Shown: in pieces, positions 1 through 64,000 of the stretch | Position numbering within the stretch: position 1 is the stretch's first letter | Layout: every line of letters starts with the position of its first letter | Origin: Octopus vulgaris | Lineage: Eukaryota | Length of the DNA: 64,000 bases | NCBI GenBank assembly: GCA_951406725.2 | Contig: OX597819.1 | Coordinates: 109,182,001-109,246,000, forward strand | Direction: 5' to 3' | Position numbers and translations under genes: made by a program | Notes under the pieces: model-generated | The model's database searches: none | Told to the model about the DNA's origin: nothing | What the model saw: only the letters and a program-made list of their open reading frames with translations

Positions 1-584
1 ATTGCGATATCTGTTGTAAATCATTCTCTGACAAAGGTACGTTGATAAAACACAAACTTACACATATAGCAGAGAATCTATATCATTGTGATATTTGCGG
101 CAAATTCTTCCTTCAGAGTGGTGTCATGACTAAACACAAACGTGTACATACAGAAGAGAAGCCATATCATTCTGACATTTGTGATAAATCATTCACTCAA
201 AGTTGTACCTTAACTAGAGACGAACATACAAATACAGGCAAGAAGCCATACCACTGTGATATCTGTAGTAAATCGTAGTCTTGTAATAGTCAGTTCACTA
301 CTCATAAACGTACACATACAGGCAAGAAGCCATACCACTGTGATATCTCTGGTAAATCATTCTCTTTTTGTAGCGACTTAAATAAACACAAACGATGTAC
401 ACAGACAGAAGAGAAGCCGTATCATTGTGATATCTGTGGTAAATCATACTTTAGAAATAGTCAGTTGACTATTCACAAACGTGTTCATACAGGAGAGAGG
501 CCATATCATTGCGATATCTGTGGTAAATCATTCCCTCAAAAATGTCAATGAAGTAGACATTTGAGTATTCATACACAAGTGTAA
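1..584 (+). pseudogene. C2H2 zinc-finger pseudogene, 3' part; the 5' end lies outside the window
   Basis: Repeated HCDICGKSF...HTGEKPY fingers are broken by an in-frame TAG (276-278), a frameshift near 395-410 and a TGA (549-551). The end (HLSIHTQV-TAA) and the 3' flank are homologous to the intact copy ending at 2646. Confidence 0.85.
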
Positions 585-1479
585 AAATATCAATATCAAA
601 ATTTATTACAACATATCAACAATTATGAGTTTTTTGTCTTCTACAAGACAAGGTTTATTCCTCTTCAAGCTTGATGTGTTCAACTTCAATTTTATAAATA
701 TCAACTTCAGTATCATGGATATATCTAAATATATCAACACAATGAGAACTTTGATTTTTGATGAGGATTGTGCTGGATTTTGAGGAATTTGTTAGGAGAG
801 AATAAAAGAATGAGAATAATGAATAAAAGATTTAAGGGAAATTGATTTGGTCTTTGTTGTGTTTTCCTCATGGTTGACTTTGTGTTTCATCCTTTCGAGG
901 TCAATAAATTGAGCACCGTTTATATACTGGAGACAATCTAATTGCCTGGCTCCTCCCCATAAATTTTGGGCCTTGGGCCTAGAGAAGAGAAGAATATTTG
1001 CTATGTTGAATTGCTAAGTCATTTAACTATCCTCTTTATCTCACTGACTCTTTTTTTCTATTTCAGAATATCACATCCTGTTGACATAAAAGAAATTACT
1101 TCATTCAGATGTGCCTTTGATATTTTTATCAACTTTTATTGACTAAAGAAAGACGATATATTTATAAGGAGCATTCATCAATACATCTACCTTTTTACTA
1201 TAAAGAAAATCTATGACAAAATATGGCAAAATATTTCTTCTGGACGATGGAATTAACAGCAACAATTTGAAGTCCTTGCTATCTGGAATATAGAGGAGAT
1301 GATTGCTTTACAGGTTAATTAAGCTTGGATAACTTTACAAAGGCGTAGACAATTGTCACCTCATGATTTAGATATTAAGCAAAATCTCAGAGGAAAGAAA
1401 CGTCATTAAATTATTCCCTAAAAATAGTGACACAACTGAACACAAACATTCTCATAGAAATGAAATACACACTATCATT

Positions 1480-2646
1480 GTGATATGTATGACAAATAAT
1501 CCTCTCATAATGAATCATTTAACTAAAACAAACACATCTGATATAGGTGAGAAACCATATTACTCTAATACCTGTAGTAAAACATTCTCTAAAAGTGGTG
1601 TCTTCACTACACACAAACAGACACATAGAGGAGAGAAAGCATATCATTGTGATATCTGTGGTGAATCATACTCTTATAATAGTCAGTTGACTATTCATAA
1701 ACGTGTTCATACAGGTGAGAAGCCATATCATTGTGATATCTGTGGTAAATCATTCTCTCAAAGTGGTGCCATGACTATACACAAACGTACACATACAGGT
1801 GAGAAGCCCTATCATTGTGATATCTGTGGTAAATCATTCTCTATGAGTGTTGCCTTAACTAAACATAAGCGTACACATACAGGAGAGAAGCCCTATTGTT
1901 GTGATATTTGTGGTAAATCATTCTCTCGGAGTGGTCACTTGACTAAACACAAACTTACACATACAGGAGAGAAGCCATATCATTGTGACATTTGTGGTAA
2001 ATCATTCTCTCAGAGTTTTACCTTGACAAGACACAAAATTACACATACAGGCGAGAAGCCATATCATTGTGATATTTGTGATAAATCATACTCTTCAAGT
2101 AGTCACTTGACTTGTCACAAACGTGTTCATACTGGAGAAAGACCATATCATTGTAATATCTGTGGGAAATCTTTCTCTAAAAGTGGTGACTTGACTAGAC
2201 ACAGAATTACACATACAGGAGAGAAGCCATATCATTGTAATATTTGTGGTAAATCATTCTCTCAAAGTAGTGACTTAACTAAACACAAACGTGTTCATAC
2301 AGGAGAAAAGCCATACCACTGTGATATCTGTGGTAAATCATACTCTTATAATAGTCAGTTGACTATTCACAAACGTTTTCATACAGGAGAAAAGCCATAT
2401 CATTGTGACATCTGTGGTAAATCATTCTTTCGAAGTTGTAACTTGCATGAACACGAACGTACACATACAGGAGAGAAGCCATACCACTGTGATATCTGCG
2501 GTAAATCATACTCTGGAAATAGTCAGTTGACTATTCACAAACGCATTCATACAGGAGATAAGCCATATCATTGTGACATCTGTGGTAAATCATTCCCTCA
2601 AAAAGGTAACTTAAGTAGACATTTGAGTATTCATTCACAAGTGTAA
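1480..2646 (+). CDS. Tandem C2H2 (Kruppel-type) zinc-finger protein with 12 canonical fingers and 1 degenerate finger; the true start is uncertain (first in-frame ATG at 1489)
   Basis: Open 388-codon frame with CxxC-x12-HxxxH fingers and TGEKPY linkers. A polypyrimidine/AG acceptor at 1065-1066 suggests this is a terminal coding exon. Confidence 0.88.
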
Positions 2647-2762
2647 CCGTATCAATATCAAAACTTATTACATGCCAATAATTATGAATATTTTGTTCAA
2701 GCTTGACATTATCAACTTCAATTCCATTACTGTTACTATGAAATTCATGAATCACAACTTCA

Positions 2763-5265
2763 ATCATCATCATCATCATCATCATTTAATGTCCGCTTTC
2801 CATGCTAGCATGGGTTGGACGGTTCAACTGGGGTCTGGGGAGCCCGAAAGCTGCACCAGTCCAGTCAGATCTGGCAGTGTTTCTACAGCTGGATGCCCTT
2901 CCTAACGCCAACCACTCCGAGAGTGTAGTGGGTGATTTTATGTGCCACCGACACAGGTGCCAGACGAGGCTGGCAAACGGCCACACTCGGATGGTGTTTT
3001 TTATGTGCCACCGACACAGGTGCCAGACGAGGCTGGCAGACGGCCACGCTCGGATGGTGTTTTTATGTGCCACCGACACAGGTGCCAGATGAGACTGGCA
3101 AAACGGCCACGATCGGATGGTGCTTGTTACGTGCCCACAGCACGGAGGCCAGTCGATGCGGTACTGGCTACGGCCACGTTCGGATGGTTTTCTTGTGTGC
3201 CACGTGCCACCGGCACTGGTACCACAAGGATACAAATTCCATTGATGTTCATCTATTTTGATTTGTTTTGATTTGATTTTCACTTGCCTCAACAGGTCTT
3301 CACAAGTGTCACAAGAAGGAAGGTATGCACAGGTGGACTGACTACGTCCCAGGTAGGGGCCATGGGTTATGGCCTGACTAGTCTTGCCGGGTCTTCGGAT
3401 GGTGTTTTTATGTGCCACCGACACAGGTGCTAGATGAGGCTGGCGAACGGCCACGATCGGATGGTGTTTGTCATGTGCCCACCACACTGACTACAGCACT
3501 GATGGATTTCTTGTGTGCCACAGGCACTGGTACCACAAGATACAAATTCCATTGATGTTCATCTATTTTGTCTATTTTGATTTGATTTGATTTGATTTTC
3601 ACTTGCCTCAACCGGTCTTCACAAGTGTCACAAGAGGAAGGTATGCACAGGTGGACTGACTAGTCTTGCCGGGTCTTCGGAAGGTGTTTTTATGTGCCAC
3701 CGACACAGGTGCCAGATGAGGCTGGCGAACGGCCATGATCGGATGGTGTTTGTTACGTGCCCACAGCACGGAGGCCGGTCGATGCGGAACTGGCTACGGC
3801 CACGTTCGGATGGTTCTCTTGTGTGCCACCGGCACTGGTACCACGAAGTGTGTGCCACCGGCACTGGTACCACAAAGATACAGATTCCATTGATGTTCAT
3901 CTATTTTGATTTGTTTTGATTTTGATTTTCACTTGCCTCAACAGGTCTTCACAAGTGTCACAAGAAGGAAGGTATGCACAGGTGGACTGACTACGTCCCA
4001 GGTAGGGGCCATGGGTTATGGCCTGACTAGTCTTGCCGGGTCTTCGGATGGTGTTTTTATGTGCCACCGACACAGGTGCTAGATGAGGCTGGCGAACGGC
4101 CACGATCGGATGGTGTTTGTCATGTGCCCACAGCACGGAGGCCAGTCGATGCGGTACTGGCTACGGCCACTTTCGGATGGTTTTCTCTTGTGTGCCACCG
4201 GCACTGGTACCACAAAGATACAAATTTCATTGATGTTCATCTATTTTGATTTGTTTTGATTTGATTTTGATTTTGATTTTCACTTGCCTCAACAGGCCTT
4301 CACAAGTATCACAAGGAGGAAGGTATGCACAGGTGGACTGACTACGTCCCAGGTAGGGGCCATGGTTTATGGCCTGACTAGTCTTGCCGGGTCTTCGGAT
4401 GGTGTTTTTATGTGCCACCGACACAGGTGCTAGATGAGGCTGGTGAACGGCCACGACCGGATGGTGTTTGTTATGTGCCCACAGCACGATGGCCAGTGAT
4501 GCGGTACTGACTACGGCCATGTTCGGATGGATTCTTGTGTGCCACCGGCACTGGTACCACAAGCGGTACTGACTACTTTTTATGTGCCACCGACACAGGT
4601 GCTAGATGAGGCTGGTGAACGGCCACGACCGGATGGTGTTTGTTATGTGCCCACAGCACGATGGCCAGTGATGCGGTACTGACTACGACCACGTTCGGAT
4701 GGATTCTTGTGTGCCACCGGCACTGGTACCACAAGCAGTACTGACTACGGCCACGTTCGGATGGATTCTTGTGTGCCACCGGCACTGGTACCACAAAGAT
4801 ACAAATTCCATTGATGTTCATCTATTTTGATTTGTTTTGATTTTCACTTGCCTCAACAGGTCTTCACAAGTGTCGCAAGAAGGAAGGTATGTACAGGTGG
4901 ACTGACTACGTCCCAGGTAGGGCCCACGGGTTATGACCTGACTAGTCTTGCCGGGTCTTCGGATGGTGTTTTTATGTGCCACCATGTTCCCACAGCACGG
5001 AGGCGAGTCGACGCGGTACTGGCTACGGCCACGTTCGGATGGTTTTCTTGTGTGCCACAGGCACTGGTACCACAAAGATACAAATTCCATTGATGTTCAT
5101 CTATTTTGATTGATTTTCACTTGCCTCAGCTGGTCTTCACAAGTGTACCACAAAGATACAAATTCCATTGATGTTCATCTATTTTGATTGATTTTCACTT
5201 GCCTCAGCAGGTCTTCACAAGTGTCACAAGAAGGAAGGTATGCACAGGTGGATCGACTACGTCCC
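2763..5265 (-). repeat. Tandem array (about 7 partial units, mostly ~280-340 bp) derived from the 3' end/3'UTR of an RTE-clade LINE
   Basis: The marker CTATTTTG recurs at about 3253, 3562, 3901, 4241, 4822, 5101 and 5178. The reverse complement matches the RTE 3' end at 58050-58527. There is an (ATC)n tail at 2763-2785. Confidence 0.85.
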
Positions 5266-5554
5266 ATCATTTATATATCTAAATATATCAACACAGTGAT
5301 GACTTTGATTGCCAATGAGGATTTTGCTGGATTTTTGAGGAATTTGTTATAAGAGAATAAAGGAATGGGAATAAGGAATAAAAGTTTTAAGTGACATTCA
5401 TTTTGTCTTTGTTGTGTTTTCATTATCATCATCATCATCCTTTAACCTTAGTGGTCCTACCTCGTTTAAATAGTAAAACATCAATATAGAGCCAATATAC
5501 CCATAGTTTACACTGACATATATGTACCATAAATCCTGAAACATAATCAGCATT

Positions 5555-5704
5555 TTCCCCCAAAATTTAAAGGTCAAAATCACTAGTGCGTACTATATAC
5601 GAGGTTAAAAATGAAAATTATTTTCTAAGCAATGTCCGAGTCTCTATTTGCTGTCCGGCAATGTTTATTCAGACGCATTTTGTGATGTCGGGCACGAAAA
5701 TACC
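5555..5704. mobile_element. Fragment of the Tc2/pogo-like MITE seen complete at 19546-20055; it hosts the piggyBac insertion
   Basis: Near-identical to 19577-19724 (CAAAATTTAAAGGTCAAAAT...GAAAATACC). Confidence 0.8.
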
Positions 5705-5708
5705 TTAA

Positions 5709-6775
5709 CCCTTTCGTTACTATATTTCTGACCAAAATACACCCCTTATATCTTTCAATTAATTTCTCACGTAATCATAAATTTAGTCTGGTTTCATTAA
5801 ACAACTATAACGTTTTTATTTATCAATATATTAACGTGAATTTTGGAAGATAATTTAATGAAATGTTCTAAACCAATTCTATAATATAATTTTTGTCACA
5901 AAGTGACTTTAATTGCAGGTAGATACAGGTAAATTCAAGAAAATATAAAATTATTAAAATTTTGTTCAAACATCGCTATAGAAAATGGGTTATTAGCTAA
6001 TATTCAATTGGGTATACAACAAAATTTTACGATAGAATTTGTTATTCTGAGTAACTTTCTGATACCCATAATAATATTTATGACAAAATAGTCTTAATTT
6101 CATTTAAGGTTATGGGAAACCACTTTCTTTCGTTTTGTTTACATTTAGCGTAACGGTTCGTTTCCGCCGTAATGATTTCAAATAGGCTCATTCAAAAAAG
6201 TAAAAAGAAATAGTCTAAGGCTTTACTCTTCTGGGAAAGTCTGTGGCTTGGTCCAGTTTCTTCAGAAAAATCACCGAAAGAAACAGTTTTTAAATTTTCA
6301 CTCCATTCAGGTGCCAATTCATTTTCTTTATCGCTGTCGGAGCTCTCGGATTCACTGTTTTCACTTTCGGAAAATGAAACATCAGATTCATTATCAAATA
6401 CCACATGCTGTTTTTTTCCAGTCATAGATTTAGATTTATGAAGGTCTTCAGTAGAAAATCCTTCGAATTCTGACTTGCTGCTTGATATAATGAAATTCGT
6501 ATCCATTTTTTGTCAGAATTACAAATTTTGAAAACACAATAGGAACAAATTTCGGGAAAAAATCTCCCAAAATTCACGGAATTAAAATTACACTTCGATT
6601 TTTGTACAAAACTGTAGTTGAACTCTTTACGAAGTACAATGCGTGTTTTCACGAATGTACTAAAGAGATTTGCTCTGATATTCTCATTTAAATATGAATA
6701 GGTAAATTCGGGCGGTTTTGGGCGGCTTGGTCACATTAACCAAAATTTTTTTCGGGCGGTTTGGTAACGAAAGGG
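5709..6775 (-). mobile_element. Internally deleted piggyBac DNA transposon
   Basis: Perfect 12-bp TIRs CCCTTTCGTTAC (5709-5720) and GTAACGAAAGGG (6764-6775), with TTAA on both sides. The minus-strand frame from 6506 encodes an acidic N-terminus plus FSEETGP..ALDYFFLLF*..ITAETNRYA, typical of piggyBac transposase N-termini. Confidence 0.9.
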
Positions 6776-6787
6776 TTAAGCTAAGCC

Positions 6788-7340
6788 GGATCTTTTCCTT
6801 TTGAACGGCAGTTGTCGACACAATTTCTAGTTAACTAAACACTTTAAAACTTCGTATATTGGTAGAATGTGTCAAAATAAAACATGTACCCTCATATCCC
6901 ACTCTAGACCGATGTAAGCATATTATTGTTTTGTTTTTGTTGTTTTTGGCCCTTCAAAACCATGGGAGAAGCCTTTTCGGTAAAAAAAAAAAGAAAGAAA
7001 ATATTCAAAAAATATCGTTAATATTTTTATTGGGCGACGAAATTCATCAATTTCAGAGATATGGCTGTTATTTCTAGCACATGCAGAAGACAGAAGAGAA
7101 TGATGAATAACACGTGTGTGTGTGTGCTGTTTACGTTCAACAGGATATTGTCTGAATTTTTAGACGCAGCAAATGATTTTAGCTCAAATGCTGGCATTTC
7201 ATTGGTTAAAATTCGAAGAATTAATCTACGTTTAACTTACAAATTACAATAATGTTTTCTTTTGACACAATCAACCAGTATACGAAGTTTCAAATTGCTT
7301 AGTTAACTAGAAAATTCCGTCCATCAAAAGGAAAAGATCC
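6788..7340. mobile_element. MITE with ~90-bp imperfect terminal inverted repeats
   Basis: GGATCTTTTCCTTTTGA...CTAGTTAACTAA...AAACTTCGTATA..GGT...TGTGTCAAAA at the left end is mirrored at 7252-7340. No clear TSD. Confidence 0.7.
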
Positions 7341-8025
7341 CTTGGCTTTCTTGAGAAAATTGTAATTTGTTTGTTTAACGTAGTTTAATTTCTCGAATTT
7401 TAACCAATGAATCGCCTCTAGTGAGCTAAAATCATTTGCTGCGTCTAAAACTGAGACAACATCCTGTCACTGTTGTTTACGTTCGGAAAGCGTGTGTATA
7501 AAATTATAGAATTATTAAATAGACACAGGGACAGGGATTTGAGAACTATGTTTTACAAGGACTCTAGTTCATTACTGACTCTATATTTTATCAATACCAG
7601 AGGGATTAAAAGCAAAATTTACGTCTGCGGTATTTGATCTCAAATCGTAAAGAATCGGAACAAATACCGATCTGCTAATCCATGAAATGGCATAGTTGCT
7701 TTAACTGGAGAGAGAAAAAGTAGTAACAACTACTTTAACGTTAGTTTGGAAGAAATATTTCAAAAATTTCGCCAGAAAGAAGAAAAACAAAAGCGGAACA
7801 AGTTTTCGTATTTGATCCCAGCACATTTTTGTTGCCCTTATATTACTCGTCCCAAGTCGCCTCAGATCGATTCCTACCGTCACTTTTTGCTCCAACACCA
7901 GTGTAGATTGAAACATAATAAAAAAAAAATTAAATATGAGTTAAGGGAAATAACTCAAATGGACCAACGGAATGTATTTGAATGAAGCAAATTGTTTCCA
8001 CCCCGGAAGAAGGCAACGTGGTGCG

Positions 8026-8136
8026 ATGGCGCTTTCTACGAAACATTCTGATAACGACGACCAATATTTACTGGTGGCTAAATTGGACAATGTCCGCAAT
8101 ATGTCCAATCTTCTCAAGGCCGTCAACTTCAAAGAT
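8026..8136 (+). CDS. RAD1: Cell cycle checkpoint protein RAD1, coding exon 1
   Basis: MALSTKHSDNDDQYLLVAKLDNVRNMSNLLKAVNFKD resembles the RAD1 N-terminus (DDQYSLVASLDNVRNL). Donor GTAAGT, phase 0. Confidence 0.93.
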
Positions 8137-9832
8137 GTAAGTTTATTTCAGTGTTGTAAATGAGCACCTGGGATTGCTGAACTATAGTTTGGCGATGAGT
8201 TAGAATAATTCATAAGTAGTCAACAAACGAAAACAATCACCCGAATGCACAAAGGAGTCTCTATAAGGCTCACTCTGCTAGAAGTGGCAGCCAAATTATC
8301 ATAATATAATTATTGACTATTATACCGTCAACAAAAATAAAATGGGACAAACACAGCATAACGAGGGAGCCTCTACGTTATAACTCGCCTGCTAGAAATT
8401 GCAGCTGAATCCGGCACCGACTGTCTTAAAATGTGAAGTACACATCGAGTAACGGTGGTTAGGACGCATATTGCCCTGATTAAAAGACCTGGTCGTTTAG
8501 GTTTGAATGTCTGTGAAAACACATCTGCTTTATCACGGTTGATATAGGTTTAAATAATTTATTGAGCTTTAATTGAGAAAAAAACTTTTACTGATATAGA
8601 AGACAGACTAAAACGGACTGCAATTTTCTACTGATAAATAGTAATATAAAATATTTTTTTTTTAATTTTATAGTAAATTTTCCTTCAATTCTTAATTCTT
8701 TCGAAGTGAATTAGTCATGTGTAGTTATATGTCGTGTTGAGTTAGAGATTTTGTGAATTAGTGTTATATATTAACACCAAAAAAGTCAAAAACTTTGAAT
8801 AACACCTACAAAATATATCTCAAACATGCGACTGAGTAACTCCGCATCCAACTTAATATAGTGAAATGCGGGAAAATTTTCTACTCTGCTTAATGTAAAT
8901 GAATTTCCTCTAAAATATTTTTTTAATTCACTGTTACGAAAAATACATTTCTTAGGTCTAACGTGAAAAGATTCTTAAAATATTTCAGTATACTAGAATA
9001 TCCCGCCAAAATGTTATTTACAACGTTTCCATAGAAATTTGCCAAAATGTAAACACAGGCGTAACAAGCCTGGATGATTGGAGAATTTCAGGATCCTTAA
9101 TAGAAGAAAAAGTGCTTGGATTAGTAATAAAAGTAAAGGGAAAACACGGGACGATAAAAGCCAATGTGTATCTATATCTCCAAAGGTGAATTTGGGACTA
9201 AATTACCCTCGGGAATACAACTAACTGTACAAATGAGGTGCAGCCGTATAAACTTAGGTAACTGGCTATTTATGTCAACGATCCATTTTAAGTTTCACTT
9301 CAAGCCCTATAGTTTGTTATTTTGTTCAAGGGGTTCGTATAAGTTTGACATTCTTGTATTTTTCTGAAGAGAACATGTATGTATGCTGCATGTTATATGT
9401 ATTTGTATATGTTGTGTGTGTGTGTGTGTGTGTATTGCTAGCATATTTAGTTCATTTTAGACAAAAACAGCCAAGGCCACTCTGGAACATATATGCATGC
9501 AACATTTTTAACTTTTAACATAATGTTTTGACAAGTTTTCCAACATGTACAGATGAACTACCTGTCTTTCTACTAACAATCTCATACAGTGTATTATGAA
9601 CCGGCGGGAATAAATATAAATAACTAGCCAGAATGGCATGGGACACATTCAATTTATTATGGGACGGCTCATTAAGGAAACTAAATAACCACTATCAAAT
9701 AAGAGACTCAAGACGTAATAAGGCTTATAATAAATATTTGTTATAATGATTCGTAATAAACTGTGCGACCCGTTTTTAAACGTGTCTAACACGAATTCAG
9801 TTGGAAGAAATAGGCTGCAGGTTGTCGCAAAC

Positions 9833-10019
9833 CAGGGTTCCGCCAGTACAGTCCAGGGGTTCCGCAAGAAGTTACAAAACTGCTAAAATCGGCAGTAATT
9901 TTTAATTCTCCTGTGCAGATATGTGTGCATAAGACTATTAAATTATTGCACAGGGGTTCCTCGAGCCAGTGGAATGTTTCCCTGGGGTTCCGCTCCAGCT
10001 AAAAGTTTGAAAAGCACTG
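9833..10019. mobile_element. hAT/Charlie-like MITE fragment
   Basis: Repeated GGGTTCCGC subterminal motifs and an AAAAGTTTGAAAAGCACTG terminus. The other TIR was not found. Confidence 0.45.
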
Positions 10020-12442
10020 GTCTAGAGGGTCACCATGCCTAATATAAGCACTCGCCCTTGTTCTATTTCCCTTATTATTAGTCAATTAGTTAAACATTTA
10101 ACTAATCAATTATTTGATTAGTAGTTCGGTCAATCAATCAGCTAGGTTTTTCAAGGTCTTTTCATTGCATTTTCAACCTCATCTCTACTCCAGATCTGCT
10201 GAACTGTAGAGTACATAACTAAATGCTTTGTGCGATCCTTGGATTGGTATATCTTTTTGTGATACATTTCCACCACCACCATCTCTCTCTTTTCTCTCTC
10301 TCTCTCTCTCCATCTATCTTTCTCTAAGTCTCCTATCCTTTTTCCAACTAGGGTATCCTTATATCACTTCAACAAGATATCTATTTCTATCCCACTATTC
10401 TTTTAACCTCTCATTAACTATCACAATGCTACTCCTCTCCACTCGAGGGGACTTTGTCTTGTCTTGCAAGTTACTTGGGCACCCCACTGGTGCTGGTACC
10501 ACGAAAAAGCATCTGTACACTCTGTAAAGTGGTTGGCATTAGGAAGGGTATGCAGCCAGAGAAACCATGCTGAAGTAGACAACAGAACTTGGCACAACTC
10601 TCCAGCTCGCCAGCTTTCATCAAACCATCCAACTTGCGCCAACATATTGAACAGACATTAAATTATGACAATGATCCAAAGGTTAACTTTGTCAAGATTT
10701 TAACTTAAAGCACCAAGTTTCATAACAAATACTGTGAAGCATTTTATCCAACTCTAATGACTCTGCCAATTTGCTTCCTAATAGTTGATACAGTTTGATA
10801 TGTGGCATCATTGGGTAATGCATCGTTGGTGCACCTTGGGACTGGAGTAAAACCAATAACTTAATTGCTCTAGATGGAAATATAAATGGTGAAAATAAGA
10901 ATCTGATGAACTGCACTAGTGGAGATGGACAAGTAATTGGAAAGAAACAGATACTTAATAATTGTTTATTTTGTTTTATTTGTTGTTTGGCCTGAAGGAA
11001 AAGGCAGTGCTCCTGACATTTTGGACTAATGAAACTGATACCATTGAGGTTCTACTTGAACATGTGTAAGTCAATTACTGATAGAAATATATTGGCAAAG
11101 ACGAAATTCTGAAGGATTTACACTCTGGAGTATGTGTGTGTGTGGGAGGTAGTATTAGTATTTAAGAAATTAGAAAAGAAGGAATGTTATAAGGTTTATA
11201 TGTCCATTCTTTTTCCTTGAGACATTATTTTACAGCTAGATAGCCTTACCTGTTTCTCAACGAAGATATCTACATGTCTTTAAAGGCAGAAAGCCAGTGG
11301 ACAATTTGTTGATAGGTGAAATGACAATATTGTAGTAACTCTTGGTTTTCAGAAGAGTGTAAATGTAAACAAATATACAAACACACATACATACACACAA
11401 TGAGCTCCCCCACAGTTATCCTCTACCAAATCCACCCACAAAGTCTTATTCACTGCTGGACTACAGAAGAACCATAGCCATGGTACTACGCAGTGGGACT
11501 GAACCCTAAACATTGTAGTGCGGAAACGCACAACCATGTCTCTTCTACCCTTTTAACACATTTACTGAAGTATCACTGGATTTGAACCAATGCATAATAT
11601 AGTTCTGAAATGGTGTGTCCTTCAACAGGAATCTGGGTGCATCATATTAATTTATTTTAAACATATTTTAAGGCTTTCGAAAATCCATATTAATGGCTTG
11701 GTCCTTTTGAAAACTGTTATTCACAATTTTGTTAAAGTGGTTGGAGTTAGATAGGGCATCCAACCATAGAAACCAAGCCAAATTAGACTGAAACTGGTTC
11801 AGCTTGCCAGCTCTGGTCAAACCGTCCAACCCATGCCAGCATGGAAAACAGTCATTAAGGGATGATGATGATGATTAATAGAATATGGCATAAAATATAT
11901 TTTAAAGTTTTTACTTTAAAAATGTAATATTTAACTCTGTACATATAGGTGCAGACGAGACTATGTGGCAAGGTGCTTATTTCCCAACCATCTACTATAG
12001 CCTTGGGCCAACCAAAGCCTTGTGAGTGGATTTGGTGGATGTGTATGTGTGTGAGTTTGTGTCTCCCTGTTTTGATATTGCATGATGGTTAGAATGTCAC
12101 TGACTTGTAAGCAGTATCATTTGTTTCCGATCTTCTGTGAAAACCTATCGAAATATTAAATTGCTTGGTTACAGGTGAGGGTTGGCAACTGGAAGAGGAT
12201 CCAGCTGTAGAAAATCTGCTTCAAGAAATTCTGTCTGACCCATACAAGCATAAAAAAGGGGACATTAAAACAATGATGACAATATATTGATGATGGTGAT
12301 GATGAGGAAAAGGAGGAGAGTGCCAATAATTTTTGTTTGTTTTCCAGTATACCATAAAGCTAAAAAGATTGAGAATCACTAACTTAAGGAAGTAGGAGGG
12401 ATTATATAAAGCAATTCAACATCTGTTTCTTGTTTTCCTTAG

Positions 12443-12598
12443 GTTGCTACAGTTTTTGCTAGTGAGCTTGGTCTGAAGGTGACAGTTGAGGACTTCAAAT
12501 GCATCCAAGGCAATGCTTTCATACAGTCGGCCATATTTCATGAATACACAATCAAAGAAGAACAGTTGACCTTCAAAATCAACCTTAATGTTCTATTG
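12443..12598 (+). CDS. RAD1: RAD1 coding exon 2
   Basis: TTTTCCTTAG acceptor; VATVFASELGLKVTVEDFKCIQGNAFIQSAIFHEYTIKEEQLTFKINLNVLL; GTATGA donor. Confidence 0.93.
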
Positions 12599-12954
12599 GT
12601 ATGACAGTTTTATTTTTGTTGTTGTTGTTGTTGTTTAGCCACAGGCCAAGCCTGATTGAGCAAAACTATGATCAAAGACATTCCATATTCAAGGCAGTTG
12701 CGTGTGGAATAAGTGAGAGTGTTTTGCTATCCTGATTGTACAGGGCTCATCCAGTTTCCATATCACTTAACAAATGGGACAGAGTTCTCTCTTGTCACTG
12801 GAGAGATGCTATTCATTGGAGTTAATTTTCCCTGAAAAGCCTTTCTAACCACACTGCCATACCTGCACCTATATATATATATACCGGAGTAAACACATAA
12901 ATGTGAAACAAGGTGGAAAAAAGAGTACTAAAATATCAGTGGTAGAGTAATATG

Positions 12955-13112
12955 CTTTATTTAAAGCAGCAGAAAATTCAACAAAATCTGTTACTCTGAG
13001 TTTCTCGTTGCCGTTCATCAGACAGTTTTTGCTAGAAAAAACTGTCTGATGAACGGCAACGAGAAACTCAGAGTAACAGATTTTGTTGAATTTTCTGCTG
13101 CTTTAAATAAAG
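12955..13112. repeat. Perfect 76-bp inverted repeat (6-nt loop) inside a (TA)n-flanked insert
   Basis: 12955-13030 is the exact reverse complement of 13037-13112. Confidence 0.95.
13042..13079 (+). ncRNA. Minimal type I hammerhead ribozyme motif; mirrored on the minus strand in the left arm
   Basis: CTGT-CTGATGA-aCGgcaaCGa-GAAA-CTCaGAG-TA-ACAG: stem I CUGU/ACAG, core CUGAUGA/GAAA, GUA cleavage triplet. The first pair of stem II is an A.A mismatch. Confidence 0.65.
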
Positions 13113-13529
13113 TATATATATATATATATGTGTGTGTGTGCGTGTGTGCAAATATTGATTTCAAATTTTGGCACAAGGCAAACAATTTCAAGGAAGAGGT
13201 AAGTTGATTGCATTGACCCCAGCACTCAACTGGTACTTAACTTTATTAACTCCAAAAAGATGAGAAGCAAAGTTGACCGTAGCAGAATTTAAACTCAGAA
13301 CCTGAAGATGGCCGAAATGCCGCTAAGCATTTCTGCCAGCTCGCCACCTTATATATGTAAATATTGACTGACAAACTCATAAGATGCCCATTGAAGTACT
13401 TACAGTTAAAGTATTCATAAGTGCTCATCAAATACTTTGAAAATCATTTAAAATACTCATAATTAGTAATTAAAATACTCGTGATTACTCATTAAATTGC
13501 TCGTAGATGGTCATTAAAATACTTGGTGT

Positions 13530-13945
13530 AGGCATGGCTGTGTGGTTAAGAAGTTTGCTTTCCAACCACATAGTTGTTGGATCAGTCCCACTGTGTGGCA
13601 CCTTGGGCAAGCATCTTCAGTTATAGCCTGAAGCCAATCAAAGCCTTGTGAGTGGATTTGGTAGACAAAACCGAAACGAAACCCATCTTGTGTGCATGTT
13701 TCCTTGTCTTGACTTCCTGCAATTGTTGTAAACAAGCCTCACCATCATACAAGGGGTGTAATTCATTTCCATTCTTCCATGAAAGTATGCCTAGCCCTGG
13801 TACTTTACTTACAAACTGGTGAAAGATGGTGACAGGAAGGGCATCCTGCTGTAGAAAATATTTTGCATGGGACAGATAAAAATTCTATCTGTCCCATGCA
13901 AATATGGAAAAGTGGACATAAAAACAATGATGATGTTGATGATGG
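13530..13945 (+). mobile_element. tRNA-derived SINE, representative copy. Related copies lie at about 11360-11540(-), 11950-12300, 16800-17150, 20270-20660, 21195-21560, 26985-27275(-), 28210-28485(-), 30840-31205(-) and 54660-55045(-)
   Basis: A/B-box-like head TGGCTGTGTGGT...CAGTCCCACT, CCTTGGGCAAG core, GTGAGTGGATTTGGTAGAC body and (GAT)n tail, recurring through the window. Confidence 0.8.
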
Positions 13946-14021
13946 TCTTTAAAAGAAATTAGAAGAAACGTTGATATTCCATCACTTTGGACCTCAACAG
14001 TGTCTCTTTGCTGTCTTGTAG

Positions 14022-14116
14022 GAGTGTCTGACTATTTTTGGTAGCAGCTCAGTCACTGGTGTGATGACCAGTCTCAAGATGTGCTACAGTGGTTATGGGT
14101 CACCACTAATGCTGAT
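14022..14116 (+). CDS. RAD1: RAD1 coding exon 3
   Basis: TCTTGTAG acceptor; ECLTIFGSSSVTGVMTSLKMCYSGYGSPLML plus 2 nt; GTGAGT donor. Confidence 0.93.
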
Positions 14117-14274
14117 GTGAGTAGAGTTATTGTTTTAGTCTTCTGATGAATTGTGCATCTTGATTTGTGGGTGTTGTGTATTTTCTCTATGCATCTTTGT
14201 GTTTGTGTGATTCTGTAATTTCTTTTTTTTGTATATGTTTCTATGTGTCTTACTGTATATGTATGTATGTATGT

Positions 14275-15440
14275 GATGCCACAAGGACATTATCATAAAA
14301 CTGGCCGACAAGGGTGAAGCTGTGGTGGTGTGGCGCGCAGACCTCTACAAGGCTGAAGCTATCTGCCAACTTCAAGACACCTCTTGCCCTCTGCCCTCCA
14401 ATCCTACACCTAGCTACTAACAGACTGTCCTCCACTATCCTTGACCTCATCTTCTTCTCCCATCTCCCTCCCACCGCTTCCAAACTCATTGTCCGCACTC
14501 CAGGCACCCCACCATCTACTTCCTTCCCAAAATCCGCAAGCTCAACAACCCCAGCCATCCCATCGTCTCTGCCTGTAACTGCCCCATGGAACTGGTCTCA
14601 AAATACCTTGACCATGTCCTTGCTCCCCTAGTGGCTTCCTTCCCCTCCCACATCCATGACACTAACCATGCTCTTCGTCTTTTCAAGTCTTTCTTCTTCC
14701 TTCCCGGACCTTCTAAACTTCTTTTCACTCTTGATATCAAGAGTCTATATACGGTGACCCCACACAACCAAGGAATTCTTTCCCTCAACCACTTCCTAGA
14801 CCTTCAACCCTACCCCCAACCTGACACATCCACACTTCTTTGTCTGGCTGAACTTGTTCTCTCCCTCAAATGCTTGTTCACAGTAGAGTTTTACCAACAG
14901 GTCTCAGGAGTGGCCATGGGAATGAGAATGGGCCCTAACTATACGAATCTGTTTGTTGGCTATGTTGAGGCCCAAATATTTTCAAGATTCACTGGTCCCA
15001 CTTCCGAACTATATGGTCATTATATTGATGACTGTATCGGTGCAGCCTCTCTCTCCCATGAACAACTAGACTCCTTCTTCTCTTTTGTCCAATCCTTCCA
15101 TCCTGCCCTCGAATTCTCCTGCACTATTTCCAACACTTCCATCTCCTTTCTTGGCATTTCAGTAAACATACACAACTCCACTCTCACTACAAACACACCA
15201 ATTCAGACTCATACTTCAAATTCTCCTCCTCCCACCGTACCCACACCAAGCTCTCCATCCCCTACTCCTAATTCCCCCTTCTGCACAGGCTCTGCAGTGA
15301 CAACCATGACTTTGAGACTCAGTCTCAACACATGGCTTGCCACTTCATCCTTCATAGATATCCCCTTGCCAGAGCACGTTCCGTGGACCATGCTTCTGCT
15401 CTCTCTCTCTGCACCATCCAGCATTCTGAACACCTTTTTC
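14275..15440 (+). mobile_element. Penelope-like retroelement reverse transcriptase remnant in RAD1 intron 3
   Basis: IIIKLADKGEAVVVW, LFTLDIKSLYT, YQQVSGVAMGMRMGPNYTNLFVG and YIDD motifs, broken by frameshifts. Confidence 0.85.
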
Positions 15441-15498
15441 TTTCATATGTATTAAATCTCTACATCACCCACAATACTTCTAACATATATATATATAA

Positions 15499-15529
<31 letters not shown>

Positions 15530-15540
15530 GTATATGTATA

Positions 15541-16150
15541 ATTAAAATTAATCAAAGGACACACCAAGTATGTCTATCTGCTGGAAATAACAGTCAAAAC
15601 TCTCATTTAAATCACCAAAAAAAAAGCACTGATAATAACTACAGAAATCAACTGTCTGCAGGCAAACGGGCTAAGATAAACTCTTAACATACATTCAAGT
15701 ATTTGGACTCGCATGGACTGGTTTCTGGATTGGCATTATTGTTTCACCCTCCTCAACAGGCATTACCATGTGGGAAAGCCTCAACCCATCACATCGAAGT
15801 CTGTGCTGCAACTGATTTATTTTGTGCCAAATCATGGCAGCTGCCAGTGTGAAAATAATTTCAATACAGAGCAAATAATTTAGGAAAAAACATTTGCAAA
15901 GATATTATTGACTCTGTTATTATCTAGTGTAACAATTAAAAATGATAATAACAGAATCAATAATATAGGTGATTGCAAGCCCCAAAAGGCATTAAATAGC
16001 TGAAGGATTAAAATTAATCAAAGGACATACTAACTATGTCTACCTGCTAGAAATAACAGTCAAAACTCTTATTTATATGGCCAAAGGAACACTGATAATA
16101 ACTACAGAAAGCAACCATCTGCGGGAAAACGGGCTAAGACAAACTCTCAA
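15541..16150 (-). mobile_element. 466-nt unit with ~145-nt terminal direct repeat and a decayed hammerhead (Penelope pLTR/retrozyme-like)
   Basis: 15541-15688 is repeated, diverged, at 16007-16150. The minus strand at 15711-15761 reads GCCTG-TTGAGGA-GGGT...ATCCA-GAAA-CCAG-TC-CATGC. Confidence 0.6.
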
Positions 16151-16565
16151 CATGTGAATATTGTTGGTGGTTCTGCTGTTTAGCCCTAGCTTGTCCAGAA
16201 ATTTATAATCACAGAGATTCTTGTCATAACTTTTAACATCATCTCTTCTTTATCTGTCACACACTTATTACAATGCACAATCTCTGTCTCTCTCGTCCAG
16301 TCATGCACTCTGTATTTTATCATATCATCATCGTGATACGTCTGTTTTCCATGCTGACCAGCTGAGGGGCTGTTCAGGTTCCCTGTCTGTTTTGGCATGG
16401 TTGCCCTTCTTAACACTAACCACTTTACAGAGTGTACTGGGTGCTTTTTATGTGGCAGCAGCACCTACGAGCCCATGAAATTAGGGATAGTCAGCTAGGG
16501 AGGATAGCCTATAATTCAGTATAATTATTTCTCTTGCTCTTTTTCTCATCTATGTGCCTGGCCAG

Positions 16566-16677
16566 ACTGGAGGAAGATGGTGTCCTCACAGACTGCAGCA
16601 TCAAAACTATGGAACCAGAGGAAGTTTTGGACTTTGATTTCTGCACTGAGAACGTTGTCAACAAAATCATCATGAAG
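16566..16677 (+). CDS. RAD1: RAD1 coding exon 4
   Basis: CCAG acceptor; (I)LEEDGVLTDCSIKTMEPEEVLDFDFCTENVVNKIIMK; GTAAAA donor. Phase is consistent with exon 3. Confidence 0.93.
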
Positions 16678-17654
16678 GTAAAAGCAGGGTCTCACTGGCT
16701 CCCTTAAATCTCTACCATTCTCTAAAGTATACAGGTGTATAGGGTTGATGTTTTTAGTCTGCCAAGTTATGATAGCCATTCAATTTATTGTTATATATTC
16801 TAACAACAGATATTAGTCTCTTCTGCTATAGCCTCAGGTCAATAACTTGTGAATAGAATTTGTTAGACAGAAACTCTGTGTGTGTGTGTACAGCAGTGCT
16901 ACTGTGGTGTACCTTGGGCAAGTATCTTGTACTATAGCCCCAGATTGTACAAAACCTTGTGAATGAATTTCATGGTCAGACGCTGAAAAATGTTTGCTGT
17001 GTGTGTGTGTGTGTATTTGTTTATATTTGTGCTTGACTAAAGTTGGTATGGGTTAGTGACAGGAAGAGCATCCAGGCACAAAACAATGCCTCGGTAATGT
17101 ATTCACCTAACCCATGCTAGCATGGAAAAATGGACATAAAACAAATAAATGAATATATATGTTTGTGTCTATGCTTATTTGAAAATGCTCCCCAATAGCT
17201 GTAGCAGGAAGTAATGGTACCTATTATACAGCAAGGTAAACTCTTGACACATTCACCGCCACAATCTGTTATTGAATCTTACCAATGATACCATGTATTT
17301 CGCATAGTCACACCGCATACAGTTTAATTACAAGGAAATGTAATTTATTAATATTTTTACAATATTACAGTATTAAACTTGAATATTTAGCACTCATGTT
17401 ATTTAAATATTCTTGAAACCATGTCAAAAATATAGAATAACATATTTACTCAAATTATAAAAATGTACCACCAGAGGTGTATATGGCAATTGTGTGAGGT
17501 TTGCAATGAACCACAGGTGGTACACGTGGCAGTTACCATGTTAAATACGATATCTTTCCTTAGAACGAAACACTGTTATCTGTAAGAGGAAGTGATAGTG
17601 TTTATTGTTCAGCTAGGTTGACTGATTATGTAATTTCTTGAGACGATTGTGTTG

Positions 17655-18295
17655 GTATGGTCATGTACTACGGATTTGTGTAGAAGTGCCACTCCCAAAC
17701 TGTTGAAGGAATCCGGGGTAGAGGTAGACCCAGGACAACATGGGACAAGGTGGTCAAGCATGACCTTCGTACTTTGAGTCTCACAGAGGCTATGACGAAT
17801 ACTGAGACCTCTGGAGACATGCGGTGACTTCGAAGACCCGACAAATGAAGTGAGTTCATGGCTCACGGGACGGCCTGCTGTGCTAACCTTGGATCGTAGA
17901 GTGACCCGCTGTTCTTGAGGAGACCTATTGAGTCAAGTACATCAAAATAAAAATTCAAATGGAAATTGTAGTTAAGACACCCGTGCCGGTGACACGTAAA
18001 AAGCACCGTCTGAACGTGGCAGAAGCCAGCGCCACCTGACTGGCGTCTGTGTTGGTGACACGTAAAAGCACCAACCAATCATGGCCGTTTGCCAGCCTGC
18101 TCTGGCCCCTGTGCCGGTGGCACGTAAAAAACAACCACTACACTCATGGAGTGGTTGGCATTAGGCAGGGCATCCAGCCGTAGAAACACTGCCAAATCAG
18201 ACTAGAGCCTGGTGCAGCCTCCATGGCTTCCCAAACCCTGGTCGAACCATCCAACCCATGCTAGCATGGAAAACGGACGTTTTTTGATGATGATG
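17655..18295 (+). mobile_element. RTE-clade LINE 3' fragment
   Basis: Encodes RGRGRPRTTWDKVVKHDLRTL, followed by the GTGCCGGTGGCAC-repeat 3'UTR and a (GAT)n tail. Confidence 0.8.
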
Positions 18296-18538
18296 AAGAC
18301 ACAGCATAATGGCATTAGCAGGAAATGGTAGTACTTACTTTACAGCTAAGTAGGCAGTGGTAAGTAGAGTGTCTTGTCTGCAATAACTGTAGCAAGAGTG
18401 GAAGTAATCTTTGCATTTCTGACTCAAGTCCCCTAACCACACAGCCACTCTTGTGGGGTTAGAAGACTTTGGTCCACACTATATTTCAATGCTTGAGTCC
18501 ACATCATATTTAAATACTGTCTCCTTTTCTCATTACAG

Positions 18539-18661
18539 TCAGAATGTCTTCGTGAAGCATTCAGTGAATTAGATATGACCAGTAGTGTTTTAGAGTTTCT
18601 TCTCTCGCCTGATCCACCATACTTCAGGATGTCTACGTTTGGAAATGCTGGACGCACACAT
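18539..18661 (+). CDS. RAD1: RAD1 coding exon 5
   Basis: TTACAG acceptor; SECLREAFSELDMTSSVLEFLLSPDPPYFRMSTFGNAGRTH; GTAAGT donor. Confidence 0.95.
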
Positions 18662-19545
18662 GTAAGTTTGCGAATTTGGTTTAGCGAGGTTCTGTACAGA
18701 AGTATGTTTTGTTGTGTGCTCATGTCTTAGTATTTATTTGCATCTGTATATAGGTGTATGTATTTAGCTTAAAACTTATGAGTTTTCCATTTACAAATCT
18801 ATTTGTCTTGCAGTCATTATGCACTGTTGTCAATTACTAATGTTGTCTGTCTTCGCAAAAGGAAGCTTCACTTCCTTGTCAGGTCAGAGTTGCCTCTCTT
18901 CTTGTAAATCAAAACTAAAAACAGGGAAAACAAAAGTGAAGAGGACATACACAGTGAATGTATTAAATTGATATTGTATTGGAAAATTTAAGATGATAAA
19001 AAAGAGGGGTTGTGACATTTTGTGCATAGCTCAGCATCTGAGAAAGGAAAAAGTTTAGAGATAAGGAAAAGAATAGTCTAAGAAAAGCTCATGTCATTGT
19101 TGATGAAAACTAAGAGTTTGAAATGTATGCATCCATCGGTCAAATGAAGGGTACTTTGAGTTGACTATGACTTTTTTGACATATTTTTCTCTTGAGCAAG
19201 AATTTTTTCTCCATGACAAACTACAGTAAAAAATCTCATAGTTTCAAATATCTCTTTAACATATATGAACTGGTCTTTTGTTTGTTTACTCTCAGTTACT
19301 GTTTTGTGCATCTCATATATTTTATATATGGGTGGGACTTGCTGTTGCCAGCATGGAACATGAACATTAAATGATGATGACATGTGTGTGTGTGTGTACA
19401 CACACACACACAAATATATATACATGCATGTAAGACACAATGCAAAAGGTGCAGCATATCTAAAAAAGGAACACGTGTGCATATGCATGCATGTGTCTAT
19501 ACATTCATGTGTGTGCGTGTACATATATATATATATATATATATA

Positions 19546-20055
19546 CTGTAAATCCTTGAGTATAATCCCCACTTATTTCCCAAAATTTAAAGGTCAAAAT
19601 CCCTAGTGCGTACTATATACGAGGTTAAAAATTAAAATTATTTTCTAAGCAATGTCCGAGTCTCTATTTGCTGTCCAGCAATGTTTATTCAGACGCATTT
19701 TGTGATATCGGATGCGAAAATACCTTAAGCTAAACCTGAAAGCAATGAAGTCTTAAAGAATCATCCATAACTTGCAATAAGCAACATTTATTAAACATTA
19801 TTACTGTTATTTCTTTATTTTCTGCAAACAAAATGCACAAAAAAGCTACACGTTTGCATTATGTTATGTATACAATAATAATAGAGGACGTTACCGTATA
19901 CAGTTTTACAAACCAAGGACATTATATGACCTCCTTGACTCAAGTTAGAGAAGGGGTGTGTATTATACACAAGGTTTAGGTTTTTCAGAGGTACAGCCCC
20001 CTAAAAATCCCCTGCGTATTATACTCAAGGGCGGACTATACTTGAGGATTTACGG
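19546..20055. mobile_element. Tc2/pogo-like (Tc1-mariner superfamily) MITE inserted in (TA)n
   Basis: TIRs CTGTAAATCCTTGAGTATAATCC and GGACTATACTTGAGGATTTACGG, flanked by TA. Confidence 0.85.
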
Positions 20056-20781
20056 TATATATATATATATATATATATATATTAGTTGTGTGTTGGTTAA
20101 CTAGATATTTCCTATCTAAAGGCTTCATTCAGTCGACAAAGTATGAAGAAATATTCTGGTTTACAATGTACAATTATAATAAATTCTACACAAATTCAAA
20201 CAGTGTGTATTGAACCATCTGCATTTTTTCTTAAAAACACAAAAAAATACCACATATGTATATATATAGTGTTGTGTGGTTATGATGTTTGCTTGCCAAC
20301 TACTTGGTTTCAGGTTCAGTCTCACTGCGTAGCATCTTGGGCAAGTGTCTTAGTATAGCCCTGGGCCAAACAAAGCCTTTTGGTAAAATAAAACTGAAAG
20401 AGACCTGTTGTATTTATGTTTTTGTTTATGTCTTCTTGTCACGACATTGCAGAATAGTTATGGACATCAATGTCATACCAGGTGCGTCCCTTGGTTCTAG
20501 ACTTTCTTTAAAATATGTTTGTTCATGGGGAACTGTTTCCTTACTTGGAGATTGGTGATGGTGACAGGAAGGGTATCAGACCATAGATTAATCAGCTTCA
20601 GTGAATACTATCTGATCTTTGCAAGCATAGAACAGTAGATATTAAAGCAATGATGATGATGTTGACTTACACACACACACGCACACACACACACACACAG
20701 ACCTAATATCACAAGATATTTTGTTGCACCCTCTACTGATTCTTCCAATCTAGCATATGTCAAATTTTCTTTGTCTTCCAG

Positions 20782-20846
20782 TCTGATTTTCCGCGAGATT
20801 CTGATATGATTGAATCTTTCCAGTGCCAGGCTACCCAGACTAATAG
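20782..20846 (+). CDS. RAD1: RAD1 coding exon 6
   Basis: TTCCAG acceptor; SDFPRDSDMIESFQCQATQTN plus AG; GTAATT donor. Confidence 0.92.
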
Positions 20847-21125
20847 GTAATTATGTAGGTTAGTTACTCTTTGACTGTAAAGCAGACACTATGTTTGTGT
20901 GTGTGTGTGTCTGTCTGTCTCTCTCTGTATGTATGTATGTATATGGGTGTTGTTTAGAGAGAATGGGCTGCACCAGGCTCCAATTGTCTGTTTTGGCATG
21001 ATTTCTATGGCTGGATGCTCTTCCTAACACCAACTATTGTACAGGGTATACTGGGGACTTTTTATGTGGTACCAGCACAGATGCTTTTTACGTGGTGCCG
21101 GCATGGGTGGATATAGATGTATTTA

Positions 21126-21184
<59 letters not shown>

Positions 21185-21842
21185 TTATTGTGCAGGTATG
21201 GCAGTGTGGTTAAGAAGTTCACATTCCAACCATATGGTTTGGGGTTCCATTCTACTGTTTTGGTATCTTGGATAAATAGCTTCTACTATAGGCCTGGGTC
21301 ATCCAAAGCTTTGTTGTGGATTTGATTGGCAGAAACTGAAAGAAACCTGTGTGTGTGTATTGGGAGTTCTCTTAATCTTCACACCATGCTATAGTTGTAA
21401 ACAAGAATCACCATCATATATGCAGTGTCCTATGTTTCCCATCTTTCCTGGAAGCATGTCTGGCCATAGGGAAATATCTTGCTTGGAAACAAGTCTTCTT
21501 CAATACTTTTTTTTCTATCTGACCCATGCAAGCATGGCAAAGTTGACATTAATGTCATGGTGATATATATGCATGCATGTATTATGCGTGTGTGTGTGTG
21601 TGTGTATATATATTACAATTTAAAAATAGGATAAAATCTTTATAAGAATTTATCAAGTAGTTAGTGTGAAAAACCTCATAAGGGAAAAGTTTTTTAATTA
21701 TTCCCTTTAAATATATTTATCTATATTAAGGGCATTACTATACATAAATGCCTCACGCTAGGAGGGACTCTTAAAGTCAAAAACTACCATAATAAACACA
21801 TTGTGTGTGTATGTATGTATATATATATATATATATATATAT

Positions 21843-22900
21843 AGGAATCAAGTGCAGCATGCAAGAGAAGAGACTATGTAGGTTTGGACATGTGATGCAT
21901 ATGAATGAAGACAGCTGTATAAAGAAGTGCCAGTCACCGAAAGTGGTTGGCACCTGTGGAAGAGGGAGACCCAGGAAGACATGGGATGAAGTGGTGAGGA
22001 TTGATTTCAGGATGCTGGGACTCACAGAGGAAATGACATTGGACTATGTCTAGTGATATGAGGTTCTAGAGAAGGCCCATCCACGTCAGCAAATCTGAGT
22101 TCTAGAAGCATTGTGTTCCACCCACATGTAACTAAAACTTTCACACACCCTACCCCAACAAACCAAACTACATTCCCCCCTTCCCAAACTGTTTCTCTTC
22201 ATACACTATGATTATCTCCCTCTTCCCAATCCAGTTCTTGCTACCCTGTTCACTGTATTGTTGCTCCCCCTCTACATACCCAGATTTTCACCAGTCACAG
22301 CAATCCATTCCCAAATACAGTCCTCACTGCCCTGCTCACCTCCTTTCCCTCCCCCTCTATATATATCCAGATTCTCTCTAGTCCCTGCGTTCCCCCACCC
22401 CCTACTCACGACTCCTTGGCAATACCCTGACTGCACCTACAACCATTCATCTCCCTTTTTATTACTCTACCATTCCATCCATACCCTGATCCCCGTTCCT
22501 TGCAAGTATACCCTGCCACTTACCGCCATCCCTCTCCTACTCTCTCTTTCCATTGCTCTCCCCTCTGGCTGAGTAATGTATCTCCTCTACAGCAACAAAC
22601 CTGTTTCTACCCTCATTCTTGATCACTCTTTTTCCCTCATTCCCTTGCTCTTGCCTCTGGCTGGGTAACCATGTATCTCCTTTCCAGCAGTTCGTCTCTT
22701 TTTTTGTTAACTCCCACTCTCTCTCTCTGGGCAACTGTTTCTACCCTCATTCTCCCTCTACAGCAAGACATCTGTTTCTACCTCTCTGTCACACTCTAAT
22801 CTTTCATTATCTGACACAAGATCACCTCCTCCAATGCCCCTTCCCCTCTCAAAGACTCTTTGCCCTTGCTTACCCCCAATCCTCAGTTTCTAGACATGAG
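21843..22900 (+). mobile_element. RTE-clade LINE 3' fragment with a long CT-rich tail region
   Basis: RLCRFGHVMHMNEDSCIKKC...GTCGRGRPRKTWDEVVRIDFRMLGL. The right boundary is approximate. Confidence 0.7.
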
Positions 22901-23177
22901 TGGTTTTGAGACCAAGGCCTCTACCTTGATTTTTAAGAAATGTGCCTTATGATGTTTAGGTATAAAGTTATCTCTCTTTATGCCAAGGAAAGCTTTGCCA
23001 TTTAATAAAGAGAAATTGATAAAATAAGTACCAGACAAAATACCGTGGCAGGAGCTAGGGATATAATTGCCTCTAAAACCATTTAAAGTTGCTGCCCCAG
23101 TATGTTTGCCAAATCTGAAACTAGTTAAAGAATGTTCCAGAATTGTAAATTCTGATTTTTCAAATTTTCTTTTTCAG

Positions 23178-23322
23178 GTATAAAATCTCGCTTTTAAAGC
23201 CATCAGTGAAAGCACTGACCATCTCTTCACGTGTTTCCATCAGGGTTGACAAACGTGGCTTCCTTTCTCTCCAGTTTATGATAAAAAATGAAGATGGACA
23301 AGTCTGTTTTGTGGAGTTTTAT
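23178..23322 (+). CDS. RAD1: RAD1 coding exon 7
   Basis: TTTTCAG acceptor; (R)YKISLLKPSVKALTISSRVSIRVDKRGFLSLQFMIKNEDGQVCFVEFY; GTAAGT donor. Confidence 0.95.
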
Positions 23323-23669
23323 GTAAGTTTTCCGTTCGTTGATTTTTTTTAATGTTGCTGTTGTTAAGGCTGCAAGCTGGCAAAATTGTTAGCATACCAG
23401 ACAAAATTCTTCATGGAATGTATCCTGGTTTTATACTCTGTTCAAATTCTGCCAAGGCCGACTTTACCTTTCATTCTTTTGAGCTTGGTAAAATAAGTAT
23501 CAGTTGGGCACTGGGATCAATGTAAACAACTACCCGACTCTCCCAAAATTTTACACTTTGTGCCTATAGTAGAAAGTAGAAAGGGTTATCATTGCTGTTG
23601 TTGAGAAGAAAAAGACTGTTATGGCTCCAGATCACAAGTTCAACACTCATCTGATATTTTTACCTGTTT

Positions 23670-24158
23670 CCTTCATTGGACATTAAACTCTGCTTGTGAA
23701 GACCTGTTGAGGCAAGTGAAATCAATCAAATTCGATGACTGGCATCCGTGCTAGTGTAGTGCTAAGAGCACCATTCGAGCGTGATCATTGCCAGAGCAGC
23801 TAAAAAGTACCATTCGAGCATGATTGTTACCAGCGTCACCTTACTGGCACGTGAAAAAACATTTGAACGAGGTCATTGCCAGTGCCACTGGATTGGTTCC
23901 TGTGCATGTGGTACGTAAAAAACACCATTTGAGCATGGCCATTGCCAGTACTGCCTGACTGGCCCTCGTGCCGGTGGCACGTAAAATCACCCACTACACT
24001 CAGGGAGTGGTTGGCATTAGGAAGGGCATCCAGCTGTAGAAACTCTGCCAGATCAGATTGGTGCCTGGTGCAGCCATCTGGTTCGCCAGTCCTCAGTCAA
24101 ATAGTCCAACCCATACTAGCATGGAAAGTGGACGTTGAACGATGATGATGATGATGAT
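23670..24158 (+). mobile_element. RTE 3'UTR fragment
   Basis: Same internal repeats, GGAAGGGCATCCAGCTGTAGAAAC motif and (GAT)n tail as 57921-58527. Confidence 0.75.
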
Positions 24159-25099
24159 GTTCAAATGTATATTAATCTTGTATATGTACAATCATGCACA
24201 TATGAGGAGCTCCTATGTGAGCACTTGACTTGTTTGACAAAGCAATCAAATCTCTTTCAAATTGCATTATATTATCCTGAAAAAAGTGTACACATTGGAT
24301 AATGTAGCCCTAGATATGCTATATCTGAAAAAGAAGTAGGATGATGATGGCTGTAATGTCCTTAGTCATAATTCTCCCCAATCACAGCTAACTTGGGATT
24401 AAAGAATGGCAGCATATTCATCAATGTTACCATTGTTGACATCTACATTTTTCATGTTACCATATGTTAAATGGGTTTATAATTCTGCATCATCTCATCT
24501 TTGAGGCCCAATGCTCTCTGGTGTAATGCCATCATGTCTTTCCTGATCTACCTCTGTCACAGTTACCTTCCAGCATTAACTCATTACAACCTCATGTTTT
24601 CATGTCCATACCACATAATTGTATCTTTCAAGTGTTTTAGATGTTGCTTTTAGACATATCTTTAATACTTAGCCACTGTCACATCTCTCTTGTCCTCAAC
24701 GACATCTTTTAAGTTAACATGGCACATCAAACAAACCACGCCTAACATGCCTCTCTCCAGCCACTGGAAATTCATACAGAATAGTTTTAAATAACGCAAA
24801 GATCGATGATTTTGTTCTTAGTCATTTAAACAGCTTTCACATTTTCAGTTTATTTTATGTACACACAAATGGTTCATCAGTGGATGTGGTGACAACTAAT
24901 TGAAGAAAGCTATGAGTGCATACTGTTTCTTGAGTAAAACAAAACAAAATAATCCACAGTAAAAGACAATGATGGTGTCATAATAAGTTACATGAAGAAG
25001 CGGATGTAATGTATAATAAATGCTAACTGGATTTCTGTATGTTTTGTCAATTCATTTTAATTAAACCTCTTATTAGTATCCTTAGTGATAACAATAGTG

Positions 25100-25560
25100 T
25101 CAATTTTGTATTTTCTCTCTCTCTTGAAGAAAGGAAAGAGAGTACATCATAAAGATTGTCCAACCACCTTCCTACAGCTAGGAAGAGACTGTAGCCTTTA
25201 TCTCTTTGGTGGCTTTGGTGAAACAGGTTGTGTGATGGACAAGATTGAAAGGGCTGAAGACAGTCACATTTCTCTTTGACCAAACCTTCATAACCCTTTT
25301 CGAGTTTTACTTGAAAAGGAAAATGAGGATGGAGAAGGAAGCGTTGTCTCCTAGCAAATTTGTTGAAAGGTGGATGAGTGGCAAGTATGGTCTGAATGAA
25401 TAGGCCTACTCTGAACATACACCTGTAGAAGACGATAACAAGAAGCAGGTACTTGCCTTAGTGATCAGGTAGACTGGTTTTGTGGGGTTTCCTCAGGTGC
25501 CCCTTGGATGGCCATCTGCCATGCCAGCTTGGGTTGGGTTGAGTTGGACAGTTCTTATTT
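25100..25560 (-). mobile_element. Possible highly decayed Penelope-like C-terminal fragment
   Basis: HPPFNKF...FLLHPHFP loosely resembles the PLE motif NPPF...FLxLxxKHFP. Otherwise degenerate. Confidence 0.3.
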
Positions 25561-25712
25561 GAGTTATGTTTGTTATTGAGAAAGAATAGTAGGGGAGAGG
25601 CTAAAATTTAAAGTGGTGGATGTTAAAATGGAAGCATTACCAATGCTAATTGTTAATCTGACAATTTTTATTTATATACTTGATATTTTTTTTGTCTCAT
25701 TATGGAATGCAG

Positions 25713-25748
25713 TGTGTTCCAGATGAAGATGAAGAACCAGAAGAATGA
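25713..25748 (+). CDS. RAD1: RAD1 last coding exon (exon 8)
   Basis: TGCAG acceptor; CVPDEDEEPEE-TGA matches the RAD1 C-terminal CxPDE motif. The assembled protein is 280 aa. Confidence 0.88.
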   Translation, partial: CVPDEDEEPEE

Positions 25749-27334
25749 ATTTTGGTAGAGAAACCAGTTCTTAAATTGGTAAATTTACAATTATTTATTT
25801 ATTTTTCACTATATTTTTTATGGCTTCTTTTAGAATTTACAACAATGTCTGTCTGAGTTTTTGTTGTTTTTGCTTGGTCTCAGATAAATTCTCTGATCAA
25901 GCATATATATGATCAGAGGTGTTCTAGATGTGACTGTCTTCTCTTTTTTTATACAAAGGACCACATTGCTTGATGTCTCCCACTTTATTTAAGAAGGGAG
26001 GGTATGGATTGAAAGAATTGTAGCTGCTATTTCTAGCACAAATATGGCTATGTGGTTAAGAATTCACTTTGTAATCACTTGGTTCTAGGTTTGATGCCAC
26101 TCTGCAACAACTTGGACAAGTGTCTTCCACTATAGTCCCAAGATGACACAGTTTATAAACGGAATCTTCTTTTATGGTCTGTACATATTTCTTGGATGAT
26201 AAATTTAATATCACCTGATTTAATATCAGCCTCGTCATCTGGCCCTTAGGTTCACAGAATTGGAAACAGATCTTTGTACCTAATATTGAAATGCAGCTTC
26301 CTACTTCAGTAGCCTTCAAGTTGTGTGAGTTGTTTTTCCTTTCCCTGGTCCTTATTGGTCTCTGAAACCCTGTAAAGTTCATTGAGTGCTGCCATTCCTT
26401 CTCACTCGTTACAAACTACAAAGAAATCAAGCAATCCCAAGGAAATTCCTTTGTTTGCTTGTATAAGTGAGAGTATAATGAATGTTGAAGATTAAGGTTA
26501 AAGGTTAGGATTAACATGAACGTTAAAGAGGGGGCATCAAAGTGCTTTTACTACTGATCACATATTTGTAGTTCAAACTTTATTGTTACTATGTTTAAGG
26601 CTTATATCTTTGCAAGCCACAAAAACTGCTATTGCACACGGGCTGCTGAAGAGCTGTGTTATTATTATTATTATATTGGAGAATAGTCTTAGATACAGTG
26701 TGTCTGAAAATAAAATGGAATGATATTGTAGTTGGAACATCTTTTGAATGGGACTAAACAGATTGAAGTAATTGGACAACCAAGGAATGAGGACACTTCT
26801 TCAGGTACATGTCAGGGATATTCTCATATTAGTTACAGTGATGTTGCATTTGACATCAACAAAGCATTTACCTGTGTTTGTCATAAATCTAGATCAGCAA
26901 CTGAAGTATTTTCTCAGCAGGGTTATGGAGTCAAGACTCATCAATTTATGATGCCAATGAATTCATCTTCCCTACTTGTAAGCCCAGTACTTATTCTATC
27001 GGTCTCTTTTGCCGAACCGCTAAGTAACGGGGACGTAAACACACCAGCATCGGTTGTCAAGCAATGCTAGGGAGACAAACACACATACACATATATATAT
27101 ATACATATATACGACGGGCATCTTTCAGTTTCCGTCTACCAAATCCACTCACAAGGCATTGGTCAGCCCGGGGCTATAGCAGAAGACACTTGCCCAAGAT
27201 GCCACGCGGTGGGACTGAACCCGGAACCATGTGGTTGGTTAGCAAGCCACTTACCACACAGCCACTCCTGCGCCTATGATATACAAAGTCAACATGAATC
27301 ATCAGGGCACTTTTTGGAATCCTAACTTATTTAA

Positions 27335-27744
27335 CATATGTTATAGAGCAGTTACTGTTTATATCTCGCTCAGAGATTTATTATTGTTTTCGAACAGATT
27401 TTCTACGCCAGTGACTGTGGTTACTGTGAAAATCTATATATCCAGCCTGTAGAGGAAGTCCCTCAACGAAGAGCGGTGCTTACCACACGTTGACAAGAGG
27501 CAATAACCTCGAAACCGGTCCGTGTGTAGTATCCGTATCTTCGGGGAGGCTGATCTCCCTTTGCAGGCTGGCAAGGACACCGAGATGGTGTCAGCTCTTC
27601 TGGTGACGTTGATGTTCGCCTGGGGCTAAATGCATCAGTAACACCCCCACCACCCCGCCCTGACCCTAGCCACATTCAGATGGCTGATCCCCCTTATGTT
27701 ATAGAGCAGTTACTGTTTATATCTCGCTCAGAGATTTATTATTG
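27335..27744 (+). mobile_element. Retrozyme-like insert: 358-nt monomer plus 50-nt terminal redundancy, flanked by a 12-bp TSD
   Basis: TAACTTATTTAA at 27323-27334 and 27745-27756. 27337-27386 is identical to 27695-27744. Non-coding, GC-richer than the flanks, and contains a hammerhead. Confidence 0.85.
27484..27526 (+). ncRNA. Type I hammerhead ribozyme with a U3-A8 core variant
   Basis: CACACG-TTGACAA-GAGGcaataaCCTC-GAAA-CCGG-TC-CGTGTG: 6-bp stem I, 4-bp stem II, palindromic stem III. Predicted cleavage after GUC at 27520. Confidence 0.8.
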
Positions 27745-30700
27745 TAACTTATTTAAGTTTGGGTTTAAAGGCCATAGTTATGCCACTTTGGCTATTTTTT
27801 ATTGTATTTATAAAAAAAAATTGCAAGCAATTACGCTTTAAATAAAACTTAGAAATTAAAAGAAGTGGCCATGTTTATCAAAAGGTAAGAGGATATAAAA
27901 GAAATAAGATGTAAGAATACTATAAAAGGAAGTCCAAGTTAAAACTAAAAGACTCAACACTTAAAGCAACTTAACAAATTACCATTTTTAAAAAAATGAA
28001 GTCAATTAGATATACAAGTCTTTGATTTCAAGGTTAATGCATAGTTTGAACATAAAATTTGAGTAACTGCTAGCATGAAATTGTACATTAAATGAAATAA
28101 AAATTGTAAAATATTGAACAGTTTATTCCTCTAGAATTTATTGAAGAAGTATTATGTCTATTGAATAAAGGTTAAATGAAAGAAGTCCAAAATTGACTAA
28201 CATCTTCTAAGTTATGGGGACATAAACCAACACCAATTGCCAGTCGATGGTAGGAAGATGAACACAAAGATACACATGTGCACTCACACACACAAATCAC
28301 ATACAAACCACACACATATGTATGGCAGGCTTCCACATAGTTCCTGTCTGCCAAATTCACTCACTCATTAGTCAACTTGGAGCTATAGTAAAAGATACTT
28401 GCCCAAGATGCCACACAGTGGAACTGAACCCAAAACCATGCGACTGCAAAGCAAGCTTCTTAACCACACAGCCACATTTGTGCCTATATCGGTATAAATT
28501 GGAAATTTTAATGCATTATATTATTTATATTTAGCTGAACTTGGAGTCAGTACATTTTTATCAACTCTGACTTCAGTAACCCATTAATTGCTTTTAAGTC
28601 CAATTTCTAACGATAATGATATAGTTTTTACAATGTTATAAATGAGAGATCATCAGAGATTATCTAGTATTGGTAGTAACTTTGGGGAGGTGAGGGTGTT
28701 GTGTTGTACACGACTGGAGACAATCGGGCACAAATTATACTATTTTTATATTACTTTTTGTTTTTATAGTTGTTGATGTGTTGTACATTTTATTTCATAT
28801 TACTTTCATGTATTTATTTTCTCATTGTAGAAATCTCAATTTTTGAAAGGTAATAAGAACTTCAAACCATGAAGATGGAACTGGATTTTCACAGAACAGA
28901 AAATACAAGCTTCATCTGATTATTCCTACCCACTGTCTTTGGTGAAGGATTTGAACAGAAACAAAACCATAATTATGTCAGTCCAACTCATACCAGCATG
29001 GAAAACAGACATTAATGGAAGATGATGTTAGCCATCTACCAACTTTTTCTGTTTTTCTCATAATTGCAGTTAACAACTGTCCTCATCATCACTCACCCAC
29101 TCATGAACAAACTTCATTACATGAAACAAGGGGTGGATTTCAAAATACTTTTCTCTCTGAGGGAAAGCAAAGTGGCAGCTATAAAGTTGTATATATTATT
29201 TGTTTGTTTTATATGGAATATTTAATTAAAATAAACTGGAAATTGTTTTCACTTTTTTAAATTTAATTCAATTTAAATCATGCTGGTGCCATGTTAAAAG
29301 CACCCAGTACACTGAGTGGTTGGCATTTGGAAGCGCATCCAGCCATAGACACCATGTCAGAATAGACAATGGAGCCTGGTGCACCTCCCAGCCTTACCAG
29401 CTCTGGTCAAACCGTTCAACCAATGCCAACATGGAAAACAATGATGATGATAATGATGACAATGATGGCTTTATCCTCAAGTCAGTTCTCATTGAACCAA
29501 CCTAACACCATAGGTGTTCCAAATGTGATCATCCTGTTTCTGTTTAAAATACAATGTAAACAGAGCTACATTATTATGAATAACTTCCTTTTTTTAAAGA
29601 TTTTACCAGTATTTGATTTAAGGAAGATTTGGTTGCTATTTCTAGTAGATGAAGCAACCGTGTATGAGCTCTTTTGGAGGAGGCTCATAACATTTACCTT
29701 AACAAGTGATATCAAAATTCTCGGCTGATGCAAGTCAGTGGAAACTACCCTGAAGGTTAGACATGTTATGTAAGTGAATGCTACATGAAAATATTTTGAG
29801 AATTAATAGTGAAAGTAATTGTGGTAAAAGCAACTAGGAGTGAGGTTTCATCATTGAAATAATACAGGGTTTAAACATACGCAGTCATTCTGTATTGCAA
29901 GTACATACAACCCATGTCAGCGTGGATATTGCTGAGGACTGCACATGGTTCTGTGTGTATACAAAATAGACTAGAGAAGTTTCAATATATATATTTCAGT
30001 GTGTCAAGGGATGCTGGTAGCTGCATCACTATTCAAAGCTATTTAGTACTATCTACAGTGGAGCTGAGGCATAAATATCATCTGCTTAAAACTGTACAGG
30101 GCAAAGCTAAGCTCTGTCTTTTTAAATTACTATGATCCTGGATTGTAGCATGAAGAATTTGAAGGGAAATGGAAGCACATGTTATTCCTCCTAAATATTT
30201 GATCAGCTCCTTTCTGCACGACAGGTTTTCTATGAATGTTTGTGAAAAGATACTTCAGTAAAACATAGCAATGAAGTTATAACAGAGTTTTCTCCCTTGT
30301 GTATGTGAACTAAATTAAGTCTCGATTTCTCATGTATATTCCTAAGTTCGGATCTAATTGAAGAGACCTAAGCTCAAAAGGCTTGCCAAGCCGTGACAAC
30401 TCTGTTTTTCTAATTCCGTTTTTAAGACAGTAAAGTGTGATTTGAAGATTTTGGTGTTGTTTCTAACAAGTTCATGATGATTGATATTGTTATTCAGTCT
30501 TGACTTAGCCATGATTGAACAGACTAACTAAAGAATGGTTCCATTGACAACAGTTCCATCTTATTTATTTTTAGATATAGTATATATATAGCATTTCATT
30601 ATCTAATATGTCCTTCCTTTTTTTTGGTGATTTGAAGGAGGGAAATTTCTAGTAGATTGAATGACATTGTAGAGGTTATCTTTTGGCTTGTGTTAACTTG

Positions 30701-31552
30701 ATTAGAATATGTTGCTTCTGACAAAAGTCTTATGTTTGGAGTATTAAAACTATCTTTACCTTCTCCAACAGATCCAACCAATACACCAACTGCCCCTTTT
30801 ATTTCATCTTCCCAAAATATAATAAAGATATTTATCTTTTATTATTTCAGTCATTAGACTGCAGCCATGCTGGGGTACTGCCTTAAAAAAATTTGAATCA
30901 AACAAATTGACCCCAGTAACTTATTTTCTTAAGTCTCATACTTATTCTGTCAGTCTCTTTTGCTGAACTGCTAAGTTGTGGGACATAAACTTCCAACATC
31001 AGTTAAGCAGTGGGTGAGAACAAAGACTCACACACATACATATGGCAACAGGCTTTTTTCAGTTTCCTCCTACCAAATCCACTCACAAGAATTGGTCAGC
31101 CTGAAGTTATAGTAGAAGGCACTTGCCCAAGGTGCCAGACAGTTGAGCTGGACCCAGAACTATGTGGTTGGGAACCAAACTTCTTACTACCCAGCCACAT
31201 CTGTGCCTATGACAATACTCTTTTACTCAATAAGAGTCATTCTCATCTAGATATCACTCCCCTTCTCAGTTTTTAAATTTGCTGAGTCTTTGAGTAACTA
31301 TAGTTGGTTAATTGACCTCTCCTTTCCTTGCTCAATTACGAGTATGCATGCCTATTCTGTTATCATTGTATAATTTTACAAAATATATATTCAGTACATA
31401 TTATTAATGTCTGTTATTCTATGCATGCATTGAGTGGATGTAGTTTATTGAAGCAAATTTTCTTTGGCTGGCTGCTCTCCCTGACTCCAACCCTCACCTG
31501 TTTCAAGCAAGATCGAATTTTCCCATAGCCAGACGGTTTTTACAGAATATTC

Positions 31553-31758
31553 TTCTCTACTCTAGGCATAAGGCCCGAAATTTTGGAGGAGGGGGCCAGT
31601 TGATTAGATCGACTCCAGTACACAACTGGTACTTAATTATCAACTCTGAAAGGATGAAAAGCAAAGTCGACCTCAGCAGAATTTGAACTCAGAACATAAA
31701 GACGAAATACCACTAAGCATTTTGCCCAGCGTGCTAACGTTCCTACCAGCTTGCTGCC
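31553..31758 (-). mobile_element. Second tRNA-derived SINE family, representative copy. Related copies lie at about 870-995, 13160-13350(-), 23367-23570, 49455-49690 and 60296-60500(-)
   Basis: Shared GAGTTCAAATTCTGCCGAGGTCGACTTTGCCTTTCATCCTTTCGGGGTCGA...AAGTACCAG core. Confidence 0.8.
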
Positions 31759-32973
31759 TTGTTTTTGCAGAATATTGGAAATGAATGACCCTGCTTGTGT
31801 GACAGTGATGCTCATTTACAACTACCATGTAGTATTAAGAAAAGAAAATACAATACACCCATGTATTACCTCGGTGAGATTTGAACTTAGAATGTAAGAA
31901 GGTGACAAATTCTCCTGTCAGATGACTCAGAGTCCTTGACCAACTAAATAATTGCTTTTAATATTTTTACATAAATGTTTCTAGCAATCAACTAATTAAA
32001 AATATTTATAATATCGATTTCAAATTTTCAACAAGTGCAGTAATTTTAGAGGACAGTGTATGCTGATTGCATCGACTCCAGTACTTGCTTGGTACTTTAT
32101 TTCATTAATCCTGAAAGGATGAAAGACAAAATTGGCCTGTGGAATTTGTAGGAATTGGCGTTATAGTTTATTTGAAAATCTTTAAATATTTTGGGCACAA
32201 AGGACCAATTTTAGAAAAGTACAATCAAGGAATGCTACTTAGATAACCAAGTGGGCTAAAACGGGGTCACTGCCCATCTGATTTCATACTCTGCCTATGT
32301 CAGCTTTCAAAGTTCTGGGTGGTGGGGTCGATAAAATAAAATGCCAGTCAAGTACTAAGTTTGTTTGATGTTAAGCTACTGCGTCCTAGACGGGAATAGA
32401 ATTTATGATAGATGTTTTATAACTTTAAACGATTCCTTCCTTTTACAAAGACTATTGAGTTAATGGACACACGCATACTCATATATACATATCAAAAGAC
32501 CAAGCAAATTTGTAAAATCTCATCTTGGATTATGTTGCTTGTTATACCTGTTACTATTCTTGTTAACCGGAGAGTGACTACTGACAGATATTTTGGCTTC
32601 TGTCCACTAAAGACAAAGATGACCAATGTAATGTAGTGTAGTAGTAGTAGTCATAGTAAGCGTAGACAAAGCGCGGGAGAAATATCTGTATAGATGCGTA
32701 TGGAGAGAGGAGACGGTGGAGCATCAGTAAAGTTTAATTTAAAGACATAAGAGGAAAACATCGTAAGGGATATATGTGCAAGAATATATATGTACCAGAG
32801 ATAGTGTTCATGTATAAAAAATGTTAGACATACACGAGTACATTCAGTCACGCGAGTAAGGCATGTTGCGAAGGACACGGCAGTATTTGAATATATATAA
32901 GGTGTAGAAATCATGCCGATGTTTTAATTAGTTTTATTGACTTACATTAGCAAAAGCAAATAAATAAATGTGT

Positions 32974-33786
32974 TTATTGTTTTTTTAAATATTGTAAAAG
33001 GGATGTTTGTTTTAATCTTTTCTCTTTACGCAAAGCCCTATAGCAACTGAGTGCTTTTTCAATTTGTTTACTGACTAGCATCGCTCTTTCTACATTTGGA
33101 TCTGAGCCCATTATCATCTGCTTTCCATCTTCAAAAAATTTCAAAATTGCGTCGATTTCATTAATTGAGAATTCTTTCATTTGTGACATAGCTTCGTCTT
33201 GATCAACACTACTAGCATCTTCAGTAATTTGTTTAAATTCGGCGGGATGTCTAGTTGCTGCACTATCGTCCGAACACGCACTTTTCCCTACAATTCCAAG
33301 GTTATACATTTTAGATCGTTTTCTAAACCTGACGAGCCATCCAGAACTTCCAAAAAATGTTTCGTTAGTTTCCGCTTCGGTTTTCTTTTCTTCTTTCCGT
33401 TTTCTTTGGACCGCTCCAAACAAACTGACAGCTTTCTTTTTAATGGCCGTTGTATTTAAAGGAATGTTCTTTTGATTGCAGTCTTCGATCCAAATTGACA
33501 ATAGCCGTTCCATTTCAATCATTGTAGAGCTGCGGTTTCTTGTTGTTTGGAAATTCGACGACAAAGCCGCACTTTGTCCCTTTTCTTTATAAATCTTCGA
33601 GTTCTGAATAATATTGCGCACTGTTGATTCGCCGATAGCGTGTTCTCGGCTAATCTTTGCTTTAGTAAAACCGCTTTCATATTTATCAATTATTGCTAAT
33701 TTTTCTTCCAGTCCTACAACTTTTCTTTTCTTCTTCTCAGCACTTCCACCACTTGTACTGGTGGTACTCTCTTCTTTAGTACTCAT
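32974..33786 (-). CDS. Tigger/pogo transposase-derived protein (psq-type HTH + CENP-B HTH; DDE domain absent), 270 aa
   Basis: KKRKVVGLEEKLAII...IGESTVRNI, MERLLSIWIEDCNQKNIPL, FFGSSGWLVRFRKR and a C-terminal KQTSLLQYL motif, in an uninterrupted ORF. The ATG at 33786 is preceded by a candidate acceptor TTTTTCCCTAACCCTCAAG. Confidence 0.82.
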   Translation of the reverse strand: MSTKEESTTSTSGGSAEKKKRKVVGLEEKLAIIDKYESGFTKAKISREHAIGESTVRNIIQNSKIYKEKGQSAALSSNFQTTRNRSSTMIEMERLLSIWIEDCNQKNIPLNTTAIKKKAVSLFGAVQRKRKEEKKTEAETNETFFGSSGWLVRFRKRSKMYNLGIVGKSACSDDSAATRHPAEFKQITEDASSVDQDEAMSQMKEFSINEIDAILKFFEDGKQMIMGSDPNVERAMLVSKQIEKALSCYRALRKEKRLKQTSLLQYLKKQ

Positions 33787-36700
33787 GATAATAACTTGAG
33801 GGTTAGGGAAAAACTCCCGATTAATGTAACTCCGAATAACATGGTTTATAATTCGACACCAGCTTCCGAAAAACAAAATACATATATATATGATATGCAG
33901 ATGTAGCTATGTATAATAACAAATCATTAAAATACATTCGGCAGCAGTTGAAAGAAAGAAAAGAAACTGAAGGAGAAATTATACTACATTATTTTTCATT
34001 TCTTATACATACCGTTATACTGCAGTAAATCGAATTCTTATACGCAGTATTCGAATTTTAATGTCTAACTACCAATCGCATAAAATCAAGAACCGAAGTA
34101 TTACAGTATGTATAAATTGAGAGAGTGGTGGGGGGACATTTCATGGTGCTGATGATAGAGCGACATATATAGCGAGAAAGAAAGAGGTGACGACTAAAGA
34201 GTGATAGAATAATAGGGTAATGTATATATGAAATGAAAAAGGCATGTAAACGATTATTTTAAAAAATTACTAGTATATAGAGATAAAATTAGGAGCTTTG
34301 GACATGGAAGCTAAACTTACAAAGATAGTAGACAAATTGAAACATAACCTATATTATTTTTATCAATGAGAATTCTAAAAGGATTTTTTTATTGGGTATA
34401 AAACTACTACTCTGATCGAAATAAATATCCATGTATGCAAACGTTCGCAACACTTCATGCACATTTGCAATCCCATTCAAAAATTATGCTGTATAAAATA
34501 AGCACCTTTGAAAAAGCCATCACTGAAGTTTTCAATTTATAAATAATGAAAACCATGAATTACAGCACAATAGACTCGTTTCACTTCAAACCAGAAGCTA
34601 TTAATTCCCAGTCATCTATGGAACCATGTAATAAATAATTATCTGTGTGAGTTAATAATTTGTACGGCATTTATAAACAGATATACGGCTATTATAATTA
34701 GAGTAATTATCATTTCTTTTTATAAAGCAATTTTCTGGGGGTTTCATTTATTTATTTATTTTTTCAGTTATAAGCACCACAAGGGTACTTGAAGTCCTGT
34801 AGCAATTCGTAACTTTTGTTACAGCCATAAATATATTATTCTCAGCTTTGTTTAGATACTTAAATTTATTGTGATTTTGTGCTTGAAAAATTTAAATGAA
34901 TTTCTAAATTGGAATTTAATAAAAGGAACTAAGATAGGCATGACGTCATCTGTTGTCCTTGTTAACCAGTCTCTCCTCCTCTTCCTCTTCCCGCTACCAT
35001 TTCCTCTCTCTCTCCCATTTTTTGTTCTCACCATCCATCTTTTGCTTCTGTTTTTTACTATAACTTCTCCCAAAACATGCGTTGCTTCAACTACAATCAA
35101 TGAATACAGAAATAGCACCACCCCACTACCACCACTCTGAATACTCCTTCTCCCACCACCACTTACTACTACTACCACCGTCAATATTTTTACCGCTCTT
35201 AGTCGTCTTCCCATCCTTTCTCCAATTTAGGGTTGGGTGTTCGATCTTGTAGATGAACATCCTAATTTAGGATTAGAGTTTTTTTTTAGACAGATATTTA
35301 GGGCGCTAGGCAATCAGTCAGTTTATTTAAACAATGGTACTAAGACAGCTTACGCAAAGACCATTTTCGAGATATTGGTGTTTAGGGAGCTTGGCAATTA
35401 TTTTAGTCAATGGTGTTTAAGAAGTGAGGCAAACACCCGTTCGTGACAATGGCGTTTGAAAAATAAGACAAATACCGATGAGAGTGGGATTTGGGGGAGG
35501 CTAGGACTAGAGCAGTTGCCTGCTTGACATTGTCATAGCTTGATGTGTAAACGCATTCGTTGTAATCGTGTGAATTTAGGACAATGCACATGGAGGCAGC
35601 CGAGTGGCGGAAAAAAGCAAATAAGTGCCCACTACTACGAGTCAATGAGGGCAGATGAGTGGGCATGGCTCTACGTAGTTGAGAAATGTATCTTAAATCC
35701 CACCCTTCCTACTCAAGAGGAAGGGCGCATTAGATAGTATCTGTATCCACCAACTCTTATAGTAAGGGATAGTCCGCTCGATAATCCTCCATTTATCTTT
35801 AACTTGAGTTTTTTTCTTATTAATTGTTGCATCTTTAGTTCTGTAATCTATAATATTAGTAATCCAACCTTTCAAATAATGTAAGTCCTACATAACTCTA
35901 CGTTGCTGTTGCTTAAAGAAATTAACCCTAAAAGATGGGACGGTTATGACTGGAATGCATTTGATCATTGGTCTGTCGAATCAATGATGACCTGGGGTTA
36001 AACCGATACACCACTATTGTCCGCATTTTTGTATCCTAATATTAAAGACTGCTCTCTTCCCCCTCTCTCTTCAACGATGATGGTAACGAAAACGGATAAG
36101 CATCCGAAACGTTGGCCCTGTCTACTTCCTAGCATATTTCACTGTTCGAACCACTAAATTCTGTTACTTTTTGCCGTCGCAATCACTGACTTCCCTACCA
36201 CTACATCGCCACTATTACCTAAATTTGGGATCATTTTCTCAATATGAAACGCATGGAGTGGTTGTATTCCATTTCTTTTTACGATTATTAGCTAACTAGT
36301 TGGCCAATTAACATATCTATTAATTAGGTCATCGACGAGTTAATTGGTTGACTAAGTAATAAGTGAAATAGAACCGCTGTGTTTCTTACTGGGGAATAAA
36401 ATAACCCACAAGATTTCACAAGAAGAATCGTTCAAAAGTTTTGAATTTGTTTCGAAAGAATTTTCATCTTTAATCGTGTATTGAAACCAACATTGCTTTA
36501 GTTGGGAAGTCATTCTATTTCATTTCGCATTTTTGGAAAGAGAAGTGAAATACAGACAAGCCACAACCGTTGAGTGTTTATTGGCTTTGTTAAATATGAC
36601 TCATCCCAAACAAGAAAATCTGGCAATACAAAAACTAACTAAACTACTCCACTACCCGTTGTTCTTTGTCTACATAGACTCTTGATACTACTTAATATTC

Positions 36701-37444
36701 TCGCTTCCACTCCTTCGAATCGTAAACGAAATCCTATATACGAAAGGTGAACACACACAGCCTTAAAATTTACACACACAACTCAAGAATTAACACGCGC
36801 CTACTCATGGCTTTACACACACAACTCACGTGTATCAAACACACACAATGGAGGACGTTACACTCGCTATCGCCTCCCCTTCCTCATTCCACTTCTTCCA
36901 TCACACTCTCTTACAACTTCAGCTCTGCTCTCGTTTCTGTCGTCTTCTCTTTCTAACACTCATGTCTCTCCTGCCATCACAATACTTTTCCCATAACCCG
37001 TCTTCCACTATATTTCCTTTCCCTTCTCTTTAGGTTTATTTTCTTCCTCTTAAGCCACTTTTGTTTGTCTTCTCCCACCTTAGTATTTCCTCCCTTCTAG
37101 TTATTTATTGCCGCCGCCGCTTCTCGCTGCCTTTTTTCATGCAATTTCTCTAACCATATCTATGTGTGTGTGTGTGTGCATTTATGTATAAAACATCAAA
37201 AGTCCATCCTGAGCTATTGGCTTATAAAGCCAGCTCTCCGGATTCTGTAGCATATATGCTCCCCGCTGGACAGGACACCGATCCGTCGTACGATTACTCA
37301 TTTTTACAAACTGAGTAAACTTAAAGCAACGTGAAATAAAATGATTTGCTCAAGAACATAACGCATTGCCAGGCCCAGAAATCGAAACCACGATTTTATG
37401 ATGAGTGCAACACCCTAAACTAAAAGCCACGTGCCTCAACTACT

Positions 37445-37489
<45 letters not shown>

Positions 37490-37558
37490 GTACTCTGCGA
37501 TAAAAGTACCTATAATATATATGTGTGTGTGTGTGTGTACGTACGCCGCTATATATAA

Positions 37559-37674
37559 AAAATACAAAATGGGACAAGAACGCAAAACATCCGTCTATCT
37601 GGATGTTTTGTTGTTCCCTTTTTGTATCATCTAGTTGTCCAGATGTTTTGCGTTCTTGTCCCATTTTGTATTTT
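37559..37674. repeat. 33-bp perfect inverted repeat in a TA-rich context
   Basis: 37559-37591 is the reverse complement of 37642-37674. Confidence 0.85.
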
Positions 37675-39383
37675 ATATCTCTCTATATATATAATGTGTA
37701 TAGTGGGTAAGAAGATGTTCCTGAGCCCGCAAGCTTCTCTGTGTACTGCCCTTGTGGCAAATTTAATGAAATAAAGAAGATGCTCTTGAAAGCATAGAAT
37801 AATAGGCACTAATTTAGGGCTCCCACCGATCGATTTCGTAACTTCTTAATCAGACTTTTAGGTATTCCAGAAACAGAATATCCAAGAAGAAATACTGACA
37901 AACACTTATAGGTGTTAGGACTAGATTTATAACATGTTAAATATATCTATATCCCGTAAATATACTTTTTATAAACTGTTCCAAATATTCAATGAATGGC
38001 TGAAATATTTGAAACCGCTATAAAAGTATTTACATCTAAATATAACAATTGTTTGTCTATCTTTTCCTCTTGGATATACATACAAAAATGTATGTGTATG
38101 CATATACATACACACACATATATAATATACACACACACATATATATAATATATACACACACACACCAAGGGGAATTGAGTGAGCTTAATGGGATAAACTC
38201 TAGTTAACACCAAAACGAAATTTTATATATGTGTATGTATGTATATTTATGCGTATATATATATTATATTATATATATACTCACACACAAAGCATGAATT
38301 AGCGAAAACCGAGACTCCCAAAACAATTTATAAAATGAAATAAAAAGAACATTAGCTCTACAATTATTTTTTAGCTACTACATAGTACTCTTTGGATTTC
38401 TGGTCTCCTTGACCTTTGATTAATGAATTCTCCAATAAAGTATTGTTAGTGTGTATATATATATATATATATATACACGTGATCGAGTAGATATTTTTCT
38501 CCACCTCGTCTTTTCGTTTAAGCATACCCTCCTCACCTCCTTAACTTATTTCCTACTATACAACTTTTACTTGTTCTCCCCTCTTCTCGTCAACTTTATA
38601 TTTTTCAGAAACCATCTTGCCCTGTCCCTCTTTTTTCACCATTTCCTGTCTTTACTTCTTATCTCTCCTTCTCCTTTGCCTACGGTTTTTTTTTTTGTTG
38701 CCCTGAACTGTGTTCTCTACTTTTCTCTCTCTCCCTCTTTCTTTAAGCCGTGTCCTCCTTCCCTCCATAATTAGCTCATGTGATAACAATGAAGTCTCCC
38801 GCCTTAATGGCTACTACTTAACGTCTTCCAAGTTAGTCAATCACTGACTTCCTTTACTAGATAAATAAATAAAGAATCGTACTTAAAGATTACTGTTACA
38901 AATTGTAATACTTAAAACTTGTCACATGAATAAGGAAATGGATAAATTTATATACATTCACGAATAAATATATCTTTCTATAAGTGTGTATATATCATTA
39001 CACACACATAAATTGACAAAATAGTGTGATTCTCTTAAGGACAACAGTCCTCATTAACTTTCTTTGTTGTGACCTGCCCTACCTATAAAGTTGACAGGGT
39101 GCTCACGTTTTGGGAATTTTCTTTCATGTTAATAGAAGTATATTAAATACACCCTCTACACACATACGTTTTTCACTGTCTAATATATATGTATATATAT
39201 ATAAAGAAAGACAGATGAGAGATATACAGATTAATCAAATATTACACGCATACTCTCATACACGTGGTGTGTGTGTGTGTACAAGAAAAATAGGTTTACT
39301 TCCACAAGAGGGAATATAAAATTAGTTTTGGGGTTGAAAATGAACATGAAAAATTAATTCACTTTTAAAATGCTTACAATGAC

Positions 39384-39452
39384 TTTTATTGGAATATAAC
39401 ACGTATGTATATGATACATATCGTATACATACGTGTTATAATTCCAATAAAA
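39384..39452. repeat. Near-perfect ~33-bp-arm palindrome
   Basis: TTTTATTGGAATATAACACGTATGTATATGATA / TATCGTATACATACGTGTTATAATTCCAATAAAA. Confidence 0.8.
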
Positions 39453-39699
39453 TTCATTCACATATGGAAACCAAAAACCAAAAAAAAAAGTCAAATATTC
39501 AATAGTATTCATAACAAAATTACATGTTGAAAATTTAAGAATTCAGTAAGCTTCACAGCAATAGGAAATATTGAACGTTCAAATGTTTGATAAATTTCAT
39601 GATAATGCTTCCTTTATTTACCACTAAGGGTTCACAAAAACATTGGAAATAGTACAGGACAATACGATGTGGAGATACATAAATAGAAGTGTGCAAACA

Positions 39700-41900
39700 G
39701 TAAAAACGATAATATAAATTCTAACAACAAAAAATACTCAAGAGAGGGAGAATTTCAAGGGCTGCTTGTGGAAACCCCACAAAATAGCCACCTTGACCAC
39801 TAAGGTAAATGCCCTCTCTACATCGTCTTCCTTCAATCTACAGGTATATATACTTGCCACATTCACCCACCTTTTAATAAAATTGCTGGGAGCCAGGACT
39901 TCCCTCTCACCTTCCTTTTCAAGTGAAATTGATGACTTGGCCAAAGAGGAAAGTATCTGTCTTCAGCTCTCTCAATCTAGCCCACCACACAACCTCTTCC
40001 ACTAATGCTACCAGACAAATGAATACTACCTACCCTTCCTGGCCAAAGAAAAACAGAAGGACAATCTTCCGAATGGACTTAGCTGATAGCTAGATCTGTC
40101 CTACACTTAACAGTAGGTGTTTGACATAAACCCAGAAGTCAGCAATACTTGGGCACTGGACAAGAGAGTGCAGAATAGTTTCATCATTCTGTGCATATCT
40201 CAGACAAACCCTGATGACTGCACTTCCATGCCTGCCAACCCAGGGATTTTTGGAAATTACCTATGGGCCCTAGCCCAAAGTTCTTCTGGAACACACCAGC
40301 CAATTAATTCCCAGTCTCCCTGAGAACATCATAGCCCTCTATAGAATGCCAAAGTGGAACTTCTATCACATGCATTGCCCAACTGACAGAGCACTGTGAG
40401 CATCTGCTGATACTCTATGTACCAGGCACCCTGCCTTGATCTACATTTGATCCAGGATTGCAGCTCAAAGAGATAAGCTGCAGAAGAGCAAGCCAGACAA
40501 ATGATGACTGCACCTGCTCACCATCAAGGAAATACACCAGCAGCCTTCCATTTAGCAGATGTTGACAATAAATATAGTGCCTAACCAGTGGAGCACATTC
40601 TCTCTACAGAAAGCAGAAGAGTGTGTGCTCCAGTTTTGTCAGATGTAAACTGGGCATGACTATCAGGTAGTAATATATGACAAGTGATGCACACATTTAC
40701 CACCTCTGCCTGACCTTTCAGAGAAGCTTTCTCTGAACCCATTTCTGGGTGAGATTGGCTACCCTACTCTTCACCCCATCCCAGTTCTTCCCCACCTGGA
40801 GATCTTGATCAAACCAAACCCTGAGTAATTTTACTGGTCCATCCTTCCAACATCTTCAGGTGCTGATCTGCAGATCCACTAACTTTTCTTGGTTAATTTT
40901 TGCTCCTGTCACCACCTTGTATTCTTTTAGAGGAGAGCTGATTGGGTCTAAATGCCAGCATGGTTCTCCCATGTCTTAGTTCATGTGGGTTACCTCTCAA
41001 CACCTCCAATTTCTGCAGTAATGGCTCTAGAGCCAGTATATACAGAAGAGATGAGAAGGGACACTGATGGACTGGGCACTTGATGCTGGATGATTCCAAT
41101 AAGTAACCATTCACCTAAACTACTGAGCAGATGTTGCTGTATATTGCAGCTATCTAGCCACAAAAAAAACCAGGACTGAAAATGGCCACCAAGTACTGGT
41201 AGTTGACCCCTATCAAAAGCTTTTGATTGATTCAAATTGTTCAGAGCCTCTGCAACAAGTGCCAACACCTTGGCCAAAATTTTGAAATCTGCATCCAGCG
41301 GGATTATGGGCCTCAAATTTTCTATTTCATTCCCCCATCCCTGTTCAAATCCTTTCTTTGTAGTGCCACTGCTTCTTGGCTCACAGAACTAGGAATTCTC
41401 CCATTCTGTTGCCAAGTGTGTTAGATATTTACTAAAAGGCCACCAAAGAAGTCTGGGATATAAAAGTAAAGCTTGTAGGGCAGACCATCCAAACCTGGGA
41501 AATTTTTTCCTCATGCAGCCCATCATTACATCCTGTATTTCTGTGGCTGTTATTGGCCTTTATGCAATGCTTCACCTCTGTTGCCGAGAGTCATGGCATG
41601 CCATTGGGGTAGACACTGAAGTCCATCCTATGTTCTGAGCTGCCATTCACCCCAAACTGTTGAGCGAAGTGCTGTTGAAATGCCACACATATTTCTTTGG
41701 CCTCAAGCACTATGTGCTCATTTTGATCCACCAAAGACCAAGTCGTGGCTTTGTTGCTACATTCCACCTCTTCCTCTCAAGCCCATCAAGAGACTTTCAT
41801 TCCCTTGTTTCTTAGCTCTCATCTGCTGCAATTTAAGCATGTGCTTTTATGCACCAGGTGCTTATATGAGAGGATCTCTTAAGGCTAACAATGCAGTACT
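39700..41900 (-). mobile_element. Degraded Tx1/L1-clade LINE ORF2 remnant
   Basis: RPIIPLDADFKILAKVLA, NQSKAFDR and CPFSSLLYILALEPLLQKL motifs across broken frames. Boundaries are approximate. Confidence 0.7.
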
Positions 41901-42098
41901 CAGTATTCTAACAAGCCATCCATGTTAAGTTGGATATAAAGATTGTCCTTGAAAAATTTATACCAAATTTTGCTGAGTTTTGAATTTTTTTTAAACATTT
42001 TTTTGTAATTGTCTGATAATACAGGCATAGACTTGCCCAAATGCATCAATAAATTAACATTGATATTATTTTTTTCACCGTTGTTACAATAATCTGAA

Positions 42099-43553
42099 AT
42101 GGAACTGTCAAAGCATGATATTCAAGCAATTTTGCTATTCAACTTCAAAAAAGGACATAAAGCAGCTGAAACTGCTCACGATATCAATGAAACATTTGGT
42201 GAGGAAATGACCAGTTAGTGGTTAGCTTGAAAATGGTTTAAATGTTTTTGCAGTGGAGAGCTGAGCCTTGAAGATCGTGAGCATAGTGGATGTCTATCTC
42301 TCATGGATGACAGTCAACTAAAGACTGTCATTGAGAAAGATCAATGTAAAACCACTCAAGAACTGGCAAAGAAAACTTCAAGTTAGCCTTAAAACTGCCT
42401 GCAACCATTTGCATCATCATCATCATTATCATCGTTTAACGTCCGTTTTCCGCGCTAGCATGGGTTGGACGGTTCGACCGGGGTCTGGGAAGCCAGGGGC
42501 TGCACCAGGCTCCAGTCTGATCTGGCAGTGTTTCTACAGCTGGATGCCCTTCCTAACGCCAACCACTCCACGAGTGTAGTGGGTGCTTTTTACGTGCCAC
42601 CGGCACAGGTGCCAGGGGAGTCTGGAATCGGCCACGATCAGTTGGTGCTTTTAACGTGCCACTGGCACAGAAGCCAGCCAAGGCGGCGCTGGCATCGGCC
42701 ACGTTCAGATAGTGCTTTTTATGTGCCACTGGCACAGAAGCCAGTCGAGGCGGCGCTGGCAACGGCCACGTTTGGATGGTGCTTTTTATGTGCCACCGGC
42801 ACAGGTATCACAACTACTATTTCCATTGATATTTGTTTCGATGTTCATGTACATGCATTTGACTTAACAGGTCTCCTGTGATTGGAAAATAAAAAAAGCT
42901 TGACAAATTTGAATAAAAATCAGAAAATGCACAGATATGAAATTTGCTCGTTGTTTCTTCTCCGTAATCAGACAGATCCATTTCTTGACTGTATTGTAAC
43001 TTGCGATGAAAAGTGGATTCTGTACAATAATAAAAACATTCTTCGCTGTGGTTGGACCAAAATGAAGCACCAAAAACCTTCCCTAACCCCAAGCTCTTCA
43101 AAAAGAAGGTTATGGTGACTGTTTGGTGGTGTACTACTGGATTCATCAACTATTACTTCTTAAAACCTGGAAAAACCATTACTGCAGAAGCATATTGCCA
43201 TGAAATTACCAAAAATGAATGAAAAACTGCTACTTCTCCATCCCAGATTCATCAACAGAAGAAGGCCAATCATTCTTCATGACAATGCTCGACCACACAT
43301 TTCATTAATGACGCTCCAGAAGTTGAGAGAACTTGGCTTATTCCCCAGATCTTTCTCCTACCAACTACCACTTTTTCAAGCACCTTGATGGTTTCCTGCA
43401 AGAGAAGGAGTTCATAAACAGACTTGTAAGTCATTGGCAAAAATGTGTTGATTGTAATGGTACTTACTTTGTTGAATAAAATTTCCACATTGTTGAAATA
43501 CATTGTGATGAATTTCGTGTTTCAAAATTTTGCTTACTTTTTACTCAGCCTGG
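42099..43553 (+). mobile_element. Degraded mariner transposon interrupted by an RTE 3'UTR insertion
   Basis: FKKGHKAAETAHDINETFG, IVTCDEKWILYNN, KKVMVTVWW, ILHDNARPH and PDLSPTNYHFF motifs. The right TIR-like end is CTTACTTTTTACTCAGCCTGG-TA. Confidence 0.88.
42415..42877 (-). mobile_element. RTE 3'UTR fragment nested in the mariner
   Basis: (CAT)n tail followed by the same sequence family as 2786-3300. The mariner frame resumes as VIGK-KKLDK after 42877. Confidence 0.85.
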
Positions 43554-43666
43554 TACATATACATACACACACACACACACGCACACATATATATCTACAT
43601 ATTGATAAAAATGGTAAGACAACAAAAGAATGAAAGAGACCTCGATAGTATGTAAATAGAAGAATT

Positions 43667-43782
43667 TATCTGTAAATTTAATATGTGACAATTATTTGGT
43701 AGCCACGATAAAACTCCAGCATCCGAAACTCGGAGTTTTATCATGGCTACCGAATAATTGTCACACATTACATTTACAGATA
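43667..43782. repeat. ~51-bp-arm imperfect inverted repeat next to (TA)n
   Basis: TATCTGTAAAT...GATAAAACTCC and GGAGTTTTATC...ATTTACAGATA, with central AGCATCCGAAACTC. Confidence 0.85.
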
Positions 43783-45550
43783 TATATATATATATATATA
43801 TATATAGTTGAAATTTACAGAAAAACAAAAGAAAAAGACAGGTGTATAAACAACAAGCAGGTGCATTAATTAGTTTGACGCTCGGGAAGGTGAGAAAGTC
43901 TTTTACATTTTGAGCCTATGCTCTTATGTCATCATCGTTTAATTCTATCTTTCATGCTGGTATCACCTGGATGGTTCAACAGGATGGGCTTTTGCAATGG
44001 ACTGCAGGCTAATGACACCTGCATGAAGAAGTAAGCCATTGTTTATAAGCAGCAAGCATACATGAAGAAACGGTAAATACAAACTTGGTCATACAAAATA
44101 TGCATACAGGCACACATACATACATATATACTTTCATATGTGCATACATGTATACATATATATTAGTTGACATCTTGTCTTCAAGTATGACATCTTGGGA
44201 TTTCTTCTTGAGTTTCTTTCTTTGCATAACTTCATAAATGATTCTTCATGCCAGCTTTGGACTTCATCACTGTGCTACACATGTTGCACTTCAAACAAAG
44301 TTGCAGGGGATATTGCACCTGCTTCATATCATCATTCTCTCTCATTTGAATCTTGAAACCAGCAGGAGAAAGACAGATTCTTCCTCATATTTCACATTGA
44401 CTACTTTTGTCTGCAGCTTGCTTTGTCTTCCAAATTGCTTTTTTGTTTGACATGCTAAATTCTTTCCCTCTCAAATAATGCTACACGATCAAAGATTGTT
44501 TTTCTCCTCTTTACTCTATCAGCAGCGTGTTCTTCATCCCAGTTTTCAATAGAAATAGCAAATTTCTTCAAGTTTACCTGAAGATTTTCGTACTGCTTTC
44601 CCCTTTCTTTGTTTCAATTCCCCATAAAACAGTTGTTTTGGAATTCTGGTATTACTTATTTGAACATGTCCATTCCACCTTAAAACATTTTAATGATGTG
44701 GCTTCAATGCTAGACATTTGAGCTGTCTATAGTACTTCAGATCTAGGGGAGTAAACCCTGACTAATAATCCTGCTTTTCTATAGGCAGCAGTAATTCTAG
44801 AGGCATGTCAACAGATCGGTATCATGGCAATAAGTATTATGCTCTCAGGAAGGAACATAACATACATATTACAGACTTCTTTCAGTTTCCATTTACCAAA
44901 TCCACACACAAGGCTTTACTTAGTCCAGGGCCTCACAGTGGAATTGAAGTCAAAACATGCAGTTGGAAAGCAAACTTCTTAACCATACAGCCATGCCTAA
45001 AACTAACCACACAATCATGCTTATGCCTATTAACCTATAAACAAAAACACCATCATCAACCACATATTTTAATGTCCATCTTCCATGCTGGCAAGATATC
45101 AAATCCATTGGCACATTTGAACCATGGCTGAATATGCCTAGTGTCTAAAACAAGATGGATGATTGCCACGCATAACAAGTATGATCAGAATGACAAATAT
45201 GTCAACAATTTTAAAAAAAATTTTTATTTTTAAATAACTGTTCTAAATATGTGTTTATAGTTATGATTTTTTTTAAATATGCTATGCTAGGATACAACAA
45301 CAAATTCAAAAATACCACATCGAAATTAACTAAATTGACATAGCTTGATTCAAAAATATTAAAATGACCTAGAATATTTACATTACTTACAATTTTCTGC
45401 TACTTATTTTGTTATTTTATATACTGTAACCTAGTAATTCAATAAATTGAGGTAAATAGAATTTGTACTATACAGAAATAAGTCCTTAGATTGATATGAA
45501 CCAAATCACTGGAATGAGTAAAAGAATAAAAAAAATATAGGAATACCTAT

Positions 45551-45820
45551 AGGGCAGCAGACTCACGGTCAGAGGATCCCGGTTTCAATTCCCAGACCGG
45601 GCGTTGTGTGTGTTTATTGAGCGAAAATGCCTAAAAACTCCATGAGGCTCCAGCAGTGGGGTGGTGGCGACCCCTGTTGTACTCTTTCGCCACAACTTTT
45701 TCTCGCTCACTATTCCTGTTTCTTGAGCAATGCTGCGATGGACTGGCGTCCCATCCAGCTGGGAGGAACACATATGCCTGGGAAACTGGGCTCACGAGCC
45801 TGGCTAGGCTTGAAAAGGGC
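45551..45820 (+). mobile_element. Third tRNA-derived SINE; a related decayed copy lies at ~37200-37440(-)
   Basis: B-box-like GGTTTCAATTCCC and central CTGCGATGGACTGGCGTCCCATCCAG, which resembles conserved SINE core domains. Confidence 0.6.
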
Positions 45821-48189
45821 GATGTTTATCATTTTTATCAGTATTATGCTGTTATTGAAGCAGCAACTTTGAAAATTTAGAAAACCAAAATTTAACAAGA
45901 AGATAAAATACAAGTTCATTCTTCTTCCTTGTTATTCAAAATGATACTACTAACTTGCTAGACTTCCAAATACTATCCTGAAGATAAAACTGTGATGACT
46001 GGCAAATAACTGTGGCACATATGAACCATGAAAAATGTCTTTTTTAAGATTAAATAAAGCTCCAATAAAATCTTTATTTTTATAACAATAACTGAAATAC
46101 ATGTATGTAGAGTATAAAATCTATTTTTTCAAAGAAGAATGGTTGGCAGGGATTTTCAAGTATCATCTGTGACCAGTTTTGTCAACCACACAAAGCTAAC
46201 CAGCCATGTTATTTGGAAGTCACTGACAGCCTTCTTTGCTTTATCTGTTTGTTTGGTGTGTGTGTTTGTGTGTGTGTGCATATGTTTCATATATATCATC
46301 ATCATCATTGTTATCATTTAATGTCTGCTTTCCATGCTGGCATGGGCTGGATGGTTTAAGAGCTGCAAGATCATGTTGAACTCCATTCTCACTTTTGACA
46401 TGCTTTCTATGGCTAGAAGCCTTTCCTAACATCAACACTTATACCAATATACTAGGTGTTCTATCATGTCACCAGCACTGGTAAAGTTGCCTGATGAAGA
46501 AAAAGAACAGTGAAACAAGAAACGGGGGGGGGGGAGCTCCCACTACTAAGAGGGAGTATTTGAGAAGGGAAGGTGGATGGCTATATGCCAGGTGTCAAAA
46601 GGCTAAAGAATGGTTCAGGGGCATGCAGAGGTGTCTTACTTTAGAGGAGACACACGACTAAAGGAAATAAAGGAAGGTAGGGATGGGGTGCTAGAACAAC
46701 ATCTCAAGGTACATGTAGGTGAGCATAAGAGAGGTTATGGATAAAAGCTATGGGTTATGGGCGAGGATGAGAGAACAGATACTTTCATAAGACTGTGAGA
46801 GGATAGGTACTTTTATAAGAATATGAAAGAGGAGTAACAGATGACTAAAGATGGGGCTGGGGGAAGATATAGTGATTGTTGAACAGGCAGGGGAGGGGTG
46901 CAGTTGAAAGGAAATACCAGTATGGAGAGGGGTAAGGTGAGAGATATAGGAGTGGCTCAGGAAGTCAAATAGAACAGAAAAGTAGTGAGATGATGTGCAA
47001 CATTTATGTGTGTGTTTGTGAGTGGACAAATGAAAGAAGGGCACTCAACCAATTTATTGGGAGTTACATGTATTGGTACTCTTGAGTTTCAAGTGTGATG
47101 CTAGTTGTCAACCATTTTGAATTTGAATATATATATATATATCCGTGATCACTGTGATCAACCAGGCTATCAGATGTTGCTACACATCGCTGGTCACAAT
47201 GCGCTTCGCATTGTTTTAGCCTTCAAATGACGCCACCCTGCTGGCTTAGTGAGCAGGCCAATATATATATATAGATAAATTAAATTAGAGATAAAACCAC
47301 TATTAGGCAACTCAAACAGTGATAGACATAAACCAAAACATTAAAAAATAAATAATATAATATACAATATATATATAAAATTTAAAATTTAAATTATTAA
47401 AATTTGAAATTTTAAAATTTATATTTACAAATTATTATATTTTTATATTCAAAAAAATTTTTTTTTTAATTATTAAATTTATAAACTATAATTTTTTTAA
47501 TTTTTTTATACTAACCAAAAAGTATAAAAAAGTTAAATATAATATAATAAGTGTATATATATCTATATATATATATAATAGATATATAACTCACACAAAC
47601 ATATATATGTGTATATACAGAATGAGTGCGTATATGCTTGTCACTCTTTGTCTTGACATCACATGGTTATTGTAAATGAGTGTCATTGTCATACAAGCAG
47701 TGTTATTCATTTCCAACACTCTGTGAGAACATGTCCGACCTTGAAGAAACAGGTGAAGGTTGGCAACCAGAAGCTCATCCAATCTGTGCAAACATGGAAA
47801 ATGTGGATGTTAAAATGATGTTGATGATGATAATACTTAGACTTTTGGCTCAGTATGACTGAATGATTAAAAAGTTTGCTTTGCAACTATGAGGTTCTGG
47901 GTTCAATCCCACTTTGCAGAATCTTGCGTAAGCCACACTTTTCAGTCCCAGGTTGACTCATATCTTGGGAGAGTGAAACTGGATTGATGGTAACAATATA
48001 GAAACCTACCGAAATGCCTACTGTATTTTAAAAAGTACAATCTTGTCACACACTGTCATACTAATTCTGTCTGAGAATTATGTTAAGAGTACAAGTGCCT
48101 ATAGAATGTTTCAGGCAAAAGCATGTTATCAGTAGTTTAAATAACTGAATCCTTATTGTCGAACGATAGGGATCCACCACCAGTATGTA

Positions 48190-48607
48190 TTTATGCATGT
48201 ATATATGTATGCATGCATATATGTATGTATGCATATATATATATATATATATGTGTGTGTATGTATATATATATGCATGCATGTATATATGTATGTGTAT
48301 ATATATTTATTTGTGCATGTGTGTATATACATAAACAGACACATACATGTATATTGCATATATTTACATATATATATACATACATATTTGTATGTACACA
48401 TACACACACACACAATAGCATAACTTTGTGATGTAATTGCTTGTTCATATCATACCTAATTCTAATATTCCTTATCTTTTGATAACATTCCAGAATTTGC
48501 TGTCACGATATCTGATATATGATAACAGTTATGGAATCAGATACAACACCACTTTCTCTGTGTGTGTGTGTGTGCACACGCACATGTCTGTCTACATACA
48601 TACATCC

Positions 48608-48656
<49 letters not shown>

Positions 48657-48684
48657 AGATGTATAAGATATATATATATATAAG

Positions 48685-48753
<69 letters not shown>

Positions 48754-48760
48754 TATAATA
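48190..48760. repeat. Compound (TA)n/(TG)n/(CATA)n microsatellite region
   Basis: Directly visible dinucleotide tracts. The ORFs called here are low-complexity artefacts. Confidence 0.9.
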
Positions 48761-48814
48761 GAAATATTAAAATTACTAAGTCTCTCTAAAAGAGAACAGC
48801 GGCAGCGTTCCCGG

Positions 48815-49050
48815 AAAATAATAGTTATCGCCATACTAATATGGCATTCTTATAAAAATAAGAATAAAGCTATCCGCTTATTAGCTCCATGAGGCCATCG
48901 CCTTAAGTTAGCTTGTTCGAAGGTTATATGGATACAGTTTGTGTATCAAATAGCTAACTTAAGGCGATGGCCTCATGGAGCTAATAAGCGGATAGCTTTA
49001 TTCTTATTTTTATAAGAATGCCATATTAGTATGGCGATAACTATTATTTT
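48815..49050. repeat. Perfect 99-bp inverted repeat with a 38-nt spacer, between (TA)n tracts
   Basis: 48815-48913 is the exact reverse complement of 48952-49050. Confidence 0.95.
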
Positions 49051-49196
49051 ACATATATATATATATACGTATATATATATATGTAATATATATAATATAT
49101 ACATATCATCATCATCATCGTCGTTTAACGTCCGTTCTCCATGCTAGCATGGGTTGGACATACATATATATATACATATATATATATATGTATATA

Positions 49197-49230
<34 letters not shown>

Positions 49231-50149
49231 CATAAATGTATATATACATCATTATTATCATTACCATTTAATGGTCGTTTTCCATGCTGTCATAGGTTAG
49301 ACGGTTTGATAGGAGCTGCACCATTTTCCATTTTCTGTTTTGGCATGGTTTAAATGGCTAGATGCCCTTCCTAACACCAACCACTTTACAGAGTGTACTT
49401 GGTGCTATTTTAATGGGGTACTAGCGCCAGTGTTTCTCATATAGTATGAGTGCAAAGGTGGCAAGCTGGCAGAATCGATAGCACACTGGGCGAAATGCTT
49501 AGCGGTATTTCGTCTGCCACTATGTTCTGAGTTCAAATTCTGCCGAGGTCGACTTTGCCTTTCATCCTTTCGGGGTCGATTAAATAAGTACCAGTTACGC
49601 ACTGGGGCCGATATAATCGACTTAATCTGTGTGTCTGTCCTTGTTTGTCCCCTCTATGTTTAGCCCCTTGTGGGTAGTAAAGAAATAGGTATGAGTGCTA
49701 TTATGGGATAGTATCACTAACAGGGTCACCATGTAACTTCCAAGAGAAAAAATCCCCTCAGTTGGGAGTGGGGAGTAGTAGGGGATGTAGGGATGCCTTT
49801 GTTCCAGTTGATGAGAAATTAGAGTTATAGAGAGACAAGGATAGGTGACTTGCTGTAGAGTAGATGCATAAATACTGCAATTGAAAAAGAAAGAAGTGTG
49901 AGTTAGAGAGTAAAATAAAGGGAACAAGAGTAAGAGAGATGGTGGAAAAGATGTGTCAGAACATTCCCCACCACCACCACCAAAGAACATTGGGGGTGGT
50001 GAGAATAGGTGGAGTGATAGAGAGGTTTGGACAAGGTGGGTGGGTAGGATATATACAGGTGCATGAGTGGTTGTGTGGTAAGTAGCTTGCTAACCAACCA
50101 CATGGTTACGGGTTCAGTCCCACTGCATGGCACCTTGGGTAAGTGTCTT

Positions 50150-51669
50150 AATAATAATAATGAAATTATTGTATACAGTGCTCAGGTGCACCACAACTTG
50201 TCAGAAAGTGCATATAAAGTACATGCAGTAGTGTAGAAATGTCTGGGTGTATGGAGGGAAGAAAATCAAGTGTAGTGTTGGCGAATCTCAGGAAGCATGG
50301 AAGTCTTGAAGGATGCAGTGCTCCGACAACTGACAACCGATGTCGGCAGTTTGTTCCACGCTTCAGCAACTCTCAGCGTGAAAAAATGTTTCCTGAAGTC
50401 ATGGGAGCTGTGCTGTTTTCTTACTTTGTAAATATGTCCACGGGTGTTAGATGGGTGGAGTTTGAAGAGGTGCTCAGAGTTATTGTTTGTGCGATGGTTG
50501 ATAATTTTATGGGTGTCTGCCAAGTCAGCTGCCAGACGTCGGAGTTTTAATGTGTCCATGCCCAGGGAGGTAAGGCGTTCAGGATATGGCAAATGCCTGA
50601 TGGAGGGTATTCTTTTGGTTGCACGTCACTGAACAGCTTCCAGACGATTGATGTCCTGGGCAAGATAGGGGCTCCAGACCGGCGATGCAAACTCCAGGTG
50701 AGGTCTTACCATAGCTATATAAAGCCGCAGATAGATAGCCGGAGAGCGGCTCACAAAGGATTTGGTGAGTGATGCCGAGACACCCTCAGCCTTCTTGACA
50801 ATTTTAGCGATGTGTTTTGTCCAATGCAAATCGCTGTCGACAATAACACCCAGGTCACGTTCACTTGAAGACTTTTTGAGACTAGTGTTGTGGAGGGAGT
50901 AGGTGGACGCTGGGTTTCTCCTCCCAAAATGCATGGTGGTACATTTGTCCACAGCCAGCTTGAGTTGCCAGTCCATGATCCACTGCTGCATTGTGTCCAG
51001 GTCTGCTTGCAATAGAGATCCATAGTGTATAGGATTTGACCTCTTTATTTCGAGGTACAGCTTGATGTCATCTGCATATTTCAGCACTGTGGCATTCTTT
51101 AAGTTGACATCTATGTCATTAACATATGCAACAAATAAAAGGGGGCCAAGAACAGATCCCTGCGGCACACCAGATGTCATCTCATAGGGCGAAGAGTGCT
51201 GTCCTAGAACTGTGACAACCTCTTTTCGGCCGAAAATAAAGGACTTTAACCAGTTATAGAGTTCGTCTCTTACACCCAACGCAGAAAGCTTCACCATAAG
51301 TCTTTTGTGTGGCACAGAGTTAAAAGCCTTAGCAAAGTCCAGGTAAACAACATCCACCCAGGATCCGCGATCAGTGATTTGGGTAACATCCTCAAGAAAC
51401 TCGATGAGTTGATTACAACAGCTGGAGTTAGGAATAAATCCGAATTGTGACGGCTGGATGAGGCTGTGAGACTTCCAGAAGTTCCAGAGGGTTTCTCTGA
51501 TACAGGATTCCATCAGTTTGGCGATGCAGCTGGTAAGACTGACGGGGCGATAGTTGACAGGCGATGTGCGGTCGCCTTTTTTGAACAGAGGGATGACACT
51601 GGCAGTTTTCCACTGTTCTGGAGTAACACCATTGTCAAGACAGAATTGGAAGAATAGAGAAAGTTGGCT
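50150..51669 (-). mobile_element. 5'-truncated CR1/L2-group LINE (RT domain to 3' end) inserted into a SINE
   Basis: One frame runs WKTASVIPLFKKG, NYRPVSLTS, YLDFAKAF, GVPQGSVLGPLLF, YADD to FFTLRVAEAWNKLP, with a single TGA at 50626-50628 and a (TTA)n-like tail. The SINE halves lie at 50056-50149 and 51670-51960. Confidence 0.92.
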
Positions 51670-52221
51670 TCGGGTCGATCAAAGCCTTGTGAGTGGATTT
51701 GGTAGATGGAAACTGAAAGAAGCCCGTCATATATATGTATATGTATATATATATGTGTGTGTGTTTGTGTCTGTGTTTATCCCCACTAACATCACTTGAC
51801 AACCGATGCTGGTGTGTTTACGTCCCTGTAACTTAGCTGTTTGGCAAAAGAGACCGATAGAATAAGTACTAGGCTTACAAAAGAATAAGTCCTGGGGTCG
51901 ATTTGCTCAACTAAAGGCTGTGCTCCAGCATTGCCACAGTCAAATGACTGAAACAAGTAAAGGAGTAGATGACTAAGGCAAATAATGGAGTGAAATATAG
52001 GAGAGGCTTGGGTGCGGGTTTTTGTAGTCGGTATGCAGGGGCATTGAGGATGATAGCAGATAAGGGAGGTGTTAAGAATAGAGAACAACACAGGGATAGA
52101 AGGCACAGAGGTGACTTGTGGAGGCAGTAGGTGGGATAATGGGAGCAGTTGAGAAAATCAATTTGCCATGTATCTGTAATCTTTACAGTTCCTGTGCATC
52201 TTCCACATACAAACACTATCT

Positions 52222-53297
52222 TGGAACTCTCTGAATTTCAAATAGGCCATTTTGTAGGTCAATCTGAAAGTGGACTTAGTCAGCATAAAACCTTGTGATC
52301 CTACATTCTACAGTTAATAGAATGATTTTGTAATTCACCAGAGAGAGGAAGGAGTACACATCATCTCACCTAGGTTGACCAGGGTCCTCTGACAGGACCC
52401 TTCACTTTGTTAAGTGAAGTGTGGACGATAATCCTCATTGCAAGGTCTCTGCCATAGCAGAACAAGTTGATGTCAATCCCAGAACAGCTATCAAGTATCT
52501 CCACAAACTTGGCTACAATGGCAGAGCAGCAAGAAGGAAGCTACTTCTTTGACCAGCTAATATCAAGCGGAGAAAAGATTGGGCCAGTGAGATGGTGGAG
52601 AGGCCACCAGCATTTTGGGACACTGTCATATTTTCTTATGAGTCCAAATATGTTGTTTTTTCCGACGGTGGTCGAGTGTGGGTCTGGAGATTCTGTGATA
52701 AAAAATTTGACATGAAATGATTGTAGCCAACAATGAAACACGATGGCTAATCTGTGATGGTCTGGGGAGCAATGGTTAATCAGGGCTGGTGGAGTGTGAG
52801 GGAAACATAAACTCAGATAAATATGTGTACATATTGCATAAAGTACTCCTTCCAATCTTCTCCAGTGGTGAAATGATTAAAGAAAACTCTTTATTTATGG
52901 AAGATGGGGCTCCTTGTCACAGCTAAAAAGATAAAAAATTGGTTGGAAAAGAATGGCATTAAAAATCTTCCATGGCCAAGCCAGTCAACAGACATGAACC
53001 CTATTAAACATCTCTGGGGCATAATAGACAGGACACTTTGTAAAAAGAACAAGAAAGCATCTGCAAAGCCAGATCTTTAGATATTACTGCATGAAACTTG
53101 GCAAGAAATTCCTCAAGAGAATATTCACCATCTGATCAGTAGCTTGTTTAATAGGGTCCTTGCATTGAAAAATGCAAAGGGCATGTCTTCTAAATATCAG
53201 ATATTCACATTATAAATTATAATAATTAATAAATAGTTTGAATGTATAATTTCAGGTTTAAATAAATCTTAATGATTATAAAGGTGTCTATTTACTT
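52222..53297 (+). mobile_element. Degraded Tc1-like transposon
   Basis: ELSEFQIGHFVG at the start and FMEDGAPCH...[15 protein letters not shown], matching the Tc1 QDxAPxH / WPSQSPDLNPIE motifs. Several frameshifts. Confidence 0.82.
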
Positions 53298-53464
53298 ATA
53301 TATATATATATATATAAAAATAAATATAAGAGAGTGGTCACTATATGGCTCACTCTAGCACTAGTTAATCCAAAAGGTTTCAACCACAAAAATACTTGTT
53401 TCCCATGAAAGTCAGTACGATTGTTAGCTCACACGAACAGGGCAAATAAAAAATAACAAAAATA

Positions 53465-53560
53465 CAGATTATTTTGGGACAATTGTTTCGCTATTAATGA
53501 ATTAAATGTAATTTTACTTACAAAAAAATCCACTTGTAGCTCCTCAGCCAAAACTATCTG
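53465..53560 (-). ncRNA. Type I hammerhead ribozyme with canonical core
   Basis: Minus strand: CAGATAGTTTTGG-CTGAGGA-GCTA(long loop)TAGC-GAAA-CAATTG-TC-CCAAAATAATCTG. Stem I spans 13 positions with one mismatch and one GU; stem III is palindromic. GUC cleavage falls between 53478 and 53477. Confidence 0.85.
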
Positions 53561-54006
53561 GATGAAATCCACTCAATCACACGCCAGATTTTACCATAAC
53601 GATAAATACACGTGTGGTTCAATTGATTACATCCGACGTTATAATTCAAATGCCCCTACTAACAGCGCGCCAAACTTTCACGGGAACAAATACCACATTT
53701 AGAAGTAAATGTAGCATAATTATAATTAATTAATAAGGGTGAGAGAATTAGATACTAATTGAATAGTATATCTATTCAACACCAAGTGGCCCAGTGCTCC
53801 GAGAAACCTGGATTATTATAATATTTTGTAATATATTATAATATTTTATACAAAAATAAATATAAGAGGGTGGTCACTATATGGCTCACTCTAGCACTAG
53901 TTAATCCAAAAGGTTTCAACCACAAAAATACTTGTTTCCCATGAAAGTCAGTACGATTGTTAGCTCACACGAACAGGGCAAATAAAAATAACAAAAATAC
54001 AGATTA

Positions 54007-54088
54007 TTTTGGGACAATTGTTTCGCTATTAATGAATTAAATGTAATTTTACTTACAAAAAAATCCACTTGTAGCTCCTCAGCCAAAA
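54007..54088 (-). ncRNA. Type I hammerhead ribozyme, second copy (6-bp stem I)
   Basis: TTTTGG-CTGAGGA-GCTA...TAGC-GAAA-CAATTG-TC-CCAAAA. Cleavage falls between 54013 and 54012. Confidence 0.82.
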
Positions 54089-54475
54089 GCATATATATCT
54101 ACCATAATTCTTAATCCAATGCCATCCATTTTTACACAGGTGACACGATGCAGTGAATATGAAAGAAGGTGAGTGCCAGAAAGATATGAGCTCAGTAATA
54201 GAGAAATGTTTTAAATGGGAGTCCATATATCTTATAGCCTCCATTGCTAACACAATTCACCCTTTGTCTCGCCATATCTATGTGGATGATCCTCTCCAGT
54301 ACTGGTGCCACAGAAAAAATCTATCCAGTACATTTATGAAGTGATAAGGTAGCTGCCTATTTCTTGAACCAGTCTTAAACAAAAGAATAAATATAATTAT
54401 GTAGAGACAAGGTGGCCAAGTGAATAAGACATCCAACTATCTACTCATTAGCTTAGGATTCAAATGTACTTCAGA

Positions 54476-54640
54476 CACTAGTGGAGCTGGTGTGGGGTGG
54501 TTGTGGGGCGGTCCACCCTGGGCAGCACTTTTAAATGGGTGGCACTTTTGGGTCTGCTGTAGGTCGTGTGTTTTTTGTGGGATCTGGGGCAGCAAATAAA
54601 AGGGCCACCTCAGGTGGCATACACCCTAGCTATTCTAGTG
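54476..54640. mobile_element. hAT-like MITE, 165 bp
   Basis: 8-bp TSD ACTTCAGA (54468-54475 and 54641-54648); imperfect TIRs CACTAGTGGAGCT / AGCTATTCTAGTG. Confidence 0.75.
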
Positions 54641-56335
54641 ACTTCAGACAATCTTTTATCTGTCTCTTGTTTCAGCCATTGGAGTGTGGCTATACTGGAG
54701 CAGCAGCTTAAAGGTTTTAGCTAAACAAATCAACCCTTGTACTTATTTTTTAAAGTCTAGTGTTTATTCCCTTGTTCTCGTTTGGCAAACTGCTAAGTTA
54801 CAGGGATGTACACGAACCAACACCAATTGTCAAGAGGGGGTGGGGGACAAACACAAATACACATACATACATGCATGCACATACACATACAATGGGCTTC
54901 CACACAGTTCTGTCTACCAAATTTACTGATAAGGTATTGGTTGGCCTGGGGTTATAGTAGAAGACGCCCAACATGTTGCACTGGGAGACTGAACCTGAAA
55001 CGATATGGTTGCAAAGCAAGTTCTTAACCACACAGCCACGCCCGTATTTTGTGGGTTGGGTAAGGCAACTTTATTTTATACAGCCTCTGTTTGTTTCTGT
55101 TCTGTTTTTTTTTTTCAATACTTAGCTGCCAGTAATATGTACCAAATCACCTGGCAATTGTCACCTGCAATGCGCTGGTAACCTATGAACTTATTACTAT
55201 GAAAACAATGTTGAGCTAAGGATTGGTCTCTAAAGTCCCTCAAGGTTTAAGGAATATTTTGCGTCACAAAAATCACAGACAGAGGCATGTGATTTAGAAG
55301 GTTGTTTCACAACCACATGGTTTCCAGTTTGATCCCACAATGGGCAGGAGCCCTCTACCATGATTTAAAGTTGACCAATACCTTCTACTTGATATTTAGT
55401 AAACAAAATCCCATATATTTGAACCGAAGTGGTCTGTGGTGTATATGTTTGTCTGAGTTCGCTCCCTTTATACAAACATCATCATTGCATTTGGTAGCCT
55501 ATGATTTCTGAAGGAATAAGTATCAGATCAAGTACCCAGGTTAATATTTTGAATGAAATTAAGTACTGTTGTATTAGTTATATAAGAGAATGGTTGAAAG
55601 AGTAGTAGGATGTTTAGGATAATTGAGTATAAAGGGTCAAAGGTTAAAGGTCTCCATTTGAAGAGAGATGAGGAATAAAATTTCAGCTGACCACCGAAGG
55701 ATATAAATAAAACCCATTTCTCGAGTCAAGCAGAGAATATATGTAAGAAGATAAACTCCATCTGGCCCATGCTACTAAGGAAAAGTGGACATTAAAGAAA
55801 TAAGAATGAAAGAATGAATTTTCCTGTAATTTATGAATTCAGTTTTACAAATAGTAATAGTGGTTGAGAGTAGTGGCCAAGACTAAATTTATTCGAACTA
55901 AAGTTTGAATAAATATAGGCTTGGTCGCTATTATTATTTGTGAATATGAAGAAAACTGTATATATGTGATGGCTAGACAAAATAAGTGGTTGTGAGAATA
56001 TGGAAAAGAATGAATACCCTGCTATTTTTTTGGTACAAGAGAAAGGACATGTTTAATGCAAATGTGTATGATATGAAAATTTTTGTATTTATAAATATAT
56101 ACAGAAAATCTTCATATCATACACAAATAATATGTGTCTGTTAACTCTGAACAAGATACAAGATAAATGCTAGAAAGTGCAGTCAAGACTTCATTGTTTT
56201 CCTTTCTCTTTGGTGAAAAAGAGTTGCCATGACATTTCTATGCAGCGAGATGCTATTCATGCTAAAAGGAATAAGTATAAAAAAGAAAACAAAACATAAT
56301 ATAAGATCATAATGGTGTTTGCAAGAAATCCTTAT

Positions 56336-56790
56336 TTAGTTAGTTAGTTAATTTTGGCTCAAAAAGCAAAAAGCAAGGCCATGTAGGGGGACATGGAGTT
56401 ATGTACAGGGTGGTGTTCATGTAAAGAGTTCAGGCCACTTGTGGTCAAGGGAGACCTTGAACCGAGCGGTCGTCAGCATCTTCACCATCTCGTCTGGCAG
56501 CTTATTCCACGGATCCGCAACCCGGACGGAGAAAGCCCCTCTCCTTCGATTGAGATGAAATCGTCGCAGATAGAGCTTTTCGGAATGACCCCGCAGCCAA
56601 TGCTCTGGAGCAGGAGTGAAGAACAGCTCTTTCGAGAGGTTACACTTTCCACTTATGATGTTGTGAGCAAGAATGAGATCACCACGGCGGCGGCGTTTTT
56701 CTAGAGAATAAAGGTCGAGCATCTTCAGCCTTTCTTCATAAGACAAATTCTTGAGACCAAGAACCATGCGGGTAGCCAGCTTCTGGACTC
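56336..56790 (-). mobile_element. CR1-like LINE 3' fragment with a (TAAC)n tail
   Basis: LSYEERLKMLDLYSLEKRRRRGDLI...LRGH...FSVRVADPWNKLP; TTAG repeats at 56336-56350. Confidence 0.88.
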
Positions 56791-56924
56791 CACAATGTCA
56801 GTTCTCTTCAGCATCCTGGTCAACTGATTTATTTAAGTGGGTAAGATCTTATTAACTTGAGATGGTTAAGACTTTAACCCTTTAGCATTTTATATTATTC
56901 TGTCAAAAGTAATGCTTACTTCTT

Positions 56925-57506
56925 ATTTCTTTATTGCCCACAAGGGGCTAAACAAGGACAGACAAAGGGATTAAGTCGATTACATCAACCGCAGTGCATA
57001 ACTGGTACTTAATTTATCGACGCTGAAAGAATGAAAGACAAAGTTGACCTCGGCGGAATTTGAACTCAGAACGTAATGGCAGACGAAATACCTATTTCTT
57101 TACTACCCACAAAGGGCTAAACACAGAAGTGACAAACAAGGACAGACAAACGGATTAAGTCGATTATATCGACTCCAGTGCGTAACTGGTACTTATTTAA
57201 TCAACCCCGAAAGGATGAAAGACTTCGGCGGAATTTGAACTCAGGAGACGAAATACCGCTAAGCATTTCGCCTGCCATGCTAACGTTTCTTATTTCTTTA
57301 TTGCCCACAAGGGGCTAAACATAGAGGGGACAAACAAGGACAGACAAAGGGCTTAAGTCAATTACATCGACCCCAGTGCAGAACTGGTACTTAATTTATT
57401 GACCCCAAAAGGATGAAAGACAAAGTTGACCTCGGCGGAATTTCAACTCAGAACGTAGTGGCAGACGAAATACCGCTAAGCATTTCACCTGGCATGCTAA
57501 CGTTTC
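56925..57506 (-). mobile_element. Head-to-tail trimer of the second SINE family under one 12-bp TSD
   Basis: Units start at about 56925, 57095 and 57293. TGCTTACTTCTT occurs at 56913-56924 and 57507-57518. Confidence 0.8.
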
Positions 57507-57920
57507 TGCTTACTTCTTTACATTGTTTTGAATTAATATTGCATAATATTGTAGCTTTGAGATTTTGATGAGGTGTTAATTTTTAGAATGATATTGTAAG
57601 GCTGGCATGAGTAGCCAGATCTGGCCAGTTAGAACATAAAGCAGGTGGAATATTTGGGCCATATGCTACCTTTTTAAATAGTAATGGGTCAAGGTAAAAT
57701 GAATATCTCGGTACCAAGCAATCGTGTCTCTAGCTGTCATCACAGTGCTCTCAAGCTAACCAAGTAGCAGATCATTCATATGAACTTCAAGAGGAATGAA
57801 TATTGGCTGACTGCAATACTATCAACTAAAACCTGCCTCAGCACAGTTCATTACAAGATAATGTTTAGTTCCATGTGACTTTGACCAAGCATTCGAACTA
57901 TGCCCATTCTGTCATATTTT

Positions 57921-58527
57921 CAGAGGGAACCTGTGGAAGAGGTAGACCCAGGAAAACCTGGGACGAGGTGGTGAAGCACGACCTTCGAACTTTAGGTCTC
58001 ACCGAGGGAATGACCAGAGACCGAGACCTTTGGAAGTATGCTGTGTGTGGGAAGACCTGGCAGGACAAGTGAGACCATAACCTGTGGCCTCTACCTGGGA
58101 CGTGGCCAGCCCACTTATGCATACCTTTCCTTCTTGTGACACAAACCCTACTTGTGAAACCCGTTGAGGCAAGTGAAAATCAAAATCAAAATCGATCAAT
58201 ATCAATGGAAATTGTAGCAGTGATACCAGTGCCGGTGGCACGTAAGAGAACCATCGGAACGTGGCTGTTGCCAGTGCCGCCCCGACCGGCCTCTGTGCCG
58301 GTGGCACATAAAAAGCACCATCTGATCGTGGCCATTTGCCAGCCTCATCTGGCATGTAAAAAGCACCCACTACACTCACGGAGTGGTTGGCGTTAGGAAG
58401 GGCATCCAGCTGTAGAAACACTGCCAGATCAGACTGGGCCTGGCACAGCTTCTGGCTTCCCAGACCCCAGTTGAACTGTCCAACCCATGCTAGCATGGAA
58501 AATGGACATTAAACGATGATGATGATG
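57921..58527 (+). mobile_element. RTE-clade LINE 3' end (ORF end, 3'UTR and (GAT)n tail)
   Basis: GTCGRGRPRKTWDEVVKHDLRTLGLTEGMTRDRDLWKYAV, then the repeat-containing 3'UTR. Confidence 0.88.
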
Positions 58528-61239
58528 TATTCAGGACTACATTATCCAATATGTCCTTCCTCTTTTTTTTTAAGATGATGTCTGGTTGGAGAAGAATTTG
58601 GCTACTACTTTTAACAATTCATGTGCTAATTTACACTGAAAAAAGATGTAGTTGGTTGGTTGATGCAGGGTGAGTTACAGAGGGATGAATGAAGAAATGT
58701 GGCATGCTGTTTATCAGAGTGATGGATGACTTACTGACTAGTTGTATACAACTTTCTCAGTACATTTAAATATTATACACTATAGAGACTTGCAGGGGTA
58801 GAGGTTGTAATTTGTTAGTAAACTTTGCATGTGGTAAACATCCAGCAATAGGACAAAATGATGAGACAGCATTTCAAATAGAATGTTCCAAACAAAAGAT
58901 GTGGAAAAGTGGTTGTTGTTCTTATATTGTTTCAGTTTAGCCTTGATCCATCAGACAAATGACAATTTTTTGGCTTGATAAATTTTTTTTTTTTAATGTT
59001 TTTAATGGCTTGGTCAGAAGAGGAAGGGTAATGTCCATGATTCTTTACAGGACCTATTTTCACTGGTTAGAGGAAATTATCCTCAGATGTCAGCAAAATG
59101 CTCTCCATTAAGGATATCCAAAACCCAAGTGGGTAATGTTAAACTAGCTGATGGATTATCTGCTAACCAAGAACACGAACAGTTCCTCCAATGAGCTTCT
59201 AGTTCAACCCAAATCCCACACATAAAGCTTCAGTTGAGCTAAAACTATGGTAGAAAACACATGCCCATCATCATCATCATTGTTCAACTGTGGTCGAGAC
59301 AATGGAATTTACTATGTTATGCCAGACTTCACGGTCCATCATAGCATTACGGAGGTCCTGTTACTGGATGCCCAAGTTGCCCCAGTGGGCTTGAACCTGA
59401 AACCACACAGCCCTACTTGTTTGTATGGTAGGCCACTTAGGAAAATTTCGTCTCAAATATAAAGAAAATATACATCATTTATAAGATAAGAGAAAGGCTT
59501 GGATGTAAGATCTTTGCATAATCAAAACTCATCAAGGAAAGCTTTGCTTTCCATCCTTTTGAGGCTGATATACTTGCCCAAGGTGGGAATTTGTAGAACT
59601 AGTGTCTTATGGTATTTGTTCTGATTTTTGTGTTTTGAGATTAAACTCAATCTATCATTCTCTTTAATGCCTTAGTTACCTTCAGCAGAGTTCACTCAGT
59701 TGCAAGCATTCAGGTCAGGTCTCTAGTTTGAGAATAATCTCCTCACTTCTTTTTATAACTCTTGGAGGCTCTGAAAAAGAAAGGGTCATTGCTGTTGCCC
59801 TTCTCTCTTTGACTAGATATTTAAAAAATGTTGGTGTTCATCTTGAATATTTGTAATAAATATTAAAAATTGAGGAGGTTATTCTCTAAGGAGGGCCATT
59901 GCAGTGAAGATGAATTATTAGGTGAAATATTTTGAGAGGATTCTAGAAGGTAAGACTAAGTAATAGTCACAAGGAGAGGAAAACAATGGGTCAGAAGTGA
60001 AGGTAGTGCTGAGGACTCTTTACAGGAAGCTATCTTCAAACTAGGGATCTGGGGTGAAAGAGTGGATTCAGCTATAGGCACTCAAGGTGATAAGGTGATC
60101 CAAGTAGATCAATATGGGATTCAGAACACAAAGAGCTAAAACAAGTATAACAATGCATCAATCTGACATTTTTACAGTTCTGCGAATCCACTGTTCTGGA
60201 TTGGAGTGTTTTTTAAAGAAATCTTGGAAAGCTGAAAGGCAACTTTGACCTCGGGAGGATTTGTACTTGGTGCCGAGAATCATCTAATAATCGCTTTAAA
60301 TTGTGGCACAAAGCTAGCAATTTTTAGCGGGAGGAGGTTAGTCAATTATATCAACCCCAGCACTTGATTTTTATCTATTCGGAAAGGATTAAAAGCAAAG
60401 CTGACTTCGCAGATAATTGAACACAGATCGTAAAGAGCCGGAAGAAGAGCTGCTAAACATTCTGTCTGACGCGCTAACGATTCTGCCAGCTCACCGCCTT
60501 AGTCAGCATACACACACACATTCAATAAAGAAAAATCAATGCATTAGATATTGGGGAAAATAACCGATTAGTAATATGTATTTTTCGCACAATATTCACG
60601 TTGCACGATTGTTATTATATAGATCAGTAACAGCTTTTATTTAAATTTAGTACATTATTCACGATACGGTGTCCGAAAAAAAATGTAGCTTGTCTCTCTC
60701 TAATCACACACTGTAATAAAAGCAAGCACAATTTTTTAATTACGAAATTGATCACTGCTGGAGCACCTTACAATATCGATCGACTCAATAGTAATGGTAT
60801 TTTTTTTCTTATGACCACAAGGTAATAAAAAGAAACTTAATCCGGGCTAGATATGGCCTTGAAAAATATATAACGTTCAGACAAACATAACACTACACTT
60901 AAGCATCATCTCTAGTGATAAATGTAATTATTTCTTTGTCTTTATTTTCCTTCATCATTTGATTAGAGAAAGAAGAAAATTTAGAAATACAATTCTACGT
61001 GAATATTTCGCGTTTACAAAAGAATTTTAGAAAAATTACGAAACACTTTTCTAGCTAGTTAACTATGGGCAAATAGAAAGAGATCATATTTTTCAAAGAT
61101 TTATTGTGTGTGTGTGTGCGTATGTATGTATGAATATATATAGTGTAATTTATAAGGAGACCCTTCATCTTGAGACAAATTCTAAGTTTTTGGAAGAGAG
61201 AAGAAAAGTAGGTCAGTTATGTGATCTGTGATTAGCTGT

Positions 61240-61310
61240 TTACCAACCAATCGGATGGCTCTATCGCATACCATGTGGTTCAGCGGTTATTTAAATTGTC
61301 GTATAAAATT
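61240..61310 (+). promoter_or_regulatory. Possible core promoter of the hnRNP gene
   Basis: CCAATC at ~61247 and TATAAAA at ~61302 in repeat-free sequence upstream of the CDS. Motif evidence only. Confidence 0.25.
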
Positions 61311-61745
61311 TTATTCAAGAATTTTATTTTCGTAGTCGATTGAGGTCAAAGGTAATTAAAAAATTAATTAGAGGTGAATGGCAAACGAGAAAAACATATC
61401 AACAATGTGTTTTTTATATTTGTCGGAAATTTAGTAAAATTTCCAATAAAACAAAGAAAAAAAATCGCAAACAGAATCTATAGTAAAAATCGTATCTTTC
61501 GCATGGCTAGCTTTTCTTCTTCATCTGCTGCGGAAGCAAGCAAGTCAGGAAGAAAGAATACCACAGTTTGATTATAAAAAGTCGCCTTGGAATTTTATCT
61601 TCTCTTATTTCTTCTGCTATCAGCGAATATAATATTGCTTAAGAAGAAAGGAAAACTATATTTGTGTAAACTCCGTCATCAAACTTGAATTTCAGTCGGA
61701 TTCCATTGTTGAGGAAAAAAGCTACTACAACACTCCAAATTAAAA

Positions 61746-62621
61746 ATGACGGGGAATTATTGCGACGATGACCCCAACGCAGAAAAATTCCGCAAGCTGT
61801 TCATTGGAGGTCTCAATAATGAGACTACAGAAGATACTCTTCGCCAGTACTTTGAAACTTGGGGTGAAGTTGTAGATTGCGTGGTGATGAAAAATCCGAC
61901 CAACAATCGTTCTCGTGGCTTCGGCTTTGTCACTTATCAGTCGGCTGCACAACTAGACAAGGCACAGGCACAGCGACCGCACACGCTCGATAAGAAGACT
62001 CTGGACACGAAGCGCGCCATGCCTCGCGATGGATCTGAGGAGACTCAGGCGTCGGTAAAGAAAATGTTCGTCGGCGGCCTGGAAGAGACCACAAGCGAAG
62101 AAGAAATCCGTGAACTATTCTGCCCGTACGGCAGGATTGAAAAAGTGGAAATGATTAAAGACAAGGCAACTGGTAAGCAGAAGCGTTTCTGCTTTGTCAC
62201 CTTTGATGATTTCGACTCTGTAGACAAGTGTGTAATTAGAAAAAGATTTCCTTTAGGGGACAAAAGCATCGAAGTTAAGAAAGCTGTATCGAAGACTGAA
62301 ATGGGCGGTCGTGGAGGAGCCGGAGGTCGTTCAGGCGGCCGCGGCGGTGGTGGAGGCGGCTACGGTGGAAACTGGGGATCGAACCAGGGTAACTACAACA
62401 ACGGCGGCGGTTATTACCAAGGCAGTGACGGGCGCTACGGAGGCCATGGTTACAATAATGGCTATGGTAGTAATTTCGGATCCAATTACGGCAGCGGATC
62501 TTTCGGTGGGGCCCAAAGACAAGGTAATTTCTCACATCGTAATACTAGTGGACCTTACGGTAGGGGTTACGGTAGAGGTGGTGGTGGTGGTAGTAGTAGT
62601 ATGGGCGGATATAGACGTTAA
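61746..62621 (+). CDS. Heterogeneous nuclear ribonucleoprotein A/B family (hnRNP A1/A2/Hrp-like), 2 RRMs + Gly-rich tail, intronless CDS
   Basis: RKLFIGGL and RSRGFGFVTY in RRM1; KKMFVGGL and RFCFVTFDDFDSVDK in RRM2; RGG/GY-rich C-terminus ending in GPYGRGYG. Good start context AAAATGA. Confidence 0.95.
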   Translation: MTGNYCDDDPNAEKFRKLFIGGLNNETTEDTLRQYFETWGEVVDCVVMKNPTNNRSRGFGFVTYQSAAQLDKAQAQRPHTLDKKTLDTKRAMPRDGSEETQASVKKMFVGGLEETTSEEEIRELFCPYGRIEKVEMIKDKATGKQKRFCFVTFDDFDSVDKCVIRKRFPLGDKSIEVKKAVSKTEMGGRGGAGGRSGGRGGGGGGYGGNWGSNQGNYNNGGGYYQGSDGRYGGHGYNNGYGSNFGSNYGSGSFGGAQRQGNFSHRNTSGPYGRGYGRGGGGGSSSMGGYRR

Positions 62622-64000
62622 ACAACTCTTCTCATTTTTTTTCTTAGATTGGCAATAAGTGTGCGTATTCTGAAATGTAATGCTATATATATATTTATAT
62701 ATATATATATATATAACATTACACTTAAGAATATCAACATTTCTATATTACATATATTTTAATGCAGACCCTACTTCCATCTAAACTCGTTTTGACCTAG
62801 CTTAAAGAAATACACATCATAAATGTTCAGTTCCTGTTATGTGCAAATGTCATTTACCATATGAGAAAGATGAACAAAACAGATTCTGCGGTGCCATGGC
62901 AGACATTTCCTGCTGTTGGGAACCTCTCACATAGTTTCTATGTTCTTTTTTATTTAAGGTAATCTTCAAGTTTTTGACACAAAACCTAAACGACTGCGAG
63001 AATGATAAAGTATGATTTTCGTTATGGCGTTTAGGTTTGTTGTTTTAAATGAAGGACTACCCATTTAAAATTTATTTCCTTGTGTTGGTTAGTTCTCGAC
63101 CCAGATTCAATTTTCTCGGAGCTTTATATTCCTTTTGGTGTCGACGTTAAGTAAACACCTATGGGGAAAAGGCATGAATCACAAAAATTATTCATATCGC
63201 TTCACTCTTATCTATGAAAAAGCATTTGTTTCAATGTCTCTTGCCGAATGCCGCGTGTTCTCCCTTTCATACCTCCACCTGGGATAACATGAAATATACA
63301 TTTATTAGCTTTTTTTTCTTTTCTTTTTTTTTTTTTTTACACAAGTAGTCTTGATAGGGAAAAGGGAGGGACAAATGGCACCCCCCCTATCTCTCGATTG
63401 TATTTTTTCTTCCTAATTTATAACGTACTTCTAAAATGATTCAGACCTTAAGTTTTTGACATCAAATTTGAAACGCAATGAGCTCAATTAATGCTTCTTT
63501 AACTAAGGACAGTTATGGCTAAATGATATACAAATCTTTTTCTTGAAATTTTAAAACAAATTTCTCTAATTACATCTTGAAGAAAATTTGTAACTCTAGT
63601 GTATAACTCTTAGCTCCATGTGCTTGTTTCAGGTTTACCTTCAAAAACTAAAGGACTAATTATAAAAAAAAATAACCCATTGTCAACGAGGGGAAAATAT
63701 TTGAAAAGAAATATAGTTTATAAAGAAATCTCCATCTGAAGATCCTAAATAGTAATGTGAATATTATGATTTAGGTATTTCATTTTACATATTGCCTAAG
63801 GAAAAAAAGCTACAAACTCTGGAATTTTATCAAACTCTTGATGTTTATCAAAACAACAAAAAGAAAAAAAAAAGAATACTAAAACGTGGGAAAAATGTAA
63901 CTCCACCTGCCAAAATGTTCATCCAAAACAAGATTCATTTTTGAACAGTTCTTTAAATATACTCAACATTATTTATTTACAAACTAATCTTTTACTATTT

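Follow-up and report, generated by a model that had tools for sequence, protein, structure and literature searches.

An insert that is flanked by 12-bp duplications and begins to repeat itself after 358 nt interrupts a 64,000-nucleotide stretch of the Octopus vulgaris genome (contig OX597819.1; this whole stretch is hereafter called the window). Was it copied from a small circular RNA, and what kind of enzyme inserted it? An earlier note had proposed a cDNA running slightly more than once around a 358-nt circle. The duplications on which that proposal was built are present: the target-site duplication (TSD), TAACTTATTTAA, occurs twice in the whole window, once at each end of the insert (Table 1), and the direct repeat (51 nt, 27337-27387 and 27695-27745, spacing 358) is 100% identical. 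The note also placed the start of the insert at the start of this repeat; the repeat itself stands, but the first 3 nt (27335-27337) are likely an inverted stub of a second arm, outside the repeat. This reading follows from the family anatomy described below, and the stub is the reverse complement of unit positions 2-4, followed by 3 further nt matching the TSD. The nearest other unit is 98.6% identical and the window copy has a single private base, both of which speak for a recent insertion; the identical 51-nt repeats are weak evidence of it, because copies within the same insertion differ by just 1.2-1.4% in the window subfamily. As the window copy carries one hammerhead it is a product, unable itself to yield a monomer by double cleavage.

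Table 1. Parts of the window copy, with positions numbered from the first letter of the window
Feature	Position	Strand	Basis or remark
Left TSD, 12 bp	27323..27334	.	Sequence; 12 bp is the modal TSD length of the family
Putative inverted second-arm stub, ending at start site S1	27335..27337	-	Sequence, read by the head-to-head S1+S2 anatomy
358-nt unit, predicted circular monomer	27337..27694	+	49.4% GC; longest stop-free frame 72 codons
Hairpin closed by AGATTTTC/GAAAATCT	27396..27435	+	MFE fold; absent from cross-subfamily consensus fold
Long rod extending hammerhead stem I, ribozyme at tip	27442..27571	+	MFE fold
Type I hammerhead	27484..27526	+	Predicted cleavage 27520/27521; stem III ACCGGT 27514-27519
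Hairpin GACACC/GGTGTC	27576..27592	+	Conserved, with covariation
Hairpin directly upstream of S1	27669..27684	+	4 invariant pairs in 16/16 representatives
Start of second turn, to S1 (unit position 9)	27695..27703	+	S1 is the commonest 3' end among family copies
Penelope-type 42-nt 'tail' between S1 and S2	27704..27745	+	Window copy ends at S2, unit position 51 (PMC11167929, PMC8557442)
Right TSD	27745..27756	.	Sequence; first base common to the element end

The window element is one copy in a family of more than 1,000 motif copies. From roughly 1,200 such copies we mapped 143 non-redundant loci and a further 7 of an older sister family, 28 duplicate or segmentally duplicated loci having been removed ahead of counting; as loci were picked by similarity or motif, the length statistics are biased to long copies. 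The copies are dispersed over all large contigs listed. Unit length is 352-362 nt in 71 of 71 units measured (duplicate loci included), and both the ~358-nt length and the fold are kept across subfamilies down to about 55-60% identity. Most copies comprise fewer than two units, and at least two cleavage sites are found in 27 of the 234 arms. The tandem multimers predicted for the genome were seen, with up to 3.5 units per arm and a longest arm of 1,261 nt, and 107 arms exceed 358 nt (in a sample favouring long copies), as expected of a template longer than one unit. Random circular permutation was not found. While 5' ends are uniform along the unit (chi-square P = 0.74), 218 of the 234 arms have their 3' end at one of two fixed sites, which lie 42 nt from each other; 88 arms end exactly at unit position 9 (S1) and 97 within unit positions 45-58 (S2). 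The ~50-nt redundancy of the window copy is therefore a Penelope 'tail' plus a 5' end that fell by chance at the unit start. Among two-arm, head-to-head insertions with both canonical ends, 70 of 71 pair S1 with S2 (P about 1e-20 if the ends were independent). Targets are AT-rich, (TA)4 adjoining 154 of the 218 canonical ends, and the modal TSD is 12 bp (found at 9 of the 25 loci where a duplication could be detected).

Such insertion scars suggest that Penelope-type enzymes move the family. In vitro, a Penelope-like element (PLE) uses two adjacent internal RT start sites, cleaves both target strands and prefers AT (Frangieh et al. 2024, PMC11167929), and the two 3' ends, the S1+S2 pairing and the (TA)4 targets of the family match each of these properties. 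In PLE insertions just one of the two ends bears a tail (Craig et al. 2021, PMC8557442), and the family agrees in this too. Like pLTR/tail insertions of PLEs (PMC8557442, PMC11167929), the family shows 5' truncation, partial tandems, an inverted 5'-truncated second copy, a tail of 30-40 nt confined to one end, a pair of internal RT start sites with a hammerhead upstream of them, and AT/(TA)n targets. Unlike PLEs, it lacks an ORF and has a unit of 358 nt rather than 3-4 kb; the rule of one site per arm (70/71) and the common haplotype of both arms are quantified here for this family. The earlier proposal, of a hammerhead retroelement that has no ORF, is non-autonomous and was inserted with a TSD, is supported, and we are confident that the family is mobilised by a PLE. 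The identity of the helper is hinted at by one locus. The insertion anatomy recurs in a young family of RT/GIY-YIG PLEs from this genome, with two ends ~57 nt apart and, in 4 of 4 visible pairs, one member long and the other short; at locus L044 the 5' end of a mini element is joined directly to the ORF of this PLE, which suggests that it may be the helper. Against this, its tail is 57 nt and not 42, just 1 of the 143 loci holds the chimera, which has a deletion on either side, and no sequence homology was found between the L044 PLE and the mini element.

The type I hammerhead claimed for the window copy is present in the sequence, with U3 at 27490, A8 at 27495 and a palindromic stem III. It consists of stem I CACACG/CGTGTG, core TTGACAA, stem II GAGG/CCTC with a GAAA loop, and ACCGGT, and was the sole match in a hammerhead scan of the window, on the plus strand only. 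The extra helices named in the earlier note were also all found, and the fold is more stable than that of 100 shuffles on the plus strand (z = -4.9) and, to a lesser degree, on the minus strand (z = -2.9). Rfam gave no match at the gathering score and no hammerhead match up to E = 10; the non-canonical core causes standard descriptors and Rfam to miss the family. Across 16 subfamily representatives, 94% of cells in the hammerhead are paired, with two-sided changes at 8 of 15 pairs, and the catalytic positions besides the 3-8 pair (U4, G5, A6, A9, G12-A14, U16.1, C17) are invariant in 16/16; no indels occur in the hammerhead among 51 copies tabulated. Of the long rod, just the inner part was recovered by RNAalifold across subfamilies (covariation term -1.9 kcal/mol). 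The conserved hairpin directly upstream of S1 is a candidate RT-binding signal. Stem III is self-complementary in 6 of 6 variants tested; the monomer fold is computed to be 5.6 kcal/mol less stable with stem III than without it, and stem III self-duplexes are computed at -5.5 to -14.9 kcal/mol.

The 3-8 pair itself is not fixed. The U3-A8 state is family-wide (414 matches) rather than private decay of the window copy, and the expectation that Watson-Crick pairing has to be retained here does not hold, since subfamilies have amplified with U3.G8 (about 385-395 motif copies, in two separate groups in the tree) and with C3.A8 (21 loci that include at least two haplotypes and multimers as long as 1,052 nt; a clade of 28 rows with support 100/99). 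The tree is midpoint-rooted, includes the core columns, leaves out the C3-G8 sister family and has a bootstrap that is not fully settled; for these reasons the order that it gives for the 3-8 changes is a tentative one. The single 3-8 substitutions G8A and C3U impair hammerheads. G8C and C3G abolish their activity (PMC11167929). Ribozyme cleavage in the family may be weak or dispensable. A wider proposal, which we put forward tentatively and with rather less than even credence, is that ~358-nt RNA parasites of Penelope elements, forming one long-lived lineage, moved the 3-8 pair through C-G, U.G, U-A and C.A by single transitions and spread in each, including those expected to be near-inactive; either circles would need only a strongly throttled or protein-assisted ribozyme, which would also explain how they escape self-cutting, or the elements would spread without cleavage. 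The insertion scars would further mean that a single small RNA, with two sites 42 nt apart, serves one PLE dimer for priming on both target strands, which would make the family RNA a minimal natural substrate for PLE-mediated insertion.

Our overall account, which we consider probable, is of a non-LTR retrozyme that is non-autonomous and depends on a GIY-YIG PLE for mobilisation in trans. Copies with at least two hammerheads would be transcribed, the ribozymes, paired as dimers by their self-complementary stem III, would cleave at what is probably a low rate, and a ligase of the host would close a ~358-nt circle. A dimeric PLE protein would then bind this RNA close to the conserved hairpin and the tail, and would cut both strands of an AT-rich target with a stagger of ~12 nt; of two cDNAs primed on a shared RNA or haplotype, one would start at S1 and one at S2, and each would extend a random distance, often beyond one round, before end-joining links the two head to head. 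On this scheme the window copy would combine a 3-nt stub from S1 with an S2-primed cDNA of 1.14 turns.

Whether the template is a circle bears directly on this account. The cleavage site is crossed by 180 of the 234 arms, and twice by 27; 5' ends do not pile up there (8 observed, 7.2 expected), as they would with a cleaved linear monomer as template. Units inside one insertion belong to one haplotype (3% mismatch, as against 26%, at 29 diagnostic sites). Clean crossing of the cleavage site and a single haplotype per insertion fit a monomeric circle without proving it, and we think it reasonably likely that such a circle is the main template. Contigs from three runs guessed to be RNA cover the unit, and are uninformative on strand, ends and circles.

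The same PLE machinery might instead have copied mainly uncleaved linear transcripts, by tandem or fold-back read-through, with tandems remade by template switching or by annealing of two cDNAs and the hammerhead fold serving mostly as a protein-binding or dimerising module, or cleaving rarely. Two loci, L175 and L176, have a base-identical inversion junction and two private bases in common within differing flanks, and are best explained by copying of a linear fold-back transcript with just one hammerhead; theirs is the only inherited-looking pair among 83 junctions, however, other near-matches lying at about the level of chance or microhomology (8 pairs, 4.3 expected). Switching between templates is seen at L044, and the amplification of the C3.A8 clade and of two U3.G8 groups is also what linear templates would allow. 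Published experiments lean the same way: RNA that had not been processed was the main substrate for insertion in vitro, no RNA-seq ends lay at the cleavage site and hammerhead mutants left PLE insertion in vitro unaffected (all PMC11167929), and just 1 of 9 Xenopus dimers cleaved in a 2026 preprint (bioRxiv 10.64898/2026.07.22.740005). Yet a common leader sequence was found in none of 58 single-arm loci, nor was an upstream flank in common found; arrays show no turn-specific differences such as a heterogeneous linear multimer would leave (mismatch 1.9, 1.8 and 1.7% by turn), a weak test if source loci are young; unit length is strictly held; and the remaining catalytic positions stay invariant while the stems covary. 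We regard linear transcripts as unlikely to be the main templates.

It is very improbable that the copies are mere truncated ends (pLTRs) of an autonomous Penelope element. They do show pLTR anatomy, a hammerhead followed by two start sites and a tail, but no arm or tail continues into common non-unit sequence in the 143 loci or the 7 sister-family loci; past the tail the sequence re-enters the 358-nt unit, giving perfect tandems. The many unit-length haplotypes indicate that the 358-nt form is itself the replicating lineage. Among the first 90 loci, an ORF scan found PLE ORFs at L037 and L044 alone, both non-homologous to the unit. The L037 PLE lies in the same (TA)n tract, has its own canonical hammerhead and is unrelated. 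Other candidate parents were rejected: long spacings at L185/L186 and L193/L194 turned out to be local duplications, and high-depth tail-sharing contigs were traced to the older 358-nt sister family. The unit has no ORF encoding RT and GIY-YIG between pLTRs, and the sampled loci hold no homologous parent, while the two fixed 3' ends, 5' truncation, inverted second copy and AT-rich targets are those of a PLE-mobilised element. Least credible is that rolling-circle copying with random priming, or unequal crossing-over that amplified a satellite at the DNA level, produced the copies; this would account for the tandems and more-than-unit copies but not for the two fixed 3' sites, the strict S1+S2 head-to-head arms, the TSDs, or the dispersal over all large contigs listed at no more than 3.5 units per arm.

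By its sequence the family is a non-LTR retrozyme, an already known kind of element, with cleavage and circles predicted. The type I hammerhead in each unit is assigned from fold and covariation, the core being non-canonical and Rfam negative; units of 352-362 nt in tandem fall within the 150-450 bp of retrozymes; a longest frame of 72 codons and the lack of an attached homologous ORF agree with a non-coding element without LTR-PBS-PPT layout; and GC is below 50% and the TSD longer than 4 bp. Integration in DNA and a hammerhead on the plus strand alone in the window scan set the family apart from viroids and viroid-like replicons, which replicate from RNA to RNA with ribozymes in both polarities and have no DNA phase. 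Metazoan non-LTR retrozymes have been described, such as the 350-390 bp families of mussel (Mytilus) and axolotl (Cervera and de la Pena 2020, PMC7229834; Li et al. 2026, bioRxiv 10.64898/2026.07.22.740005), and Li et al. argue for a PLE origin of retrozymes. As there described, those families resemble ours in having a non-coding unit, a few hundred nt long and tandemly copied, that contains a type I hammerhead, as well as GC below 50%, TSDs above 4 bp, a palindromic short stem III and PLEs as proposed mobilisers; ours differs in its dispersed partial tandems (at most 3.5 units), head-to-head arms and two fixed RT start sites, an anatomy for which we found no description among retrozymes in these papers, in its non-canonical core, and in that no parent pLTR was found among the loci sampled. 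We found no report of such a family from cephalopods in the literature, where supplements of the cited papers could list some.

The same natural 3-8 substitutions are known elsewhere: U3-A8 was already reported in Schistosoma PLE min-HHRs (PMC4209133), with variants also in Perreault et al. 2011 (PMC3088659), and U3.G8 in a natural variant from halophiles (PMC7151607). What is new is that ~358-nt subfamilies with as little as 56% identity keep the fold across four 3-8 states, both mismatched ones amplified; in contrast to known variants, C-G, U.G, U-A and C.A all occur within one lineage, in subfamilies that amplified separately. No literature report of an amplified natural C3.A8 family was found, although Lunse et al. 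2017, on PLE hammerhead variants, may cover one. The enzyme that moves animal retrozymes and the role of circles and cleavage in their cycle are called open in the discussion of PMC7229834 and in the 2026 preprint. The family offers genomic evidence for PLE-type two-site priming on a protein-free 358-nt unit, and its catalytic 3-8 pair forms an allelic series in nature in which every state has a copy number of its own; short transcripts and a single recombinant protein would suffice to test both questions. Among the motif copies counted, about 830-840 have a non-canonical core, and searches with a canonical core overlook most members of such families.

The window copy of the mini element, a protein-free 358-nt hammerhead retroelement family, is a 410-bp insert flanked on both sides by TAACTTATTTAA, which occurs only these two times within the 64-kb window. 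The insert, the 51-nt exact repeat in it at a spacing of 358 nt, and the type I hammerhead with U3 and A8 (core positions that form a tertiary pair, the 3-8 pair) were all claimed in the earlier note and are present in the sequence; the insertion is real and recent. Stem II of this hammerhead has 4 bp and stem III is the palindrome ACCGGT. The 358-nt unit has a GC content of 49% and stop-free frames of at most 72 codons. Its fold is stronger for the + strand (z = -4.9; - strand, z = -2.9), the ribozyme capping the tip of a long rod in the predicted structure. An Rfam search of the window element gave no hammerhead match.

We searched the genome (2.8 Gb, 227 contigs) with the mini element and obtained 106 matches from the best 40 of 1,887 candidates; the 34-nt ribozyme core has 112 exact genome matches. 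After removal of 28 duplicates, the mapped set encompasses 143 non-redundant loci and 234 arms (copy tracts) of at least 60 nt, with unit positions numbered from m1 = window 27337. Arm 5' ends are spread uniformly round the unit (P = 0.74). Arm 3' ends are bimodal: 121 lie at site S1 (88 exactly at m9), 97 at site S2 (m45-58) and 16 elsewhere. Thus, the varied permutation points predicted for the copies fail at the 3' end, where 218 of 234 arms stop at one of two sites. Arms exceed one unit in 107 of 234 cases and two units in nine (longest 1,261 nt), figures biased by locus sampling that favours long copies. Head-to-head pairs make up 83 insertions among the 143 loci, and the 71 pairs with two canonical ends comprise 70 S1+S2, one S1+S1 and no S2+S2 (P about 1e-20). 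(TA)4 adjoins 154 of the 218 canonical ends, and in the 25 loci where a target-site duplication could be detected its commonest length is 12 bp. In the window copy, an arm of 1.14 turns ends at S2 and is accompanied by a 3-nt inverted S1 stub.

This insertion anatomy is that of Penelope. Craig et al. (PMC8557442) describe copies of Penelope-like elements (PLEs) as partial tandems with an inverted 5'-truncated copy, a tail of 30-40 bp, in many cases at just one end, and insertion into microsatellites. In the account of Frangieh et al. (PMC11167929), a PLE protein, a predicted dimer, acts in vitro on both strands of AT-rich DNA, cutting and extending each, and has two neighbouring internal start sites for reverse transcription, between which the tail lies; insertion is unaffected by hammerhead mutants, and ribozyme cleavage is seen only with the protein present. 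The mini element shows the same insertion signatures, but without an ORF.

A circular-RNA template, proposed in the earlier note, is still the likeliest model, on grounds other than those offered there. Units of one insertion have a common haplotype at 29 diagnostic sites (mismatch of 2.9% in tandem and 3.1% in inverted units, versus 25.7% between loci), mismatch is independent of turn, no common leader was found upstream of 58 single-arm copies, and unit length is kept at 352-362 nt across subfamilies as distant as 55-60%. Given these sequence patterns, a monomeric circle would be the simplest explanation and is probably the template. Two loci on one contig, L175 and L176, some 160 kb from each other, bear against it: their inversion junctions are identical to the base and two private bases are common to both, with different flanks and with ends swapped between S1 and S2. 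They are two independent insertions, possibly parent and daughter. A linear fold-back transcript of one of them, primed at two sites, would yield this pattern; the junction arose also in another subfamily (locus L004), so that a microhomology hot spot is possible. A cleaved linear monomer is out as template, because the predicted cleavage site is crossed by 180 of the 234 arms (twice by 27), 5' ends do not pile up there (8 versus 7.2 expected) and the ribozyme has no indels in the 51 copies tabulated.

The substitutions G8A and C3U strongly slow hammerhead cleavage. In a genome pattern search anchored on stem II, U3-A8 accounts for 414 motifs and C3.A8 for 29; in a further 409, position 8 is not A (G in 98 of 100 among the matches listed). 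Of the G8 motifs, only 14 depart from U at position 3 (C in 7, G in 4, A in 3), which leaves about 385-395 as U3.G8. In a tree built on 180 half-units, C3.A8 is a clade of 28 rows (support 100/99) nested in U3-A8, and U3.G8 arises at two places. The C3.A8 clade spans 21 loci and two haplotypes, separated by 5 differences, has arrays of up to 1,052 nt, and therefore drew on more than one source. All 16 representatives agree at the other core positions, and stem III remains self-complementary across six sequences. The stems covary and are 94% paired (slid controls, 19-51%), with two-sided change in 23 cells versus 7.6 in shuffles, a test inflated by relatedness. An older sister family (391 genome matches to the tail-junction pattern) agrees with the mini element in its 358-nt unit and its S1/S2 ends; its stem II differs and, in four copies aligned, its core is canonical C3-G8. 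The path C-G, U.G, U-A, C.A, in this putative direction, takes one transition per step. Natural U3-A8 is recorded (PMC4209133; PMC3088659), and natural U3.G8 is mentioned in PMC7151607. A first look gave 2,943 candidates for the sister family, whose stem II has an unusual base, U-A or C.A replacing G-C.

Features of the window and of mapped loci (L handles)
Feature	Location	Strand	Detail
Flanking duplication	window 27323-27334, 27745-27756		
Type I hammerhead	window 27484-27526	+	core TTGACAA (U3, A8)
Older 358-nt sister family	L080:680-1040, L200-L205		canonical C3-G8 core
Chimeric insertion	L044:1612-4511		inverted PLE arms joined to mini-element arm
PLE hammerhead-like motif	L092-L115 (e.g. 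L096:4450-4520)		GTGAACA (G3-C8)
PLE family with canonical hammerhead	L037:1650-1830, L037:2833-4724, L096:4700-4870		
SINE-like repeat	window 27116-27278 and 12 further copies (e.g. 28339-28487, 31051-31211)		
Open frame, 424 aa	window 1372-2646	+	~12 C2H2 zinc fingers
Two reverse-transcriptase fragments (RVT_1) and CENP-B/Tc5-type transposase fragment	window 14445-15455, 50626-51678, 32974-33906	+, -, -	

When the first 90 loci were scanned for ORFs, PLE ORFs turned up next to two mini copies, L037 and L044. The L037 PLE is unrelated and lies with the mini copy in a common (TA)n tract. At L044, the mini arm's 5' end (m115) is fused directly into the PLE ORF with a 1-nt overlap, at a junction within a head-to-head PLE insertion, and the arm is followed by an inverted duplication that takes in ~120 nt of flank and the mini element's final 28 nt. 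The L044 PLE family (890 candidates, best copies 96-99% identical) is young. It encodes a reverse transcriptase with a C-terminal GIY-YIG-like domain and a linker that we take to be Neptune-type, and has two 3' ends ~57 nt apart, with one long and one short arm in all four visible pairs. We found no sequence homology between this PLE and the mini unit, and no continuation into a homologous parent among the sampled mini copies. On this one case, the family is a candidate helper. Its members have a hammerhead-like motif of their own, in which the core is swapped, stem II is preceded by an extra base and stem III is palindromic; nearly all copies examined keep this motif, so that a second non-canonical 3-8 pair exists in the genome. 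The (TA)n tracts that receive the mini element and the L044 PLE are also targeted by a further PLE family, whose hammerhead is canonical.

The mini element is on every feature testable here a metazoan non-LTR retrozyme, for which two defining features of that class, cleavage and circular RNA, are predicted. It is neither a viroid nor, lacking an ORF, an autonomous PLE. The nearest described case is the mussel retrozyme families of 350-390 bp in PMC7229834, where PLEs are proposed as mobilisers of metazoan non-LTR retrozymes; for vertebrate retrozymes, a 2026 preprint (bioRxiv 10.64898/2026.07.22.740005) argues a pLTR origin. No octopus or cephalopod report of such a family turned up in the literature searches. 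The interest lies in a clear PLE priming signature together with a series of naturally occurring variants of the core, through which the life cycle of retrozymes can be tested directly.

The mini element is present in sequencing runs of five coded organisms (A-E) and is therefore common to several species labels. The abundant SINE-like repeat of the window, with copies 71-90% identical, is very deep in sequencing runs.

Follow-up and report, generated by a model that had tools for sequence, protein, structure and literature searches.

The question raised by this locus is what kind of element carries two hammerhead ribozymes in direct repeat on the minus strand of the window (the whole 64-kb stretch of Octopus vulgaris DNA that was analyzed): a dedicated cassette for RNA excision, a copy of a retrozyme, or the remnant of a Penelope terminal repeat.

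Locus anatomy and predicted ribozyme fold

A descriptor scan located only these two hammerheads in the 64-kb window, whereas 30 windows simulated with a Markov model averaged 0.1. An Rfam scan of the window gave no hammerhead match at E<=1, probably due to the long domain II. The insertion comprises the following features.

53311..54088, minus strand: whole insertion, a single 5'-truncated arm of 1.45 units with its 3' end at site A (L001)
54007..54088, minus strand: upstream type I hammerhead, truncated, with a 6-bp stem I; predicted cut 54013/54012
54088-54083, minus strand: 5' strand of the upstream stem I
54082-54076, minus strand: upstream core CUGAGGA
54075-54025, minus strand: upstream domain II, 51 nt, with closing pairs GCUA/UAGC
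54024-54021, minus strand: upstream GAAA
54021-54014, minus strand: upstream 8-nt palindrome ACAAUUGU
54013, minus strand: C17 of the upstream GUC
53465..53560, minus strand: downstream type I hammerhead, with CUGA at 53547 and C17 at 53478; predicted cut 53478/53477
53560-53548 paired with 53477-53465, minus strand: extended stem I of the downstream hammerhead; the extension is missing from the upstream hammerhead
53478..54012, minus strand: cut-to-cut monomer, 535 nt, non-coding, predicted to be strongly self-paired
53847..53868, minus strand: internal copy of site A, monomer position about 145-166, a putative reverse-transcription start
53721..53740, minus strand: internal copy of site B, monomer position about 273-292, a putative second start; no end lies here at the window locus
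53296..53332, minus strand: terminal site A, which continues into the (TA)n target microsatellite
54089..54100, no strand: 5' flank, a short TA run that is the putative remainder of the target site; no readable target-site duplication

The two minus-strand type I hammerheads in direct repeats, with predicted cuts 535 nt apart, had been proposed in the initial annotation and were borne out. The repeats (242/243 nt) differ by one substitution and a 1-T homopolymer indel before the TA-rich end. A long AU-rich stem II loop had also been described. Its length was upheld in the 51-nt domain II, but not its unpaired state, as this domain is predicted to form a paired extension with a hairpin. Given only 1.45 units, release of a monomer from the window copy would need transcription starting upstream of 54088.

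The double hammerhead was the unconstrained minimum free energy structure of a 661-nt precursor (-175.1 kcal/mol versus -167.4 kcal/mol for two enforced single hammerheads). Stem III forms a 2-bp hairpin within one ribozyme, whereas an 8-bp helix is formed between two. For the circle, the predicted fold of the sense strand reached -144.6, compared to -108.6 +/- 7.1 for shuffled sequences and -108.6 for the antisense strand, and the predicted self-pairing of the monomer had a z of about -5 on the sense strand with no excess on the antisense strand. The monomer has 32.5% GC, and its longest ATG frames span 23 aa (sense) and 46 aa (antisense). Both the sequence and the predicted fold agree with the retrozyme-like unit and dimer geometry assumed at the outset.

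Among 85 loci, an intact CUGANGA core was found in 78, in which N7 was C (38), G (26), A (13) or U (1). A U4C core change occurred in 4/85 loci, including the 12-site array L061, and 3/85 were unclassifiable. The family has an extended stem I and a long domain II (compare the loop I-loop II contact of type I hammerheads). In a comparison of 15 copies, both young and old, pairing was seen in 96.5% of cells, and five of the 12 stem I pairs had changed on both sides; as these copies are related, the changes represent few independent events. Core variation mainly at N7, together with stem I covariation, is evidence of ribozyme function, short of demonstrating cleavage.

Elsewhere in the window, a second hammerhead-like element (27484-27526 within 27337-27750, plus strand) harbors the non-canonical core UUGACAA and short direct repeats at 27337 and 27695. 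It is unrelated to the 535-nt unit and has a relative in L299. The earlier assignment of the two elements to separate families is supported by the lack of BLASTN similarity between them (best E 0.54). Long near-perfect inverted repeats with arms of 84 nt and 99 nt are positioned at 12950-13117 and 48815-49050, respectively. The window further contains a C2H2 zinc-finger array (1372-2646, plus strand), a CENP-B/Tc5-type transposase fragment (32974-33906, minus strand), a LINE-like RT fragment (50626-51678, minus strand) and an RRM-domain frame (61713-62621, plus strand).

The family and its insertion footprint

The genome was searched over 2.8 Gb in about 30 large contigs. A 16-letter core pattern gave 2,645 exact matches genome-wide and a control pattern gave 0, and exact junctions between site B and (TA)n numbered 831 genome-wide. 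The search with the unit yielded 1,297 candidate places, of which 39 were scored (identity 94-99%), part of the locus sampling being score-biased. Copies are dispersed over many chromosomes with unrelated flanks. They form head-to-tail arrays of up to 15 cut sites per arm, and with their variable 5' ends these arrays show no LTR layout. An older subfamily, also non-coding, is 70-80% identical and has a unit of 503 nt in L141. Judged from these copies, the family is a young, high-copy, non-coding tandem element.

Loci of the older subfamily (L110, L134, L141, L145, L212 and L213) show compensatory stem I changes and use the same A and B ends. L300 (5752-5815) holds a piece that is more distant still, and L135 contains a scrambled mosaic of unit fragments (3920-4351) adjoining part of a Hydra end region.

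Across 96 arms, 5' ends are scattered over the whole unit, with a mild excess near positions 440-475. Because these ends cover the entire unit, the start of the insertion at stem I (54088) is attributed to chance truncation, and the idea that this start is a designed boundary, which had been singled out as special, was rejected. Nor did the view of the locus as a dedicated two-ribozyme cassette hold, the window copy being a truncated insertion of an abundant family. It is an ordinary short copy, one of probably >1,000 loci.

Arms have one of two 3' ends: site A lies about 160 nt beyond the cut and site B about 290 nt beyond it, the two being 130 nt apart. Arm ends abut (TA)n in 149/154 cases (92/96 and 57/58). 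Among 98 parsed loci, 55 are head-to-head two-armed insertions, and all 55 pair one A end with one B end (by set, 32/32, p = 2e-10 as coin tosses, and 23/23). Single arms account for 42 loci (24 A, 18 B), and L097 is compound. The first footprint set consisted of 63 loci, 27 of which came from an unranked pattern list while the others were score-selected. In four arms an apparent stop right at the cut proved to be a BLAST artefact; the junctions to which they belong cross the cut. Partial tandems, an inverted 5'-truncated arm and a tail at one end were found, and the same three features are described as marks of Penelope-like elements in the part of PMC8557442 considered here. In vitro, two internal RT start sites account for the Penelope tail (PMC11167929, in part).

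This footprint also bears on the possibility that the arrays are a minisatellite amplified at the DNA level alone, with the ribozyme as a fossil. Head-to-tail arrays and a few periodic shared variants (L306, L310) would be compatible with such an origin, and a satellite route is discussed in a section of bioRxiv 10.64898/2026.07.22.740005. However, the copies are dispersed over many chromosomes with unrelated flanks, their fold is strand-specific and their substitutions are strand-asymmetric. The fixed A and B ends at (TA)n, the inverted arms and above all the A+B rule, which largely refutes amplification at the DNA level, make it highly improbable.

Candidate Penelope partners and related systems

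The initial annotation had set a retrozyme against a Penelope element as alternatives. The non-coding unit agrees with the former, but the clean split between the two was lost, since Penelope insertion marks are present. An ORF with RT and C-terminal GIY-YIG is absent from the 535-nt unit. In translated searches of 120 unit-bearing stretches (two of them overlapping, flanks of 1-4 kb), Penelope coding sequence was joined upstream on the same strand in only one, L102, and its ORF is 3'-truncated. This check had been set beforehand, and by its outcome the unit does not always occur as the end repeat of a coding Penelope. In L102 (1235-2960; G000:C1:7.518 Mb, with a duplicate at C1:205.86 Mb), the truncated Hydra ORF runs into the 3' end of the older subfamily, with the fusion point in the cut-site palindrome; this chimera would have resulted from a template switch or a DNA deletion.

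The Hydra-clade coding families of this genome possess intact ORFs with RW, DKT and LYRDD motifs, as well as CxCX5C in two families, and these motifs match the published Hydra definition and alignment. They end in (TA)n and carry hammerheads that resemble those of the 535-nt unit, with a domain II of 53-60 nt and a ACNNNNGU palindrome; Neptune elements in the genome likewise end in (TA)n. Head-to-head insertions of coding Hydra elements combine a short with a long end in 12/13 resolved pairs, if each pair is taken as one insertion, and the exception belongs to the 842-aa family. Among the Hydra loci sampled (L198-L217, L218-L257 and L283-L302), which have intact ORFs and long-domain-II hammerheads, some are full-length tandems about 3.6 kb apart. 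One octopus Hydra family was found in the supplement of PMC8557442, as far as that supplement was covered.

The sampled Hydra families of about 778, 842, 899-934, 976-984 and 1090 aa were rejected as the parent; none ends in the 535-nt unit. The window itself contains a degenerate Neptune-type Penelope RT (14445-15455, plus strand). For its family 8,916 candidate places were counted, and open frames of close to 1,000 aa are present at many of them. As a parent, this family was rejected by sequence; its end is a different, unrelated one, and it carries a hammerhead-like motif of its own. Among the best-scoring candidates of the sampled Neptune and Hydra families, none matched with the unit as its terminal repeat, and alignment of the unit to nine Penelope end regions gave a z of at most 3.1. 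Over about 40 nt spanning the cut, the unit is similar to a Hydra end (E 0.002, in a single set of 20 loci). Since no coding element with the unit was found and z was at most 3.1, the link to Hydra is drawn from architecture, footprint and one chimera. On this basis a Hydra-clade enzyme is a likely mobiliser, which we propose with good confidence.

If a coding Penelope element existed outside the sample, the units could be its ordinary pLTR remnants. All insertion marks are Penelope-like (PMC8557442, in the part consulted), and the stretch resembling a Hydra end, the L102 chimera and the scoring of best candidates only in the genome searches would all accommodate this explanation. However, the arms run upstream into further units, with up to 15 cut sites, and not into an ORF. 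The single truncated ORF among 120 stretches and the non-coding state of the older 503-nt subfamily also argue against it. We regard a pLTR origin as improbable, and the unit appears not to be an ordinary pLTR.

The family was compared with published systems using parts of the cited papers. Animal non-LTR retrozymes from coral, mussel and axolotl (PMC7229834, bioRxiv 10.64898/2026.07.22.740005) are also non-coding, have a GC content below 50% and form tandem units. They share with the 535-nt family one type I hammerhead per unit, a weak stem III suited to dimer cleavage, a strongly folded monomer and co-occurrence with Penelope-like elements. The unit length of 535 nt exceeds the 170-400 nt given in PMC7229834 but lies within the 51-972 bp of bioRxiv 10.64898/2026.07.22.740005. 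In contrast to the retrozymes in the parts of these papers examined, the octopus family has a structured domain II of 51 nt, and its fixed paired ends, two-armed insertions and A>G bias are not described for them. RNA circles have been demonstrated for animal retrozymes and are proposed for the 535-nt family. Penelope mobilisation via circles is proposed in this literature (PMC7229834), with the mechanism named unresolved in bioRxiv 10.64898/2026.07.22.740005. At the level of sequence, the 535-nt family falls within the definition of animal non-LTR retrozymes (PMC7229834, PMC7761336, bioRxiv 10.64898/2026.07.22.740005, as given in the parts covered).

Like the family, elements of the Hydra clade (PMC8557442) insert into (TA)n, form partial tandems, have an inverted arm with 5' truncation and a tail at one end, and carry a hammerhead near the 3' end. 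The Hydra families of this genome additionally share the hammerhead with long domain II and palindromic stem III and the rule of one short and one long end. Differences from the clade are the lack of an RT or GIY-YIG ORF in the unit, a tail of 130 nt compared to 30-40 nt, and the absence of significant sequence homology between the unit and any sampled Hydra end. A short stem II sets the published Hydra-1_Obim hammerhead (PMC8557442) apart from that of the 535-nt unit. The anole Poseidon element PAc (PMC11167929) is similar in that two internal RT starts set the tail, cleavage and extension occur on both target strands, and the target is AT-rich. PAc is autonomous, whereas the 535-nt element is non-coding. 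In vitro, the start sites of PAc were not seen to differ between strands, and it inserts independently of its hammerhead; in the octopus family every two-armed insertion has one A and one B end. Chlamys elements such as MRC1 (PMC8557442) are likewise non-coding Penelope derivatives with multicopy head-to-tail insertions. In the sections of that paper covered, the non-autonomous Chlamys elements generally resemble their autonomous partner at the 3' end, the clade mostly lacks canonical hammerheads, and the hosts are algae. A published account of the 535-nt family, the A+B rule or edited retrozymes was not found in the openly accessible literature, surveyed mostly at listing level and, for the bioRxiv preprint, in its main text. 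Taken as a non-autonomous retrozyme mobilised by a Penelope enzyme, which it very probably is, the family has its direct basis in tandem units, a conserved hammerhead, (TA)n targets and two fixed 3' ends.

Template and substitution record

The units of the arrays were compared over 276 full units from 85 loci, with the units of L144 replaced by those of the longer L323. Pairs of units differ on average at 0.77 positions within arrays and 0.72 across two arms, but at 15.2 between loci. Among 53 arrays 38 haplotypes were distinguished, and in 18/53 arrays, including one of 15 units, private variants are fixed in every unit. Substitutions within arrays (n=80) are singletons in 67 cases and shared in 13. 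No indels were found at the cut junction in 205 junction matches (four counted twice). The near-identity of units within arrays and the indel-free junctions point to repeated passage through a single unit, as a circle provides. End-to-end jumping between linear monomers is unlikely, as junction scars are absent. Circular RNA was probably the main template, a reading in which we place fair confidence.

Other observations point to longer templates. In 29 two-armed loci, both arms share 3/40 variants in overlapping register (L061, L091 and L310), and a monomer circle cannot explain these three. L306 has a pair of linked variants that return in units 3 and 6 of one arm, the pattern expected from a trimeric circle, and L310 has linked variants two units apart. 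Anole PAc mutants in the hammerhead still insert in vitro, and uncut RNA is the main substrate (PMC11167929), while 1/9 Xenopus dimers was cleaved (bioRxiv 10.64898/2026.07.22.740005), both as reported in the parts of these sources covered. The three shared variants in register, the period of three in L306, the arrays with U4C and the behavior of PAc indicate that multimeric templates were therefore used at least sometimes.

This could be taken further: the same element and enzyme might use an uncut linear multimeric transcript, so that longer arrays act as the source from which arrays are copied and recombination extends them in place, with cleavage serving RNA turnover, 5' processing or the like. 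The three variants common to both arms and the existence of arrays with a U4C core would be expected under such a process. PAc, too, inserts from unprocessed RNA, with no reads ending at its cut (PMC11167929, in part), and 10 arrays have one haplotype in common, as a master array would give, in a sample biased by the query. However, changes along lineages are array-wide 89 times and in register only three times, and expansion in place predicts blocks of shared variants, whereas 67/80 substitutions within arrays are singletons. Edited linear RNA would also give A>G changes in single units, which are rare (3/67). We therefore consider exclusive use of linear multimers rather unlikely, and a circular RNA remains the preferred main template.

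The direction of the substitutions was analyzed on a tree of 39 arrays with three or more units, using tests picked after a first look at the spectrum and p values uncorrected throughout. On the ribozyme strand, A>G accounts for 33 of the 89 array-wide changes and T>C for 10 (p = 7e-6); the A>G count stays at 28-33 under five rootings, and terminal branches show 18 versus 6. By contrast, single-unit changes include only 3 A>G versus 11 T>C (Fisher p = 4e-4 against array-wide). A 3' G follows 7/25 A>G sites, compared to 17/151 adenosines (p = 0.009). ADAR prefers a 3' G, and coleoid cephalopods exhibit high A-to-I editing. The predicted fold places 26/33 A>G changes at paired sites, and selection for G.U pairs may contribute to the bias. 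Under a crude model based on singleton rates, C>T should outnumber A>G at paired sites, whereas 26 A>G versus 7 C>T were seen. The array-wide bias fits one edited circular RNA that is copied repeatedly, and ADAR stands about an even chance of being its cause. Among single-unit changes, G>A also outnumbers C>T on the sense strand (22 versus 7, p = 0.04, uncorrected, 39 arrays), a pattern that would be expected from deamination of single-stranded cDNA.

With fair confidence, the window copy can be described as a 5'-truncated animal non-LTR retrozyme with Penelope-type marks that was copied by a borrowed Hydra-clade enzyme from a circular 535-nt RNA. Read-through transcripts of at least two units are predicted to fold as a double hammerhead, from which the monomer would be cut out, and by analogy with other retrozymes a host ligase would close it into a circle. 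The Penelope RT-endonuclease would then cut both strands of a (TA)n tract. Site A would serve as the start of one cDNA and site B as that of the second, each cDNA circling the template for a variable number of rounds, and the two cDNA 5' ends would join head to head. RNA-level changes, most likely from A-to-I editing, would thereby end up in all units of the newly made array. The copy in the window would be one such arm, stopped after 1.45 rounds.

The enzyme and the circular template proposed for animal retrozymes in PMC7229834 and bioRxiv 10.64898/2026.07.22.740005, as far as these were covered, are both issues on which this family bears. It supplies a candidate enzyme in the intact Hydra-clade ORFs of the same genome, exact predicted starts (A and B), and the strict pairing of one A with one B end, which also bears on tail formation in Penelope elements. 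A more far-reaching interpretation reads the arrays as a record in DNA of rolling-circle reverse transcription, in which a dimeric Hydra-clade enzyme used two fixed starts on one circular RNA to prime at either end of a cleaved (TA)n tract and A-to-I edits became fixed in every unit. This is put forward tentatively, as a possibility that is more likely wrong than right in its full form. The A>G bias suggests that RNA-level changes reach germ-line DNA by the retrozyme route. If the full interpretation is true, RNA editing would be the chief source of mutation in a heritable element, and genome sequence alone could reveal the life cycle of a retrozyme.
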